DNA from: an uncultured Methanomassiliicoccales archaeon
Lineage (GTDB): Archaea; Thermoplasmatota; Thermoplasmata; Methanomassiliicoccales; UBA472
Direction: 5' to 3'
DNA: 64,000 nt
NCBI GenBank assembly: GCA_963695345.1
Contig: OY968769.1
Location: 672,001-736,000, forward strand
Part shown: positions 1 to 64,000 of the stretch, piece after piece
How the letters are laid out: every line of letters starts with the position of its first letter
Position numbering within the stretch: position 1 is the first letter of the stretch
Notes under the pieces: model-generated
Seen by the model: the letters and a program-made list of their open reading frames with translations, nothing else
What the model was told of the DNA's origin: nothing
The model's database searches: none
Program-made: the position numbers and the translations under genes

Positions 1-53
1 GAGGAATCGCCGGCCGATGACCAGAACCAATCCGACTCACAGGAGGCCTGAGA

Positions 54-828
54 ATGGCACGCTCGGTTGTATCTGAGATCAAGAGGGACCACATCCACAA
101 GCTCATCGCCAAGGGGAAGAGGGTGGATGGAAGGGCCTGGGACGAGTACCGGCAGATCTCCATCGAGACGAACTACATCGAGACGGCAGAAGGTTCGGCC
201 CGGGTCAAGATGGGCAACACCGATGTGCTGGTCGGGGTCAAGATGCAGGTCGGATCGCCGTTCGGGGACACTCCGGACAAGGGTGTTCTCTCCACCAACG
301 CGGAGCTCATCCCGATGGGATCGCCCAACTTCGAGGCCGGTCCGCCAGACGAGAACTCGATCGAGCTGGCCAGGGTCGTTGACCGTGGCATCCGGGAATC
401 GGGAATGATCGACCTGGAGAGGCTGTGCATCGAGAAGGGCAAGGAAGTGCTGGATCAACTTCATCGACATCTACGTCCTGGACTTCGATGGGAACCTGTT
501 CGACGCGGCGTTCCTGGGCGCGGTCGCGGCGCTGAAGACATGCAAGGTCCCGGCCCAGGAGAACGGAAAGGGCGAGGACTTCATGATGCCGATAAGAAAA
601 ACGCCCATATCCTGTACGGCCGTACAGATAGAAAACGTTATATTGTTCGATCCGACTCTCGACGAAGAAAAAGTGGCATCGGCTAGATTGACGGTGACCA
701 CCGACGAGAACGGTGACCTCAGGGCCATGCAGAAAGGCCTGCGCGGCGCCTTTACAATGGATCAGGTCAAGAACATAATCGAGACCTCCCAGAGACTAGG
801 CAATGAGCTGAGAAAGCTGGTAGGGTGA
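54..828 (+). CDS. rrp42: Exosome complex component Rrp42 (RNase PH family), apparent frameshift near 450
   Basis: N-part GKRVDGRAWDEYR..AEGSARVKMGNT..ELARVVDRGIRESG; after ~450 another frame reads WINFIDIYVLDFDGNLFDA..DPTLDEE..MQKG to stop at 828. Confidence 0.92.
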
Positions 829-833
829 AATCG

Positions 834-1118
834 ATGGCAAAGAGAACAGAGAAAGCGGGAACCGCCGGAAGGTACGGAGCAAGATGCGGTGTCGTCACGA
901 GGAAGGCGACCAGGGACATTGAGGCAATCGAGCGATCGAAGTCCGAGTGCCCCACATGCCACCATATGAATGTCAAGCGTGTATCCACCGGGATCTGGCA
1001 ATGCCGGCACTGCGAAGCCAAGTTCGCCGCCGCCAGCTACACGCCGACCATCAAGAAGATCACCTCCAAGGAGGTGCTGGCCCAGAAGGCACAGCTCGGA
1101 GGCGAGAAGCACGTATAA
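834..1118 (+). CDS. rpl37ae: 50S ribosomal protein L37Ae
   Basis: AGRYGARCG, CPTC..VKRVSTGIWQCRHC zinc ribbon; conserved position after rrp42. Confidence 0.95.
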   Translation: MAKRTEKAGTAGRYGARCGVVTRKATRDIEAIERSKSECPTCHHMNVKRVSTGIWQCRHCEAKFAAASYTPTIKKITSKEVLAQKAQLGGEKHV

Positions 1119-1245
1119 GTGCGGCAACTGCGAAAGGCCCATCCGATCCAACGTTAACGCGGTCGGCATGCAGTGCGAGAATTGCGGTTCCAAGATCTTC
1201 TACAAGGAACGCCCGAACGTCAAGAAGGTCATAAAGGGAAGATGA
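1111..1245 (+). CDS. rpoP: RNA polymerase subunit P (Rpo12); start codon uncertain, apparent ACG
   Basis: YKCGNC..MQCENCGSKIFYKERP motif; conserved synteny rpl37ae-rpoP-pcc1. Confidence 0.9.
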   Translation, partial: TYKCGNCERPIRSNVNAVGMQCENCGSKIFYKERPNVKKVIKGR

Positions 1246-1484
1246 GCGGTATGCTCCGGGCCACCCTGAAGGTCCGCACCAACCACGCCAATACGATCCT
1301 GGCATCGATCTCGCCCGAGGCGGGGAGGGAGATACCCAGGACCAAGGTCGTGGCCCAGGCGGGACCGGACCAGGTGGTCTTGAAAGTGGAAGCGACCGAC
1401 TTGGCCGCCATGAGGGCGGCGCTCAACTCCTACCTCCGATGGATGCAGATCGCGGAGGAGATGAGCATAACATCAGGTGAGTGA
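1242..1484 (+). CDS. pcc1: KEOPS complex subunit Pcc1
   Basis: ~80 aa with EATDLAAMRAALNSYLRWM motif; ATGA overlap with rpoP stop. Confidence 0.88.
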   Translation: MSGMLRATLKVRTNHANTILASISPEAGREIPRTKVVAQAGPDQVVLKVEATDLAAMRAALNSYLRWMQIAEEMSITSGE

Positions 1485-1863
1485 AATGGACGATATCAGC
1501 CCCAAACTCCAGAACCAGATTGCACAATTCCAACAGGTGCAGCAGCAGCTCCAACAGATCCTGAACCAGAAGTTCAGGATGGAATCCCAGCTCAAGGAAA
1601 TGGACCTTACCATTGAAGAGCTCAAGAAGACTCCGGCTGACAGCCCTGTCTACAAGAATGCCGGCGCGCTCATGATCAAGGTATCGGACCGCGAGTCCCT
1701 GCTGAGGGAGATCGAGGATGACAAAGAGACCTCGGAGGTACGTGTCAAATCGCTCGACCGGCAGGAAAAGATGCTCCGTGAAAAGTACCAGCTGATGCAG
1801 GACCAGATATCCAAGGCCATCGGCAGCGGCGCTCGTCCGTCCGAAAGCTCGGATGACAACTGA
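1477..1863 (+). CDS. pfdB: Prefoldin beta subunit
   Basis: Gln-rich coiled coil, VYKNAGALMIK beta-hairpin, second coiled coil. Confidence 0.93.
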   Translation: MSEMDDISPKLQNQIAQFQQVQQQLQQILNQKFRMESQLKEMDLTIEELKKTPADSPVYKNAGALMIKVSDRESLLREIEDDKETSEVRVKSLDRQEKMLREKYQLMQDQISKAIGSGARPSESSDDN

Positions 1864-1979
1864 AACCATACATTTCGGGGACCTGGTCCCCTTAATTATC
1901 ATCTCTTTTTTATTCGTCCGATCCGTCTTCTCAGTCAAGTTCGAAAAATGCTAATATGCACCGACCATACCATCTGCCC

Positions 1980-2948
1980 ATGCTAGCGACGATCGCAGAG
2001 AGGCTCAAGCAGGGGAGGAAGGTCATCCTGCTTCATGGCAATGCCGACCCGGACGCATTGGGCTGCGGCTACGCGATCGCCCGCGCGTTCCCCGCGGCCG
2101 ACATATGCGCCCCGGGGGGACTGGACAAGATCTCCAAGGTGATAGCCGCGAAGCTCAGCCTCAAGGTCCTCGACCAGGTCGATCTGGCAGATTACGATCA
2201 GGTGGTCGTGGTGGACACCTCCTCGCCGGACCAGCTCGGTGAGTTCTCAGCCGTGCCTGCCGGTACGATCGTCATCGACCACCATTCCCGTTCCGACCGT
2301 TGGGGCGACCGGACCTATTATTGCGATGATTCTAAAAGGAGCTGCGCTGAGATCATCTACCAGCTGTTGAAAGTTGCCGGCACAAAGATCGAGCGGGATG
2401 TGGGACTGGCGCTGCTGGCCGGGATGTTGACCGACAGCGGGCACTTCCGATACTCCAACCCCGCCATCCTGCACGCCTTCGCCGATCTGATGAACGAGGC
2501 CGGATTGGAGATCGACGAGGTCATGTCGATGACCGACCTAGAGCCCGATGTGTCCGAGAGGATCTCCCAGCTCAAGGGAGCGCAGCGCATTCGCTTCGAC
2601 CGGGTGGGGGACCGCATCGTCGCCATATCGGTGGGGAGCGCCTATGAGAGCTCGGTCTGCAAGGGCATGCTGGCCATCGGGGCGGATGTGGCTTTCGTGG
2701 GTTCACAGAGGGACCAGAATTTCCGACTGTCGGCCCGGGCCAGACCAGAGATGGTGCGCATGGGTTTCCATCTGGGCAGATTGCTGGAGGATGTCGGCGT
2801 CGAGACGGCCAACGATGGCGGCGGTCACGGCGGGGCCGCCGGCCTGGTGGGGGTCGGGGATGTAGAGGCGATCCTGAACATCTGCATGCAGCGGACGATG
2901 GACTTTTTGAGAGAGAAGAAACGGGGCAGGGAAAACCTGTCCCCTTAG
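1980..2948 (+). CDS. DHH family phosphoesterase (DHH + DHHA1)
   Basis: HGNADPDA, VDTS, IDHH, TDSGHF and GGGHGGAAG motifs. Confidence 0.9.
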   Translation: MLATIAERLKQGRKVILLHGNADPDALGCGYAIARAFPAADICAPGGLDKISKVIAAKLSLKVLDQVDLADYDQVVVVDTSSPDQLGEFSAVPAGTIVIDHHSRSDRWGDRTYYCDDSKRSCAEIIYQLLKVAGTKIERDVGLALLAGMLTDSGHFRYSNPAILHAFADLMNEAGLEIDEVMSMTDLEPDVSERISQLKGAQRIRFDRVGDRIVAISVGSAYESSVCKGMLAIGADVAFVGSQRDQNFRLSARARPEMVRMGFHLGRLLEDVGVETANDGGGHGGAAGLVGVGDVEAILNICMQRTMDFLREKKRGRENLSP

Positions 2949-2964
2949 TCCGTGATGGTGCCGC

Positions 2965-4023
2965 TCACCGCATGGACTTGACGTTGCCCACGATGTCCCT
3001 GATCCGCTCGAGAGTCTCCGGCTTCTTGATGAAATACTCCCGGGTCGGGGCCAGTATGCCCGCCAACGTTTCGGCGACCGCGTTCTTCAGGTCCATGGCG
3101 TGCAGCTTCCCGGTCAGGTAGGCCTCCTCCAGATTTGCGTATGAATCGAAGGTGACGTTCCCGCCGAACTTCTCCGGCCGTTTGATATCGATCCTGTCCA
3201 CGCGCTCGAAGATCACGATCCTGGCAATGGCCAGGACCGGATTGCCCTCGGCCTCGGGAGGACAGAACGCCTTTCCGATCTTCCGCTTGATGTCCTCGGG
3301 CAGATCATGGATCAGTATGCCGCTGTCCGGGTCGCTCTTGGACATCTTAGAGGCGAGCGGGTCCATGCGGTTGCCGCCCTTCAGGCCGGGCAGCAGAGGC
3401 GTGTGGACCGCCACTGGTTTCACCATACCCATCTTTTCCGCCCCTTCCCGGGCCAGCATGTGCACCTTGCGCTGGTCCATGCCGGCGTAGGCCACGTCGA
3501 CCTTGAGCATGAATATGTCCGTCGCCTGCAGGAGCGGGTAGATGAACTTGGAGGAATCCAGCTCCGCCTCTTCCTCGGTCCTTCCCATGATGGACAGGGC
3601 CCTCTTGACCCGGGACAAGGAAGCGCTCTTGCCCGTCTTGATCACCACCTCCCAGTAGTCGATATCATCCATGATGTCCGAGGCCAGCACGAATTTTACC
3701 TTGTCCCTCGGCAAGCCCAATGCCTCGAAGCAATCCTTCATGTACTCCGCGCAGTCCCTTATGTTCTGGATGTTTCCGCCGAGCTTGTCATTGATGTAGG
3801 CGTGCCAATCGGCGAAGAAGATGATGAACTCGAACCCGGCGTCGACGAAGTTCTTGACCTTCTGGGTTACGACCATCCAGCCAATATGCACCAAGCCGGA
3901 AGGCTCGAAGCCGACATAGCCCCGGGGAGCGTCCTTGGTGGCGAGCAGGGCCATTAGCTCCTCCGCCGTGATGATCTCCTCGGTGTTCCTGGCGATCAGC
4001 TTGAAACGCTCCTCTGGTTCCAT
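2965..4023 (-). CDS. tyrS: Tyrosine--tRNA ligase
   Basis: YVGFEPSGLVHIG, YPLLQATD, GMDQRK, KMSKS. Confidence 0.96.
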   Translation of the reverse strand: MEPEERFKLIARNTEEIITAEELMALLATKDAPRGYVGFEPSGLVHIGWMVVTQKVKNFVDAGFEFIIFFADWHAYINDKLGGNIQNIRDCAEYMKDCFEALGLPRDKVKFVLASDIMDDIDYWEVVIKTGKSASLSRVKRALSIMGRTEEEAELDSSKFIYPLLQATDIFMLKVDVAYAGMDQRKVHMLAREGAEKMGMVKPVAVHTPLLPGLKGGNRMDPLASKMSKSDPDSGILIHDLPEDIKRKIGKAFCPPEAEGNPVLAIARIVIFERVDRIDIKRPEKFGGNVTFDSYANLEEAYLTGKLHAMDLKNAVAETLAGILAPTREYFIKKPETLERIRDIVGNVKSMR

Positions 4024-4380
4024 GTTATCACGGCCAAATCGGCGGACGATTATTAAGCATTATTTGGCGCTGATGATGAAAAGGAATGACGCGGGAGCGG
4101 TCCTGCGCCGTTTGCCCGGTGTTAATGATAGTAAGGAGCGCCGGGGCTGACCATTGATTCGCATATGAATCAAGCCGGCCAAGCCGCGTTCCATTTCGGT
4201 TGAGATCGAACACGATGATGAGCCAGATTCAATCTGTGAAGTGTTTTCGGATTAATAAGATTCATCTGACGAGACAATCAGGTATTTCCGAGATATTTGT
4301 CGCGTTTCAAAGACTTTAATTATTAGTTTGTCTATAGACTGCCGCCTTGATAGCCAAGAGCATGGACAACTGAGGAACAA

Positions 4381-4481
4381 GACCTCCAAAAAAAGGGGGT
4401 TCCGATCATTGTTCCAGCTCCGGGGCAATTGACAATGATGGCCTGGAAGGTTGCGGAACTAGTTCGGCACCACGTCAGGCC
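4381..4481 (+). promoter_or_regulatory. Structured 5' leader of glnA (three adjacent hairpins)
   Basis: GACCTCC/GGGGGTT (4381-4401), ATCATTGT/ACAATGAT (4405-4439), GGCCTG/CAGGCC (4440-4481); TATA-like TTTAATTA near 4315. Confidence 0.5.
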
Positions 4482-4537
4482 GCGCACATCTTCGGACCCA
4501 AAGGAAAAGGCAATCAGTTGGAAGGGTGAGGTAACAA

Positions 4538-5986
4538 ATGTCGCCAGCAGTGAAGAAAGAAAAGGTGAAAACGGGCAAGAAGGAAGAAGCATTAGAGATG
4601 GCCCAGTCCGGAAAGGTGAAGATGGTCGATTTCAAGTTCGTCGACCTGCCGGGCATGTGGCAACATGTTTCTATCCCTGCGAACCAATTGAAGGGCCAGT
4701 TCGAAGAGGGACACGGCTTCGACGCATCGAGCATCCGTGGCTTCGCACACATACATGAGAGCGATATGCTGCTCATGCCGGACGCCGAGACCGCGGTCAT
4801 GGACCCGGCATGCAAGATCCCAACGTTGAGCATCATTTGTAATGTGCAGGAGCCGATCTCTGGGGAAAGGTACAGGCGTGACCCGAGGCACATCGCTCAG
4901 AAGGCAGAGGCCTTCGTCAAGTCGTCCGGCATCGCCGACGCCGCCTACTTTGGCCCAGAACTCGAGTTCTTCGTCTTCGACTCGGTTTCGTTCGACCAGA
5001 ACCAGCACTCCGGATACTACTTCGTTGATTCCGAGGAAGGCATCTGGAACTCGGGAAGGAACGACACGCCGAACATGGGTCACCGCCCGAGGAACAAGGA
5101 AGGCTACTTCCCAGTCCCGCCGACCGACTCGCTGCAGGACCTGAGGTCCGAGATGGTCCTCAAGCTCATGGAGACCGGCATCGAGTGCGAGATCCACCAC
5201 CACGAGGTCGCCACCGCCGGACAGGGCGAGATAGGGATGAGGTTCAGCACCCTGACCACCATGGCTGACAAGGTCATGATGTACAAGTACGTCCTGAAGA
5301 ACGTCGCCCACGAGCACGGGAAGACCGTTACCTTCATGCCCAAGCCGCTCTACGGAGACAACGGTACCGGCATGCACGTGCACCAGTCCCTGGGCAAGAA
5401 GGGAGAGAACCTGTTCTACGACGCCAAGGGATACGCCCAGCTGTCACAGACCGCGATGTACTACATCGGCGGACTGCTGGCCCACTCATCGGCATTGCTG
5501 GCACTGACATCCCCGTCGACCAACTCGTACCGCCGGCTGGTTCCGGGATACGAGGCGCCGGTCAACCTGGTGTACTCGGCAAGGAACAGGAGCGCGGCCA
5601 TACGCGTACCTGTCTGTCAGAAGTCGCCAAAGGCCAAGAGGATCGAGTACCGGCCTCCAGACGCCACCTGCAACCCGTACCTGGCGTTCTCCGCCATGCT
5701 CATGGCCGGACTGGATGGTATCAAGAGGAAGATCGACCCGGGCGAGCCGCACGACATGGACCTGTTCGAGCTTTCCAAGGAGGAGTCGAAGAACATCAAG
5801 ACCGTCCCGGGCAGCCTGGAGCAGGCCTTGAACAACCTCGAGGCGGACCACGACTTCCTGCTGCGCGGGGACGTGTTCACCAAGGACATGGTAGAGACCT
5901 GGCTCGATTACAAGAGGACCAAGGAGAACGACGCCATCCGCCTCAGGCCGCACCCGTACGAGTACTTCCTGTATTACGACTGTTAG
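4538..5986 (+). CDS. glnA: Glutamine synthetase type I (GSI-beta-like)
   Basis: FDASSIRGF, GPELEFF, HHHEVA, TFMPKP, NGTGMHVH, RLVPGYEAP, NRSAAIR, RIEYR; SD-like GGTGAGGT upstream. Confidence 0.97.
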   Translation: MSPAVKKEKVKTGKKEEALEMAQSGKVKMVDFKFVDLPGMWQHVSIPANQLKGQFEEGHGFDASSIRGFAHIHESDMLLMPDAETAVMDPACKIPTLSIICNVQEPISGERYRRDPRHIAQKAEAFVKSSGIADAAYFGPELEFFVFDSVSFDQNQHSGYYFVDSEEGIWNSGRNDTPNMGHRPRNKEGYFPVPPTDSLQDLRSEMVLKLMETGIECEIHHHEVATAGQGEIGMRFSTLTTMADKVMMYKYVLKNVAHEHGKTVTFMPKPLYGDNGTGMHVHQSLGKKGENLFYDAKGYAQLSQTAMYYIGGLLAHSSALLALTSPSTNSYRRLVPGYEAPVNLVYSARNRSAAIRVPVCQKSPKAKRIEYRPPDATCNPYLAFSAMLMAGLDGIKRKIDPGEPHDMDLFELSKEESKNIKTVPGSLEQALNNLEADHDFLLRGDVFTKDMVETWLDYKRTKENDAIRLRPHPYEYFLYYDC

Positions 5987-6008
5987 AGTCGTGGCTATAA
6001 GGAACGAA

Positions 6009-6042
6009 ACCTCTTCCTTTTTCACTTTTTCTTTCGTTTTCC
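6009..6042 (+). terminator. U-rich archaeal terminator after glnA
   Basis: cttcctttttcactttttctttcgttttcc just downstream of the stop. Confidence 0.55.
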
Positions 6043-6116
6043 TGATTTCATCGAAAACATAATACCGCTATCGGCGATACACCCCTAGTTTGACCGATCT
6101 GGTCGGGTGGGCTTGA

Positions 6117-6776
6117 ATGGTAACGAATGGAATTCCCGAGATCCGCAAGCATGCGCTGGAATACCTTGCCGCCACGATCATTTGCCTGGCGGTCGCCCTG
6201 TTCATCGCCCTGACCTCACCCCAACCCAATCTGAGATTGCTTCTGGTGGCACTTTCCTACCCTTTGCTGGGAGGATTGATCAAGTACGGCGACCAGTCAT
6301 ATGATTCGGGAAGGTTCAGCAAGCGCATCTCGCTTATACTGGCCTTGCCCGGCGGCCTGCTCATGGGCTCCTTGATAATCGGGGACCGCAGCTCGGCGAC
6401 CATCTTCATCGGCATGCTCTTGGCCTTGCTCCTAACGGCGAAATACGACAACCTGGCATTCCAGCTGGGATTCGCGGTCACCGCGGTCTTCGCCCTGTTC
6501 TCGTTCCTCAATTTCCCGAATAACCTCGACCTGTTCGGGACCGGTTTGATCTTCCTAAGCGCCGTCGTCGATGAGGTGGCCAGCGACCAGGCCGATAAAC
6601 GCAGCACGGGCTTCGGTTTCTGGCAGGTCATGAAGGAGAGGCCGTTCATGAAGGTGGTGGTTTTCTTCCTCTGCGTTGTGGGGACCATCAGCTCCTTCTG
6701 CTATCTCTTTGCGTTCCTGGCCCTGGACATGGCGTATTCGTTCGTGGAAAGGATCCCCATGCGGAGTGAGACCTGA
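6117..6776 (+). CDS. Multi-pass membrane protein of unknown function
   Basis: 6-7 hydrophobic segments; TGATG overlap with next gene. Confidence 0.75.
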   Translation: MVTNGIPEIRKHALEYLAATIICLAVALFIALTSPQPNLRLLLVALSYPLLGGLIKYGDQSYDSGRFSKRISLILALPGGLLMGSLIIGDRSSATIFIGMLLALLLTAKYDNLAFQLGFAVTAVFALFSFLNFPNNLDLFGTGLIFLSAVVDEVASDQADKRSTGFGFWQVMKERPFMKVVVFFLCVVGTISSFCYLFAFLALDMAYSFVERIPMRSET

Positions 6777-7837
6777 TGGAGGAGTACCACACGGTCATCG
6801 TCGGGGCAGGCCCGGCCGGCTCATCGGTCGCCGCGACACTCCGTCCATTACTGGGAAAGGACCATCAGATCCTGATGCTGGAGCGCCTCCCGGACAGCAA
6901 GTTCGTCAAGTATCACCGCATGTGCGGCGAGGTCATCAGCCATGCCTGCCTCAAGGAGGCGGGGTGCCTGGACCGCAGGTCGATCGTCGACGATATCACC
7001 AGGGCGGTGGACCATTGGCCCCAGGGCCACGTCATCGAGACCCGGCTAAGAGGATACGTCATCGACCGGTCGCTGCTCCTCAAGGGAATGAGGAGGAGGT
7101 TCGAGGACCACGGGGGAATCGTTTCCCGTGACACTGTCGAATCGATAAGGAAGGAGGGCGAGGAGTTCGTCCTGGGAACGTCATCGGGCCAGAAACTGAA
7201 ATGCAAGTACCTGGTGGGGGCCGACGGAGCCCAATCCACGGTCCGGGACGAACTTTTCAGGGACGCGGAGGTCACCAAGATATGGGCCGTCCAAGCGGTG
7301 CTGGATGAAAGGCCGGAGAAAGGTACGCTCCATTTCCACTACGACCATCGCTACCGGGGAGGCTACCGCTGGACCTTCCCCAACGGCAGCATCACTCGCG
7401 TCGGTTTCCCCCGGGGGACCGATGTTATCCCGGACAATGCCGTGGAGGTGCACCAGCGCGCCGTACCATTCGGTAGTCTTGACAAGATCGTGTGCGGGAA
7501 CGCCTGCATTGTCGGCGACGCGGCGGCCATGGTCAATCCTGTTTCGTTCGGCGGCATCAGGACCGCGTTAGTGTCCGGCAGGATGGCCGCGATGGCGATC
7601 GCCAAAAAGGACCTGGGGCAGTATCAGACGTCCTGGAGACGTTCCCCGTTCTCCGACCCGATATACATTTCTGGCTACCAGACCCTGGCGGCGATGTCCA
7701 ACGAGGAGATGGCCAGGTCGATGCGGCCGTATAAGGGAAAGCCCACGGCATTCAATCATGCCAAGGTGATGCTCAGGTATCCCGAGTTCCGGGCGTTGTA
7801 CCGTTCGAACAGCCTTTCCCTGCGCTACGGGTGGTAA
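6776..7837 (+). CDS. Geranylgeranyl reductase-family FAD-dependent oxidoreductase
   Basis: GAGPAG, CGE, GADG, GYRWTFP, GDAA, GGI motifs. Confidence 0.85.
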   Translation: MEEYHTVIVGAGPAGSSVAATLRPLLGKDHQILMLERLPDSKFVKYHRMCGEVISHACLKEAGCLDRRSIVDDITRAVDHWPQGHVIETRLRGYVIDRSLLLKGMRRRFEDHGGIVSRDTVESIRKEGEEFVLGTSSGQKLKCKYLVGADGAQSTVRDELFRDAEVTKIWAVQAVLDERPEKGTLHFHYDHRYRGGYRWTFPNGSITRVGFPRGTDVIPDNAVEVHQRAVPFGSLDKIVCGNACIVGDAAAMVNPVSFGGIRTALVSGRMAAMAIAKKDLGQYQTSWRRSPFSDPIYISGYQTLAAMSNEEMARSMRPYKGKPTAFNHAKVMLRYPEFRALYRSNSLSLRYGW

Positions 7838-7969
7838 GGCGTCCAGCCGGATCGAAGTTCTGAGGCCTGTTCTGACCGGCCGCAGCGTGGGAAGGATATC
7901 CAATTGAGGGGAACCGGGCATCCGGTATAGATTCAGGTGCCGTTCCGGTGTCTCGACGGGAGACCCCAT

Positions 7970-9325
7970 TCAGTTCCCTGTAAGCTTCTTCATGAGCATC
8001 TCGGCGGCTTCGTTGACGACGTCCTTGACCATCGAGGTGGGCGGACAGTACGCGTTCTCGAACGCGCTGACGAACTCCTCCGCGGTGACCCCCTTATAGA
8101 TAGCGGCGGTCAACCAGTTGATGCGTCCGGTGACCTCCTCGCCGCCCACCATCTGCGCTCCGATGATGTGATGGCTTTCCTTGTCCGCGAGCAGCTTGAC
8201 CACCAACATCTTTCCGCCGGGATAGTAACGGGCCCGGGTGGAGCCTTCCGCCACCGCCTCGACCACGTTCAGACCGTAGTAGTCGGCAAGACCTTTCGAG
8301 AGACCGGTCCCGCCTACCTGGATATCACCGATGACGCTGATGAACGGTGACAGGACCCCGGGCATGATGGCGTAGCCTCCGGCGGCGTTGATCCCCGCCA
8401 CCCTTCCCTGACGGACTGCCGCCGATCCCAGCTGGTTCATCGTGGGCCCAGGAGCGGCGGCGCTCTCACATTGCACCACATCCCCGGCGAGGAAGACGTC
8501 CTTGACCAGCCTTCCCTTCTTGTACGGCTGCATCGTCGGGCTCACCCGGACGGCGCCCAGCGGTCCGATCTCCAGGCCCATCATGTTCGGGAGTTCCAGG
8601 TTTGCCCTAACCCCGGTGGCCATTATGACCATCTGGCATGGCAGCTCGAGGTTGCCGACGACGACTCTCTCGACCTTGCCGTCACCCTTGATGGCGCCCA
8701 TCGGCGCGCCCATGACGAAGATGATGCCGAGCGACTCGCAGTGTCTCTGGACCAGCCTGGCCATGTCGGAGTCCATGATCCGGGGGACGACCTGATTGAA
8801 CATCTCGACCACCGCCACGTCCTTGCCCAGGCGCTTGAGCGCCACCGCCATCTCCAGACCGATGACCCCGGCACCGGCGACCACGACCGAGCGCACGCCG
8901 CTAAGCGCGTTCTTGATCGCCATCCCGTCCGCGATGTTCCGAACCGGGAAGACGCCGGGAAGTCTCACTCCCTCCACGGGAGGCAGGAATACCGTGCCGC
9001 CAACGCTGAGCACCAACGAATCGTAGGGATGCGTGGTGCCGTCGGCCGAGGTGACCGTCTTCTTATCCATGTCGACGGCGGTGACCTTGGTCCTGGTCAG
9101 GACCCGGATGTTCCTTTCCTTGGCATAGAACTCCGGGGTGTGCATGACGATAGATCCGAAGTCCTCGATCTTGCCCTCAATGACGAATGGAATGGCGCAG
9201 GGAGAATAGGATATGTGCTCCTCCTCGGTGAAAACTGTTATCTCTGCATCCCCAGCGCTGCGTGCGGCGGACGCCGCTTTCATGCCGGCGGCCCCCGATC
9301 CGATGACGATGACCCTCTTTGCCAT
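7970..9325 (-). CDS. NADH oxidase / CoA-disulfide reductase-family flavoprotein
   Basis: GSGAAG, SYSPCAIP redox Cys, GAGVIGLE, AYCPP. Confidence 0.88.
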   Translation of the reverse strand: MAKRVIVIGSGAAGMKAASAARSAGDAEITVFTEEEHISYSPCAIPFVIEGKIEDFGSIVMHTPEFYAKERNIRVLTRTKVTAVDMDKKTVTSADGTTHPYDSLVLSVGGTVFLPPVEGVRLPGVFPVRNIADGMAIKNALSGVRSVVVAGAGVIGLEMAVALKRLGKDVAVVEMFNQVVPRIMDSDMARLVQRHCESLGIIFVMGAPMGAIKGDGKVERVVVGNLELPCQMVIMATGVRANLELPNMMGLEIGPLGAVRVSPTMQPYKKGRLVKDVFLAGDVVQCESAAAPGPTMNQLGSAAVRQGRVAGINAAGGYAIMPGVLSPFISVIGDIQVGGTGLSKGLADYYGLNVVEAVAEGSTRARYYPGGKMLVVKLLADKESHHIIGAQMVGGEEVTGRINWLTAAIYKGVTAEEFVSAFENAYCPPTSMVKDVVNEAAEMLMKKLTGN

Positions 9326-9380
9326 GTCGTTCCTCAGGCTGGCTAATCCGAAGGCAGGCATATTAAGTCTTCTAGTCGGG

Positions 9381-11090
9381 TCAACTGAGAAGGCCCTTGA
9401 GCATGATGTCCACCACGAACGCGGAGACGGAACCGATCCACAGCAGTGCGATGAAGTGTATCCCTGCGCCAGCTATGTGGCCCCCGCGGAGCATGGGCAG
9501 CATCAATGATGAGAAGAACGCGTGGATGAAGATGATGGAGAAGACCATCAACTTGAGCGGCCCCACGTCGAAATGGGAGTTGAACAGGGTGTTCAGGAAG
9601 CTGGCCCCTCCCAGGTCAACATCCTCCAGTGACAGCCCCTGGATCGTGTTGGACATGTACTCCGAGATGCCCACGGTGATGTAGAGGGTGAAGGACAGCG
9701 ATACCATGATACCGTAGAGGACCCCCAAATAGCCGGAGGCCACTATCTGCCGCTTCTTCCTTATCGCCAGCACCTTGAACATGTTGGCGCTGATGAACAT
9801 GCTGGTCACCTCGGACTTGGCACCGCTGGTGACGCATTGGGTGTACACGTTGTTGAATTTCCTGATGAGGTTGCTGGACGATTCCGCGGAAAAATGCTTC
9901 CAGGCGTCGATGGCGTTGATGTTCAGGGCCAGCCTTTTCGCCAGGTTCTTGACCATGGAGGTCAGGGGGCCGAACTTGTGCATGGCCAGTTTGCGGACCG
10001 CCTCGCCCATGGTCTGGCCGCTGACCGACGAGGCCCTTCCCAGCGACCTGATGAACGCTCCGTAGATGTTGTCCCGTTTCACGATGTTGCGCTCTTCCCT
10101 GGTGATCAGGATCCCCGGGATCAGGAAGGGAAGGCAGACCGAGGAGGCGTACAGGCCGATGGGCAGATTGAGAGGCATCAGTAGGAATGTCAGCAGCGCC
10201 GTTCCCACTATCGAGATCACGACCGAGAGGATCATGATGCGGTCGCTGTCCTTGGTCAGCCTGTCCTTCTTCTTCTGACGCCAGCCGTACCAGATGTCGT
10301 CCTTGGGCAGCTTCGTCTGGATGAAATAGACGAACATGCCTTCCATGACGGCGAAGCCCATCACGATCCCTGCCAGCAGGGTATCGACGCTGCCCTGCCC
10401 CAGAAGCGGGACTATGGAAATGAAAACGCAGGCGAAGATGAGGGATGTGACGATCCCAGTGAACAGTTCCTTCACGAAGTCCAGGTCCTTCAGGCTGGCG
10501 TCGGCCTTCAGTGTGTATTCGTCCATGATCACTTCGTGCTCGTTCTTCAGGAAACGGTCCAGCTTCTCACCCACCTCCATGGAGTGGGACAGCCGGCTGA
10601 AGAAATCCGCCTCGACCGGCGAGGGGGTACGGGCGGCCACGAAACGGCATGCGTCCCCGGCCGCCACGTGGTAGAACTTGATGAGCCGGTATATGCGCTT
10701 CGAGTCCTCGGCCAATTGACCGTACTCGGTCTTCTGCGACATGACGTAGAACATCTTGTCGATGGGCATCTCGGAGGTGGATAGGGCCGCCAGCTCGGTA
10801 ACGAACAGGGGCATGTTACGCTCCGCCCTCATCTTGCTCTTGGATGAGGCGATGATCGGCAGCATCGCCACCGCGAATATGGCGAAGATGGGCAGGGCGT
10901 AGAGCAATACCCCGTACGAGGGATCGATGACCTGGCTGAGATACTGGGGGATTATTACGCTAGAAAGGAAGTACGGCACCACCAGCCCGAAGACCAGTAT
11001 GGAGATGAGGACCAGCCTGAAGTAGGTCTTGGGCTTCATCTTCATGTCCCGGAAGCCCTGTTTCAACCTCTTGCTCTTCATCTTCACCAT
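9381..11090 (-). CDS. flaJ: Archaellum membrane platform protein
   Basis: Two T2SS-F-like repeats, DFFSRL and FIRSLG motifs; directly after flaI. Confidence 0.92.
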   Translation of the reverse strand: MVKMKSKRLKQGFRDMKMKPKTYFRLVLISILVFGLVVPYFLSSVIIPQYLSQVIDPSYGVLLYALPIFAIFAVAMLPIIASSKSKMRAERNMPLFVTELAALSTSEMPIDKMFYVMSQKTEYGQLAEDSKRIYRLIKFYHVAAGDACRFVAARTPSPVEADFFSRLSHSMEVGEKLDRFLKNEHEVIMDEYTLKADASLKDLDFVKELFTGIVTSLIFACVFISIVPLLGQGSVDTLLAGIVMGFAVMEGMFVYFIQTKLPKDDIWYGWRQKKKDRLTKDSDRIMILSVVISIVGTALLTFLLMPLNLPIGLYASSVCLPFLIPGILITREERNIVKRDNIYGAFIRSLGRASSVSGQTMGEAVRKLAMHKFGPLTSMVKNLAKRLALNINAIDAWKHFSAESSSNLIRKFNNVYTQCVTSGAKSEVTSMFISANMFKVLAIRKKRQIVASGYLGVLYGIMVSLSFTLYITVGISEYMSNTIQGLSLEDVDLGGASFLNTLFNSHFDVGPLKLMVFSIIFIHAFFSSLMLPMLRGGHIAGAGIHFIALLWIGSVSAFVVDIMLKGLLS

Positions 11091-11099
11091 GTGCCGGCC

Positions 11100-12758
11100 T
11101 CAGTAGTTGAAGGGGAGCGAGTTCTCTCCCTTCTCGTAGTAGTCGTTCAGGAGCTTGACCACTTCTTTGTAGCCAACGATGTTCAGTTCGACCATCTTCG
11201 CGATGATCCTTTCCCTCTTCCTCAGTTCGATGTAGATGTCCTTCTTGTCTGCGTAACCATGCTCGGCGGCGATCCTGTTCTCCAGGATGAAGCTGTTATT
11301 GTTGCCCCTGAAGTACAGGTGGTCGGTGGCGGAGTCCCACTTGAAGACGGTCCGGGTGAGCATTCCGCCCGCCTCCTTGTCGAATCCCATCATCTCTTCC
11401 ACGGCGGTGACCCTCCTGAGGTACCGCTTGTTGACGTTGACCGCAGACTGGAACACCAGCACGTTGCAGTTGTCGATGAAGGACATGGGGATGTTCACTG
11501 GCTGGCCGGTCATACGCTGGATGAACTTTGTCGAGTTCGAGGCGTGGAAGGTGGCCAGCACCGGGATACCGGTCTGCATGCATTGGAAGGCGACCCTCGC
11601 CTCCTCACCTCTGATCTCACCGACGACGATGTAATCGGGCCTGGACCTCAGGGCGGCTCTGAGCAGGTCGAACATCGTGACCCTGGACTCCTCCGGACCG
11701 GCCTCTCGCGTTACGCAACGCTGCCAGGCCTTGTGCGGCGGTTTGACCTCAGGTGTGTCTTCCACGGAGTATATCTTTCCACGATGGTCGATGAACGTCA
11801 TGATGGCGTTGATCGTGGACGTCTTACCAGAGGCGGTCTCACCGCAGATGATGATGTTCATCTTGTTCTCCAGGCACAGCCAGAGATAGGCACCGAGCTC
11901 GGGGCTGAAGGATCCGAACTTGATGAGCTGTATCGGGGAGATCGGTTCCGCGGTGAACTTCCTGATGGTGCAGGAAGAGCCTTTGGCGCTTACATCGTTC
12001 GAGTAGATCATGTTGATACGGCTACCATCTGGCAGCGTACCATCGACGACCGGGTGGGAATTGCTTACCGGCTTCCCCATCCTCTCGGACATGGAGACGA
12101 AGAAGTCGTTAAGGCTCACCTCATCCTCGAATCGGACATTGGTCTCTAGGGCGAACTGGAACGCCTTGTGCGATACACGGACCCTACCGGTTCCGATCAG
12201 GTGCACATCTTCTATGTACTGGTCGAGGATAAGCGGTTCAAGAGGGCCGTACCCGATGATGTCCCGGCGGATGTAGTACTTCATCAGGTCGTGCTCCTCT
12301 TCCGTCACCGTTATCTTCTCCCCGCTACCGAACAGGCCTCCCATGCCGCCCTTGCCAGACTTGGCCTTGCCAATGACAACGGACTGCTCGAAAAGCTTGT
12401 TGAGAATTCTTTCCTGGTCTTCTACGGTCTCGGATGATTCTTCGTTCGAGGCCTTCTCCAGGATGAAATCCTTGATGGCCCGGAGACGGTCCTTCTGTTC
12501 GTCGTCCAGCTTCTGTTCGACGTTGACATAGGCGTTCTTTCTGGCGTTTATATGGACAAAACCCGTTCCAACACAGTAGATGACATTGGCTGACTCGATA
12601 TCGTTGATGGCCGCAGAGCGGATATCACCAAGTTCTTTGATGGTAAGATTCTCGTAAAAACGCGGCATCCTGGAGGTTTCTTTCTTAAGCTCCGCTATGT
12701 AACGCCGCAGGTATGGGCTCTTAGCCATTGCCTTTGTCAGGCCGTCATCTTCAACCAT
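11100..12758 (-). CDS. flaI: Archaellum motor ATPase
   Basis: Walker A GETASGKT, RAALRSRPDYIVVGEIRG, TFHA. Confidence 0.95.
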   Translation of the reverse strand: MVEDDGLTKAMAKSPYLRRYIAELKKETSRMPRFYENLTIKELGDIRSAAINDIESANVIYCVGTGFVHINARKNAYVNVEQKLDDEQKDRLRAIKDFILEKASNEESSETVEDQERILNKLFEQSVVIGKAKSGKGGMGGLFGSGEKITVTEEEHDLMKYYIRRDIIGYGPLEPLILDQYIEDVHLIGTGRVRVSHKAFQFALETNVRFEDEVSLNDFFVSMSERMGKPVSNSHPVVDGTLPDGSRINMIYSNDVSAKGSSCTIRKFTAEPISPIQLIKFGSFSPELGAYLWLCLENKMNIIICGETASGKTSTINAIMTFIDHRGKIYSVEDTPEVKPPHKAWQRCVTREAGPEESRVTMFDLLRAALRSRPDYIVVGEIRGEEARVAFQCMQTGIPVLATFHASNSTKFIQRMTGQPVNIPMSFIDNCNVLVFQSAVNVNKRYLRRVTAVEEMMGFDKEAGGMLTRTVFKWDSATDHLYFRGNNNSFILENRIAAEHGYADKKDIYIELRKRERIIAKMVELNIVGYKEVVKLLNDYYEKGENSLPFNY

Positions 12759-12858
12759 TATTCATCCGCCGTATAGCTCACGCACCGATCGTCACCGGCT
12801 CGCGGGCAATTAACAGGTTTATGTCCGATCCGTTAAGTTACTGGTCGTTGTGTGCCCC

Positions 12859-13589
12859 TTATCCTGAGACCTCCGTGATCTCGATGATCATTCCGATCCT
12901 TGGTTCGATCCTGAACCGGATGACCTCGGTCACTGTCTTGGTGGCCCGCATGAACCGCTTCACATTGATGATCCGGTTGATCCCCTGGCCAGTGGCCTTC
13001 ATGGTCAGGTAAATGTACATTTCCGTTGACAGCCGGAGCGTGTCCACGCCCGGAGTGTTCGGCTCGATCGTCATGATGACCATCTTCCCCAGCTTGTTCA
13101 TTTTTTTCAGGAAGGCCATCAATTTGACCGCGCTCTCCTCATCCAGATGGTTCTGGGTCAGAGTGGAGAGGGAATCGATGATGAGTACATCTTGTGCATA
13201 GAGCGCCGATGATGTGGTCAGCTTCTCGACGAAGTCGGCCCTGGCGACGGCGTTCCCGATGAGCGGATAGACCGGGAAAAAGGTCAGGGTCCGGTTCTGC
13301 AGGTACTTGCTAACCTTGAAATCGAGGGACCACATCTGTTCGATGAAGCCCTTCATGGTCTGCTCAGTGGATACATATGTCACCGAATGGCCGTTGGAAA
13401 GGAACCCATAACACATACGCTGGCACAGTACGCTCCGTCCCGAGCCTATCTCTCCTTCCAAGAGCATGCTCGTGCCGCGCGGGATATACCTTTGCCCAAC
13501 TTCTCTGCCAGCTCATCCTGTTTCAGCGCTATGCTGAACACATCCTTTACAGAGGATTCGCTAGCTGGAGCCTTTGCATCGCCGCTCAT
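12859..13589 (-). CDS. flaH: Archaellum RecA/KaiC-like ATPase FlaH, apparent frameshift near 13485
   Basis: N-part DELAEKLGKGI in one frame, PRGTSMLLEGEIGSGRS..IIDSLS..FRIEPRIG in another. Confidence 0.9.
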
Positions 13590-13635
13590 TCAATGATCAT
13601 CCGCCTCCCCATGTTGAACCAGACCTAGTGAATCA

Positions 13636-14073
13636 CTAGATCCGGAACCCCATGGAGTCCGAAATCCCATTAGATACGACTACCTTAGCAGTATGGTCAC
13701 CGTTCGCAAGAATGATATTCAGATGGACCTCGAGGACGACACTGGGTCCCCAAATATTCGAGCCGCCGACGATGGTCCATGAACTGCTGTTTTGGTCCTT
13801 TCCGTCGATCATCACCAGTATGTCTGTGGGAAGGATCTGATTAGAGCCAGTGTTCTTGATGTAAACCGTAAGGTTCGAATCCTGATAAGGGACGACAGCC
13901 GGATCGTTGATGATCTTGATGCTGGTGTCCAATTTGTCGGAGAAGTTGTTCGCCCTCTTCTCCACCGCCTGGGCCATGTTGGACGATAGTCCGATGAAGA
14001 CCCCGGCGAGGGAGGCGGCCACCACGATGGCGGCGACGAAGAATATGACCTGCGTGGTTGATGAGTCTGACAT
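13636..14073 (-). CDS. flaG: Archaellum accessory protein FlaG
   Basis: SSTTQVIFFVAAIVVA N-helix, IINDP, YIKNTG. Confidence 0.88.
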   Translation of the reverse strand: MSDSSTTQVIFFVAAIVVAASLAGVFIGLSSNMAQAVEKRANNFSDKLDTSIKIINDPAVVPYQDSNLTVYIKNTGSNQILPTDILVMIDGKDQNSSSWTIVGGSNIWGPSVVLEVHLNIILANGDHTAKVVVSNGISDSMGFRI

Positions 14074-14087
14074 TGGAATCCCCTAAA

Positions 14088-14504
14088 CTAACTGAAGGCC
14101 ATCGCCCCGCAGTCGGTGACCAGTTCGATATGGGCGCCGACAATGTTGACGTCGGTATGGATGTATAGCACCTCTCCGGTCAACCATAGATGGGAAGCAG
14201 GATGTCCCTCGATGGACAAACTGGATATCGAAGAGGTTTCCAGCGTACCATTGATGAGAAGGTCCAGCCCGGAAACGTCCAGGGTGGTGCTTCCGTGGTT
14301 CATGACGGATATGGTCCCGTTCCCCGCGTCCACACCGATGATAGCTATCTCGGTCGCCTGAGCCTCCAAGGCCCGGTCGTAGTTGTTCTCCTGTGCCGTT
14401 TGGATCTTGTCCTGGTACATATTGATGGCCCCGAACATGGCCCCAAACAGAATAAGAAAAGAACTGAAAAGGATGGCTGAGGCGGCCGATACGCTAAGTC
14501 CCAT
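14088..14504 (-). CDS. flaF: Archaellum accessory protein FlaF
   Basis: MGLSVSAASAILF, NHGSTTL, WLTGE, VTDCG. Confidence 0.87.
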   Translation of the reverse strand: MGLSVSAASAILFSSFLILFGAMFGAINMYQDKIQTAQENNYDRALEAQATEIAIIGVDAGNGTISVMNHGSTTLDVSGLDLLINGTLETSSISSLSIEGHPASHLWLTGEVLYIHTDVNIVGAHIELVTDCGAMAFS

Positions 14505-14505
14505 C

Positions 14506-15528
14506 CTACTTCACGCCCATCCGTTTATACTCGGCCATCCACCGCTCCAGTGCAGCATAGTCCTCCTCTGGGACCTTCTCGCCTTTCAACTTCATGGTAT
14601 ATATCTGCTCCAGCTGGTGATCCACTAGCTTGTGGATCTGGTTGATGGAGTAGAAATCCACCACGAGGTTGGAGATTGGTTCCGGAGTCGGCGCCGGTTC
14701 TGGAGTTGGCGCTGATGCCTTCTCGATCGGTACTGGCTTGTCGACGATCAGAGGTCTGGTCGGCTTCGTCACTTTGGTTATCTTCACTTTCTCGACGAGC
14801 TGCGCGACGTCATCATCATCAAGCTCAGGCTTCAGGATCTTGTCCATAGGTTCTGCCTCGATGTAGTCCGGTATTTTTAGTGGCTTGCTTTGTTCCAAGG
14901 GCTTACCTTTGCCCAGGTCCAGGTCCAGGTCTAGGTCCAAGTCCTCAAGGTCGAGCTTTGGAGCCTCTTCCTTAGGGGCCGGAGCGCAGGGCTTCTCCTT
15001 GGCAGTGGGACATTCCGCTTTCTTTGGGCTGGGCATCTCCGAGTCCACGAATGGATTGTACTCGCGACTGACCGCTTCATAGACACAGAGCAGGTTCTTG
15101 ATGGAGTCGTTGATCCCATCGATCTCGGTCCTGATCTTGTCCATGTCGTTCTTCATCGCCTTGCTGCCCATGGTGATGGTCTCGAGCTGACCCTTCAGGT
15201 CAGTGATGGTTCCGTCCATGGCCTCCATCTTCTTGTTGTCGGATTTTGGGGCCAGGCCGGCCAGGGGATTGTCGTCGAGCTTCATTCCGCCCCCGCCAAG
15301 GCTTCCCCCGATGCCGCCCATGTCGCTCTTCAGTCCGAGCTTCATTGCATCCGCATCGAGATCCAGATCGAGATCCCCGACTGCGCTGGATAGGTCCTCT
15401 CCACCTCCTTTCTTATTCTTCTTGAACGTGAATACGGCGAAGAATGGAAAAAAGAGGGGCAGAGGAACTGCTCTATTGGTGGTCGTTCTATCAGTCCTCC
15501 GTTTTTTTATTCCTATTCCATCGCTCAT
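14506..15528 (-). CDS. Archaellum accessory FlaC(/D/E)-like protein
   Basis: Coiled coil followed by LLCVYEAVSREYNPF (FlaC-like motif), Pro/Lys/Asp-rich linker; start overlaps the flaB stop. Confidence 0.72.
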   Translation of the reverse strand: MSDGIGIKKRRTDRTTTNRAVPLPLFFPFFAVFTFKKNKKGGGEDLSSAVGDLDLDLDADAMKLGLKSDMGGIGGSLGGGGMKLDDNPLAGLAPKSDNKKMEAMDGTITDLKGQLETITMGSKAMKNDMDKIRTEIDGINDSIKNLLCVYEAVSREYNPFVDSEMPSPKKAECPTAKEKPCAPAPKEEAPKLDLEDLDLDLDLDLGKGKPLEQSKPLKIPDYIEAEPMDKILKPELDDDDVAQLVEKVKITKVTKPTRPLIVDKPVPIEKASAPTPEPAPTPEPISNLVVDFYSINQIHKLVDHQLEQIYTMKLKGEKVPEEDYAALERWMAEYKRMGVK

Positions 15529-16136
15529 TTCAGGTTGACGTAGTCCGTGCTGTAGTAGGACGGGGTCACGAAGTTGATCGTGGTCGGGGAACCGTAGGCC
15601 GGGACGATCTTGATCGTTGCGGACTGCGTGAATCCGAGAGCCAGGTTGCCGTCTGAGTCACAGATGGATATCGTGATCAGGTCACCCTGCTGGACGACGT
15701 AGTTGTTGGTGCCCCAGGTAGCTCCGCCGACGGTCTTAGCTAGGGTCTGGTTGGCGGTGTACTTGGCTGCAGTGGGGGCTCCGGTGGCCTGCATCTGCAT
15801 CATGTTGTTGGTGGTGCCGCTGATGAACTGGACGGTTACCTTGTCCATGTTAACTGCGGGGGATCCAGCCTGAAGCCTTATCTGTACGGTCAGGTTCTTG
15901 ATCGCGGATCTATCGGCGAGGACCTGTCCGGTCACGTCCTGAACGACGAATCCGGAAGCGACGTTGTTGATCGCCTGGTCACCAGTGTTCTGGGCTTGCT
16001 CACGGACTTTGTTAGCGGTACTGATCAATACGGACGCAGCAACCGCCGCGACGAGCACCATTGCGATGAATATGATCATCGTTCCGACGCCCATCTCTGC
16101 GCGCTTGTCCTTCTTCCAAGACGTTCTCATCTTCAT
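15525..16136 (-). CDS. flaB: Archaellin copy 1
   Basis: Class III signal KKDKRA|EMGVGTMIIFIAMVLVAAVAASVLI; GGAGA SD; 203 aa. Confidence 0.96.
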   Translation of the reverse strand: MKMRTSWKKDKRAEMGVGTMIIFIAMVLVAAVAASVLISTANKVREQAQNTGDQAINNVASGFVVQDVTGQVLADRSAIKNLTVQIRLQAGSPAVNMDKVTVQFISGTTNNMMQMQATGAPTAAKYTANQTLAKTVGGATWGTNNYVVQQGDLITISICDSDGNLALGFTQSATIKIVPAYGSPTTINFVTPSYYSTDYVNLK

Positions 16137-16298
16137 TTTCCTATCTCCTGTGATTACACAAGCGTCCCGGTTCCCCGGGCTGACATAGCTTGATCCTCTG
16201 GACTGTACGGTACTTTCTGTATCGTTCAATCAGTTCGGTACCATGAAAAGGCGGTTGAAGCTAGATAAACCCCGAAGAAATGGGAATCAAGCATGATA
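16137..16298 (-). promoter_or_regulatory. flaB1 upstream module: palindrome, TATA and structured leader
   Basis: TATCAtgctTGATT (16285-16298), TTTATCTA (~16262-16269), CTGATTG, CAAGC..ATGTCAG-CCCGG-GGAA-CCGGG-AC-GCTTG. Confidence 0.75.
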
Positions 16299-16844
16299 AC
16301 GTGACGGAACGAGTCAGTCACGAGAGAACGGTCCCTACGATGATCGACGTGGAATCTCCTTACTCCAGGTTTCGGAATGAAATACAGGGCTCGATCATCG
16401 AAGCGTTTGTTCTGTTACAGCACTGATGATTATATTAATTCTACTTCATTAATAACTATTTCAAGACATATGGCCGGATCGATCCTATGCCCATCGAACG
16501 AGCTAACGACAACGGCTAGACAACTAACGCATTGCGAATGATGGAATGGGAAGGTGGCGATGTTCCAAGGAACCAAGGACGGGCTCGGCAAAGTCAAATC
16601 GCTCCCAACGGATGCGCCTTGAGATCGACCTTGAAAATCGATCTGATCAATCATGATCCACCTGAATGGCGGAGGAGGCAGCCAAGGGCAAGCTATGACA
16701 GGACACATTAGACCTGGTGGCCCCATTGCTTCGAACTTGAACACAAGATCGCTCCACTCGGGTCGAACTGGCGTTAATGCTGGGAAGGGGTCAGACATGA
16801 GAAAAATATGGGCGGGGAATCCTTACTCGCGAAGGAACCCTTCA

Positions 16845-16880
16845 TTGAAATGAAAGTGAGGGGTTGCATTTCAACCCCCC
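16845..16880 (-). terminator. Hairpin plus pyrimidine tract after flaB2
   Basis: GGGGTTG/CAACCCC stem followed on the minus strand by TCACTTTCATTTC. Confidence 0.55.
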
Positions 16881-16900
16881 GTTGGGACAACAGCTCATCT

Positions 16901-17512
16901 TTACTTCAGGTTGACGTAGTCCGTGCTGTAGTAGGACGGGGTCACGAAGTTGATCGTGGTCGGGGAACCGTAGGCCGGGACGATCTTGATCGTTGCGGAC
17001 TGCGTGAATCCGAGAGCCAGGTTGCCGTCTGAGTCACAGATGGATATCGTGATCAGGTCACCCTGCTGGACGACGTAGTTGTTGGTGCCCCAGGTAGCTC
17101 CGCCGACGGTCTTAGCTAGGGTCTGGTTGGCGGTGTACTTGGCTGCAGTGGGGGCTCCGGTGGCCTGCATCTGCATCATGTTGTTGGTGGTGCCGCTGAT
17201 GAACTGGACGGTTACCTTGTCCATGTTAACTGCGGGGGATCCAGCCTGAAGCCTTATCTGTACGGTCAGGTTCTTGATCGCGGATCTATCGGCGAGGACC
17301 TGTCCGGTCACGTCCTGAACGACGAATCCGGAAGCGACATTGTTGATCGCCTGGTCACCAGTGTTCTGGGCCTGTTCTCTCACCTTGTTTGCAGTGCTGA
17401 TCAATACGGACGCAGCAACCGCGGCGACGAGCACCATTGCGATGAATATGATCATCGTTCCGACGCCCATCTCTGCGCGCTTGTCCTTCTTCCAAGACGT
17501 TCTCATTTTCAT
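16901..17512 (-). CDS. flaB: Archaellin copy 2
   Basis: Protein identical to copy 1. Confidence 0.96.
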   Translation of the reverse strand: MKMRTSWKKDKRAEMGVGTMIIFIAMVLVAAVAASVLISTANKVREQAQNTGDQAINNVASGFVVQDVTGQVLADRSAIKNLTVQIRLQAGSPAVNMDKVTVQFISGTTNNMMQMQATGAPTAAKYTANQTLAKTVGGATWGTNNYVVQQGDLITISICDSDGNLALGFTQSATIKIVPAYGSPTTINFVTPSYYSTDYVNLK

Positions 17513-17681
17513 GTTCTATCTCCTTTCTTTACACAAGCGTCCCGGAATCCGGGCTGACATTTGCTTGATCCTCAAGACCGAACAACGGGTTGCTTGTGCA
17601 GCGCGTCCTTCAATCAGGCGGTTACAATGAAAACCATTGTGAATCTTTATAAACCTAAAGAAACAGGTATCATGCATGATA
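17513..17681 (-). promoter_or_regulatory. flaB2 upstream module: palindrome, TATA and structured leader
   Basis: Perfect TATCATGCATGATA (17668-17681), TTTATAAA (17646-17653), ACCGCCTGATTG, CAAGC..ATGTCAG-CCCGG-ATT-CCGGG-AC-GCTTG. Confidence 0.75.
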
Positions 17682-17841
17682 ACGTTGGAAAATGCTAATT
17701 GGTGAGTTCTGGCTCGCGATATTTACTTTGAAAATTACGGAAGAACATATCCTTCGGAAAATATGTCGATCTTGGATCGAACGATGATACGATATCGATC
17801 GGAGTTGGAGCCCTGGTACAAGAAGTCAGAGAAATTACCTT

Positions 17842-17882
17842 TGAAAATATAGGGAAAAGGAAGGGCCGTTATTGGCCCTTCT
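17842..17882 (-). terminator. Hairpin plus T-tract after flaB3
   Basis: GAAGGGCC/GGCCCTTC stem followed on the minus strand by CTTTTCCCTATATTTT. Confidence 0.6.
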
Positions 17883-17900
17883 TGTTGTTACGCACCCACA

Positions 17901-18512
17901 TTACTTCAGGTTGACGAAGTCCGTTACGTAGAAGGACGGGGTCACGAAGTTGATGGTGGTCGGGGAACCGTAGGCCGGGACGATCTTGATCGTGGCGGCC
18001 TGCGTGAATCCGAGGGCCAGGTTATGCGCCGTGTTGCAGATCGAGATCGTGATCAGGTCTCCCTGCTGGACGACGTAGTTGTTGGTGCCCCAGGTAGCTC
18101 CGCCGACGGCCTTAGCGAGGGTCTGGTTGGCGGTGTACTTAGAGGTCGTCGGTGCTCCGGTGGCCTGCATCTGCATCATTATGCTGGTGGTGCCGCTGAT
18201 GAACTGGACGGTTACCTTGTCCATGTTAACTGCGGGGGATCCAGCCTGGAGCCTCAGTTGTACGGTGATGTTCTTGATCGCCGATCTGTCTGCGAGGACC
18301 TGTCCGGTCACGTCCTGAACGACGAATCCGGAAGCGACGTTGTTGATCGCCTGGTCGCCGGTGTTCTGGGCCTGCTCACGGACCTTGTTAGCGGTACTTA
18401 TCAATACGGACGCAGCAACCGCCGCGACGAGGATCATTGCGATGAAGATGATCATCGTGCCGACGCCCATCTCAGCGTGCTTGTCCTTCTTCCAAGACGT
18501 TCTCATTTTCAT
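17901..18512 (-). CDS. flaB: Archaellin copy 3 (divergent paralog)
   Basis: Same N-terminal helix; scattered substitutions, e.g. ICNTAHN vs ICDSDGN. Confidence 0.96.
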   Translation of the reverse strand: MKMRTSWKKDKHAEMGVGTMIIFIAMILVAAVAASVLISTANKVREQAQNTGDQAINNVASGFVVQDVTGQVLADRSAIKNITVQLRLQAGSPAVNMDKVTVQFISGTTSIMMQMQATGAPTTSKYTANQTLAKAVGGATWGTNNYVVQQGDLITISICNTAHNLALGFTQAATIKIVPAYGSPTTINFVTPSFYVTDFVNLK

Positions 18513-18675
18513 GTTCTATCTCCTTCAATGCTGCAAGCGTATGGTCATCCGAGCTGACATGGCCTGCTCCTCTAGACCGAAGAGTGTTCGAAGAACAACT
18601 CATCCGATCAGGCGGTTATTATGAAAACGGACAATGAGATATTAAACCCCAAAGAGACAGGTATCACCGATGATA
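18513..18675 (-). promoter_or_regulatory. flaB3 upstream module: palindrome, TATA and structured leader
   Basis: TATCAtcggTGATA (18662-18675), TTTAATAT, ACCGCCTGATCG, GCAGGC..ATGTCAGC..AC-GCTTGC. Confidence 0.72.
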
Positions 18676-19179
18676 ATCAACAATATCGAGAATAACTACC
18701 ATCTGGCTTCAACATCTTAAAGTGAAAATATCGATTCCTGAGAATAATGGGATCACGATTTGTCATAGGAATCCCGCAGGTTACCATGTTGTTCCAAATC
18801 GCAGGGCGGCAGGTCAAATGGTTTCGCCGAAACAAACATGGTCTGTCGGACACCGTTTCGGCAAGATTGGATGACAGCATATCCATGCGTCCAAGGGAAG
18901 TCGCATACGTAGACGTTCGATTCGATCAGGTATCGATGGGGCGAGAAGAGCCGACTTACTTGGATACTGCTTGGGTCTTGATTGGTCTTAGATCAAATTG
19001 AGGCCCTGTCGCTCTTGGCCATCGGAAATCATGGTGACCGACCGGGTCTATTTCCGGACGACTGGAGATGTACATTGCCCTAAGCATCTACGATTTGTTG
19101 GTGAGAAACACAGAACAACCCGGTTGAAAGTCCTACCTTGGATAATTCTGCTGATAGTCAAAAACAAGGCAAACAATAA

Positions 19180-19220
19180 CAGAAAAAATGAAAATAGGAA
19201 AGGAGAGGACAGAGTCCTCA
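19180..19220 (-). terminator. Hairpin plus T-tract after flaB4
   Basis: GAGGAC/GTCCTC stem followed on the minus strand by TCCTTTCCTATTTTCATTTTTTC. Confidence 0.6.
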
Positions 19221-19234
19221 GTTGTTCTTTACGA

Positions 19235-19846
19235 TTACTTCAGGTTGACGAAGTCCGTGCTGTAGTAGGACGGGGTCACGAAGTTGATCGTGGTCGGGGA
19301 ACCGTAGGCCGGGACGATCTTGATCGTTGCGGACTGCGTGAATCCGAGAGCCAGGTTGCCGTCTGAGTCACAGATGGATATCGTGATCAGGTCACCCTGC
19401 TGGACGACGTAGTTGTTGGTGCCCCAGGTAGCTCCGCCGACGGTCTTAGCTAGGGTCTGGTTGGCGGTGTACTTGGCTGCAGTGGGGGCTCCGGTGGCCT
19501 GCATCTGCATCATGTTGTTGGTGGTGCCGCTGATGAACTGGACGGTTACCTTGTCCATGTTAACTGCGGGGGATCCAGCCTGAAGCCTTATCTGTACGGT
19601 CAGGTTCTTGATCGCGGATCTATCGGCGAGGACCTGTCCGGTCACGTCCTGAACGACGAATCCGGAAGCGACGTTGTTGATCGCCTGGTCACCAGTGTTC
19701 TGGGCCTGTTCTCTCACCTTGTTTGCAGTGCTAATCAATACGGACGCAGCAACCGCCGCGACGAGCACCATTGCGATGAAGATGATCATCGTGCCGACGC
19801 CCATCTCTGCGCGCTTGTCCTTCTTCCAAGACGTTCTCATTTTCAT
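19235..19846 (-). CDS. flaB: Archaellin copy 4
   Basis: Differs from copies 1/2 by one residue (DFVNLK vs DYVNLK). Confidence 0.96.
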   Translation of the reverse strand: MKMRTSWKKDKRAEMGVGTMIIFIAMVLVAAVAASVLISTANKVREQAQNTGDQAINNVASGFVVQDVTGQVLADRSAIKNLTVQIRLQAGSPAVNMDKVTVQFISGTTNNMMQMQATGAPTAAKYTANQTLAKTVGGATWGTNNYVVQQGDLITISICDSDGNLALGFTQSATIKIVPAYGSPTTINFVTPSYYSTDFVNLK

Positions 19847-20007
19847 GTTACTATCTCCTATGGTTATACAAGCGTCCCGGAATCCGGGCTGACATAGCTT
19901 GTCACCTTGACGGTGAGATACTAACAGTACCTCAGCCAATCAGGCGGTTGAAAAGAAAACCCATTGGAAGTTAATAAACCCCGAATAGCTGGGAATCACT
20001 TTCGATA
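19847..20007 (-). promoter_or_regulatory. flaB4 upstream module: palindrome, TATA and structured leader
   Basis: TATCGaaagTGATT (19994-20007), TTTATTAA (19971-19978), ACCGCCTGATTG, ACAAGC..ATGTCAG-CCCGG-ATT-CCGGG-AC-GCTTGT. Confidence 0.75.
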
Positions 20008-20146
20008 ACGAAATTAATAGACTCAATGGCGAACTGGCATCCGTGTTCTTCATCGCCGAACGCCATGCTAGCACCGAACAGGGGAATGCTTGGAAAACGC
20101 CGGAAAGACCAATAAAAAAATTGGCTGGGTGATGATATTGACATCA

Positions 20147-20683
20147 TCACTTGTAACCGAACTTGCTGCGGAACAGGTTCAGTGAATAGGTGATCTCTTC
20201 CAGCGCCACCTCTCTCCCGGCCCATCCCTCGACGGTCGTGCCCTTGCCCTCTTCCAGACGCTTGTAGCTCTTGAAGAACTCGAATATCTCGTCCAGCATG
20301 TGCTTGGGCATGTCCTTGAGCTCGTAGTAGTCCTGGTTACGGGGATCGCCGGTGGCGACACAGAGGATCTTGTCGTCGCGGCCTTTCTCATCGCTCATCC
20401 TAAGGACCCCGATGGGTCGGGCCTCCACGACACACCCCGGGAACGTAGGCTCGGAGAGGATAACCAAGGCATCGATCGGGTCCCCGTCATCATAGTAGGT
20501 ACGGGGGATGAGTCCGTAGGCATGGGGGTAGACGACCGATGAATGCAGCACCCGGTCAAGCAGGATGCAGTCATATTCCTTTGATACCTCATACTTGTTC
20601 TTGCTGTCCCTGGGGGTCTCAATGATGACATTGACTATCTCTGGCGGATTGCGACCGGAGGGAACTTTCTTCCATAACGACAT
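20147..20683 (-). CDS. ppa: Inorganic pyrophosphatase (family I)
   Basis: KNKYE, YGLIPRT, DGDPID, DDKI, YKRLE. Confidence 0.96.
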   Translation of the reverse strand: MSLWKKVPSGRNPPEIVNVIIETPRDSKNKYEVSKEYDCILLDRVLHSSVVYPHAYGLIPRTYYDDGDPIDALVILSEPTFPGCVVEARPIGVLRMSDEKGRDDKILCVATGDPRNQDYYELKDMPKHMLDEIFEFFKSYKRLEEGKGTTVEGWAGREVALEEITYSLNLFRSKFGYK

Positions 20684-20858
20684 TTTGCACGCCCTATTGC
20701 TTCGGCGATAGGAGCTAGCTACTTATTGCTTTTGTCAGAACAATTACAGAAGTCAGAATTTTGGGCGAACCTATTGAAGATGGATGCCGTCCCAAGCTCG
20801 CCGTCCCGATTGTAAACATAAATATGCATACCCCGATATTGGAGGGCGGGATGCGCTG

Positions 20859-22176
20859 ATGGCAGTAGAAGATCCAGAATTGATAAAGCAGGTCTTGCTT
20901 CAGTTGTTCGTTCTCATTTCTTTCGCCATGGCGGCTGCCGTCATCTGCAAATTGATCAAGATACCGGTGGTAATCGGGGAAATCCTGGTAGGCATCATCA
21001 TCGGCAACCTTTACTTGGTGGGCGAGTCTGAATTGTTCTCGTTTCTCGGAAACACGGATTTGTTCAGTGCGCTCAAGCTCGGAACAGATGCCCAGGTCTT
21101 CGAGGTCTTCAAGCAATCTAGGAGTAATCTTTCTCCTTTTCGCCGTCGGACTGGTAACGCCGTTCAGCGAATTGCGAAAGGTAGGCAAGACAGCGTTCAT
21201 TGTGGCCTCGCTGGGAGTTGTCGTCCCCTTCGTTGGTGGATTTCTGTTCATGGCCGCCCTTAATTACGCCCTCATCCCATCCCTCTTCGTTGCAGCGGCA
21301 ATGGTCGCCACCAGCGTAGGCATCACCGCCAGGGTGATAAGCGATATGGGGTTGAGCGATGCCATCGAATCTCGGGTGATAATTGGTGCGGCGGTGATAG
21401 ATGATGTTCTCGGCATGCTTGTTCTTGCTGTCGTAATCGGAATCGCAGGCGGCTCTGGAACGGATATTGCCCAGACCGCGATAGTTGCCATCGAGGGTGT
21501 CATCTTCGTCATCGCGGTCATAATAATTGGCGGTATGGTCATTCCGAGGGTTCGCAAGGTGGCCAAAGAAAGGAAGACCGACCTAGAGCACCCGGTTAAG
21601 TGCGCGACCCCCCTAATCAGCCCTCTGCCATTTGCCCTTGTCGTGTGCTTCGGATTGTCTTTCATTGCAGGGACATTCGGACTCGCTGCCATAATCGGAT
21701 CGTTCCTGGCAGGAATGGCCTTCGCAGAGTTCCATGACCGCTGGCCTTGCAGGGAGAAGTTCGAACCGATCAATGAATTCCTGGTACCGTTCTTCTTCAT
21801 CTTCGTGGGGATACAGGTACAGCTCTCATCCTTCGTTGAAGTATTCTTCATTGGGTTGGCTTTGACCTTCATCGCCATTCTGACCAAGGTTATAGGATGT
21901 GGAATGGGGGCGAGGAGCATGGGCAGCAAATCGGCACTGATTGTGGGTGTTGGAATGTCCCCGAGAGGCGAAGTGGGGTTGATCGTGGCGACAATCGGCT
22001 TGGGCCTAGGTCAGGTATCGAATGCCATCTATTCCGTGGTTGTGTTCATGTCATTGGCAACGACCATCGCCGCCCCTCCGATGCTTACATACGCATTCAA
22101 GGCGAAGTTCAAAAAGAAAGTGAACAAGATAGAACGCGACGATGCGGATGGGCAGCTGAAGTTCCGAGATCGTTGA
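20859..22176 (+). CDS. CPA2 cation/proton antiporter (NapA-like), apparent frameshift near 21111
   Basis: PVVIGEILVGIIIG in frame 1; LGVIFLLFAVGL, ATSVGIT, AAVIDDV, PRGEVGL in frame 2. Confidence 0.88.
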
Positions 22177-22240
22177 GGGGAGAGCCCTGTCTTCTATGAG
22201 AATGCATAGGAACGAAAATGATCCTAGGGCAGGACCCGCA

Positions 22241-22408
22241 TCAGTTAGGGAAGAATACGTTAAGGAGTGATACGACGATGATGGTCACTATGATCATTCC
22301 AACCACGACGTAGGGGCCCATTTTCAATGCCTTGGAGTCTTCGCTATCGAAGTACCTTATTAGACCGGCTGCGGATTGGAACCCCGACCCTTTCTTGTCC
22401 TTAGGCAT
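22241..22408 (-). CDS. secG: Preprotein translocase subunit SecG/Sec61beta (55 aa; absent from the ORF track)
   Basis: Manual translation MPKDKKGSGFQSAAGLIRYFDSEDSKALKMGPYVVVGMIIVTIIVVSLLNVFFPN: AGLIRYF motif plus one TM. Confidence 0.92.
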   Translation of the reverse strand: MPKDKKGSGFQSAAGLIRYFDSEDSKALKMGPYVVVGMIIVTIIVVSLLNVFFPN

Positions 22409-22571
22409 GCTGATACCGATGCTCTAACCAGAAACCGCATATAAAAACGTTGAGGTATTGAAATCTGGATGACAGTTTTTGTGATCGGCTGAGGGATGGA
22501 GAAAAGGTCACATCATAAACTTACTGGGAACAGGGTTTATTAACGCTCGTGCGATTGCCCCGACGATAAAC

Positions 22572-24114
22572 ATGCAGTGGGCAGACGTCATCGCCAAGTC
22601 ATTGCTCGAGAAGGGTCGAAAGCATTTGCTGTCGACCGGGATCAGCCCTTCTGGTCACATTCACGTGGGTAGCCTGAGGGAGGCCATCACCGCCAACGCG
22701 GTAAGGAAGGCCTTGGTGGACCAAGGGGCCGATGTCAAGCTGATCTATCTGGTCGATGACTACGATCCCCTCCGGAAGAGATATCCATTCCTTCCTGAAT
22801 GCTATGACAAGGAGGTAGGGAGGCCGCTCTGCCAGATCCCGTGTCCCGGCGACAAGTGCCACGACAGCTATGGCGCCCATTTCATCCAGCCGTTCCTTGA
22901 CGCCATCGCCGAGATGGGCATCCACCCGGAAGTTCACTGGACCCACAAGGTGTACGAGGAGGGCAAGTTCGCCGAGCTCACCGACCTGGTGATCCGGGAG
23001 AAGGACAAGGTCGCGACGATACTCCGGGAGGTCACCGGCAGGGACGTCCCCGCCAATTTCTGGCCGGTTTCGCCCCAATGCGGATCGTGCGGTCATTTCA
23101 CGGACCGTGTGACATCCTACGAGTACCCCTTCGTCCACTACAAGTGTCACTGCGGACACGAGGGCAAGGCCGACCTGAGGACGGGCGAGGCGAAGCTCCC
23201 GTGGAGGCTGGAATGGGCGGCCAAGTGGAAGATATTCGGCGTCACCTGCGAGCCTTTCGGGAAGGACCATGCCGCCGCCGGAGGCTCGTATGAGAGCGGG
23301 GTCCGGTTCTGCAAGGAGCTCTTCGACATCGATCCGCCCTATCCGATCCCCTACGAGTTCATCCAGTTCAAGGGCAAGGGACAGATGCACAAGTCCACCG
23401 GACACGTGGTCACCGGCACAGACGCCCTGAAGATCACTCCCGCCCCGGTCCTGAACTTCAGCGTCCTCCGCTACAACCCCGACCGGCACATCGACTACGA
23501 TCCAGGACTGGGCATACTGGACGTGGTGGACGAGTATGACCACATCGAATCGCTCTACTTCAAAGGGGGGGCCGATGATAAGGAGAAGGACCTGCTCCGC
23601 GCCTATGAGATCGCCCAGCCCAAGTCCGTCCGCACCAACCTGCCGATGCAGGTGCCGTACCGCCATCTGGTGCACGTCGTTCAGACGGCGGAGACGTTCG
23701 AGGGCATAATGAAGATCATAGACAGGACCGAGGGGCTCATGCCGCCGACGCCGGAGGACATAGAGGTGCTAAAGGAGCGCTGCGAATGCGTCCGCTATTG
23801 GCTTGATAACTTTGCCCCGGATGAGGTCAAGTTCGCGGTGGCCAAGGATGATGCCGGCGGTGGAACTGACCGGCCCGGAGAAGACCTATTTCTCTTTGCT
23901 GCACACGGCCCTCAACGGTGCCAACTGGGACCCGGACGCGATACACAATGCCGTGTACGATAACGCCAAGGAGGCCGGCATTCTGCCGAAGGCAGCCTTC
24001 CAGGCGCTCTACAAGATCTTCGTGTCCCGCACCTCCGGACCGCGCCTGGGATACTTCCTGTCCACCCTGGACAAGTCCTTCGTGATGAAGAGGCTCTCAG
24101 AGGCCAGCGCCTAG
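22572..24114 (+). CDS. lysS: Lysine--tRNA ligase class I, apparent frameshift near 23846
   Basis: WAD, GISPSGHIHVG, KLPWRLEW, EPFGKDH; C-terminal SGPRLGYFL in the next frame. Confidence 0.94.
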
Positions 24115-24491
24115 GCCGACCTCCTCCTCATCGTGAACAGCAGTGCAAAGACGGCGAACCATACCAGCAGCACCACGAACAGTATTATGACGTAGCCGGG
24201 GAAGAAGGTGTTGACTATAAGCAGCGCCCCGATCATCGCCATCAGGTTGCCCCAGAACAGGAAGTAGTTCGAGTCCGATTTTGTCCAAGGCGCTCCCTGA
24301 GAGGGCTTCCCGAGACTGAAACCGAGTATGAGGACATACACTCCCAACTCCAGGAGGATCACCGGCACCAGGAGCCACCAGTTATTCAGCGCCAGGGATA
24401 CCATGATGGCCACCGCCACGGAGAGGAGCACGGCCGCTGTGGTGATCCCGGAGCTGTTGAACCTGCGATTACCGTTGGTCATAGGAACCAT
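24111..24491 (-). CDS. Small 4-TM membrane protein
   Basis: Four hydrophobic segments; coding-like composition. Confidence 0.7.
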   Translation of the reverse strand: MVPMTNGNRRFNSSGITTAAVLLSVAVAIMVSLALNNWWLLVPVILLELGVYVLILGFSLGKPSQGAPWTKSDSNYFLFWGNLMAMIGALLIVNTFFPGYVIILFVVLLVWFAVFALLFTMRRRSA

Positions 24492-24528
24492 ATAGCCATT
24501 GAACTGCCGAGATATTAAGCTGACCGGT

Positions 24529-25650
24529 CTACTTCTTCAGCAGGCCGAGCTCGTTGAGCTTGTCAGGCATGTACTTGTCGGTCACGAAGTCGAGACCGTA
24601 CTTCGCCAACGCCTGCTGTTCCGCCTTCTTGTTCAGCTTGAGCATCGTCTCGATCTCGTCCTTCCAGTAGCGGTCGGCGAACCGGGGGTCGTTGAGCTCG
24701 GCGTTCAGCGCCCGGACGTCCATGTCGGTGAGCTTGTCGGTGGGCAGATTGTAGTGCATTATGTCCGAGGCGGTGATGCCGATGAACTGGGCCGACGGCG
24801 TTGCCAGATACTCGCTGATGTGGGCGGTCTTGATGGCGCCGTAGGCGACGGAGGCGAATATCCTGAACGACCAGGGGTCGCCATCGGTGAACACGATGAC
24901 CGGGAGGTTCATCTCCTCGTTCAGCCGCTTGATGAAACGCCGGGTGCTCCTGGCGGGCTGCCCTTTCAGGTGCACCAGCACCGAGTTGTAGTCTTCGGCG
25001 AAGCCATTCTCCACCAGACGGTCGAACATACCGCCGGTCTCGATGGCGCAGATGAAGTCGGCGCCGGTCTCGATGATCTTGACCTTTTCCTTCTCCACGT
25101 TGTATGGGATGCCATAGCCGGAATCCCCGACGTCGTCCAGGCAGTTGATGCGCTTGGTCCGGCCCTTCCGGTCGAACTCCTCGATGGTGATGTTGCCGAT
25201 GACGCTGGCGCCGTTCTCCTCCGGCCTGAGCTTGAAATCCTCGCGCATGCACTTGGTGACGATCTCCAGGTCCTCCGCGAGCATGTTCGACTCATCCTGG
25301 CTGTGGAACTTGGCCTTTCCCCAGCCTTCGGAGATGTAGTACATCTCCCTGAGGGTGGAGGATTTGTTCTTGTCGATCATGTCCTCGATGAGCTCGAGCG
25401 TGTACATGGTGCGCAGGAGCATCATTGCGCCGTTGGTCTTCTTGGCCGTCCTGGCCCCCGTGGCCGGGCCGTACTTGAAGACGCCATGCTTGGGGTCGAA
25501 CCGGATGTTGCTCTTGGTACGCAGTGGCAGGACCATCTTCGGGATCTTTCCATGGTCGATCTGGTCATAGATCGAGTTCGCCACGGAGAAGAGCGCCCCC
25601 ACCGCCTTGTTGTCGACCTTCTTCTCCGGCTGCTCCTCTTTCTCAGTCAT
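24529..25650 (-). CDS. top6A: DNA topoisomerase VI subunit A
   Basis: TLREMYY catalytic Tyr region, [25 protein letters not shown]. Confidence 0.96.
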
Positions 25651-27668
25651 CGCTCAGCGCCTCCGATTTCTCGTCATAGTCGACCTCGTCCTCGTCCTCG
25701 GCGTCCGGTTTCTCCGGTTCGACCGGGGCGACCTCGGTGATGTTGAGGCCCTTTACATCCCAGTCGCCCGGCAGCGGTTCGGCCCCGATCACCGAGACCG
25801 GGTTGATGCCGCTGGAATAAATCTCGTTCTCCTCGTAAGCCTCCTGGTCCAGGCCGTTCAGGTAGAACGATATGTCCACTTTGCCCGTGGATGGGATGGT
25901 CTTCAGTTCCCAGGTCGTCTTACCGTCTTCCCTGGCCTCCTTGGGGAATATGGCCAGCCCCTGGTAGTCGAACGCGTTCTTGGGCAGGACCATGTGGATG
26001 TTGAGCTTCTGACCGTGCGGGGTGTAGTTGTAGATGGTCACCCGGACCTTGTGGCGGCCCTTGTCGAACGTGACGTCGTCATCGATCCATACCACGTTCA
26101 TGATCTTGGTGATGGTGCCCGAAAGCGATGGCACTGGCTTGTCGATTATCTTGGCGCTCTTCTGCGCTATCAGCGGGAGGATGACCTGAACGATGTCGAA
26201 CTTCTCCTTGGTCCGGGTCTTGGTCTCCTTCTTGTTCAGATGCGTCTTGAGCGTACGTCCGCAGGTCCTCAGGGCAATCTCGATCTCGTTCTGGATCGCC
26301 GGGATGCTGGCGATCGCCTCCTTCGCCTCGGAGGTGAACGGTACCTTGGTGGAGGCGACGTGCACGATGATGATGGCCGGTCCGAACGGTATCCCGTTGC
26401 CGCCCCGCTGCTCCAGCCCGTATCGTCTCCAGTCGACCGCCTCGACGGCCTTGGTGATGCAGCACGCCCCCTGCTGGTACATCAGGGGCACCCGGTTGGC
26501 GAAGCGGAGCAGCTGCACCGGCTGGTCCGATGGTATGCCTCCGCCGTAGACGATGCCGACCTCGACAAGGAAGGGATTGCCGGCGTTGACCTTGGGGTCG
26601 CGGGTCACGGGCGGACAGTAGAACTCCGGCCGCACCTCAGCCAGGACGTTCTTCAGGCCTTTCCGGATCAGGTTCTCCCCGATCGGCGACAGGCAATCGG
26701 TGGGCGGACCCATGATCTTCACCGTGCCGATGGCGGACAGGAGCCGCTTATAGTCATCAAGCTTTAGGCCGCTCTTGTTCTTCTCCGGGTCCCAGCTGCG
26801 GATGTTGGTCCGGTCCTCGTCCATCCCGGCCTTCACCGAGATGTCCTTAGCCAGGCGGTCGCTGATGCGGCAGAAGTCGGTCTGCAGGAACTTGGAGAGG
26901 GTCTTGGCCTTGGTCTCGTTGGCCATGTTCATCAGGGTGCCGAGCTCGATGCCTTCCGGATGAGGTTTGATCTCCTTCACCGCCGGGGGCTAGCAGGTCG
27001 GTGGCCCTTTCGAAGGTTATCCTCCTTCCCTCCGGGTCTACGAAAGATATCTTGGCATGGGGATTGACGATGGCGGTCTGTTTCAGGTACTCCATCACCG
27101 ACTGCTTCCCGGTCATGTACCGGCCGTTCATGAAGAACTCGATCCGGGTCCCGTGCTCCTTCCCGTCCCAGATGACCGGATTCTCCTTGAAGACATCGGG
27201 CATGTTCTTCTTGGTGTTGACCATGATGTCCAGTTCCCAGGCGGTTTCCTCATGGGCCACCTTGGACCGCACCGTGGCCGGCTTGCCGGTGGTAATCTGG
27301 CCGAACATGACCGTGGCCGATATCCCGATACCCTGCTGGCCGCGGGACTGGCGCACGGCGTGGAACCTTGACCCGTAGAGGAGGCGCCCGAAAACGTTGG
27401 GGATGGCCTTCTTGATGATGCCGGGACCGTTGTCCTCCACGGTCACCTTGTATTCGTTGGTCTCCACCTTCTCTATGCGCACATAGATCTCGGGCAGGAT
27501 CATCGCCTCCTCGCAGGCGTCGAGAGAGTTGTCCACCGCCTCCTTCACGCCCATAATGAGCGACTTGACCTGAGAGTCGAACCCCAGGATCTGCCGGTTG
27601 CGTTCGAAGAACTCGGAGACGGATATCTCCTTCTGTTTCTTTGCCAGCTCATCAGCTATGGAGTTCAC
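25643..27668 (-). CDS. top6B: DNA topoisomerase VI subunit B, apparent frameshift near 26990
   Basis: [27 protein letters not shown] motifs; [17 protein letters not shown] in the second frame. Confidence 0.95.
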
Positions 27669-27775
27669 GGCATCACCTTCTCGAGATATGACTGAACGAA
27701 TGCATCCCAGGGGGCAGTATCCGCGGGCAAATACTTAAAAAAATGGAGAAAGGGGAAGGGGTTTGACCGAAGCGC

Positions 27776-28735
27776 TTACTTCTTCGGCAGTGCCTTGCCG
27801 CAGTTCCAGCACTTGACATCGGACTCGAGGACCTTGGCCTTGCAGAACGGACATTCCCGCTCCACCGACTCCTCGAACTTCTCCCCGCAGCGGGGGCACT
27901 CGTGGGCGTCGATGGGAACGTCCGAGCCGCACTCGGAGCAGATGAACTTATCGACCACTTTCTGTCCGTCATCGCCCTTCTTTTCCTGCTTGCGGGCCTT
28001 GTCGAACTCCGCCATCTTGGCCTTCGATCGGTCCATCCACCAGGTCAGGACCAGTAGCAGGTAGAACAGCAGACCGATCTGGAACAGGCCGATGAATATT
28101 ATGCCATAGTACAGGTACGAGGATAGCACCGCGTCCATGCTCATGGCGATCGGACCCAGGCCGGCCTCGGTCAGGACGTATCCGCCCGGGATAAGCCCTT
28201 GGAACTGGAACTGGTATATGCCTTCCGTCAGATTATTGAGGGTCTTGGAGAAGATGGCGTTCGAACCGTCCATCCCCGCATAGGTCATGGAATAGTTCAG
28301 GGTGGACGTGGAGGCGCCATTGGTCGCCAGGAGATAGACCACGCTGGCTTCGCTGCCGTTCACCACTTCGACGGTGAAGTTGTAGGTATCGCCGGGCAAC
28401 CCCTTCACCGGGGCCACTTGGCCGGCGATGAGGTCGTTATGCTCGGAGTGGATGACCTGTCCGTTGAAACCTTGGATGTAATAGTATATGTTGAGGCCGA
28501 ACACCACGCCCAACAGCAGGATAAGGAGCGTCCCGAATACAGCCAGTTTCTTCCTGTTCTTCAGCCCGAAGTAGAATGGTATCCCGTAGGCCACCAGGGC
28601 GATGAGCATGGGAACGAAACATATAGAAATGGCATACAAAGTCAACGCCAGGGTGAGCAGGACAGTCAACGCGAGGCCGATGGGCACCGCGTACTTCTGC
28701 TTCCTGAATTTGTTGAAGCTATCCATAAATGACAT
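27776..28735 (-). CDS. Membrane protein with extracellular beta-domain and C-terminal double zinc ribbons
   Basis: N-terminal TMs, C-terminal TM, four CxxC pairs (CSEC, CPRC, CPFC, CWNC). Confidence 0.8.
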   Translation of the reverse strand: MSFMDSFNKFRKQKYAVPIGLALTVLLTLALTLYAISICFVPMLIALVAYGIPFYFGLKNRKKLAVFGTLLILLLGVVFGLNIYYYIQGFNGQVIHSEHNDLIAGQVAPVKGLPGDTYNFTVEVVNGSEASVVYLLATNGASTSTLNYSMTYAGMDGSNAIFSKTLNNLTEGIYQFQFQGLIPGGYVLTEAGLGPIAMSMDAVLSSYLYYGIIFIGLFQIGLLFYLLLVLTWWMDRSKAKMAEFDKARKQEKKGDDGQKVVDKFICSECGSDVPIDAHECPRCGEKFEESVERECPFCKAKVLESDVKCWNCGKALPKK

Positions 28736-28885
28736 TGACGCGCAATCGGGTGTTCAACCTTTAAATCTTTTGAGAACAGGTAAGGGGGTTTCACTACATT
28801 TCCACTGTTCCCTCGATAGTTCCTGAAATCGATGGGGCAATGCTCGTTGCCGCATGGTGTCTGAGTTCGTTCTTTAGTGAGCGAT

Positions 28886-31726
28886 CTAAACTGTTCTAAT
28901 TCCAGTATGGGGTGCCTCAATGATGAAGTGGGCGCCTTTCCCTGGTTCCCCTCCCTCCCTTATCCCGATGTTCGTCATGGATAAGATCTCGTGACAGAGG
29001 AACAGTCCGAGCCCATGTGCCCTATCGTAGCTCTTCATGAACAATTGTTCCTTTAGGTTCGATGGAATGCCGACACCGTCATCCGTCATTTCAACGGAAA
29101 TGACCCCATCTCTTTCCTGGATGTAGAAGCGTATGGTGGCCACCTTGCCTCCGTGCCGCATCGAATTATCCATAAGGTTCAGGAACACCTTTTCGATCAT
29201 GGGATCGGCGAACAGTTCAGTCCCGGCCGGGACTTCGTTCAGCAATCTAACGTCTTTCAGATTGAGCTCTTCAGCGCACCGATCGATCAATCCCCTTATG
29301 TCGTGCCAGATCGGAGAAAGGACACCTATCTCCTCGTAGGCCTTGGTAAATTCCACCATCGATGAGATCCGTTCCGCGGCAGCCTCCGCCCTCTCCAGAT
29401 TCTCCTGGTTTGAGGGACATATCGAGTCCTCCATGAGCAACAGGTGGCCTCTCAAGGTCATCAATTGGTTCCTGATGTCGTGCCTGGTGATGCTGTTCAT
29501 CACCCTCAGCTTATTGTTCGCCTCGCTCAACCTCTGCTCAAGGCGGTTGCGCACAGTCAAGTTCCTGCCTATAAAGACCAATCCGGTCGGCCTTCCTTCG
29601 GGGTCCCGCAACACATCCCCGTTTGCCTCGAACGGGACCGATTGACCGTTCTTCATGACCAGATGGTATGTGGCAACGGGTGCTGCTCCGCCCATGATCA
29701 TTGATTGGAAGTTGATTGCCGCTTTGTTACGGTCCTCAATGGCGATGAACGAGAATATGGATTGCCCGACGACTTCCTCATTCCCATAGCCACTTTCTCT
29801 CAGTGTCGGTTTGTTTACCAGAACAATTGTTCCCTTCAGGTCCGTCAAGATAACGAAATCTGGTACTGTCGACAGAAGCTTGGAGTGCAGCTCCTCGCTT
29901 CTTTTGAGCGACTCTTCGACCTCTATGTTCCTCTCCTTTGTCCGGAGACTGATGACGCCAACCGAGAGATCTCCTGCCAACTCCTCCAGCAGTTCCACCT
30001 CCTCAGCGCTGAAAACCTCAAGCTGGTCGGTGTACATCATTAGTGCTCCGAACGCCTTCCCCGAGTCGAGCAGGGGAATGGCGATCAATGAACGGTAGCC
30101 GTTCTTCTTGGCGAATTCCTTCCAAGGACCAGTCCGTCCATCGTTCGTGAGGTCATTGATGAATACGGTCTGTCCAGTTCTGATCGCAATTCCGATTGGG
30201 CAGAATGTTCGCCCATCTTCGGCCCATGTGACGTTCGTTTGTGTTATATAACCCTCATCATGACCGCTCCATGCCACCGGACGGACGGTCCTGTTCTCGT
30301 CCTGCTCGGCCATGCCTATCCAGGCAATACGGTAACCGGCCACATCGCAGGCGATACGACAGACCTCGTCCAGAAGTTCCTGTTCGGTGAGTGCCTTGAC
30401 CAACACCCGATCGCATTCCTTGATGGCTAGAAGCTCCCGGTTCAGCCTTCTCGTTCTGGTCTCAAGGGATTTGAGCTCCGAAATGTCAGTACCGACACCC
30501 ATCAGATAAGTGCGTTCCTTTGTATTGAATCGCTTTCCGGTAAGCAGAAAGGACATCTCCCTGCCGTCTTTCATAACCAATGGAGCTTCGATGCTCGCTT
30601 GTCCGCTCTCCATGCAAGCATCGATGGCTGTCAGGACAGTATTGGCGTCCTCTTTCCGGAACCAATCGAGGGCATGCCTGCTAAGCATCTCCTCATCGGA
30701 ATATCCGCTAATTTCCTGATGATTCCTGTTCCATCGCACCAGGCGCAGGGTTTGAATGTCATACAGATAGAAGATGCCAGGAAGGCTTTCGGAAAGGGAT
30801 TCCGTGAATGCGGTCGCCTTCTTTAATTCTTCACTCCCCTGAAGGATGGCGTTCAACTGTGAACGCATCTCCCCCTCAGCCGCCACCAGCTGCTCATTGA
30901 TCGACTGGAGCTCTTCACTGTTTCTTCTTTTCAATTCCTCATTGACTCGACGTTCTGTTATGTCGCGGATGACGAATATCATCCTCTTTGGATTTCCGTC
31001 GACTCCCCTGACGAGGTCAGCGTTCACCTCTATCTCGAGTTCGCTCCCATCGTACCGCGACACCTTGTATTCTTCTGGCCCCTTGAATATCCCTTGTAAC
31101 ATCCCGCCGACGTTGGCCATTGCGCGTCCTCTGTCTCCCGGGAACAGGAACTCGAATATGATCCGGCCCACTAGCATTTCTTCGCTTGTATGCCTGAACA
31201 TCGAGATCATCCTTGGAGAGACCAGTTCGATTTGTCCCCCAAGGTCCGTGATAACGATGCCATCGGGGGAAGCGGACAGGATCGAACGGTATTTCATCTC
31301 ACTGTCACCCAGCGCTTCCTCTGCCCGGTTGCGGCGAACAAGCTCCTTCACCTTGTGATGCAGCAGACGGAATTGGGCTACGACATCCACGCCCTTCTGG
31401 AGGTATGCGTCGGCTCCGTTGTTCAAAGCCTCAATGACAACTTCTTCCCTGCCGCGACCGGTGAAAAGAATGAAGGGCGTCCTGTCTCCGCCCCCCCGTA
31501 ACGATTTTAGGAATTGAATGCCATCCTCGCCAGGCATCTGGTAGTCAGAAATGATGGCGTCGATATGTTCTTCGGCCAACCTTGTCCTGGCTTCTGCCAC
31601 GCTGTTGACACATTCGACCGTTTGCTCGCCCGAACTCTCCAAGAACTCTTTAGTCAGTTCCAAAAGTGCCGGTTCGTCATCGACCATTAGGATTCGGGCA
31701 TGGGTTGATGGCATTGAGTGCAACAA
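28886..31726 (-). CDS. Hybrid sensor histidine kinase REC-PAS-PAS-GAF-PAS-HisKA-HATPase
   Basis: VDDE/SDYQMP receiver; DITE PAS ends; ITRHDIRNQL H-box; NSMRHG, DDGVG, GLGL. Confidence 0.92.
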   Translation of the reverse strand: MLHSMPSTHARILMVDDEPALLELTKEFLESSGEQTVECVNSVAEARTRLAEEHIDAIISDYQMPGEDGIQFLKSLRGGGDRTPFILFTGRGREEVVIEALNNGADAYLQKGVDVVAQFRLLHHKVKELVRRNRAEEALGDSEMKYRSILSASPDGIVITDLGGQIELVSPRMISMFRHTSEEMLVGRIIFEFLFPGDRGRAMANVGGMLQGIFKGPEEYKVSRYDGSELEIEVNADLVRGVDGNPKRMIFVIRDITERRVNEELKRRNSEELQSINEQLVAAEGEMRSQLNAILQGSEELKKATAFTESLSESLPGIFYLYDIQTLRLVRWNRNHQEISGYSDEEMLSRHALDWFRKEDANTVLTAIDACMESGQASIEAPLVMKDGREMSFLLTGKRFNTKERTYLMGVGTDISELKSLETRTRRLNRELLAIKECDRVLVKALTEQELLDEVCRIACDVAGYRIAWIGMAEQDENRTVRPVAWSGHDEGYITQTNVTWAEDGRTFCPIGIAIRTGQTVFINDLTNDGRTGPWKEFAKKNGYRSLIAIPLLDSGKAFGALMMYTDQLEVFSAEEVELLEELAGDLSVGVISLRTKERNIEVEESLKRSEELHSKLLSTVPDFVILTDLKGTIVLVNKPTLRESGYGNEEVVGQSIFSFIAIEDRNKAAINFQSMIMGGAAPVATYHLVMKNGQSVPFEANGDVLRDPEGRPTGLVFIGRNLTVRNRLEQRLSEANNKLRVMNSITRHDIRNQLMTLRGHLLLMEDSICPSNQENLERAEAAAERISSMVEFTKAYEEIGVLSPIWHDIRGLIDRCAEELNLKDVRLLNEVPAGTELFADPMIEKVFLNLMDNSMRHGGKVATIRFYIQERDGVISVEMTDDGVGIPSNLKEQLFMKSYDRAHGLGLFLCHEILSMTNIGIREGGEPGKGAHFIIEAPHTGIRTV

Positions 31727-32716
31727 TCAAACAATTGTCCAATATTAAAAACCAACTCAGTGAAATTCAATCTCGCGACCTTCCTTTGACCTATGAGGAA
31801 TTCGCACATCACAATGGACCAGACGTCCCGGGATGAATGCCAACATCGCCCATGCACATGCAATCGGACAGTTGGTAGAAGCGATAAATGCCGATGGTTT
31901 CTTGAGGGGCGTCGGCAGTTCCTGACATTTTCATTCTTCCGAAGCAATGTTCTTGACAAATATAATAACCAATAAAATCCGCGACGCAGAGTACTTCATC
32001 ATGCTTCATCAATAGTGACGGCAATCGGGTTGCTCTTTGCTGCCTTAGAAATTCGGTCGTCGTCACGAACCGCCTCGACGATCTTGACGGTGGTGCGGGC
32101 CTTATATTAGATCTGGGTAGAAGCGACCGGCGCTCATGGATCATTGTTGTGAGGAAATCTGTTGGAGATTCGCGAGACCGGCCGCCATAACTAAAAGGTG
32201 ACTGATAAGATATCATTTGTCCGGTCTGATTATCATACCGTCACACTCAGCTGCTCCCTTCTAATTCACCTTGAGAACGATCGGAATGGTCCTGAAAATG
32301 ATGACGAAGACGGGAGGTAAAGGGACGTGTGGAATATCCGATTGTTGAGTGAGAATGGAACGATGCCCCTTTCCAGAGATGGTTCTCTCTAGCATGATGC
32401 GAGCCGAGATGCTGCACAGGAGGAGATTACGAAGCTGGACCATCGATTGTGGGTGATGCTATTGATGTCTGTGACAAGAGAACAAAGATACCGCGTTCCG
32501 GGTGTGAATCGGATCAGCCAGGAAAGAATAAGTGGAAGCAAGGGATCACCTCGGTCGATGATTCTACTGCACTTTCCCTGATGCGCCCATCCAGTCGAAA
32601 CGCACACCAATAATCATATAATGGTGTCCGGTATTGAAGCGTCTCGCGCAGAGAAGGAACATGTTCATTTCCGAAGTTTCACTAGTATCCTATCTGAAAA
32701 ACCGACCCAGGGGTGA

Positions 32717-33835
32717 GTGCTAATGCCGACCATCGAGGATTCCATCAAAGAGGTGGAGGCAGAGATTGCCAAGACCCAGGTCAACAAGCACACCGAGTAT
32801 CACATCGGAAAGCTGAAGGCGAAGATCGCCAGGCTCAAGGACGAGCAGGAGAAGAGGCGCTCCACCGGCGGAGGCGGCGGCAAAGGATACTCGGTCAAGA
32901 AATCAGGGAACGCCACGGTGGCATTGGTAGGTTTCCCGTCGGTCGGTAAGTCCACCCTCCTGAACCGGCTTACCGGCGCGGAGAGCGAGGTCGGCGCATA
33001 CGATTTCACCACCATCGATGTCGTACCTGGCATCATGGAGTACAATAGCGCCAAGATCCAGATACTGGACCTTCCGGGACTGATCAGGGACGCTTCCAAG
33101 GGAAAGGGCAGGGGGCGGGAGGTGCTGTCCGTCGTCCGTTCGGCGGACCTTATCCTCTTTGTCCTGGACACCTTCGACACCAACCTTCACGTGCTGATAA
33201 GGGAGCTGGAAACGGCAGGCATACGCATCAACACCCATCCCGCCGATGTCGTCATCACCCGTACCGAATTCGGGGGCATCGAGATCAAGCCGACGGTCAC
33301 CCTGACCAAGATAGACGTGGAACTGGCTTCCGCCGTGGTCTCGGAATACGGGTTCGTGAACGCGGAAGTGGTCATCCGGGAGGACGTGAACGTAGACCAG
33401 CTGATCGATGTCCTGACCGGCAACCGGGTCTACTCCAAAGGCATCCTGGCCATCAACAAGATAGACCTGACCGACAAGACCCACGTGGACGCGGTCATGG
33501 ATCAGTTCAAGAGCTGGAGGCCGGTGCCGATATCCGCCCAGGGCAAGATCGGCATAGAAGAGCTGAAGGCACGCATCTTCGAATCGATCGACCTGATACG
33601 GATCTACCTGAAGAAGCAGGGCCAGGAAGCGGACATGAAAGAGCCGCTCATCATCCGCCGGGGCGCCTCCATTGGTGAGGTCTGCGATTCGTTGCACCGG
33701 ATATTCCGACAGAACTTCCGCTATGCCCTGGTGTGGGGGAAGAGCGCCAAGTTCCCCGGGCAGATGGTCGGGCTCGACCACATATTGCAGGACCAGGACA
33801 TCCTCTACATCGTGATCAAGAGGACCGGCGAGTAG
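32717..33835 (+). CDS. DRG/Rbg-family (OBG) GTPase with TGS domain
   Basis: GFPSVGKS, YDFTT, DLPG, NKID, TGS domain. Confidence 0.95.
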   Translation: MLMPTIEDSIKEVEAEIAKTQVNKHTEYHIGKLKAKIARLKDEQEKRRSTGGGGGKGYSVKKSGNATVALVGFPSVGKSTLLNRLTGAESEVGAYDFTTIDVVPGIMEYNSAKIQILDLPGLIRDASKGKGRGREVLSVVRSADLILFVLDTFDTNLHVLIRELETAGIRINTHPADVVITRTEFGGIEIKPTVTLTKIDVELASAVVSEYGFVNAEVVIREDVNVDQLIDVLTGNRVYSKGILAINKIDLTDKTHVDAVMDQFKSWRPVPISAQGKIGIEELKARIFESIDLIRIYLKKQGQEADMKEPLIIRRGASIGEVCDSLHRIFRQNFRYALVWGKSAKFPGQMVGLDHILQDQDILYIVIKRTGE

Positions 33836-33875
33836 TGGACACCAAAATAATATCTGCAAGTCCATTCCCTTCGTC

Positions 33876-34880
33876 GTGAACATGGATGGACCTGATGAAG
33901 CCGAGATAGCATACTGGAAATGGATGCTTCTCAAATTGGAGAAGGAAAGGAGGAAAGTGTCGACACCGGCCTTCACCATCACCCTATTACTGCTCCTGAA
34001 CCTGCTAGCTGTTGTCATGACCGACCAGTACGCGATCCTCTGGATATTGTCAAGTCTTCTGTTCTGCGTATTCTCCATCCTGTTCCTGGTCATGCCCACG
34101 ACAAAACGCTCTGCGATCCAAGAACCGAAAGAAGGCAAATTGAATCTTGACCGGGCGAACGTGATGGAGAACAAGGAACTGCTAGGCCTGGCGCTGTGGA
34201 ATGGCTTCTTCATCAACTCGCAACCGATGGCCAGGGGCATCATCGCCATATTCTCGTTCGACATCCTGCTGATAATATCGCTCGGGGTCGTCGGCCAGGT
34301 CCTCACCTTGGAGGTGACCGGCCTGCTTCTGCTGCAGTCGATGGGGATGATCGTGTTCTACGTCGGCATCATAAAGATAAGACCCTACGACAAGCAATTC
34401 CTGGAGGAGGTACAGTCGATCGGAAGATCGGTCAGAGATTTCCTTAAGGGCAGGCCGGTCAGGAGGTTCAAGGGCGTCTTCTTCACCCTGCTGGTCCTGT
34501 CCGTTTTCGTCCTTTCGCTGATAACGGCCATGCTCTTGCCCGGATCTTCCATAAAGTTGCTTAGAGGGGATTCGAACGTCGACCTGGTGAAAGGGGCGAT
34601 CCCGCTGGCCCTAATATTCATATCCCAATTCCTCCTGGTGAGGCAGACCCAGGGAATATCGAGCCGAAGGATGGCGGATGATCTGCTAAGAAGGAAACTG
34701 GCTTTGCTGGAAACCCGGACCGCCCCCGAGGGGACGGGTGTGAATGGGCTCGAAGGGCAGATGCCGAGGTACTTCAAGGTCATAAGGCACGATATCTTCG
34801 GACACCTGCCGGTCTATCTGATGAACCCCGATCTTGCGGCAATACTCGGAGAACAGGTCGGTCCGGAAAATGTGTTTTAG
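33876..34880 (+). CDS. Multi-pass membrane protein of unknown function
   Basis: ~6 TM segments, FFINSQP motif. Confidence 0.7.
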   Translation: MNMDGPDEAEIAYWKWMLLKLEKERRKVSTPAFTITLLLLLNLLAVVMTDQYAILWILSSLLFCVFSILFLVMPTTKRSAIQEPKEGKLNLDRANVMENKELLGLALWNGFFINSQPMARGIIAIFSFDILLIISLGVVGQVLTLEVTGLLLLQSMGMIVFYVGIIKIRPYDKQFLEEVQSIGRSVRDFLKGRPVRRFKGVFFTLLVLSVFVLSLITAMLLPGSSIKLLRGDSNVDLVKGAIPLALIFISQFLLVRQTQGISSRRMADDLLRRKLALLETRTAPEGTGVNGLEGQMPRYFKVIRHDIFGHLPVYLMNPDLAAILGEQVGPENVF

Positions 34881-35038
34881 ACCCTTACCGAGGATGACGG
34901 AACCTCGAACGCTCCCGTGGTGGACGATGGATAGGAACGGTCATTTTTCAGTGGAGAACCTACTAATATCGAATGCTGGGAAGTTATTCTCGGGAACTGT
35001 GCTGCCAGTGGAAGCAGTGTATTCCCGAGGTGGAGCAT

Positions 35039-35497
35039 ATGTCAATCGCGGATTCGATCAAGTCCGATCATGATGAGTTCAGAGGCGAGATCGCGACATT
35101 GCAGAAGACCTCGACCGCTGATTTCGAGGAAAGGAGGAGTACGTTCTCCGACCTGAAACGAAAGGTGTCAGCCCATTTCTTGGCGGAGGAGGACACCGTG
35201 ATAAAGGAGATGGGCAAATTGACGGAACTGAGACCTTTGGCGCTGGAACTGTTGGAGGAGCACCAGGCTATCCGCGACCTCCTCGATATCCTTTGGGCGA
35301 CAAATTGCGATGATGAGGTCTGGCTTCCGAGATTGACCCCCATAGCGGAGCTGTTGGCGATCCATATGGGAAAGGAGGAGAACGTGGTTATACCGGCCGC
35401 TCCGAAATATTTCACCGATGCCCAGCTCGAGGCATTGGGGAAGGTGTTTGAAAAGGTGGAGGCGAAAGAGATGGGACAGATTTGGATCCAGGCTTAG
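35039..35497 (+). CDS. Hemerythrin/HHE cation-binding domain protein
   Basis: DH..HFLAEE..EEH..HMGKEE pattern; GGAG SD. Confidence 0.85.
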   Translation: MSIADSIKSDHDEFRGEIATLQKTSTADFEERRSTFSDLKRKVSAHFLAEEDTVIKEMGKLTELRPLALELLEEHQAIRDLLDILWATNCDDEVWLPRLTPIAELLAIHMGKEENVVIPAAPKYFTDAQLEALGKVFEKVEAKEMGQIWIQA

Positions 35498-35825
35498 AGG
35501 GAGGGCAATGAGGAAGAAGCGGTCAGGCCCTGAAATGGAAGGTCACGGAACTGGACATCCACTTTTCATCTGCCAGGATCGGCAATGCTATGGTCCGATG
35601 ATGACCCGGGTCTATGAGGATGTTCCACAGCCGCCGGATGACCGGCGGGAGTTCGAGGACCTGAGGGAGGACATACCGGTCAAGAAGAAGGTCCCAGCGG
35701 ACGGTATCGAGCGCTATTAGATCGGGTTGGCATCGAGTCCGTGCCGCTGATACGACCGTGCCTTTTCCGGGACAGTAATTATTTGGTCTTGACCATCCCT
35801 TTCGGGAGCACAAGGAGTTACGTTC

Positions 35826-37605
35826 ATGAACGACGTCAAATGGGACCTGTCTCAGCTGGTCAAGAGCACAGACCGATCGGAGATCGTCAAGGAACTTGAT
35901 GCATTGGTCGAGGAAGCGGGAAAGAGGGCCACGGAGTACCGGGGGAAGATCAGGACCTTGGACGCAGAGGGCCTCAAGGCCCTTTTCGAGGAGAGGGAGG
36001 AGATGCAGCTGCGGTACGAGGGGGCCATCATGTACAGCCGCCTCCGGTATTCGGCGGACACCACCGACGCCGTCTCCAAACAGCTGAACGACGCCGTCAG
36101 CAAGGCCGGCACCAAGGTGGGCCAGCAGCTGGCATTCGTGGACATAGAGCTGAGCTACCTCCTGAAGGATAGGCCGGAACTGGTGAAGGACCCGGTCCTG
36201 GCTGAGTTCAGGCATGCGCTGGAACGGACCCTGAGGGCGGCCCCGCACCTCCTTTCCGAGGAGGAGGAGAAGATAATCATGTCCAAGGACCAGAACGGGG
36301 CCCACTCCTGGTCCCAACTGCAGAGGGAATGGCTCAGCACCAGGACGTTCCCGATCGAGGTGGAAGGGAAGAGGAAGAAGCTTCCCTATGGACAGGTCAT
36401 CGGGCTTTACGGGTCGCCGGACCGGAAGCTGAGAAGGGATGCCAACCGGATAGTTTACGGAAAGCTCGGCAAGGACGAGATCGTCTGGTCCACCGCCCTG
36501 CGCTCGATCTGCGATGACCACCTGCAGAACTGCGACATGAGGAAGTATCCCACGCCGGAGACGTCCAGCCTGATCTACAACGACGTGGAGCAAGGGGCCA
36601 TAGATGCCCTGATGGCCACCATGAAGGACAACGTCGGGGTTTACCGGAAGTACCTGAAGCTCAAGGCCGAGATGATGGACCTGGACCGTCTGGGCAACTG
36701 GGACATCATGGCCCCGTTGCCCAAGGCGCCCAAGATGACCTTCACCTGGGACCAGGCGCACGAGACGGTGGTAAAGGCATACGGCGGGTTCGACCCCCAG
36801 CTGGGAGAATGGTCGGAGGAGATGTACCAGAGGCAGCACATCGATGCCGCGATACGCCCAGGCAAGGTCAGCGGCGCGTTCTGTTCGGACTGGTACGGCG
36901 GGAGGTCGGCCTATGTCCTGCAGAGCTTCAACGGCCGATTGGACGACGTATACACGCAGGCGCATGAGATGGGGCATTCCATGCATGCCTACCTCACCTC
37001 GAGGTCGCAGCGCGCCACCAACACCGCCATCAGTTATTGCATAGCGGAGTGCGGATCGATCTTCGGCGAGCTGTTGCTGACCGATCACCTGATCGGCAAC
37101 GCCAAGGACATCGAAAGAAAAGCAGGCCGTGCTCACCCAGGTCATGGACGGGTTCGGACAGGCGGCGTTCCAGGTGAGCGCCCGTTACTTCTTCGAGAAG
37201 AGCCTGTACCAGGCGATCCGGGACGGCAGGTATCTGGACGGGGAGACGATCTCGTCACTATGGGTCAAGGCGCGGGACGATGTGTACGGAGATTCGGTGG
37301 AATGGCTCCCGGAGATGAAATGGGAGTGGACGATGAAGATGCACTACTACATCCCGGAGCTCCGCTTCTACAACTATCCCTACGTGTTCGCTCAGCTGTT
37401 CGTGTTCTCCATGTACCGCCTGTACCAGGAACAGGGAAAAGCGTTCGTTCCCAAGTTCAAGGGACTGCTAGCGGCCGGATCCAGCCGCTCCGCGGCGGAA
37501 CTGGCATCGGGGCTCGGTTTCGATATCGGGAGGGAAGGGTCGTGGCAGAAGGGGATAACCCAGGCTGAGACATTCATCGAAGAGTTGGAAGGAACCTTGA
37601 AATAG
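35826..37605 (+). CDS. pepF: M3 oligoendopeptidase F, apparent frameshift near 37120
   Basis: WDLS, GKVSGAFC, HEMGH, AECGS; HYY..FYNYPY in the second frame. Confidence 0.92.
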
Positions 37606-37827
37606 GTCGGACCGGTGATGAAAGAAATACCGCCGGAGCGATCCGGCAATGAAACCATTTATCGAGGAATAAGGGGCGGTTCTCGGCAATTGCCGAAAAG
37701 CCAGTGAACCTTCCCCTTTTCTTTTCGCCCTTCATTAAAATCAATTTAAATAGTAGTACATTATTGGTGTAATTATCCCAAGAGTCGTTTCACGGTTTTT
37801 GAGATATAAACAAACAAGGTAGTAAAA

Positions 37828-38010
37828 ATGTACGGTGGTAACAGAGGCAACAGCTATGGACGCCCAAGGAATGACGGACCGCGCGAGATGCACAACGTGA
37901 AGTGCAGCGACTGCGGAGCCGAGACCCAAGTCCCGTTCAAACCGACCGAGGGAAGGCCGGTTTACTGCAGGGACTGCTTCCAGAAGCACAAGCCAAAGGA
38001 CAGGTTCTAA
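37828..38010 (+). CDS. CxxC-x17-CxxC zinc-ribbon protein
   Basis: REMHNVKCSDCG..VPFKP..RPVYCRDC. Confidence 0.9.
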   Translation: MYGGNRGNSYGRPRNDGPREMHNVKCSDCGAETQVPFKPTEGRPVYCRDCFQKHKPKDRF

Positions 38011-38060
38011 ACCTGTTCTAAAAATATTTCAAAAACCATTATCAAAAAAGGCAAATCAGT

Positions 38061-38100
38061 CTGCCCAGTCCTCGCAAGGGGGCAGGGTTCTTTTTCTTAT
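38061..38100 (+). terminator. Hairpin plus T-tract after the CxxC-x17-CxxC gene
   Basis: CTGCCC..GGGCAG followed by TTCTTTTTCTT. Confidence 0.5.
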
Positions 38101-38209
38101 TAAATTCTCATATCACTGGTAAGTCCTTCGACTTTCAGTTTGCATCTTCGTTCTTGAAGGTTAATCTCTAATAGCCGCCGTTGCCAATCGAGACGCAGGA
38201 GTGTGCATT

Positions 38210-38928
38210 ATGGCAGATTACAAGGTGGCGGTGGTGACCGGCGCCACGGGCTCTCTCGGTTCTTCCGTCACCAAGGAGCTGCTCGGTCATGGGTATCCAT
38301 GTCATCGTAACGTACCGGACCAAGGAGTCTTTGGCCTCCCTCCGCGGTGATCTCGGGACCCATGGCGGCCCAACTGGAGTCCCGGAAGGCGGATGTGACG
38401 GACGAGAAGGACGTGGCCGACCTCTTCGATGGCATCAGACAAGACCATGGCCGGGTGGATATCCTGGTGAACATCGTGGGAACGTACCGGGGCGGGAAAG
38501 AGATATGGGAGACCTCGGTGAAGGAATGGGACATCATGATGAATGTCAATCTTCTGTCGGCGTTCCTCTGCTGCCGTGCCGCCCTGCCGATGATGATCGA
38601 GCACAATTACGGGAAGATAATAAACATCGCCGCCCGCCCGGCCCTGGAGAGGCGGAACCGCGTCAAATCGGGGGCCTACGCTGTCGCGAAGGCTGGAGTA
38701 TTGGTATTGACCGAGACCATCGCTGAGGAGGTCAAGAAATTAGACATCAACGTGAACGCGGTCCTGCCCAGCACCATGGATACTCCAGACAACCGCCGGG
38801 ACATGCCACAGGCGGATTTCTCCAAATGGGTCCCGCCGGCCGAGGTCGCCGCGGTCATCATGGGACTGGTCTCTGATTACATGAGGCCGGTCAGCGGTTC
38901 GGCGGTCACCGTGTACGGAAAGGCATAG
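38210..38928 (+). CDS. Short-chain dehydrogenase/reductase, two apparent frameshifts (~38287, ~38358)
   Basis: TGATGSLG from ATG 38210; ADVTD, YAVAK, VLPSTMDT in downstream frames. Confidence 0.82.
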
Positions 38929-38977
38929 GCAGGATGGCGCACACCATCATGGCCTATGCCTTGGCCGGCGAGCTTCC

Positions 38978-40132
38978 TCACTTCCTCCATTCCTGGCCGG
39001 CCGCCTGCTTTTCCATGGCTCTCCGCTGACGGCGCTGCTGTCTCAGGAGGGCGTCGTCCACCGGCCTGAACCCGTTCTGCTTCCAGTCCTTCCGATAGAT
39101 GAAAGCCTCCACCGCCCAGTAGATGCCCCACAGCGCCGCCGCGATGATGAACAGCCAGAGCAGAGGCTCGAAGTTGAGGTTGAGATGTATGTCGGTGTTC
39201 ATGACGTCCATGGAAACGGAGATGTGACCGCCGAGCGCGGCGATGAATATCCATGCGCAGATCAATCCCACGACGACCAGGGCAAAGGCGAGCCGGGAGA
39301 CAGAACCCTTGGGATAGAAGCCTTTGAAGAAGGACAGCGCGGCGATGGGCAAACCGATGAACAGCAGCAGGTTGGCGAGCCGGTCCAAGGTGGCCGAGCC
39401 CAGCCCCAGCAAGCCATCGGTATTGCCGCCCCCCATGCCGTTGGCGAGCCCCTGCAGCATGCCCTGGGAAGATTGGATCACGGCGCCCAGCACTATTATG
39501 AAGAGGAGCGGGATGATCACAAACTTCAGCAAGGCCTTGTTCGCCTCGGCCATTCCGGGCAAGAATCTCCCATAGCGGGGCCGGAAGTCCTGCCAGAGCC
39601 GGTGGTTCTGGGGATCCTCGACCAGGGCGGGCTTGGGCCAGGTTACACCCGGGTAGGCACGTGCCAGCCACTCCAGGAACGGTCTGCGGAAATCAATGAA
39701 CTCCGCCAGCTTGTAGAGCGATTTGAAGACGATGAACAGGGTGAGCAGCCAAAGCACCAGATCGAGCTTGAACGGGAAACCGGCAGCGTTGAAGGCCGGA
39801 CCCATCCTTCCGCCCAGGTCGAAGGCCCACACCATCAGCGCATAGAATGGGATCATCGCCAGATCGAAGGTGAGGCGGGAGACCGAACCCCGGGGATAGA
39901 ATCCTTTCAGACCGGCCAACACGGTCAGCGCCGCGCCGAAGAGCAGGATGAAGGTCCGATAGTCGGCAATGAGCTGGGCCAGATACTTCACCGATGCGGA
40001 ATTGAAGGCGTTGAGCATCGACCCGAGGACCAGGAAGATGAGGAATGGCACGATGATGTACTGGACCAATCCCAGCACCGCCCCCCAGATGGCCCTGGAC
40101 AGGGATCCCAGTTCCAGCTTGAACTCGTTCAT
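38978..40132 (-). CDS. Internally duplicated multi-pass membrane protein
   Basis: Two halves each with I(I/V)P..KGFYP(R/K)GSVSRL; ~8 TM. Confidence 0.78.
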   Translation of the reverse strand: MNEFKLELGSLSRAIWGAVLGLVQYIIVPFLIFLVLGSMLNAFNSASVKYLAQLIADYRTFILLFGAALTVLAGLKGFYPRGSVSRLTFDLAMIPFYALMVWAFDLGGRMGPAFNAAGFPFKLDLVLWLLTLFIVFKSLYKLAEFIDFRRPFLEWLARAYPGVTWPKPALVEDPQNHRLWQDFRPRYGRFLPGMAEANKALLKFVIIPLLFIIVLGAVIQSSQGMLQGLANGMGGGNTDGLLGLGSATLDRLANLLLFIGLPIAALSFFKGFYPKGSVSRLAFALVVVGLICAWIFIAALGGHISVSMDVMNTDIHLNLNFEPLLWLFIIAAALWGIYWAVEAFIYRKDWKQNGFRPVDDALLRQQRRQRRAMEKQAAGQEWRK

Positions 40133-40983
40133 AGGATCGGGCTCCATTGATGGTCTATCGTTTTATTCGCCGAGACCGACATGAAACCGGCCTGGACCTG
40201 GAAACGCAGCGGTTCAGAATGGGTCGCCAGGTATTGGCCGGCCTGATCATCGAGGTTGAGGACCATCACTCCATTGGTCTGAGGCTGCAGGGCTATCATC
40301 TGATCGGTCGTGGCCATTATGCCTGAGCTGTTGCTCATGGTCACCTTGAGCTCCATCGGTGCACCGGATATCTTGTTCGATACGCTCACATGGTAGGGGA
40401 TGGTGAGGGCGTAATGACCACCGGACGTCCCCAACCTGGCGTTGTTCAGGTCAACGCCATAGTCACTGACCAGCGGCTCCCACTCGGTGTTGGAGCTGCC
40501 TCCCAGGTTGAGGGAGACCCAGCCAAGGGGGTAGGTGGCGCCTACGTCCAGCGCCATAGTGACCCGCGTGGTATTGAAGACGAAGGACTGGAGCGCGGAC
40601 GCATTCATCTGGTTGAGGTCGATGGTCATTCCCAGGGGTAGGTCGCTCCATTGACCGGAACGTATGTCCCTGTGCACCGTGGTGAAATTGCCCAGGTTGG
40701 TGGAGTTCACGTCCGAAAGGCCGAAAACGACATAGAAATCGTTGACATCAAAAATGCCGCCGTTGTATACGCCGATCGAAGACCCGAGCTTCAATGTTCC
40801 GTTCTCGAAGCTCCATACCCCGTTGGCTAGCTCCGGCGCGTTGACCTTCAACCCCCCGGTCACCGGAGTTACCGCCGCCAAAATCAGAATGACGATTATG
40901 GCAATCTTGAATGCCAGAATTCCGAGTCTGGTTAGTACGAGCTGCCATCTCGTGTCGGAAAAGGACCCCATCGGCCCGAACAA
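40129..40983 (-). CDS. N-anchored extracellular beta-rich protein (start uncertain)
   Basis: N-terminal TM, many NxS/T sequons; stop overlaps the next start. Confidence 0.7.
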   Translation of the reverse strand: MFGPMGSFSDTRWQLVLTRLGILAFKIAIIVILILAAVTPVTGGLKVNAPELANGVWSFENGTLKLGSSIGVYNGGIFDVNDFYVVFGLSDVNSTNLGNFTTVHRDIRSGQWSDLPLGMTIDLNQMNASALQSFVFNTTRVTMALDVGATYPLGWVSLNLGGSSNTEWEPLVSDYGVDLNNARLGTSGGHYALTIPYHVSVSNKISGAPMELKVTMSNSSGIMATTDQMIALQPQTNGVMVLNLDDQAGQYLATHSEPLRFQVQAGFMSVSANKTIDHQWSPIL

Positions 40984-41175
40984 CGTCTTGCGCCGTAATA
41001 ATGGATTCTATGCATTCATGGCGGCAACGGAAGGGCACTCCCGTACTTCCTTACAACCGCCATCAACCCTTCGTCGGTCGAGCTTCTCTCTGACCCACAA
41101 GATGATTCAGGAGGCCCCCGATGCCTGAGGCGTTCGGTCGGTTCGAGGAAGCCTTTAGTTGGGTCGCCCAAGGAA

Positions 41176-41748
41176 CTACAGGCCAAGGTCAGAGGCCCGA
41201 GCCTTCATTCCTTCGAGGCACAGCGATAGGAACTCATCCCTTCCGATCCCTATCTGTTCGCAAACCATAATCCGGTCGCGGCTCACCCCTTTGGCAAAAT
41301 CCTTCGAACCGAACTTCTTGACCAATGATTCCGGACGTACTCCCTCCAGCTTCTTCGCCGGTGTCACGAGGGCACAGGCGATCACCAGTCCTGAGGCCGC
41401 GTCGCAGGCGATCAGGCCTTTCTTCAAAGGCGTGTCCGGTGCCACACCGGTATGTTCGTGATTATGGGCCAATATGGCATCGATCAGCTCCTGGTCCACC
41501 GTCTCTTTCAACAGTTCCTGCGCCTTGAGGGTGTGGTCCTCGATACCAGTGCATATCTCGAAATCGATATCGTGGAGTATGCCTACCAGTTCCCACCTTT
41601 CCGCATCATGTTCTAGTCTGGTGGCGACCGCCCTCATTGCCGCTCCGACAGCGATCATGTGTTTCACATTGTTGTCCTTGGACACATGTTGACGGACAAG
41701 AAGAAGGGCCTCATCCCGGGAGATGCTTTGGATCATGCTAGTACTCAT
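41176..41748 (-). CDS. HD-domain phosphohydrolase
   Basis: KH, GILHDID, AHN, FAKGVSR. Confidence 0.87.
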   Translation of the reverse strand: MSTSMIQSISRDEALLLVRQHVSKDNNVKHMIAVGAAMRAVATRLEHDAERWELVGILHDIDFEICTGIEDHTLKAQELLKETVDQELIDAILAHNHEHTGVAPDTPLKKGLIACDAASGLVIACALVTPAKKLEGVRPESLVKKFGSKDFAKGVSRDRIMVCEQIGIGRDEFLSLCLEGMKARASDLGL

Positions 41749-41997
41749 GCAAAGACCAGGATTTTATAATGATTTGAACCGGATAGGTAAAACCTCCACG
41801 ATATATCGAAATCCGATAGAAAAAAGGGCGATGGGGGATATCCATCTTGAATGGTGATAATACTTCCGTCCTTTTTACAGAATCTTATCAAGAGGCGTGA
41901 CAAACCCCCTCTTCGTGAATGATATACACTCGAATTTTAACATTGTATGAGAAGTATAATATTCAATTAAACTGAATCATTAACGGGGATAAACCTT

Positions 41998-44802
41998 ATG
42001 ACCATAGAAAGGCACATCCTGGTTCTATACGTCGATGATGAAGAGGATATGCTGGAACTATGCCGGATATATCTTGAGCTTTCAGAGGACATCCGAGTGG
42101 AAACCGAGATCTCCGTGGTAGAGGCGGAAAGGAAGATGGAGAGCGGACGATACGACGCGGTGATATCGGACTACCAGATGCGTGAGATGACCGGCATCGA
42201 TTTCTTGAAGAGGCTCCGAAAGAAGGGAAATGACGTTCCATTCGTGCTGTTCACTGGAAAAGGGAGAGAGGAGGTGGTCATTGAGGCGATCAACTCGGGT
42301 GCCGATTCCTACGTCCAAAAAGGAGGAGAGGCAAAATCCCAGTTCGTGGAACTTGCTCACAGGGTAAGGAAAACCGTGGCCAAAAGGCGGGCGGAAAGAT
42401 CGCTGAAGGAGAGCGAAGAGAGCTACAGAATGCTGTTCGAAGGCATCTTGGAAGGAATGGCATATTGCCAGATGCTGTATGACCACAATGGAGTTCCAGT
42501 CGACTGGCGTTATATCAAGGTCAATGAGCAGTTCACATTACTGACCGGTCTAAAGGAGATAGAGGGAAAGAAGGTAACTGAGGCCATTCCCGGAATCATG
42601 GAGCTCGACCCCGGTCTGCTGGCCACCTACGATCGGGTCGCCTCGACGGGGGTCTCTGAGAAGTTCGAGACCTACGTCAGATCATTAGGCCAATGGATGG
42701 ACGTTTCTGTGATCAGCCCAAGCAAAGGGTTTTTCATTGCCATCTTCGAAAACGTCACAGTCCGGAAACGCTATGAACAGGAAATGGAGACGACCATTGA
42801 GTTCCTGAGAATCGTCAACCTCAGCAAGAGCGTGGAGGAACTGATCGCATCCGCCATCACCTTCTTCCAGAAACAATCGGGCTGCGAGGCTGTGGGCATC
42901 AGGCTGAAGGAAGGGGTCGACTATCCTTATTACGAGACCAAGGGATTCCCTGACGGGTTCGTGTTACTGGAGAAACGACTTTGCTCCTACGATGAGCTTG
43001 GGGCTGTGATCATAGGCCAGGATGGATATCCCATCTTGGAGTGCATGTGCGGTAACGTGATTCGTGGAAGGTTCGATTCCACGAAGGAATTCTTCACGGC
43101 CAACGGCAGCTTCTGGACGAACTGCACGACCAGACTATTGGCGACATCGACCGATGAGGACAGGCAGGCGAGGACCAGGAACCGTTGTAACGGCGAAGGG
43201 TACGAATCAGTGGCCCTGATCCCTCTGACCATGGGACAGGAGCGATATGGCCTACTCCAGATGAACGACCGTAGGACCGGTAGGTACTCCACGCAAATGA
43301 TCGCCCTTTGGGAGCGCCTGGCCGGATATCTTTCGGTCGCATTGTCCAAGTTCCTGGCCGATGAGGCGCTGAACAGGAGCGAAGAGAGGTATCTGAGCCT
43401 GTTCGAGTCGATCGAGGAGTCCGCGGCATTCTTCGAGTATGTACTGGATGGAGGAGGAGAGGTAGCGGACTTCATTTGCCGGGATGTCAACCGGGCCGGC
43501 CTGGCCGCCATGGGATACGACTCCAAGGAGGATGTGCTGGGAAGGAGGATGGGGGGATTGGGTCCGGAAAGGACCTTGGCGCCCCCGGTAGCAGCGATCG
43601 CCGAGATGAGGAGGAGCGGGAAGACATTGGTCAGTGACATCCATCTGGCCACAGGAAATCGGGACTTCATAACGGCCATCATCCCTATCGATGAAGACCA
43701 CTTCATCCTGACCAGCAGGGATGAGACCGATATCGCGAACATAAAAAGGGCGGCTGACAATGACGCATCCCGTCTTAAGACCATCATGGACGTCCTGCCG
43801 ATCGGCCTTATCATGACCGATGAGAAGGGAGCGATCTTGGCGGTGAACGATATCACAAAAGAAATTTGGGGAGGGAGCTTCCCAATGGCGGAGAACGTCG
43901 AAGACTATCGCATATACAAGGCCTGGGAGTATGAGACGGGAAAGGAGATCGAGCCCGAGGAATGGGCGGGGGCTATCGCCCTAAGGGAAGGAAGGACCGT
44001 CCTCGGCCAGGCTGTGACGGTCCAGGGATTTGATGGGGTCCGGAGATCGATCATCAACAATGCTGCTCCCATCAGGACGAATGAAGGGAAGGCCGTCGGG
44101 GTGGTGGTTGCGATGCAGGACATCACCGAGAGCAGGCTCCAGGAGGAGTCCCTGCGCATCGCCAACGGAAAGCTGATGCTGCTTGACAAGATCAACCGGC
44201 ACGACATAAAGAACCAGTTGACCCTATTGAGGGGCAACTTGGAATTGGCCAGGATGACATTCACCGACCCGGAGGGTCAAAAGCACCTGAAATTGGTCGA
44301 ACGGGCGGCAGAGATGATAGAGAAGCACGTCAATTTCGCCAAACAGTACCAGGAGCTTGGTCGGACGTTGCCATGCTGGCATTCGTTGAGGGAGGAGATC
44401 TCCAAGGTGATCGAGGGATATGACCTGATCGACCTCCAAATGAATTGGGAACCGACCTGCGGCTCGGAGATATTGGCCGATCCAATGCTCCCCAGGGTGT
44501 TCCAGAACTTGGTCGAGAACACCATGCGCTACGGCGATAAACCCGCCGTGGTAAACATCCACTGTGAGCCGGATGGTTCGGACCTTTTGATAATATTTGA
44601 GGATCGGGGCAAAGGAATACCTTTCGCGGAAAAGGAGAAGATCTTCGAGAAAGGATACGGAAAGGGTTCTGGCATGGGACTGTTCCTGATCAAGGATATC
44701 CTAGGCATCTCTGGCATCACCATCATAGAGAACGGAGTCCCAGGCAAAGGGGTCAGGTTCGAGATCAGGGTACCGCCAGGACGATTCCGGATGTGCGGAT
44801 GA
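41998..44802 (+). CDS. Hybrid sensor histidine kinase REC-PAS-GAF(Cys-rich)-PAS-PAS-HisKA-HATPase
   Basis: VDDE/SDYQM receiver, INRHDIKNQL H-box, DRGKG, GMGL. Confidence 0.92.
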   Translation: MTIERHILVLYVDDEEDMLELCRIYLELSEDIRVETEISVVEAERKMESGRYDAVISDYQMREMTGIDFLKRLRKKGNDVPFVLFTGKGREEVVIEAINSGADSYVQKGGEAKSQFVELAHRVRKTVAKRRAERSLKESEESYRMLFEGILEGMAYCQMLYDHNGVPVDWRYIKVNEQFTLLTGLKEIEGKKVTEAIPGIMELDPGLLATYDRVASTGVSEKFETYVRSLGQWMDVSVISPSKGFFIAIFENVTVRKRYEQEMETTIEFLRIVNLSKSVEELIASAITFFQKQSGCEAVGIRLKEGVDYPYYETKGFPDGFVLLEKRLCSYDELGAVIIGQDGYPILECMCGNVIRGRFDSTKEFFTANGSFWTNCTTRLLATSTDEDRQARTRNRCNGEGYESVALIPLTMGQERYGLLQMNDRRTGRYSTQMIALWERLAGYLSVALSKFLADEALNRSEERYLSLFESIEESAAFFEYVLDGGGEVADFICRDVNRAGLAAMGYDSKEDVLGRRMGGLGPERTLAPPVAAIAEMRRSGKTLVSDIHLATGNRDFITAIIPIDEDHFILTSRDETDIANIKRAADNDASRLKTIMDVLPIGLIMTDEKGAILAVNDITKEIWGGSFPMAENVEDYRIYKAWEYETGKEIEPEEWAGAIALREGRTVLGQAVTVQGFDGVRRSIINNAAPIRTNEGKAVGVVVAMQDITESRLQEESLRIANGKLMLLDKINRHDIKNQLTLLRGNLELARMTFTDPEGQKHLKLVERAAEMIEKHVNFAKQYQELGRTLPCWHSLREEISKVIEGYDLIDLQMNWEPTCGSEILADPMLPRVFQNLVENTMRYGDKPAVVNIHCEPDGSDLLIIFEDRGKGIPFAEKEKIFEKGYGKGSGMGLFLIKDILGISGITIIENGVPGKGVRFEIRVPPGRFRMCG

Positions 44803-44938
44803 CGTTCATCGTCGATGATCCAGCAACCAAAATCCGATCTGCCTAGCAGAACAGTCTCCCTTTGCCTTTTAAGCGGAAGTGGAGGCCCGGTCCTTTGCAG
44901 AACCAAGGCCATTTGTATCTTGGGAACGGAAAGGTCGT

Positions 44939-45130
44939 TCAGCGGTAGGCGATAACCGTGGCCCCGATATCCTTCTCGACCTTCTGAAGTTCTTTCACCT
45001 GGCCGTTGGACAGTTCCGCAAACTCCAGGGGCTTGTAGGCCATGAGCACGACTCCGAGCTCCTTCTCGAGGGCGTTTATCTTCTTGATATCTGCGGCGGA
45101 AATGTCGGCAAGCTTGTTCAGACAGACCAT
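44939..45130 (-). CDS. Small protein made of two ~30-aa repeats
   Basis: LADISAADIKKINALEKELGVVLMAY / FAELSNGQVKELQKVEKDIGATVIAY. Confidence 0.75.
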   Translation of the reverse strand: MVCLNKLADISAADIKKINALEKELGVVLMAYKPLEFAELSNGQVKELQKVEKDIGATVIAYR

Positions 45131-45287
45131 TATTACACCGACGGGTTCAACGCCAATGGCAATATTTTAACCTTGTTTGTCTGGCTCATACATCCAACTG
45201 GCTAGCATGAAAACCGATCCGAACGGAGGCGTGACACAGTGACACAAGGTTTAACAGAGCCGCTCGCCTTGACTCCGGGCGGGTACA

Positions 45288-46703
45288 ATGGCTGGTACGC
45301 CTGAGGATGATGAGGGGGGAAAGGACCGGTATCTAATTCTGGTGGTGGTATTAGCCGGGGTCTTCATGTCGGTACTCGATGGAGTGGTGGTTACCATAGC
45401 GCTCCCTAACATCACCTCCTATTTCCGGGTCGGGGTGGCCGAGTCCCAGTGGGTGGTGACGACCTACCCGGTCATCGAGACGGCCTTCATCATCATCTTC
45501 GGCAAGGTGGCGGAGCGGACCGGCAAGGCCAGAATGTTCGCAGGAGGACTGGTCGTTTTCACGGCGTCATCGCTGATCTGCGGAATATCAAGCTCCCTGG
45601 AATTGCTGATAGTCTTCCGGGTGGTCCAAGGGATAGGTGCGGCGATGCTGTTCTGCATTGCCGCGGCGATACTGTTCCAAGTATTCCGTCACGAGGATCG
45701 GGGGAAGGTCATGGGGCTGCTCGGATCGGCCGTGGCAGTGGCCATGCTGGCGGGACCGGCCATCGGCGGTTTCATCGTCGCCGGGCTGGGCTGGCAGTAC
45801 ATTTTCTGGATCAATGTTCCGGTGGGCATCTTCGCGGTGCTCCTGGCCCTGAAGACCCTGCGGCTGAACGAATCGATCGTCAAACACCTGAAGATGGACT
45901 ATGTAGGTTCGGCCCTATGGATCCTGGCTATCGTTACGTTGATGCTCACCCTGGGAGAGATCGCGTCCTCCGGTGGGATTACTGGATTGGCCATTGTATT
46001 CGCCGCTACCTTCGCCTTGTCGCTGACCGGTTTCACGATATGGGAAAAACGGGCACCATTCCCGCTTCTGGACGTCTCGGTCTTCCGGGTGAGGGCCTTC
46101 ACCTGCGCAGGATTGAGCATGGCCATGTTCTTCATCAGTTCCAATATCGTCTCGGTGGTCGGTCCGTTCTACTACGAGGGAGTCCTGGGATTTGGACCGG
46201 AAACCGTGGGCCTGATCTTCATGATACTGCCGGCGGTCATGATCTTCGGTTCGCCCATCGCCGGCAGGATTTATGACCGGACGCACTCCCGACACTACAG
46301 TCCGTTGGGGCAACTGGTCCGGGCGGGTTCACTGTTCCTGCTCGCCATTGGCTTCTTCTGGCAGGACATGGCGACAATGATCATGGCCTTCGTGGTCATG
46401 GGATTGGGGAGCGCCCTGTTCAAGAGCGTGAACGACACCGAGGTCATGATCACCCTGCCGAAGGAGCAGTCGGCGGTCGCCTCGAGCGTCTCGGCGACCT
46501 TCCGAAATCTAAGCATACCCATCGGAACCTCGCTGGGCACCATGCTGCTGGTGTTCCAGATGGGCAATGTGGAGCTGACGGGAGCGGTCGGAAACGCGGT
46601 CGCCTCGGATCTGGCGGTGGCGACGACCATATCTGTCCTGGTGGCGGGTTCGCTCTCAATGGCGGGAGCGGCGATCTCCTATCTGGGAAACAGAACTGGA
46701 TAG
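45288..46703 (+). CDS. MFS transporter, DHA2-like
   Basis: LDGVVVTIALP, GKVAERTG, RVVQGIG, GPAIGG, WQYIFWINVP. Confidence 0.92.
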   Translation: MAGTPEDDEGGKDRYLILVVVLAGVFMSVLDGVVVTIALPNITSYFRVGVAESQWVVTTYPVIETAFIIIFGKVAERTGKARMFAGGLVVFTASSLICGISSSLELLIVFRVVQGIGAAMLFCIAAAILFQVFRHEDRGKVMGLLGSAVAVAMLAGPAIGGFIVAGLGWQYIFWINVPVGIFAVLLALKTLRLNESIVKHLKMDYVGSALWILAIVTLMLTLGEIASSGGITGLAIVFAATFALSLTGFTIWEKRAPFPLLDVSVFRVRAFTCAGLSMAMFFISSNIVSVVGPFYYEGVLGFGPETVGLIFMILPAVMIFGSPIAGRIYDRTHSRHYSPLGQLVRAGSLFLLAIGFFWQDMATMIMAFVVMGLGSALFKSVNDTEVMITLPKEQSAVASSVSATFRNLSIPIGTSLGTMLLVFQMGNVELTGAVGNAVASDLAVATTISVLVAGSLSMAGAAISYLGNRTG

Positions 46704-46785
46704 CTGGATGAGAACAATCAGAAAATAAAAAAAAGAAATTTTCGGCGGACAAGCCACCTTGTCGCGCCCGATCGCCATTGGGCCT

Positions 46786-47367
46786 TTACTTGATGAAGCC
46801 CATCCTGAGCGCGGCTCCGGCGAGTCCGGCCAGGCTTCCGGCGACGATCTCGGCCCCGTACCACCCGACACCGCTCGCGAACAGCGCCGCCATTCCCCAG
46901 AAGAAGAACAGGGCGGATATGCCGAGCAGGATGAATCCCATCATCTTGCTGTCGAGGCTCTTCAGCAGGCTCGGCATGATGACCGATCCCAGAATGAACA
47001 GGCCCGCCAGGAGGGCGAGCAGTCCGAGAAGAACTACTGCCGCGCTAGTGCCGTAGTATCTGAGGTCCGAGAGACCGCCAAATCCGGCCAGCACGAGCAT
47101 GAACCCGGAGAACAGGAACAGAACCTCGGTCATGCCGACGCTCTTCACCGTGGGAACATACTCCTGCTTTACCGGTTGGGGCGGGTAGTATTGCTGCGGC
47201 GGTGGTTGCTGATACTGCTGTTGCGGGGCAGGCTGTTGGTACTGCGGCTGGGGAGCGGCCTGTTGGGAGCTATCCCAGTTACCTGGTGTTAGCAACGAAG
47301 CACCGCAATTCGGACAGTGCACGGCGTCGTTGACGATATTGTCCATTCCACAATTACTGCATTTCAT
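46786..47367 (-). CDS. Zinc-ribbon, Gln/Pro-rich linker, 4-TM protein
   Basis: CSNC/CPNC, QQYQQP repeats, four TMs. Confidence 0.8.
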   Translation of the reverse strand: MKCSNCGMDNIVNDAVHCPNCGASLLTPGNWDSSQQAAPQPQYQQPAPQQQYQQPPPQQYYPPQPVKQEYVPTVKSVGMTEVLFLFSGFMLVLAGFGGLSDLRYYGTSAAVVLLGLLALLAGLFILGSVIMPSLLKSLDSKMMGFILLGISALFFFWGMAALFASGVGWYGAEIVAGSLAGLAGAALRMGFIK

Positions 47368-47458
47368 AGGGAAACCTCATTCCTCCATCGTTGGATTGGC
47401 GGAGGGGGGTTAATAGTTATCGGATATGCCCAAACGATACCATCGATGTGGAACAGGC

Positions 47459-49312
47459 TCACTTTTCGAACATCTGAGAAGGGATGGATATCTCGAACCG
47501 GACCCCTTTCCCGTACGTTCCAGTCTCCCTGATGGTTATTCCAGTGATGGCCAAGATCTCCCTGGAAAGGAACAGGCCGAGCCCGGTTCCCCTGCCGAAC
47601 CCCTTCTCGAATATCCTTTCCTTTTCATGGTCGGGTATTCCCGGGCCGATATCCTCATAGACCAGGTTCATCACGTCCTCCGCTGGTTCGCTTCCGATCC
47701 GGATCGATACCGGTTTTGCCGAGTATCGGACCGTGTTCTCGATTAGGTTGTTGAAGACCTTCGGCAACATCGGATCGGCATAGATGGAAAGGCTGGCGGC
47801 TTCTTCACTTATCTGAACATCCTTGGCATATTGATTCTGGCGGACCACCTCCGCCACCGATTGCCATTGAGGGGCCGTGCTCCCCATGTCCTGGTACTCC
47901 TTCGTGAAACGGATCTGCTCCAGGATGACCCGGCTGCAACTCGCCACCTTCTCAAGACTGGCCAATGATTCCGGATCGACAGCGGACAGTTTGACCAGGT
48001 CCAGATGACCCCGTAAAACGGAGAGCTGGTTGACGATGTCGTGCCGGGTGATGCTGTTAAGTAGACTGAGCTTCCTATTGGCCCTTTCAAGGGCCACCTC
48101 CGCCTTCTTCCGGTCGGTGATGTCCTGATTAGCCCCATAGATATGGAATGGCCGGCCCTGGGCGTCCCTCTCCACTTCGACGCAGACCACTATGTCCCTT
48201 ACCTGACCGTCGCGGCGGACCATCCGATGTTCCAGCCGGTTGATGCCGATCGGCGAGGAAAGGTTCAGATCTATTACCTTATCCACCCATGACCGGTCGT
48301 CAGGATAGACGAAACCTTTGGTGTAGTCGTCTATCTTCATGAGGTACCCGCCCTCCCGCTCCGCCGTGGTACCGTAGAGCGCATAGAACGCGTCGTTGAA
48401 TATGAACCGACCCTTCACCAGGTCCATATCCCAATAAACCAGCTTGGCGAGGTCCATGGCCACCGCCAGCTGGTGCTTGGCGGCCCTCAGGTCCATCTCC
48501 GCGGCGGATATCTGGGAGTATGATGCCCGGAGCTCGTCGTTCTTCTGCTGGACCTCCATTTCCGCCTTCTTCCTTTCCGTGATGTCTTGGAGGACGCCGA
48601 AGACTATCCGGTGGACCGGGTCGTATTCCGCCCTGGAATGAATGTGCAGGATATTGCCGTCATTCTTTCGTTTTATCTTGAACTCGATATCATAGGGAGT
48701 GCCTTTTTGGAGAAGATCTGTGAGCGCGGCATCGAGCTGGGTACGATATTCGGGCAGCGGGACGTCCTTCACCAGTTCATAAGGTAACCGCCCCGGTTCG
48801 ATTCCATAGATGATCCGGGCGCCGGCGGAGGCGGACATCTCCTTGCTGTCGAGGTGAAGTTCCCAGTGCCCGAACCCGGCGATCTCCTCGGCCCGGGTCA
48901 GCCGGGCTTCGCTGTTCAGTAACGCCATGCAGGCCCTGTGCCTTTCCACCGCCCGATTTATCCGATGCGTAAGTTCGGTGAACTGGGGCCGGGGAAGTCC
49001 GCCCTTCTGCAGATAGGAATCGGCGCCTTCGTTAAGTGCCTCTATGACCACCTCCTCCCTGCCCTTCCCGGTGAAAAGGATGAATGGAATGTCGTTCTTG
49101 GACTTCCTGAGCGCCCTTAGGAAGGCCAACCCATCCATCTCTGGCATCATGTAATCAGATACCACGACATCGAACTTGCCTTCCTGAAGCAACTTGATGC
49201 CGGTCTTGACGCTGATGGCCGTTTCCAGGATCATCTCGTTCGATGCCTCCAGGAATTCCTTGGCCAACTCCAGCAATGGTTCTTCATCATCAACGTAGAG
49301 GACCTTGATCAT
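47459..49312 (-). CDS. Hybrid sensor histidine kinase REC-PAS-PAS-HisKA-HATPase
   Basis: VDDE/SDYMMP, QDITE/QDITD, ITRHDIVNQL, GTGLGL. Confidence 0.92.
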   Translation of the reverse strand: MIKVLYVDDEEPLLELAKEFLEASNEMILETAISVKTGIKLLQEGKFDVVVSDYMMPEMDGLAFLRALRKSKNDIPFILFTGKGREEVVIEALNEGADSYLQKGGLPRPQFTELTHRINRAVERHRACMALLNSEARLTRAEEIAGFGHWELHLDSKEMSASAGARIIYGIEPGRLPYELVKDVPLPEYRTQLDAALTDLLQKGTPYDIEFKIKRKNDGNILHIHSRAEYDPVHRIVFGVLQDITERKKAEMEVQQKNDELRASYSQISAAEMDLRAAKHQLAVAMDLAKLVYWDMDLVKGRFIFNDAFYALYGTTAEREGGYLMKIDDYTKGFVYPDDRSWVDKVIDLNLSSPIGINRLEHRMVRRDGQVRDIVVCVEVERDAQGRPFHIYGANQDITDRKKAEVALERANRKLSLLNSITRHDIVNQLSVLRGHLDLVKLSAVDPESLASLEKVASCSRVILEQIRFTKEYQDMGSTAPQWQSVAEVVRQNQYAKDVQISEEAASLSIYADPMLPKVFNNLIENTVRYSAKPVSIRIGSEPAEDVMNLVYEDIGPGIPDHEKERIFEKGFGRGTGLGLFLSREILAITGITIRETGTYGKGVRFEISIPSQMFEK

Positions 49313-49507
49313 CGAGCGTCCATACTTTATAACCCGTTAAGGTTCATAAACCCTTATTTCCAATAATCAATTCTCAACACTCTCCCCCAGTCCGGAATAG
49401 CCGGAAAACATGGCTCAACCGACTGGGTTCTTTTCACGTGTCCAGATGGATCAGAGCACTGAATGGGATGGACCTCCCCCACCAGGGCCTATTTCCATGC
49501 GTTATGG

Positions 49508-50176
49508 CTAATGGAATAGTTCGAAGGGCTTTCCCGGTTCTGCAATGATCACATTGATGTCGGAGCTGTTGAGCAGACGGGCCTTGAGCTCACTGGTCGG
49601 CGTCCTGAGGTTGTGCATGGGGACCGCGTACCCCGCACCTATCACCCGAGCGGCCTCGGCCGCGGAGTCGGCGTCCATGGTGAATGTCCCGCCCATCGGA
49701 AGCAGCGCGAGGTCGACATTGCCCAGTTGCCTCATCTCCGGTATGAGGTCGGTGTCTCCCGCGTGGTATATCGTTCTTCCCTCGATCGTGAGGAGATAGC
49801 CCACGCCCACCCCTTTCTTATGAAAGATATGCCCCCTGAGACCGAGATTATAGGCGTCGACTGCCCTCACCTTCACCCAGCCAATGTCGTGTTCCTTTCC
49901 CGGGCCGGTGACGACGGTTTGTTGTGATGGACCAAGTTTCGTTACGACCTTCTTTGGGGCGATGATCAGGGTGGATCTGCCGACAAGTGCCTCCACAGTC
50001 TCTTTCTGGAAATGGTCCCCGTGAGAGTGGGTGATAAGCACCAGGTCTGCCTTTTCGTTCATCTCCGGCCCCTGGTGATGGCCTTTGGGAGTGTAAGAGG
50101 GATCGATATGGATGACCTTGCCGCCGGACCTGATTCGGATCCACGATGTGCTGCTATCGACCCAAGTGATCTCCAT
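49508..50176 (-). CDS. Metallo-beta-lactamase-fold hydrolase
   Basis: IDP, THSHGDH, YHAGDT, PMH. Confidence 0.88.
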   Translation of the reverse strand: MEITWVDSSTSWIRIRSGGKVIHIDPSYTPKGHHQGPEMNEKADLVLITHSHGDHFQKETVEALVGRSTLIIAPKKVVTKLGPSQQTVVTGPGKEHDIGWVKVRAVDAYNLGLRGHIFHKKGVGVGYLLTIEGRTIYHAGDTDLIPEMRQLGNVDLALLPMGGTFTMDADSAAEAARVIGAGYAVPMHNLRTPTSELKARLLNSSDINVIIAEPGKPFELFH

Positions 50177-50285
50177 AATAATGCCGTGCCGTGATTGGCT
50201 TTCCATCATTTTAAGCTAAGTTTTCAGCCCTTTCCACTTTCCAATGAGTATTTATTGACCAGGATTCTCTTGACCCCGATAAGGG

Positions 50286-51035
50286 ATGCCCTCCATGGAC
50301 GAAGAGACGCTGTACCAGACCATATTCAAACGGAAATCCATCAGAAAATTCGAACCGATCCCGCTGGAACAGAGCACAATGGATCTGGTTGTTTCCCAGA
50401 TGGCTTCGTTGTTACCATTGAGCGCCGGAATCGGGACCGAGACAAGGATCCTCAGGAACGAGGATGTGAAAGGGATGTTCAGGGCGGATGCCCCTCACTA
50501 TTTGGCCATCTATTCGGAGGACAAGGAAGGATCCGCGGCAAACGCGGGCTTCATGTTGCAGCAGTTGGACCTCTTCTTCAGCGCCAGCGGTATTGGTTGC
50601 TGCTGGCTCGGGGGAAGCAAACCGACAAAGAAAACCGAACCGGTGGCAGGCATGCAGTTCGTCACCATGCTGGCATTTGGAAAACCTGCCGAAACGCTGC
50701 AGAGGAAGAGCGTGTCCGAGTTCAAGAGGAGGACTCTTTCTGAGATATCCGACATGAATGGATCGGACGAACTAATGGAACCGGTGCGCCTGGCACCTTC
50801 GGGAATGAACAACCAATCCTGGTTCTATCACGGCGACGGAAATCGGACCGACGCCTACTACGCCAAATCGATGATGCTCGACCAGATGAACCAGATCAAT
50901 GTGGGCATAGGCCTGTGCCATCTTTGGCTGTCGGCCGTCCATTTCAAGAAAGATATCCGTTTCGTCAACGAAAGGCCGAGCGAGGAACGAGCTCCTAAAG
51001 GATACCGGTATGTCGCCTCTGCGCTGATGGATTGA
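50286..51035 (+). CDS. Nitroreductase-family protein (TM1586-like duplicated type)
   Basis: RKSIRKF, GIGCCWLG, LAPSGMNNQSW, GIGLCH. Confidence 0.85.
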   Translation: MPSMDEETLYQTIFKRKSIRKFEPIPLEQSTMDLVVSQMASLLPLSAGIGTETRILRNEDVKGMFRADAPHYLAIYSEDKEGSAANAGFMLQQLDLFFSASGIGCCWLGGSKPTKKTEPVAGMQFVTMLAFGKPAETLQRKSVSEFKRRTLSEISDMNGSDELMEPVRLAPSGMNNQSWFYHGDGNRTDAYYAKSMMLDQMNQINVGIGLCHLWLSAVHFKKDIRFVNERPSEERAPKGYRYVASALMD

Positions 51036-51139
51036 CCTTGCTTTCCGGAACCGCCTCGGACCGATCGTCAATGCCCTCTGTCACCATCATTAAGAGGAAT
51101 GTTCGAGCTTCTCTTTCATGATACTCTCCGAGGGTGTGA

Positions 51140-51561
51140 AATGAACGATAGCGGTCGGAAGCCACGGCTCCTCTTGGTGGAGGGCAACCGCGAGGATACC
51201 TTCCTCATCAAGAAGATGCTCCGGGACACCGGGATCGAGCTCGATGTCACCGTCGCCGAGGACGGAGAAAAGGCTATGGATATCCTGGACCGGGCCAATG
51301 GCGACCATAAGAGACCGATCGTATTTGTCATCCTGGGCATCGACCTGCCCAAGATCGATGGTTTCGAAGTACTATCCTACATGAAGAAGATGCACGGTAT
51401 GAAGGACCTCCCGGTCGTGGTATTGACCCGATCTATCAACAATGCGGAAAGGGACCGTGTCCTCTTGATGGGAGCGACCCACTATCTTGTGAAGCCGTCT
51501 TCTTATCGTGAATTCAGCAGCCATGGTCGAATGGATGAGGGGAGCGCTAGAGAATCGCTAG
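51140..51561 (+). CDS. Stand-alone receiver domain lacking the phospho-Asp; apparent frameshift near 51518
   Basis: LLVEGN, VILGIDLPKIDG, VVLT, YLVKP; shifted frame gives MVEWMRGALENR*. Confidence 0.7.
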
Positions 51562-51595
51562 GATTCGCCGTTCGGAAATGCTGCCTCGCCCGCGA

Positions 51596-52234
51596 TCAAA
51601 TGGGAGCGGACCTAGCCGCAGCCAGCTCTTTCGTCATCGCCAGGCTCTGCTGCAGTATCTCGGGAGTGCCCAACCGGCATTCATGCCGGAGGTTAAGCTC
51701 AACGGCGAACTGTTTCGACAGCGCGATGTACTTCTCGATGTCCCCCAGCCCATCATCGATGAACAGGACCCTGGAGTAGCCGTCGAACATCTTCCGCATA
51801 TACCAGTCAAGAGAGATCCCCAGCTCCTCGAAGTTGGGCATCTGGACGCGCATCTTCTTCTCGAACCATTCCCGGTTCATCAGGGCGAAGTAGGGAGTGT
51901 GATACATCGTGCCTGCGCACTTCTTCCGCTCTGCCGCATACTCCTCCGGCGTGATCAGCACGCCGATGCAGTCGTCTCCCCTCAGCTGGATGGTGGGGAC
52001 GTTCAGCTGTTCGGTTATGTCTTTCAGCGAATTGCATATCCCGTAGCCGAGCAGGACCGCGTCCACCTTGCCCTCCAATGCGTTGACCTTCTCGATCACC
52101 GCCTTCTTCAGCATCTCCGGGAATTCATGGAGGCCGAACTCCAGATACTCCTTGTGGACTATGTCCGGGTCGTCCTTGATGAGCGGTTCGAGGTTCCTCT
52201 CGAACGTTTCGCATGAGATGATGCCTATCTTCAT
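51596..52234 (-). CDS. DUF1638-like protein
   Basis: ISC, GLHEFP, LGYGICN, DDCI, YSRVLFID. Confidence 0.8.
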   Translation of the reverse strand: MKIGIISCETFERNLEPLIKDDPDIVHKEYLEFGLHEFPEMLKKAVIEKVNALEGKVDAVLLGYGICNSLKDITEQLNVPTIQLRGDDCIGVLITPEEYAAERKKCAGTMYHTPYFALMNREWFEKKMRVQMPNFEELGISLDWYMRKMFDGYSRVLFIDDGLGDIEKYIALSKQFAVELNLRHECRLGTPEILQQSLAMTKELAAARSAPI

Positions 52235-52327
52235 TGTTTCAACTCCTTTCCTTTGGACTACAGTAGATGATACGTCCCCGAAATATTAAAGTATTATCAT
52301 GTCATATTTTTCTATTACTGTGGTCTG

Positions 52328-53053
52328 ATGCAGGGTGACGATATAAGGGAACAGATCGAGGCGCTCCGCCAAGAGGTCCGCGGATTGAGCACGTCCATCC
52401 TCAACCTCCGTCAGGATGACATGCGCAAGGTCTTCGGAGACCAGATAAGACCGGTGCTTATGGAGCGGATCGAACGGCATTATCGGACCGATGATGGCGT
52501 TTCGACCGACGATGGCGGGACCAGCAAGGAAACGCTGTCCGACCTGGTGGACCGGACCATCTCCATCTTCCAGGGCGAGGGAAGGCGGAAGGCACTATCG
52601 TTCCTATCCGACCATGAAAGCGCCAACGATCTGTCCGGAGAAGATCCGGGAAAGGTATTCGAGGGACAATTGGTCACCCAGCTGAAGGAGTACTTGCTAA
52701 TGTCCGACCACGTCTTCAACCAGCAGGTGCCGGAAGTTCCCAGCCATTCCTCCAATAATGCTTTCGACCAGCGCCTGTCGCCGGAAGACGCGGAAAGGCT
52801 GATGGCACCACTGTCTAACTCCAGGAGGGTTCGGGTAATGCTGATCCTTTCCCGGGAGGCGAACAGCCTGGCAGAGCTCAGCAAGGAGCTGGACCTGAAA
52901 AAGGGACACCTGCAGTTCCATCTCAAGGCACTGATGGACGTGGACTATATCCGTTTCGACCGGAAGAGCCGGCTCTATTCCATCTCTTCCCGGGGGACCC
53001 GTGTGCTGGACGGAGTTACGAAGCTCATCGAGGACCTGTCCGGCGACCAGTGA
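52328..53053 (+). CDS. ArsR-like winged-helix transcription regulator (C-terminal wHTH)
   Basis: PLSNSRRVRVM..LAELSKELDLKKGHLQFHLKAL..YSISSRG. Confidence 0.85.
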   Translation: MQGDDIREQIEALRQEVRGLSTSILNLRQDDMRKVFGDQIRPVLMERIERHYRTDDGVSTDDGGTSKETLSDLVDRTISIFQGEGRRKALSFLSDHESANDLSGEDPGKVFEGQLVTQLKEYLLMSDHVFNQQVPEVPSHSSNNAFDQRLSPEDAERLMAPLSNSRRVRVMLILSREANSLAELSKELDLKKGHLQFHLKALMDVDYIRFDRKSRLYSISSRGTRVLDGVTKLIEDLSGDQ

Positions 53054-53183
53054 CAGCCAACATGATCCCAATTTTGGAAATCTTGGTGGGTACTGGTCGG
53101 TGAAGGTTAAAGGAAAAACCTCGCTAGGCGACCGGGGCCGATTAGGAGGGATGAAGAATATTGGAAAGGGTTTTGGGCATTAG

Positions 53184-53408
53184 TCACTTCAGGGCGAGCA
53201 GGCTTCTCTTGACCCTGTCGGCGGTCGCCTCGTCGATCATCAGCTTGACGCCGGTGTAAGACCACTTGGCTAATTCGTCCAGATCGTTCTTAGACAGGTC
53301 CGCCACCTCCTTCTTGAGGTGGGCGCTGACCTGACGCTTGAGGAACGACGGAGCTGCCGGACCCAGGTCCCTGGACAGGATCGAAAGCACATCGTCATTG
53401 ATGCTCAT
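53184..53408 (-). CDS. Small helical protein, STAC/Af1502-like candidate
   Basis: 74 aa with LSRDLGPAA motif; ATGA-coupled to the HAMP gene. Confidence 0.7.
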   Translation of the reverse strand: MSINDDVLSILSRDLGPAAPSFLKRQVSAHLKKEVADLSKNDLDELAKWSYTGVKLMIDEATADRVKRSLLALK

Positions 53409-54223
53409 TTCGACCCCTCCATCGGCTCTTCCGCGCTCTCCTCCAGCGCTCTCATCACCTTGAAAGCGTTGATCATCCTCTGGAAGGAGGTGGCCAGATC
53501 CTGAATCTCGTCCTTGGTGTTGACCGTTACCTTGTGGTCCAGGTTGCCCAGGCTGACATCGTCGGCCGCGCCGGTCAGGGAGACCAGCGGTCTGGTGATC
53601 CTTACCGAGGTCCAGATGGCCAGTGCTAGGGATACGGTTATGGCCAAACCTACCAGCATCAATACCGAGTTGGTGGTCGCGGTGGATACCTTCCCGGCGT
53701 TGTCGAGGGCGATCTGAACGTTCTGGTTGGAGGTGGCGACGAGGCTGGATATCCTGAGGTTAAGCGCTTCCATCTGGGCGTTCAGCTTCGAGGTTGCCTG
53801 GGTCAGCAGGGTCGCCTTGTTGTCTGCCTGACCGTTGTAGATGGCCAAGATGTCGGCCTTGTCCTGGAGGATGGTGGCCCCGATGACCTCGATCTCCTCG
53901 AGGTCCGAGACCAGAGCCGCATCGGTCGAGTTCGCAAGCAGGCCTGCCAGCGAGGTGGACATGCCATGAGTTCCGGCGTTCATCATCTGGTTGCCGATCT
54001 CAGTGCTTCCCTGTACGTACAGGGCGATGCCGTTCTGGAGCCCCCTGGCGGAGCTGAGATAGGTGTTGACGTCGACGCTTGTGGCAACCTGTGTCTTGAC
54101 GTTCTTGTCCTGTTCGTTCATCACTCCCAGCTGAGCGTTGATCATCAATGCCGAGCACAGGAATATGACGATTATCAGGGAGAACGATCCCATTAGCTTG
54201 TATAGTATTTTCATTGATTTCAC
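53405..54223 (-). CDS. Two-TM receptor with helical extracellular domain and terminal HAMP, no output domain
   Basis: TM1, helical sensor region, TM2, ITRPLVSL..GNL..DEIQDLATSFQRM, then ~20 aa and stop. Confidence 0.88.
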   Translation of the reverse strand: MKSMKILYKLMGSFSLIIVIFLCSALMINAQLGVMNEQDKNVKTQVATSVDVNTYLSSARGLQNGIALYVQGSTEIGNQMMNAGTHGMSTSLAGLLANSTDAALVSDLEEIEVIGATILQDKADILAIYNGQADNKATLLTQATSKLNAQMEALNLRISSLVATSNQNVQIALDNAGKVSTATTNSVLMLVGLAITVSLALAIWTSVRITRPLVSLTGAADDVSLGNLDHKVTVNTKDEIQDLATSFQRMINAFKVMRALEESAEEPMEGSK

Positions 54224-54224
54224 C

Positions 54225-55127
54225 TCAGATGAGCCTTACCAGACCGGTCGATTCCACGATATCCTGACCCTCCTGGCTCAGCATGAAGTTCATGAAGACC
54301 AGTGCCGCACCCACGGGGGCGTTGTCGGTGATCAGATAGAGCTTCCTGCCGAAAGCGTAGGAACCGTCCAGCACCGACGTCTGGGTGGGGGCGATGCCGT
54401 TGACGACCAAAGACTTGGCGACCGAGCCAACGTAACCGGAGGCGCTGTAGGCGATGCCCTCGGTGTCGTTGATGACCGTTCCGGTTATCAGTGCGGCGTT
54501 GTCGATCAGAACGGTGCCGTTCACGTTGTTGGAAGCACCGTCGTTGACGACCTTATTGAAGAAGGAACCGGTCCCGGTCTTGGCTTCCAGCGCGTAGACA
54601 TGGATCGCACCGGTCTTGCTTCCATTGGTTATCTGTGACCAGTCGGTGATCGTGCCGTCGAAGAATATGCCCTTAATCTGGGCCAGGGTCAGTTGTGCGA
54701 TCGGGTTGCTCGGATTGACGATGATGCATATCGAATCATAAGCTACGACCGTCAGGAATAGTGTCTTTCCATTCTGCGCCGCGCTCGCATACTGGTCGCC
54801 CGTTGGAACGGAGCTGGCCATGGCAACGTTAGCCCTTCCGGCGATCAGGTCGCTGATCCCATCCCGGGTGTTGCTGGTGGTCTCGGTCCCGTTCAGGGAA
54901 GTCGTGATGGTGGGATAATCTGCGTTGAACGGGCCCAACAGTTCTTTGACGGTCGGGAAGACCACGGCAGCTCCGGAGAACTTCAGGTCACCGCTGGTGG
55001 AAGCCTTGGTGGTGAGTTTCGCCTGAGAGACTACGACTCCAACCACCAACACGGCCGATAGCATTGCTAGGACGATTAGGATCGCAAGGATCGTCTTGCC
55101 ATTTTTCTTCGGATTATCAACCGACAT
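54225..55127 (-). CDS. PstS-like membrane-anchored substrate-binding protein (degenerate phosphate site)
   Basis: DSICIIVNPSNP, LTLAQIKGIF.G.ITDW, GSYAFGRKLYL, FMLSQEGQ. Confidence 0.82.
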   Translation of the reverse strand: MSVDNPKKNGKTILAILIVLAMLSAVLVVGVVVSQAKLTTKASTSGDLKFSGAAVVFPTVKELLGPFNADYPTITTSLNGTETTSNTRDGISDLIAGRANVAMASSVPTGDQYASAAQNGKTLFLTVVAYDSICIIVNPSNPIAQLTLAQIKGIFFDGTITDWSQITNGSKTGAIHVYALEAKTGTGSFFNKVVNDGASNNVNGTVLIDNAALITGTVINDTEGIAYSASGYVGSVAKSLVVNGIAPTQTSVLDGSYAFGRKLYLITDNAPVGAALVFMNFMLSQEGQDIVESTGLVRLI

Positions 55128-55560
55128 AATGTATCGAAAGCCGATACTAAGGTTAACGATATAAAACGAGATAATCCCAAAATCAATAATGTTAATAATT
55201 TTGGATAATAACATTAATGTATGATTATATTAATATCCGATTATCAGAATGTCATGATTGGCGAAACAAGATGCTGGCAACGAGATATTTGTCTAATCAT
55301 GTAACATTCATTGACATCCAAGACATCCGCAATCATCCAAGATTTTCCGTTCAAAAGTAATATTTTTGGCATACGATGCTTCGAAGAAAATCAGAAAAAT
55401 GAAATTAATATTGAGCGATTTTCAGACATTTCTCCGACCTTTTGTACTATTATTCATCGAAATATAATTCGTCATGTCAATCCGCCCTAGCCGAAAATAT
55501 TCATTTGTTCAATGCCGTTCATAAAGCCCGATACTCTTAGGGGATCGTCCCGCGAACGCT

Positions 55561-55728
55561 CGCCCCTTCGCCGATGAGGGAGGGGGCGTGTCGACGGCAG
55601 GGAATATCAGGAACGTAGACTTGGTCATCGACCAAGAAGTGAAGATGGCTCACAGAAATTGGAGCCATGGTTGAGCAGGTTGCCGGCCCCTATAGTCGCC
55701 TCGGGCAATCAAGAGGGACCGGCGGTGC
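55561..55728 (+). ncRNA. Candidate structured small RNA (four hairpins)
   Basis: Four consecutive inverted repeats in non-coding DNA; see findings. Confidence 0.35.
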
Positions 55729-55782
55729 ATCAATATCAGACGGCCGATGCCGAAAGAAGTGAGCATTGTGTCCGTTATCCTC

Positions 55783-58700
55783 TCACTTCCTCCTCATCCG
55801 GTCCACCTCGGTCTTGAAGGTCTGATCCTTCGCGGCGGTCACCGGGAATGTCCGGCTCTTCCGGCCTTTCTTCTCGACCGTCATCTGATGAACGTCCTCC
55901 GATACAAGGAACTCGAACTTACCCTCAACATCGGAGACCGTGCTCATGCCGTCCGCCAAGGTCACGGTGACCTCCTTGATCGGGTGGTCGTCCGGATCCA
56001 GGACCTGTCCGGTCATGGTGCCCTTCACTACGACGTAGAACATCCTCCTCCGGGCGATGGCCAGGAGCACAACCAGCAACGACGCTGCGACAGCACCGAG
56101 GATCCATCCCCAGATGGCCCAGCTGCTCTGACCGGAACCGGCTATCTCGATGGCGCCGAGGTCCATCTCTTCACCCGCGATGGCGGTGGCGTTGACATTG
56201 GCCAGCAGCTTGCCCTCCTTGGTGATGGTCAGGTTGTAGTCCCCGTCGTTAAGGTTGATGACGAAGTTCCCTTCCGCGTCACTGGTCACGTTCTTGCCCC
56301 CGGCGGATATGGTGGCGTTGGCGATCGGCTTTCCGTTGGCGTCCAGGATCTTGCCGTACACGGTACCGTTGGCGATGACCGTGAACGTCCACTGGGCACT
56401 GACCGGGTTCCCGGCCAGATCGTTGCCGCGCACCGAGACGGTGTAGGTATGGGAGTGGGCCAATGGCCGGGACGGCGTAAGCGTCAGGTTGGGACCGTCC
56501 CATGACATGGTCGCAAATATCCCGGGAGTATCCACAGTGACCGAGCTTTCGTTCATCTCCTCGCTGAAGAGCACACTGATGAGTGCATTGACCGGCACGT
56601 TCGTTCCCGTTGGCGAGGTGATCACCGCGGGAGCCACCGTGTCCACCAGGAACTCCAACGATGTGATCTCGGTGTTGCCCGCCTCATCGACCACCCTGAG
56701 CCCTATGACATGAGTTCCATCGGCCAAGGTGATCGTAAGGTTCGTCGTGGACACTTCGCTTTCGATCCAGGCCCCTCCATCCAGGCTTGTCCAGATTTGC
56801 TTGACCGGCGATCCGGTCCCGTTGATGTCCCATCCGATCTCCACGATGCTCTGGTTCAGCCTTTCCCCGCTGACCGGTGCCAGGATGGCCGCTATCGGCC
56901 GGACCGTGTCCAGGGTGAACCGGACGGATGCGGTGGCGCTGTTGTTGGCGCGATCGAACGCCTTCACCTCGAAGACGTGCTCGCCGTCGACCAGGCCGGC
57001 GAAGATGTTCCGGGCGGTGATGGCCGGAGGCGACCATATGCCGCCATCCATACGATACCGATAGCCCGCGATCCCGGAGGTCAGGTCGGTTCCGTTCCAG
57101 ACCATCTCCGATGCGTTGACGAACGCCAGATCCGAAGGTATGACAATGTGCACCGCCGGAGCGACCGTGTCCACCATGATGCTGATCGTGGCTATCATGG
57201 CGTTACCGGAGTTATCCCAGGCCCTGACATCTATCATGTGCGTACCTTCCGAAAGCTCTCCGAAGGTGCATCCGGTGTCACCGCAGGTCGACGACCACAT
57301 GCCCCCGTCGATGCGATACTGGAAGCCCAGCACTCCTGTGGTGGCATCGATGGCGTTCCATCTGACCGCCACGGTGGAGTGCTTGGTGATCCATCCGTCA
57401 TCCGGTGATGATATGACCAGGACCGGCGGGACCGTGTCCACGGTGAACGTGACGGATACCGTGGCCGTATTGTTGGCGTTGTCCATGGCCTTGACCTGGA
57501 CGGTATGGATCCCGTCATCAAGTCCGCTGAAGGTGCCGAGCACCGCCATCGACATCGGGGACCAGTCCCCGCCATCGATACAGTAGAGATATCCGGCGAT
57601 CCCGGTGGTTCCGTCGCTGCCCGTCCAATGGACGGTCATGGTGGTGGAGTTGGTGTTGACTTCGTTGTCCGGGGAGAGTATCTCGACGTGTGGTGAGACA
57701 GTGTCGACGGTCACGTTGACCGAGACCATTGCCGAGTTGCCGGCCCGGTCAGTCGCCATGACGTCCATCCTGTGCCTGCCGTCCGCCAATTCGCTGACCG
57801 TTATCCCGTTCGCCATCTCCATCGGTGCCCAAGCGCCTCCGTCCAGACGGAACGAGTAGTTGTGCACACCTGACGTAATATCGGTGGCTGTCCACGAGAT
57901 GCTGATCGACGTGATGTTGGTGTTGATGTCCCGGGACGGAGAGACGAACACCGGGATCGGCGCGACCGTGTCGACGGTGAAGGCGATCGAGGTGGTGGCG
58001 TTGTTCCCCGCCATATCGTACGCCCGAACCTCCACGGTGTAATTGCCATCCTCCAGATCAAGCATGACGTTCGTCTCGGAGGACAGGGAGGACCATTGGC
58101 CTCCGTTCACCCGGTATTGGTATCCCTGTATGCTGGTCGTGGCATCGGAACCGGTCCAGTTGACGTTGACGGTGGACGAGTTGCTGAATAGCCCGTTGAC
58201 CGGGGCGGTGATCTCCACCTCGGGAACGGTAGTGTCGACGGTGAATCCGACGCTGACGTTGGCGGTGTTGTTCGCCCAGTCGTAGATGCGGACCTCGACC
58301 GTGTTGACCCCCTCCGGAAGATCGAAGGTGTGACCGGTCTCCGTCGTCATCGACGACCACGTCCCTCCGTTCACCCGATACTGGTATGCCTGGACCCCGA
58401 CACCGATGTCATCGCCGGACCAGGTCACCGAGACCGATGGACTTTGAGAGTAGTGGCCTTCCGATGGCGCGATGATCTCGACCGTCGGTGCGGTGGTGTC
58501 CACGATGAAGCTGACGGAGACGACGATCTCGTTGCCGGCGAGGTCGATGGCCTTCACCTGGGCAGTGTGCGGACCGTCCGCCAGGCCGGTGATGTTCCGG
58601 AAGCTGGCCGACTGCATTTCCGACCAATCCCCGCCGTCGATGAGCACCTGGTACGAACCGATGGCGGATATCGCGTCGGTCCCCGACCAGGTCAGATTGA

Positions 58701-61700
58701 CCCAGCTGACGTTGAGGAAATAGCCTTCGACCGGGTTGATGATCGAGAGCATCGGCGCCTCCGTATCTATGGTGAAGTACACGACCGCCTGCTGCACGTT
58801 GCCGGCGAGGTCCCTCGCCTGGAGGACCACCGTCTGGTTGCCGGTGAACGTTACGTTGGCGAACAGGTCCGTTATGCCGGATACCCAGCTGCCCGAGCCC
58901 ACCCGGATCCGGTAATCGAACACCGAGGTCGTGGCATCGGAGCTGGTCCAGGTGATGCGCACCGTCGGGGTGTTCCAATAGGTACCGTTCGTTGGCGAGG
59001 TAATGGCCAGGACTGGCGGGACGGTATCGACGGTGAAGTTGACGCTCCTGACCGTGTAGTGCCCGGCCACATCGGTGGCCCGGACATTGACGGTGTGGGG
59101 TCCGTCGATCATGTTGTCGAAGGTTCCGTTCAGGTCCATGCTGAGCCCGGACCAGTCGCCGCCATCGATGCGGCACTGATACCCGGCGATACCGGATGTG
59201 GCGTCGCCGCCTTCCCATTCGACCTGCAGGGACGAGGAATTGATGATCGCCTCGTCGGCCGGATAGCCGATGGTCAGTTCCGGGGCGACGGTGTCGATGG
59301 TGAAACCTATGCTGGCATTGAACGTGTTGTTCGCCCAGTCATAGGCACGCACGACCAATATGTGATGCCCCTCGGGCAGGCCCGCGAATGTGTGGGTGAC
59401 CGTTCCGGAGAGCGGCGACCATCCTGCCCCATCCAACATGAACTGGGTTCCCTGGATTCCGGACATGACGTCGCCGGCGGTCCAGGATACCGTTGCCGAA
59501 TCGATGCTTATTAGCGATCCGTCGTTCGGAGCATCAATGGTCAGAGTCGGGTCGACCGTGTCCACCGTGAAGGTTACCGTCGATATTGACAACAGGTTCA
59601 CGTTGTCATAGGCACGGACCGTCACGGTGTGGAGACCCTCGACCAGATCCGTGAAGAGATGATCGCTGGTCGGGCTGACCCCGGACCATGCGCCGGAGTC
59701 CAGCCGGTAACTGTAACCGTGGACGCCGGACGTCGCATCTTCCGCATGCCAGTCGACATTGACATCGCTGCTGTTGAGGAGTATCCTGTCCAGTGGCAGA
59801 TCGAAGAATATGGTCGGTGCCACCGTGTCCAGGGTGAAATCCACGTAGGCCAGGGCCGAGTTACCGGCGATATCCCAGGCCAGGACGTCAACGCCATGCG
59901 TTCCGTCATCCAGTCCGATGAAGGTGTGGGCCACGTCCAGGGATGTCACGGACCATGCGCCGCCATCGACGCGGTACTGGTATCCGAGGATGCCGGAGGT
60001 GGCGTCGCTGCCGGACCAGGAGACATCCGTGTCATTGATGACCGCATGGTCGGCCGGGAGGTTGATCGAGACCGATGGTGCGATGGTGTCGACCATTAAC
60101 GATACCGAGGCGTACCTGAACGTTGCCGGCATTGTCCTGGGCGCCGACGGTGACGGTGTGGGATCCCTCACCTAGTCCAGGGAAGGTGTGGCTGGTGTCC
60201 GAGGTGAGATCGGACCATGCTCCGCTGTCCATCCTGTAGTAGTACCCGGCGATCTGGGACGTCACATCGTCCCCGGTCCAGGTTGCCGCGACCGAACTCT
60301 GGTTGAATATCTGGTCGATCGTCGGCGAGGTTATCGAGATAGACGGTTGCACCGTGTCCACCATGAAGGTGACCGACACGGTGGCGTTGTTGAGCACGTT
60401 GTCCATCGCGTACACGTCCAAGGTGTGCAGGCCTTCGCCCAGACCTGCGTAGATGTGCGAATCCGTCATCGACAGGACCGACCATTGGCCGCCGTCGATG
60501 CGGTAACCATAGCCGAGCAGGCCGGAGCTGCCATCGGTGGCGGACCATTCCGCGGTGATCGCTGCGACGGCATAGATGCCGTTGTCGGTCGGGTATGTTA
60601 TCTCCAAGGCGGGGGCGGTCAGATCGACCGTGAAGGTCACGCTGACGATGTGGGAGTTCATTGCCCGGTCGGTCACCATGATCGATACCGTGTGACTGCC
60701 TTCGCTCAATCCGGAGAAGAGCGCGGCTGATGGTCCATGCCGTTCGAAGTCCAACCAGCACCGTCCAGGGAGTAAGCGTATCCCAGGATGCCGGAGGTGG
60801 CGTCGGACCCGTTCCAGAAGACGGTGGCGGACGTACTGCCGGTGAACCATCCATCCGTCGGATGGCTGATGGCCAGAGCCGGTACGACCGTGTCGACGGT
60901 ACAGTGGAACAGTGCGATCTCCGAGTTGTTGGCGTTGTCGTATGCCTTGATGCTCACGGTGTGCGAGCCGTCGGTCAGACCGGCGAACTCGTGGGTCAGG
61001 TCGAGCGACAGCACCGACCACGCGCCGGTATCGATCTTGTACTGGTATCCCATGATGCCGGAGGTGGCGTCGCTGCCGGACCAGAACACCGAGACGGTGG
61101 TGGAGTTGGTGATGAGCCCTTCATTCGGCACAGTGATCGTTACAGTCGGCGAGACGGTATCGACGTTGAACGTCACCGACGTCTCGAAGTCGTTGCCGGC
61201 CAGGTCGATGGCACGGACGTCCACCGTGTGGTTCCCGTTCACTCCCGTGGTGAAGGTATATGTCAATGCACCGGAGGTGGCGGACCAGCTTTGCCCGTCG
61301 ATGCGGTACTGGTAGCCGAGGATGCCAGACCCGGAATCGCTTCCTTCCCAGTCGACACGGACGTCGAACGAGTCGGAATAGAACCCGGGGGCAGGTGCGG
61401 TGATGGTTACGGTCGGATCGATGGTGTCGACCCGGAAGGTGACCGACGCCGAGGCGTGGTTATGGGCGACATCGTACGCTTCCACGGTCACAGTGTGCAA
61501 CCCATCCGACAGCCCAGTGAACGTGTTCGTCCAGATCATGCTGACCGATGACCATTCTCCGGCGTCGATGCGGAACCGGAAGCCCTGCAATCCGGTGGTA
61601 AGGTCATCGCCCGTCCATTCCGTCGGCATCGAATCAGCGTTGGTGATCGCGTTGGCGTTCGGGACGGTGATCGATACCGATGGGGCGGTGACGTCGACCG

Positions 61701-64000
61701 TGAAGTTCAGCCAGGCATAAGCGGAATTGCCTACATTGTCATATGAACGGATGCCGACCAGGTGCACCCCGTCGCTCAGACCGGCGAACTCGTGACTCAG
61801 CGAGCCGGCCCTTACCGACCAGGCGAGGCCGTCGATGCTGTACTGGTAATCGAGAACACCGGACGCGCTGTCGGTGGCGGACCATGTCACGGTCATCGAT
61901 GATACGTTGGTGATCGCGTCATCCGCCGGGGATGATATCGTGATCGCTGGGGCGGTCAGGTCGACGGTGAAGGTCACGCTGACGGTATTGTAGTTCAGCG
62001 CGTAGTCCGTCACCAGGACGGTGACGGTGTGACTGCCTTCGCCCAACCCGGTGAAGGTGTGGCTCAGGCCCATCCCGGTGCCTGTCCAGGAGGCCCCGTC
62101 CAAGGAGTAAGCGTATCCCATTATGCCTGATGTCGCATCGCTTCCGTTCCAGAAGGCGGTGACCGCGGTGCTGCCGGTGAACCATCCTTCCGTCGGGTGG
62201 CTTATTGCCAGCGCCGGCACGACCGTGTCGACGATGCAATGGAACACGGCGGTCTCAGAGTTGTCAGTGTTGTCGAAGGCCTTGATGTAGACCGTATGCG
62301 GACCGTCGGCCAGACCGGTGAAGTCGTGGGTCAGGCCCAGGGACAGAGCGGAATAGGAACCGGTGTCTATCTTGTACTGGTATCCCTTGATGCCGGAGGT
62401 GGCGTCGCTGCCGGTCCAGAACACCGAGACGGTGGTGGAGTTGGTGTTGAGGCCTTCCATCGGTCCGGTGATCGTTAGGATCGGTGGGACAGTGTCGACG
62501 TTGAACGTCACCGACGTCTCGAAGTCGTTACCGGCCAGGTCGATGGCACGGACGTCCACCGTGTGGTTCCCGTTCACGACCGTGGTGAAGATGTACGTCA
62601 ATGCATCGGAGATCGAAGACCAGCCCTGCCCGTCGATACGATATTGGTATCCGAGGATGCCGGAGCCGGAATCGCTGCCTTCCCAGTCGACGCGGACGTC
62701 GAACGAGTCGGAATAGAACCCGGGGGCAGGTGCGGTGATGGTTACGGTCGGATCGATGGTGTCGACCCGGAACGTCACCGATGTCGTGGCGGTGTTGTCC
62801 ACCAGGTCGAACGCCTTCAGGTAGACGGTGTGGATGCCGTCGGCCAATGAGGCGAAGTCGTGGGTGACCGCACCGGTCATCGCAGACCAATCCTCGCCGT
62901 CCACATGATACTCGTATCCCTTGATGGCGGTGATGACGTCGTTTCCGTTCCAGCTGACCGTAACCGTCGAGGAGCTCGAGTTGTAATTGGCCTCGGGCGT
63001 GGTAATGGCGACGATCGGGTCGGACGTATCCAGGGTGAGGTTGACGGACGCGATGGCGAAGTTGTTGGACCGGTCGGTGGCCTTCACCTCGATGATGTGT
63101 CCGCCGTCGGTCTGGCCATTGAAGATGTGCGTCAGGCCCATCGCCGATGTCGACCATGAACCGCCGTCGATGCGGTACTGGTAGCCGGCGATGCCGGAGG
63201 TGGCGTCGGAACCGTTCCAGGTGACATCGATGGATGTGACCAGTGCGTCCTCCGACGGTATATTTATCGTTACTATGGGCGCAGTGACATCGACCACGAA
63301 TGTGACCGAGGCAACCCTCAGGTTATCCGCCAGGTCGAACGCCCGGACAAGGATCGTGTGCGACCCGTCGGCGACACCGTTGAACACGTGGGTGAGGTCC
63401 GTGGACCTGACCGACCACTCGCCGCCGTCGATGCTGCACTGGTAGCCTGAAACGGCGGTCGTCGCATCGGAGGCGGACCATGACGCGGTGACCGACGAGG
63501 AACCCAGGTAAGCCGCGCTTGCTGGCGCTGTGATGTCTAGCACAGGCGCTACATCGTCAATGGTGACGTTCACGCTCCGGAAAGCGGTCCTTCCGGCCAT
63601 ATCGATGGCCTTGACGTCGACGCGATGGGCGCCGTTGGACAGTCCGCTGAACGTGTGGCTCAAGCCACCTGCGGTGGCCGTGTACCCGCCGTTGTCGATC
63701 TGGTACTGGTAGCCGGCGATTCCGGAGGTGGCGTCGGATCCGTTCCAGTAGACGGTGACGGAGGTGGAGTTCGTCAGGTAGAGGTTCGCCGGGTTATCGA
63801 TGGACCAGCGTCGGGTTGACCGTATCCACCATGAACGAGACGGACCGGGTCTGGACGTTGTTCGCGTTATCGAAGCAGCGCACCTCCACGGTGTGTGTCC
63901 CTTCCGCCAGTCCGACGAAGGTGTTGCTGACGGTTTCATATGTTATCGAGGACCAAGCCTGACCGTCGATGCTGTAGGAGCAGCCCTGGATGCCGGAGTT
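55783..64000 (-). CDS. Giant cell-surface protein with ~89-aa Ig-like repeats and C-terminal TM anchor; 5' end outside the window; apparent frameshifts near 63805, 60730, 60115
   Basis: More than 25 repeats of VDTxxPxxxIxxP..WxGxDxxSGIxGYxYxxDGGxW..HTxxVxAxDxAGN, then Big_5-like and CarboxypepD_reg-like domains and TM WAIWGWILGAVAASLLVVLLAIA. Confidence 0.9.
60770..62775 (-). repeat. Near-identical intragenic duplication, offset 1335 bp
   Basis: gaacgagtcggaatagaacccgggggcaggtgcgg at 61366 and 62701; ~60770-61440 matches ~62105-62775. Confidence 0.85.

What the first reader, a model, noticed from the sequence alone, without database searches (positions are those of the whole stretch)
16137..19950. 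Conserved structured 5' leader RNA in front of all four archaellin genes (candidate new cis-regulatory RNA)
Seen: each flaB has a ~105-nt leader (minus strand ~16137-16240, 17513-17622, 18513-18616, 19847-19948) with the same layout. It runs 5' ACCG(CC/AAC)UGAUYG, then one or two hairpins of variable sequence (clearest in copies 1, 3, 4), then a stem CAAGC/GCUUG enclosing an invariant AUGUCAGC segment opposite AC, then GGAGAUAG SD and AUG. Copy 3 has GCAGGC/GCUUGC and copy 4 ACAAGC/GCUUGU, changes that preserve pairing. The CCCGG/CCGGG apical stem keeps different loops (GGAA vs AUU) in copies 1, 2, 4 and is degenerate in copy 3. The invariant 5' CUGAU is complementary to GUCAG in the internal loop, so a pseudoknot is possible. 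Inter-gene spacers outside this module show no such similarity, so the conservation looks selective. Inference: a riboswitch or protein-binding leader controlling archaellin translation or mRNA stability. I do not recognise it as c-di-GMP-I/II, c-di-AMP or a known ribozyme.
Basis: partly seen in the sequence, partly recalled or inferred. Interest (0 to 1): 0.9.

Follow-up and report, generated by a model that had tools for sequence, protein, structure and literature searches.

The report
Structured leader RNA before archaellin genes
Each of the four tandem archaellin (archaeal flagellin) genes is preceded by the same folded stretch of about 105 bases of untranslated mRNA, which is kept across a whole genus of wetland Methanomassiliicoccales, matches no described RNA family, and probably controls how much filament protein is made.

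Summary
All four arlB genes (ATG at 16136, 17512, 18512, 19846, minus strand) carry a 104-111-nt module between a conserved archaeal promoter and the ribosome-binding site.

- **Distribution.** A covariance model of the module finds 20 copies in 8 of 8 genomes of the genus. All lie directly 5' of tandem archaellin genes. It finds none in 39 genomes of seven sister genera.
- **Known families.** Nothing in Rfam 15 matches.
- **Structure.** On 25 distinct sequences, 13 of 21 base pairs show compensatory changes (0 of 500 shuffles reach this). G·U outnumbers A·C 29 to 8, so the sense-strand RNA is the folded molecule.
- **Fold.** A 5'-terminal hairpin I (P1+P2) is followed by hairpin II (P3+P4), which has a nearly invariant AUGUCAG internal loop. 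Then come a variable linker and the exposed GGAGAUAG site.

Its CUGAU:GUCAG pseudoknot has no covariation and competes with P1.

The transcription start is only predicted from the promoter, and no ligand or binding protein is identified. My best reading is a post-transcriptional leader: a 5' protective hairpin plus a sequence-specific operator next to the ribosome site. A riboswitch is not excluded. This is a new RNA motif of a known kind.

The parts
19847..19949 (-). Leader (predicted 5'UTR) of arlB copy 4
   Evidence: R1 match 97.9 bits, E 7.6e-22. It begins 29 nt after the first T of the TATA box.
18513..18617 (-). Leader of arlB copy 3. This is the divergent copy, with a degenerate P4.
   Evidence: R1 match 81.1 bits. 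P4 reads CTCGG/CCAT. The MFE fold uses an alternative GUCA/UGAC pairing.
17513..17623 (-). Leader of arlB copy 2
   Evidence: R1 match 84.2 bits.
16137..16240 (-). Leader of arlB copy 1
   Evidence: R1 match 87.0 bits.
19903..19946 (-). Hairpin I of copy 4. P1 is the 5' CCGCCUGAUUG paired with CCGUCAAGGUG. P2 is the variable hairpin.
   Evidence: Per-sequence MFE. P1 and P2 covary across 25 sequences: 9 of 11 pairs have changes on both sides.
18569..18615 (-). Hairpin I of copy 3
17570..17621 (-). Hairpin I of copy 2
16195..16238 (-). Hairpin I of copy 1
19869..19901 (-). Hairpin II of copy 4: P3 CAAGC/GCUUG, internal loop UAUGUCAG opposite AC, P4 CCCGG/CCGGG
   Evidence: for coordinates. Model R2 matches only archaellin leaders in 5 genomes. 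P4 covaries: CG to UA in 5 sequences.
18534..18566 (-). Hairpin II of copy 3 (P3 CAGGC/GCUUG with a G·U pair; P4 not formed)
17534..17567 (-). Hairpin II of copy 2
16159..16192 (-). Hairpin II of copy 1
19851..19858 (-). GGAGAUAG ribosome-binding site of copy 4. The same site is at 18516-18523, 17516-17523 and 16141-16148 for copies 3, 2 and 1.
   Evidence: Invariant in 25 of 25 leaders. Only GGAG is complementary to the 16S 3' end ...GGAUCACCUCCU. Predicted mostly unpaired.
19971..20009 (-). Promoter of copy 4: box GTTATCGAAAGTGATT (19994-20009) and TATA TTTATTAA (19971-19978)
18639..18677 (-). Promoter of copy 3: box 18662-18677, TATA 18639-18646
17646..17683 (-). Promoter of copy 2: box 17668-17683 (perfect dyad TATCATGCATGATA), TATA 17646-17653
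16262..16300 (-). Promoter of copy 1: box 16285-16300, TATA 16262-16269
19235..19846 (-). arlB copy 4 (archaellin, 203 aa)
17901..18512 (-). arlB copy 3 (92% identical to copy 2)
16901..17512 (-). arlB copy 2 (protein P0001)
15525..16136 (-). arlB copy 1

Best explanation
Each arlB gene is its own transcription unit, and its mRNA starts with a conserved, folded 5' untranslated leader of about 105 nt. The leader has two modules.

**Hairpin I.** The first few nucleotides of the transcript pair with the segment just before hairpin II (P1), and P1 is capped by a variable hairpin (P2). This leaves only about 2-3 unpaired nucleotides at the 5' end. I infer that it protects this very abundant mRNA from 5'-end-dependent decay.

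**Hairpin II.** It lies 8-13 nt upstream of the ribosome-binding site and displays a nearly invariant asymmetric internal loop, N-AUGUCAG opposite AC. I infer that this loop is the recognition site for a trans-acting factor, most likely a protein. That factor would tune translation initiation or the stability of archaellin mRNA specifically, for example by coupling subunit synthesis to filament assembly or to a motility signal.

**Shown:** the conservation, the fold, its strand, its exclusive association with archaellin genes, and the accessible ribosome site in predicted folds.

**Inferred:** the transcription start, the stabilising role, and the existence and nature of the factor.
For: - **Distribution.** R1 finds 20 copies in 8 of 8 genus genomes, each directly 5' of a tandem archaellin gene, and none in 39 genomes of 7 other genera. 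With filters off it also finds nothing in 25 loci of other genera and of the second archaellin paralog type; the best E there is 0.1.
- **Specificity.** The hairpin-II-only model R2 gives 15 strong hits (39.5-56.2 bits) in 5 genomes, all in arlB leaders. The next best hit scores 16.9 bits. If a factor binds it, it has no other target of this shape.
- **Fold.** 93.1% of 518 cells are paired, and 13 of 21 pairs change on both sides, against 3.9±1.3 in shuffles (0 of 500 reach 13) and at most 5 in slid controls. A structure-blind MAFFT alignment already gave 7 of 15 compensated pairs. All 19 distinct leaders then in hand fold as hairpin I plus a second stem-loop; in 16 of these 19 the second one shows the P3+P4 form.
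- **Strand.** G·U 29 against A·C 8.
- **Selection.** Hairpin II is 72-92% identical between species, against 53-68% at four-fold sites. The linker is poorly conserved.
- **Promoter geometry.** In 24 of 24 leaders the TATA box lies at -30 to -23 from the first A of AACCG.
- **5' end.** The median number of predicted unpaired 5' nucleotides is 2 (range 0-5). The 5'-end pairing fits its own partner better than swapped partners: -4.5 against -3.97 kcal/mol, with 13 of 2000 permutations as low.
- **Ribosome site.** GGAGA has a median unpaired probability of 0.76.
- **Plausibility of 5'-end decay.** The genome encodes beta-CASP/RMMBL ribonucleases, including an RNase-J-like ORF that scores below the family cut-off.
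- **Other genera.** In 7 of 7 archaellin leaders examined from four other genera, which are unrelated in sequence, the predicted leader is 112-152 nt long, pairing begins 3-5 nt from the assumed start, and at least one further stem-loop follows. This is weak evidence, because the start was assumed.
Against: - No transcription start is mapped. The only RNA data were short assembled contigs; one reaches 31 nt upstream of the ATG and says nothing about the start.
- No candidate binding protein was found. CsrA and FliW were not found in the genome, which is 85% complete by marker estimate and a single contig.
- Single-sequence folding z-scores are modest (-0.41 to -2.56).
- P3 has only one pair with a change on both sides, and the internal loop never varies informatively. 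Sequence-level constraints of another kind on hairpin II are therefore not excluded.
- Copy 3 of this window lacks P4.
- The alignment used for counting was fitted to the model, and the 25 sequences come from about 8 species plus a few metagenome contigs. Many are paralogs, so they are not independent.
- The stabiliser role is analogy only.
Confidence: 0.5

Rival explanations
1. Riboswitch. The two hairpins with their conserved internal loops form a pocket for a small molecule, for example a nucleotide second messenger linked to motility. Binding shifts the leader between the P1 form and the CUGAY:GUCAG pseudoknot form and so changes translation or stability.
For: - Invariant unpaired nucleotides are flanked by covarying helices.
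- The 5' CUGAY and the loop GUCAG can pair in 92.6% of cells and are mutually exclusive with P1. That is the layout of a two-state switch.
- No Rfam family explains the motif.
Against: - The pseudoknot has 0 compensatory changes and scores the same as shuffles.
- No expression platform is predicted: the ribosome site is mostly unpaired (median 0.76), and no U-tract follows hairpin II.
- The motif is small, has only two simple hairpins, and is restricted to one genus. Known metabolite riboswitch classes are usually broader (recalled).
- P4 and P2 loops vary freely.
Confidence: 0.12
2. Constitutive leader only. The structure stabilises the mRNA and spaces or presents the ribosome site for very high expression, with no trans-acting factor or signal.
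For: - A 5'-terminal helix and an accessible ribosome site are predicted in nearly all copies.
- Other genera have unrelated archaellin leaders; in the 7 examined, pairing starts near the assumed 5' end and one or more stem-loops follow.
- Archaellin is the major filament subunit and is transcribed in large excess in Pyrococcus furiosus (passages read in bioRxiv 10.1101/2019.12.18.880849).
Against: A purely structural role does not explain the near invariance of AUGUCAG/AC and of AUAG after GGAG while neighbouring helices change freely with compensation. It also does not explain why hairpin II is more conserved than synonymous sites.
Confidence: 0.2
3. The invariant AUG in the loop is a start codon. 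The leader would then carry a short upstream ORF, or an alternative N-terminal extension of archaellin, and translating it would regulate arlB.
For: - The AUG is invariant in 25 of 25 leaders.
- In 7 of the 25 the upstream reading frame ends exactly at the UAG of GGAGAUAG.
- In 6 of the 25 it runs in frame into arlB.
Against: - Frame relation to arlB is 0, 1 or 2 in 10, 7 and 8 sequences.
- Closed upstream ORFs are 4-17 residues long.
- The peptide is not conserved beyond MS(A/T/P), the part fixed by the RNA motif itself.
- No ribosome-binding sequence precedes it.
- P4 covaries as RNA, not as codons.
Confidence: 0.05
4. DNA-level element. The conserved blocks and palindromes downstream of the TATA box are operator sites for a transcription factor, or promoter-proximal sequence, and not RNA structure.
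For: - The 5' block AACYGCCUGAU sits at the predicted start and is also seen at the start of an otherwise different leader in another family (L010/L011).
- It contains TGAT, which is also a half-site of the upstream box.
Against: - G·U 29 against A·C 8 shows strand-specific pairing.
- Helices keep pairing while sequence, loop length and spacing change.
- Paired segments are up to 50 nt apart.
Confidence: 0.05
5. Artefact of recent tandem duplication or gene conversion. The leaders look conserved only because they are copied along with the genes.
For: Three of the four arlB proteins in the window are 99-100% identical. The 3' half of the leader, next to the gene, is the most similar part within the window.
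Against: The motif persists in species whose archaellins are only 60-70% identical. It is better conserved than synonymous sites and shows compensatory changes.
Confidence: 0.02

Closest known systems
Bacillus subtilis hag (flagellin) leader with CsrA and FliW (recalled from general knowledge)
   Same: A structured 5' leader specific to the filament-subunit mRNA, with a regulatory hairpin just upstream of the ribosome site. The logic would be to match subunit synthesis to assembly.
   Different: - This is an archaeal system.
- CsrA and FliW were not found in the genome.
- No conserved GGA in the hairpin loops: P4 loops vary.
- The ribosome site is not predicted to be occluded.
Caulobacter FlbT/FlaF control of flagellin mRNA through its 5'UTR (recalled)
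   Same: A protein acting on a flagellin 5'UTR would be the same type of control.
   Different: No homology was tested or expected, and no binding protein is known here.
5'-terminal stabiliser hairpins such as the E. coli ompA leader, and B. subtilis leaders that block RNase J1. For the latter, see the B. subtilis hbs work PMC5737220, of which only the search listing and abstract were seen.
   Same: A helix that starts within a few nucleotides of the 5' end of a very abundant mRNA. Beta-CASP ribonucleases are present in the genome.
   Different: The start is only predicted and no half-life data exist. Hairpin I also has conserved sequence (CCUGAYYGAA, GAGRUG) beyond what protection alone would need.
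Archaeal ribosomal-protein L1 mRNA operator of Methanococcus (recalled)
   Same: An archaeal precedent for a protein that binds an asymmetric internal loop in a leader hairpin to control translation.
   Different: The sequence and the gene class are different. No rRNA mimicry was identified here.
Rfam cis-regulatory motifs near flagellar genes in bacteria (for example the flg-Rhizobiales motif; name recalled), and all other Rfam 15 families
   Same: A conserved structured motif tied to motility genes.
   Different: No Rfam model matches. The best hits in the region are 14.1 and 13.8 bits, against gathering scores of 48 and 45.

Membership tests
Any Rfam 15 family (including c-di-GMP-I/II, c-di-AMP/ydaO and known ribozymes) | Match to the family covariance model at or near its gathering score | tested here: not met
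   cmscan of window 14000-21500, both strands, E up to 10, gave 2 matches. These were STnc550 at 14.1 bits (cut-off 48) and sR1 at 13.8 bits (cut-off 45). Neither is credible.
Kink-turn (L7Ae-binding) motif | A three-nucleotide bulge followed by tandem sheared G·A and A·G pairs, so GA on both strands (definition recalled) | tested here: not met
   The long strand reads N-A-U-G-U-C-A-G. The short strand reads AC in 21 of 25 distinct hairpins, and GC, TC or AG in the rest. GU can pair with AC by Watson-Crick pairing (96% of cells).
Riboswitch (generic) | Conserved ligand pocket framed by covarying helices | tested here: inconclusive
   Covarying helices and invariant loops are present, but ligand binding cannot be tested with these tools.
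Riboswitch (generic) | Expression platform: an alternative pairing that hides the ribosome site or forms a terminator | tested here: inconclusive
   In predicted ensembles the ribosome site is mostly free (median unpaired probability 0.76). No U-tract follows hairpin II. The only alternative pairing, CUGAY:GUCAG, lacks covariation.
CsrA/FliW-type flagellin leader | GGA motifs in a hairpin loop and over the ribosome site, with csrA and fliW genes present | tested here: not met
   PF02599 and PF02623 were not found in G000 (85% complete by marker estimate, one contig). GGA occurs in the P4 loop in this genome's copies and in one metagenome leader, L060.
5'-terminal stabiliser hairpin | A helix beginning within a few nucleotides of the mRNA 5' end | tested here: inconclusive
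   With the start predicted from the TATA spacing, the median number of unpaired 5' nucleotides is 2 (range 0-5) in 24 leaders. The start is not mapped.
5'-terminal stabiliser hairpin | Lengthens mRNA half-life | not testable with these tools
   Needs decay measurements.
Upstream ORF / leader peptide | Conserved reading frame, length and peptide | tested here: not met
   The frame relation is 0, 1 or 2 in 10, 7 and 8 of 25. Lengths are 4-17 residues or open. The peptide is conserved only where the RNA motif fixes it.
Archaeal bulge-helix-bulge splicing motif | Two three-nucleotide bulges on opposite strands, 4 bp apart (definition recalled) | tested here: not met
   In the predicted fold both bulges (NAU and CAG) lie on the same strand, 2 bp apart.

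The most novel reading that the evidence does not exclude
Hairpin II is the operator of an archaellum-specific post-transcriptional checkpoint. A dedicated factor, either a protein or a small ligand, would read the invariant AUGUCAG loop and couple archaellin translation to filament assembly or to a motility signal. This would be an archaeal counterpart, invented independently, of the bacterial CsrA-FliW or FlbT control of flagellin. The unrelated but similarly built leaders in sister genera would be its lineage-specific versions.
Probability: 0.25. Interest if true: 0.85.

Novelty: new member of a known kind. Interest (0 to 1): 0.62.

Why it matters
Very few cis-regulatory RNAs are known in Archaea. 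Control of archaellum synthesis is described almost entirely at the level of transcription.

The 2021 review of archaellation (PMC10117864, searched by term) contains no occurrence of UTR, untranslated, mRNA stability or stem-loop. [quoted passage not shown]

A covariation-supported leader found only in front of archaellin genes gives a concrete, testable handle on post-transcriptional control of archaeal motility. The group concerned is environmental Methanomassiliicoccales, methanogens of wetlands; the two isolates I know of are non-motile (one per the abstract seen, the other recalled). The conserved promoter box upstream adds a candidate transcriptional regulon for the same genes.

Tried and rejected
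- **Rfam.** A permissive scan of the region returned nothing credible.
- **Pseudoknot CUGAY:GUCAG.** It can pair but has no compensatory change and is indistinguishable from shuffles. I kept it only as part of the riboswitch rival.
- **GU/AC pairing inside the loop.** Conserved, no covariation, uninformative.
- **Upstream ORF from the invariant AUG.** Rejected as a coding unit.
- **Kink-turn and bulge-helix-bulge.** Rejected on sequence.
- **CsrA/FliW analogy as homology.** Neither gene was found.
- **Regulon search with hairpin II alone (R2).** No sites other than arlB leaders in 5 genomes. The weak partial match at window 53537-53560 lies inside a 272-aa ORF and is chance.
- **R1 in other genera and in the second archaellin paralog type.** Nothing significant with filters off.
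- **RNA evidence.** Only two runs held a small share of the words (0.11 and 0.06). Both are kept as contigs. Laid on window 19200-20250 they cover parts of arlB copy 4, and one 153-nt contig with 8 differences ends 31 nt upstream of the ATG. Nothing covers the rest of the leader. This shows neither presence nor absence of a transcript start.
- **Bacterial-type promoter and terminator scan.** Counts do not exceed shuffles: 4 against 4.2, and 5 against 4.2. Two terminator-like hairpins do sit right after the stops of copies 2 and 3.
- **P1a (the outermost 5'-end pairing).** Supported only moderately by an own-against-swapped partner test (13 of 2000 permutations).
- **Literature.** Searches for archaellin with 'untranslated region', 'riboswitch', or 'post-transcriptional/translation/leader', and for Methanomassiliicoccales with archaellum, listed no paper describing an archaellin leader RNA. 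One search was too broad to be useful.

Full report
**What is there**

The window carries a classical euryarchaeal archaellum operon on the minus strand.
- Four tandem archaellin genes have their ATG at 19846, 18512, 17512 and 16136. Each encodes 203 aa. Three are 99-100% identical and copy 3 is 92% identical.
- Downstream follow a FlaC-domain protein, a 138-aa ORF, an Arch_flagellin-fold protein, a KaiC-like ArlH, the ATPase ArlI (T2SSE) and the membrane protein ArlJ (T2SSF).
- Record titles of the closest relatives name them Methanomassiliicoccales MAGs.

**Check of the observation**

Aligning the four upstream regions shows a conserved block from about -165 to the ATG. Reading towards the gene, it contains:
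- a dyad box GTTATCA-N4-TGAT(A/T);
- GGGG followed by a TATA box (TTTATCTA or TTTATTAA);
- a TTTTC element;
- the sequence AACCGCCUGAYYG;
- a variable segment;
- the stem CAAGC/GCUUG enclosing N-AUGUCAG opposite AC, with an apical CCCGG/CCGGG stem;
- a variable A-rich linker, GGAGAUAG, and the AUG.

The similarity does extend into the promoter, contrary to its statement.

Across 24 leaders from the genus, the TATA box sits at -30 to -23 from the first A of AACCG. This is the usual archaeal spacing (general knowledge). The module is therefore predicted to be a 5'UTR of 104-111 nt that starts at AACCG.

Each gene is followed by a hairpin and a T-rich tract (two of these are picked up). The four genes are therefore probably separate transcription units.

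**Is it a known RNA?**

A permissive Rfam 15 scan of 14000-21500 returned only two chance matches, at 14 bits against cut-offs of 45-48.

**Distribution**

- Archaellin homologs occur in 26 of 61 related genomes.
- I built covariance model R1 from 17 leaders (MAFFT alignment A3). It found 20 matches (E 2e-12 to 2e-24) in 8 of 8 genomes of the window's genus. Every match lies immediately 5' of a tandem archaellin gene.
- R1 found none in 39 genomes of the seven other genera of the family.
- With filters off, R1 also found nothing significant in 25 loci from other genera or from the second, 55-62% identical, archaellin paralog type. The best E was 0.1.
- Leaders not used in training were recovered: two in G001 and metagenome loci L059-L064 at E 1e-14 to 1e-23.
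- Model R2, built from hairpin II alone, gave 15 hits of 39.5-56.2 bits in five genomes. All are arlB leaders, and the next best hit scores 16.9 bits.

The motif is thus genus-restricted and strictly specific to archaellin genes.

**Structure**

On 27 leaders (25 distinct; A5), the 21 modelled pairs are paired in 93.1% of 518 cells.
- 13 pairs change on both sides. Shuffles give 3.9±1.3, and 0 of 500 reach 13. Slid controls give at most 5.
- By helix, pairs with changes on both sides number 5 of 7 in P1, 4 of 4 in P2, 1 of 5 in P3 and 3 of 5 in P4. In P4, CCCGG/CCGGG becomes CCUGG/CCAGG in five sequences and CCCGA/UCGGG in one.
- That alignment is fitted to the model. The structure-blind MAFFT alignment already gave 7 of 15 compensated pairs.
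- G·U cells outnumber A·C cells 29 to 8. The pairing is therefore on the arlB sense strand and is a property of RNA, not of a DNA palindrome.
- Every one of 19 distinct leaders folded on its own gives the 5'-terminal hairpin I followed by a second stem-loop. In 16 of the 19 the second one has the P3+P4 form.

The layout is:
- **Hairpin I.** The 5' end pairs with the RUC-NAG-RNG segment (P1). A mostly AA bulge follows, then P2 (GAGRUG... paired with ...YCUC), which is variable and fully compensated.
- **Hairpin II.** P3, the internal loop, and P4.

The outermost 5'-end pairing is weak and shifts register. An own-against-swapped partner test supports it moderately: -4.5 against -3.97 kcal/mol, with 13 of 2000 permutations as low.

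Single-sequence energies are not remarkable (z from -0.41 to -2.56).

**Selection**

Between species, hairpin II is 72-92% identical, while four-fold third positions of the adjacent gene are 53-68% identical (7 of 7 comparisons). Hairpin I is 54-72% identical, with compensation. The linker is poorly conserved.

CUGAY can pair with GUCAG in 92.6% of cells. No pair shows a compensatory change, and shuffles score the same. The same 5' nucleotides covary within P1 (column 12 with 57: UA 11, CG 6, UG 6). The pseudoknot is therefore at best an alternative conformer.

**Other readings tested**

- **Upstream ORF.** The invariant AUG opens reading frames of 4-17 residues, or frames that run on without a stop. 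They lie in all three frames relative to arlB (10, 7 and 8 of 25), and no peptide is conserved beyond what the RNA motif fixes.
- **Ribosome site.** The 16S rRNA ends ...GGAUCACCUCCU. Only GGAG of the invariant GGAGAUAG is explained by pairing with the ribosome. The invariance of AUAG is unexplained.
- **Accessibility.** In predicted ensembles the ribosome site is mostly unpaired (median 0.76), and the median number of unpaired 5' nucleotides is 2.
- **Known motifs.** The loop is neither a kink-turn nor a bulge-helix-bulge.
- **Bacterial regulators.** CsrA and FliW were not found.
- **Ribonucleases.** Beta-CASP/RMMBL ribonucleases are encoded, including an RNase-J-like ORF below the family cut-off.

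**RNA evidence**

Only two public runs held small shares of the region, and both are kept as contigs. One wetland metatranscriptome contig of 347 nt is identical to part of arlB copy 4. Another, with 8 differences, ends 31 nt upstream of the ATG. This gives no information on the start site.

**Context in relatives**

- The dyad box followed by a TATA box 29-36 nt later also precedes archaellin genes of other genera. There the TATA box lies 138-164 nt before the ATG.
- With the start assumed from the same spacing, 7 of 7 of those leaders fold with pairing that begins 3-5 nt from the 5' end, followed by one or more further stem-loops. Their sequences are unrelated to this motif. This is weak evidence because the start is assumed.
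- Genera g3 and g8 share a different conserved leader core.
- A leader from another family begins AACUGCCUGAUGAG, like the 5' end here.

**Interpretation**

The data establish a conserved, structured, sense-strand leader dedicated to archaellin genes. How it works is inferred.

I favour a modular leader at 0.5. Hairpin I would be a 5'-terminal protective helix for a very abundant mRNA. Hairpin II would be a sequence-specific operator 8-13 nt from the ribosome site, bound by an unidentified factor.

Rivals:
- a constitutive stabiliser or enhancer (0.2);
- a riboswitch that uses the P1/pseudoknot alternative (0.12);
- an upstream ORF (0.05);
- a DNA-level element (0.05);
- a duplication artefact (0.02).

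**Literature**

The searches listed no paper describing an archaellin leader RNA. The 2021 archaellation review has no occurrence of UTR, untranslated or stem-loop, and calls post-transcriptional control only 'hinted at' (passages read). Passages of the Nanopore study of P. furiosus confirm that the major archaellin is transcribed in large excess. Supplements were closed.

**Verdict**

This is a real and apparently undescribed RNA motif of a known kind (a cis-acting structured 5' leader). It is narrow in distribution and its mechanism is open. Interest 0.62.

Noticed in passing
window 16285-16300, 17668-17683, 18662-18677, 19994-20009 (minus strand); also G000:C1:894230 (+) and six other genome sites: A dyad box GTTATC(A/G)-N4-TGAT(A/T) lies 29-30 nt upstream of the TATA box of every arlB promoter. 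The strict pattern occurs 10 times in the genome against 0-1 in shuffles. One occurrence is about 140 nt upstream of the second-type archaellin paralog. The box is also present upstream of archaellin promoters in other genera (L009, L012, L014, L022-L024). It is a candidate binding site of a conserved transcription factor of the motility regulon. In position it resembles the ArnR inverted repeats upstream of the BRE in Sulfolobus (PMC10117864, passage read).
   Followed up: partly
L012, L014, L022, L023, L024 (genera g3 and g8), about 25-70 nt upstream of their archaellin ATG: A different conserved leader core (GGGUUAGYGCAG ... CACUAG..UAGUGRAACGGCUGGCC) folds as a hairpin with an asymmetric internal loop. 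These leaders are predicted to be 112-138 nt long, with pairing that begins near the assumed 5' end. Long structured archaellin leaders may be general in this family, with lineage-specific second hairpins.
   Followed up: partly
L010 and L011 (genomes G053 and G059, another family of the order): Their archaellin leader begins UAACUGCCUGAUGAG, like the AACCGCCUGAYYGA at the 5' end here, but the rest is unrelated and R1 does not match it. The 5' block may be older than the rest of the motif, or may have a DNA-level role at the start site.
   Followed up: partly
G000:C1:894373-894990 (+) and 542970-543563 (-), outside the window: Two further archaellin paralogs (57-62% identical) lie elsewhere in the genome. 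They lack the leader motif: R1 finds only the four window copies in G000.
   Followed up: partly
window 15525-19846: Copies 1, 2 and 4 encode 99-100% identical proteins, but their leaders differ, chiefly in P2 and with compensation. This suggests gene conversion that homogenises the coding regions and stops inside the leader. Spacers between the genes are long (about 390-770 nt), and outside the promoter and leader they cannot be aligned.
   Followed up: no
window 16430-16798 (minus strand): A 122-aa ORF in the spacer between arlB copies 2 and 1 has no Pfam match. It may not be a gene.
   Followed up: partly
P2 5' strand, e.g. window 19928-19933; P2 3' strand: The semi-conserved GAGGUG or GAGAUG of P2 complements the 16S 3' end better than the real ribosome site does. 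Its partner (U)AUCUC could in some copies pair with GGAGAUA of the ribosome site. This is not maintained in all copies (it fails in window copies 1 and 2), so I did not adopt it as a switch.
   Followed up: partly
window 53537-53560 (minus strand): GATGTCAGCCTGGGCAACCTGGAC partly resembles the hairpin II loop and P4 (R1 E 0.71; R2 16.9 bits). It lies inside a 272-aa ORF, so it is a chance match.
   Followed up: yes
window 19296-19642: A 347-nt contig from a wetland metatranscriptome run (X1) is identical to arlB copy 4. The organism, or a very close relative, is therefore present in that library. Transcription is not proven, because DNA can be present in RNA libraries.
   Followed up: partly
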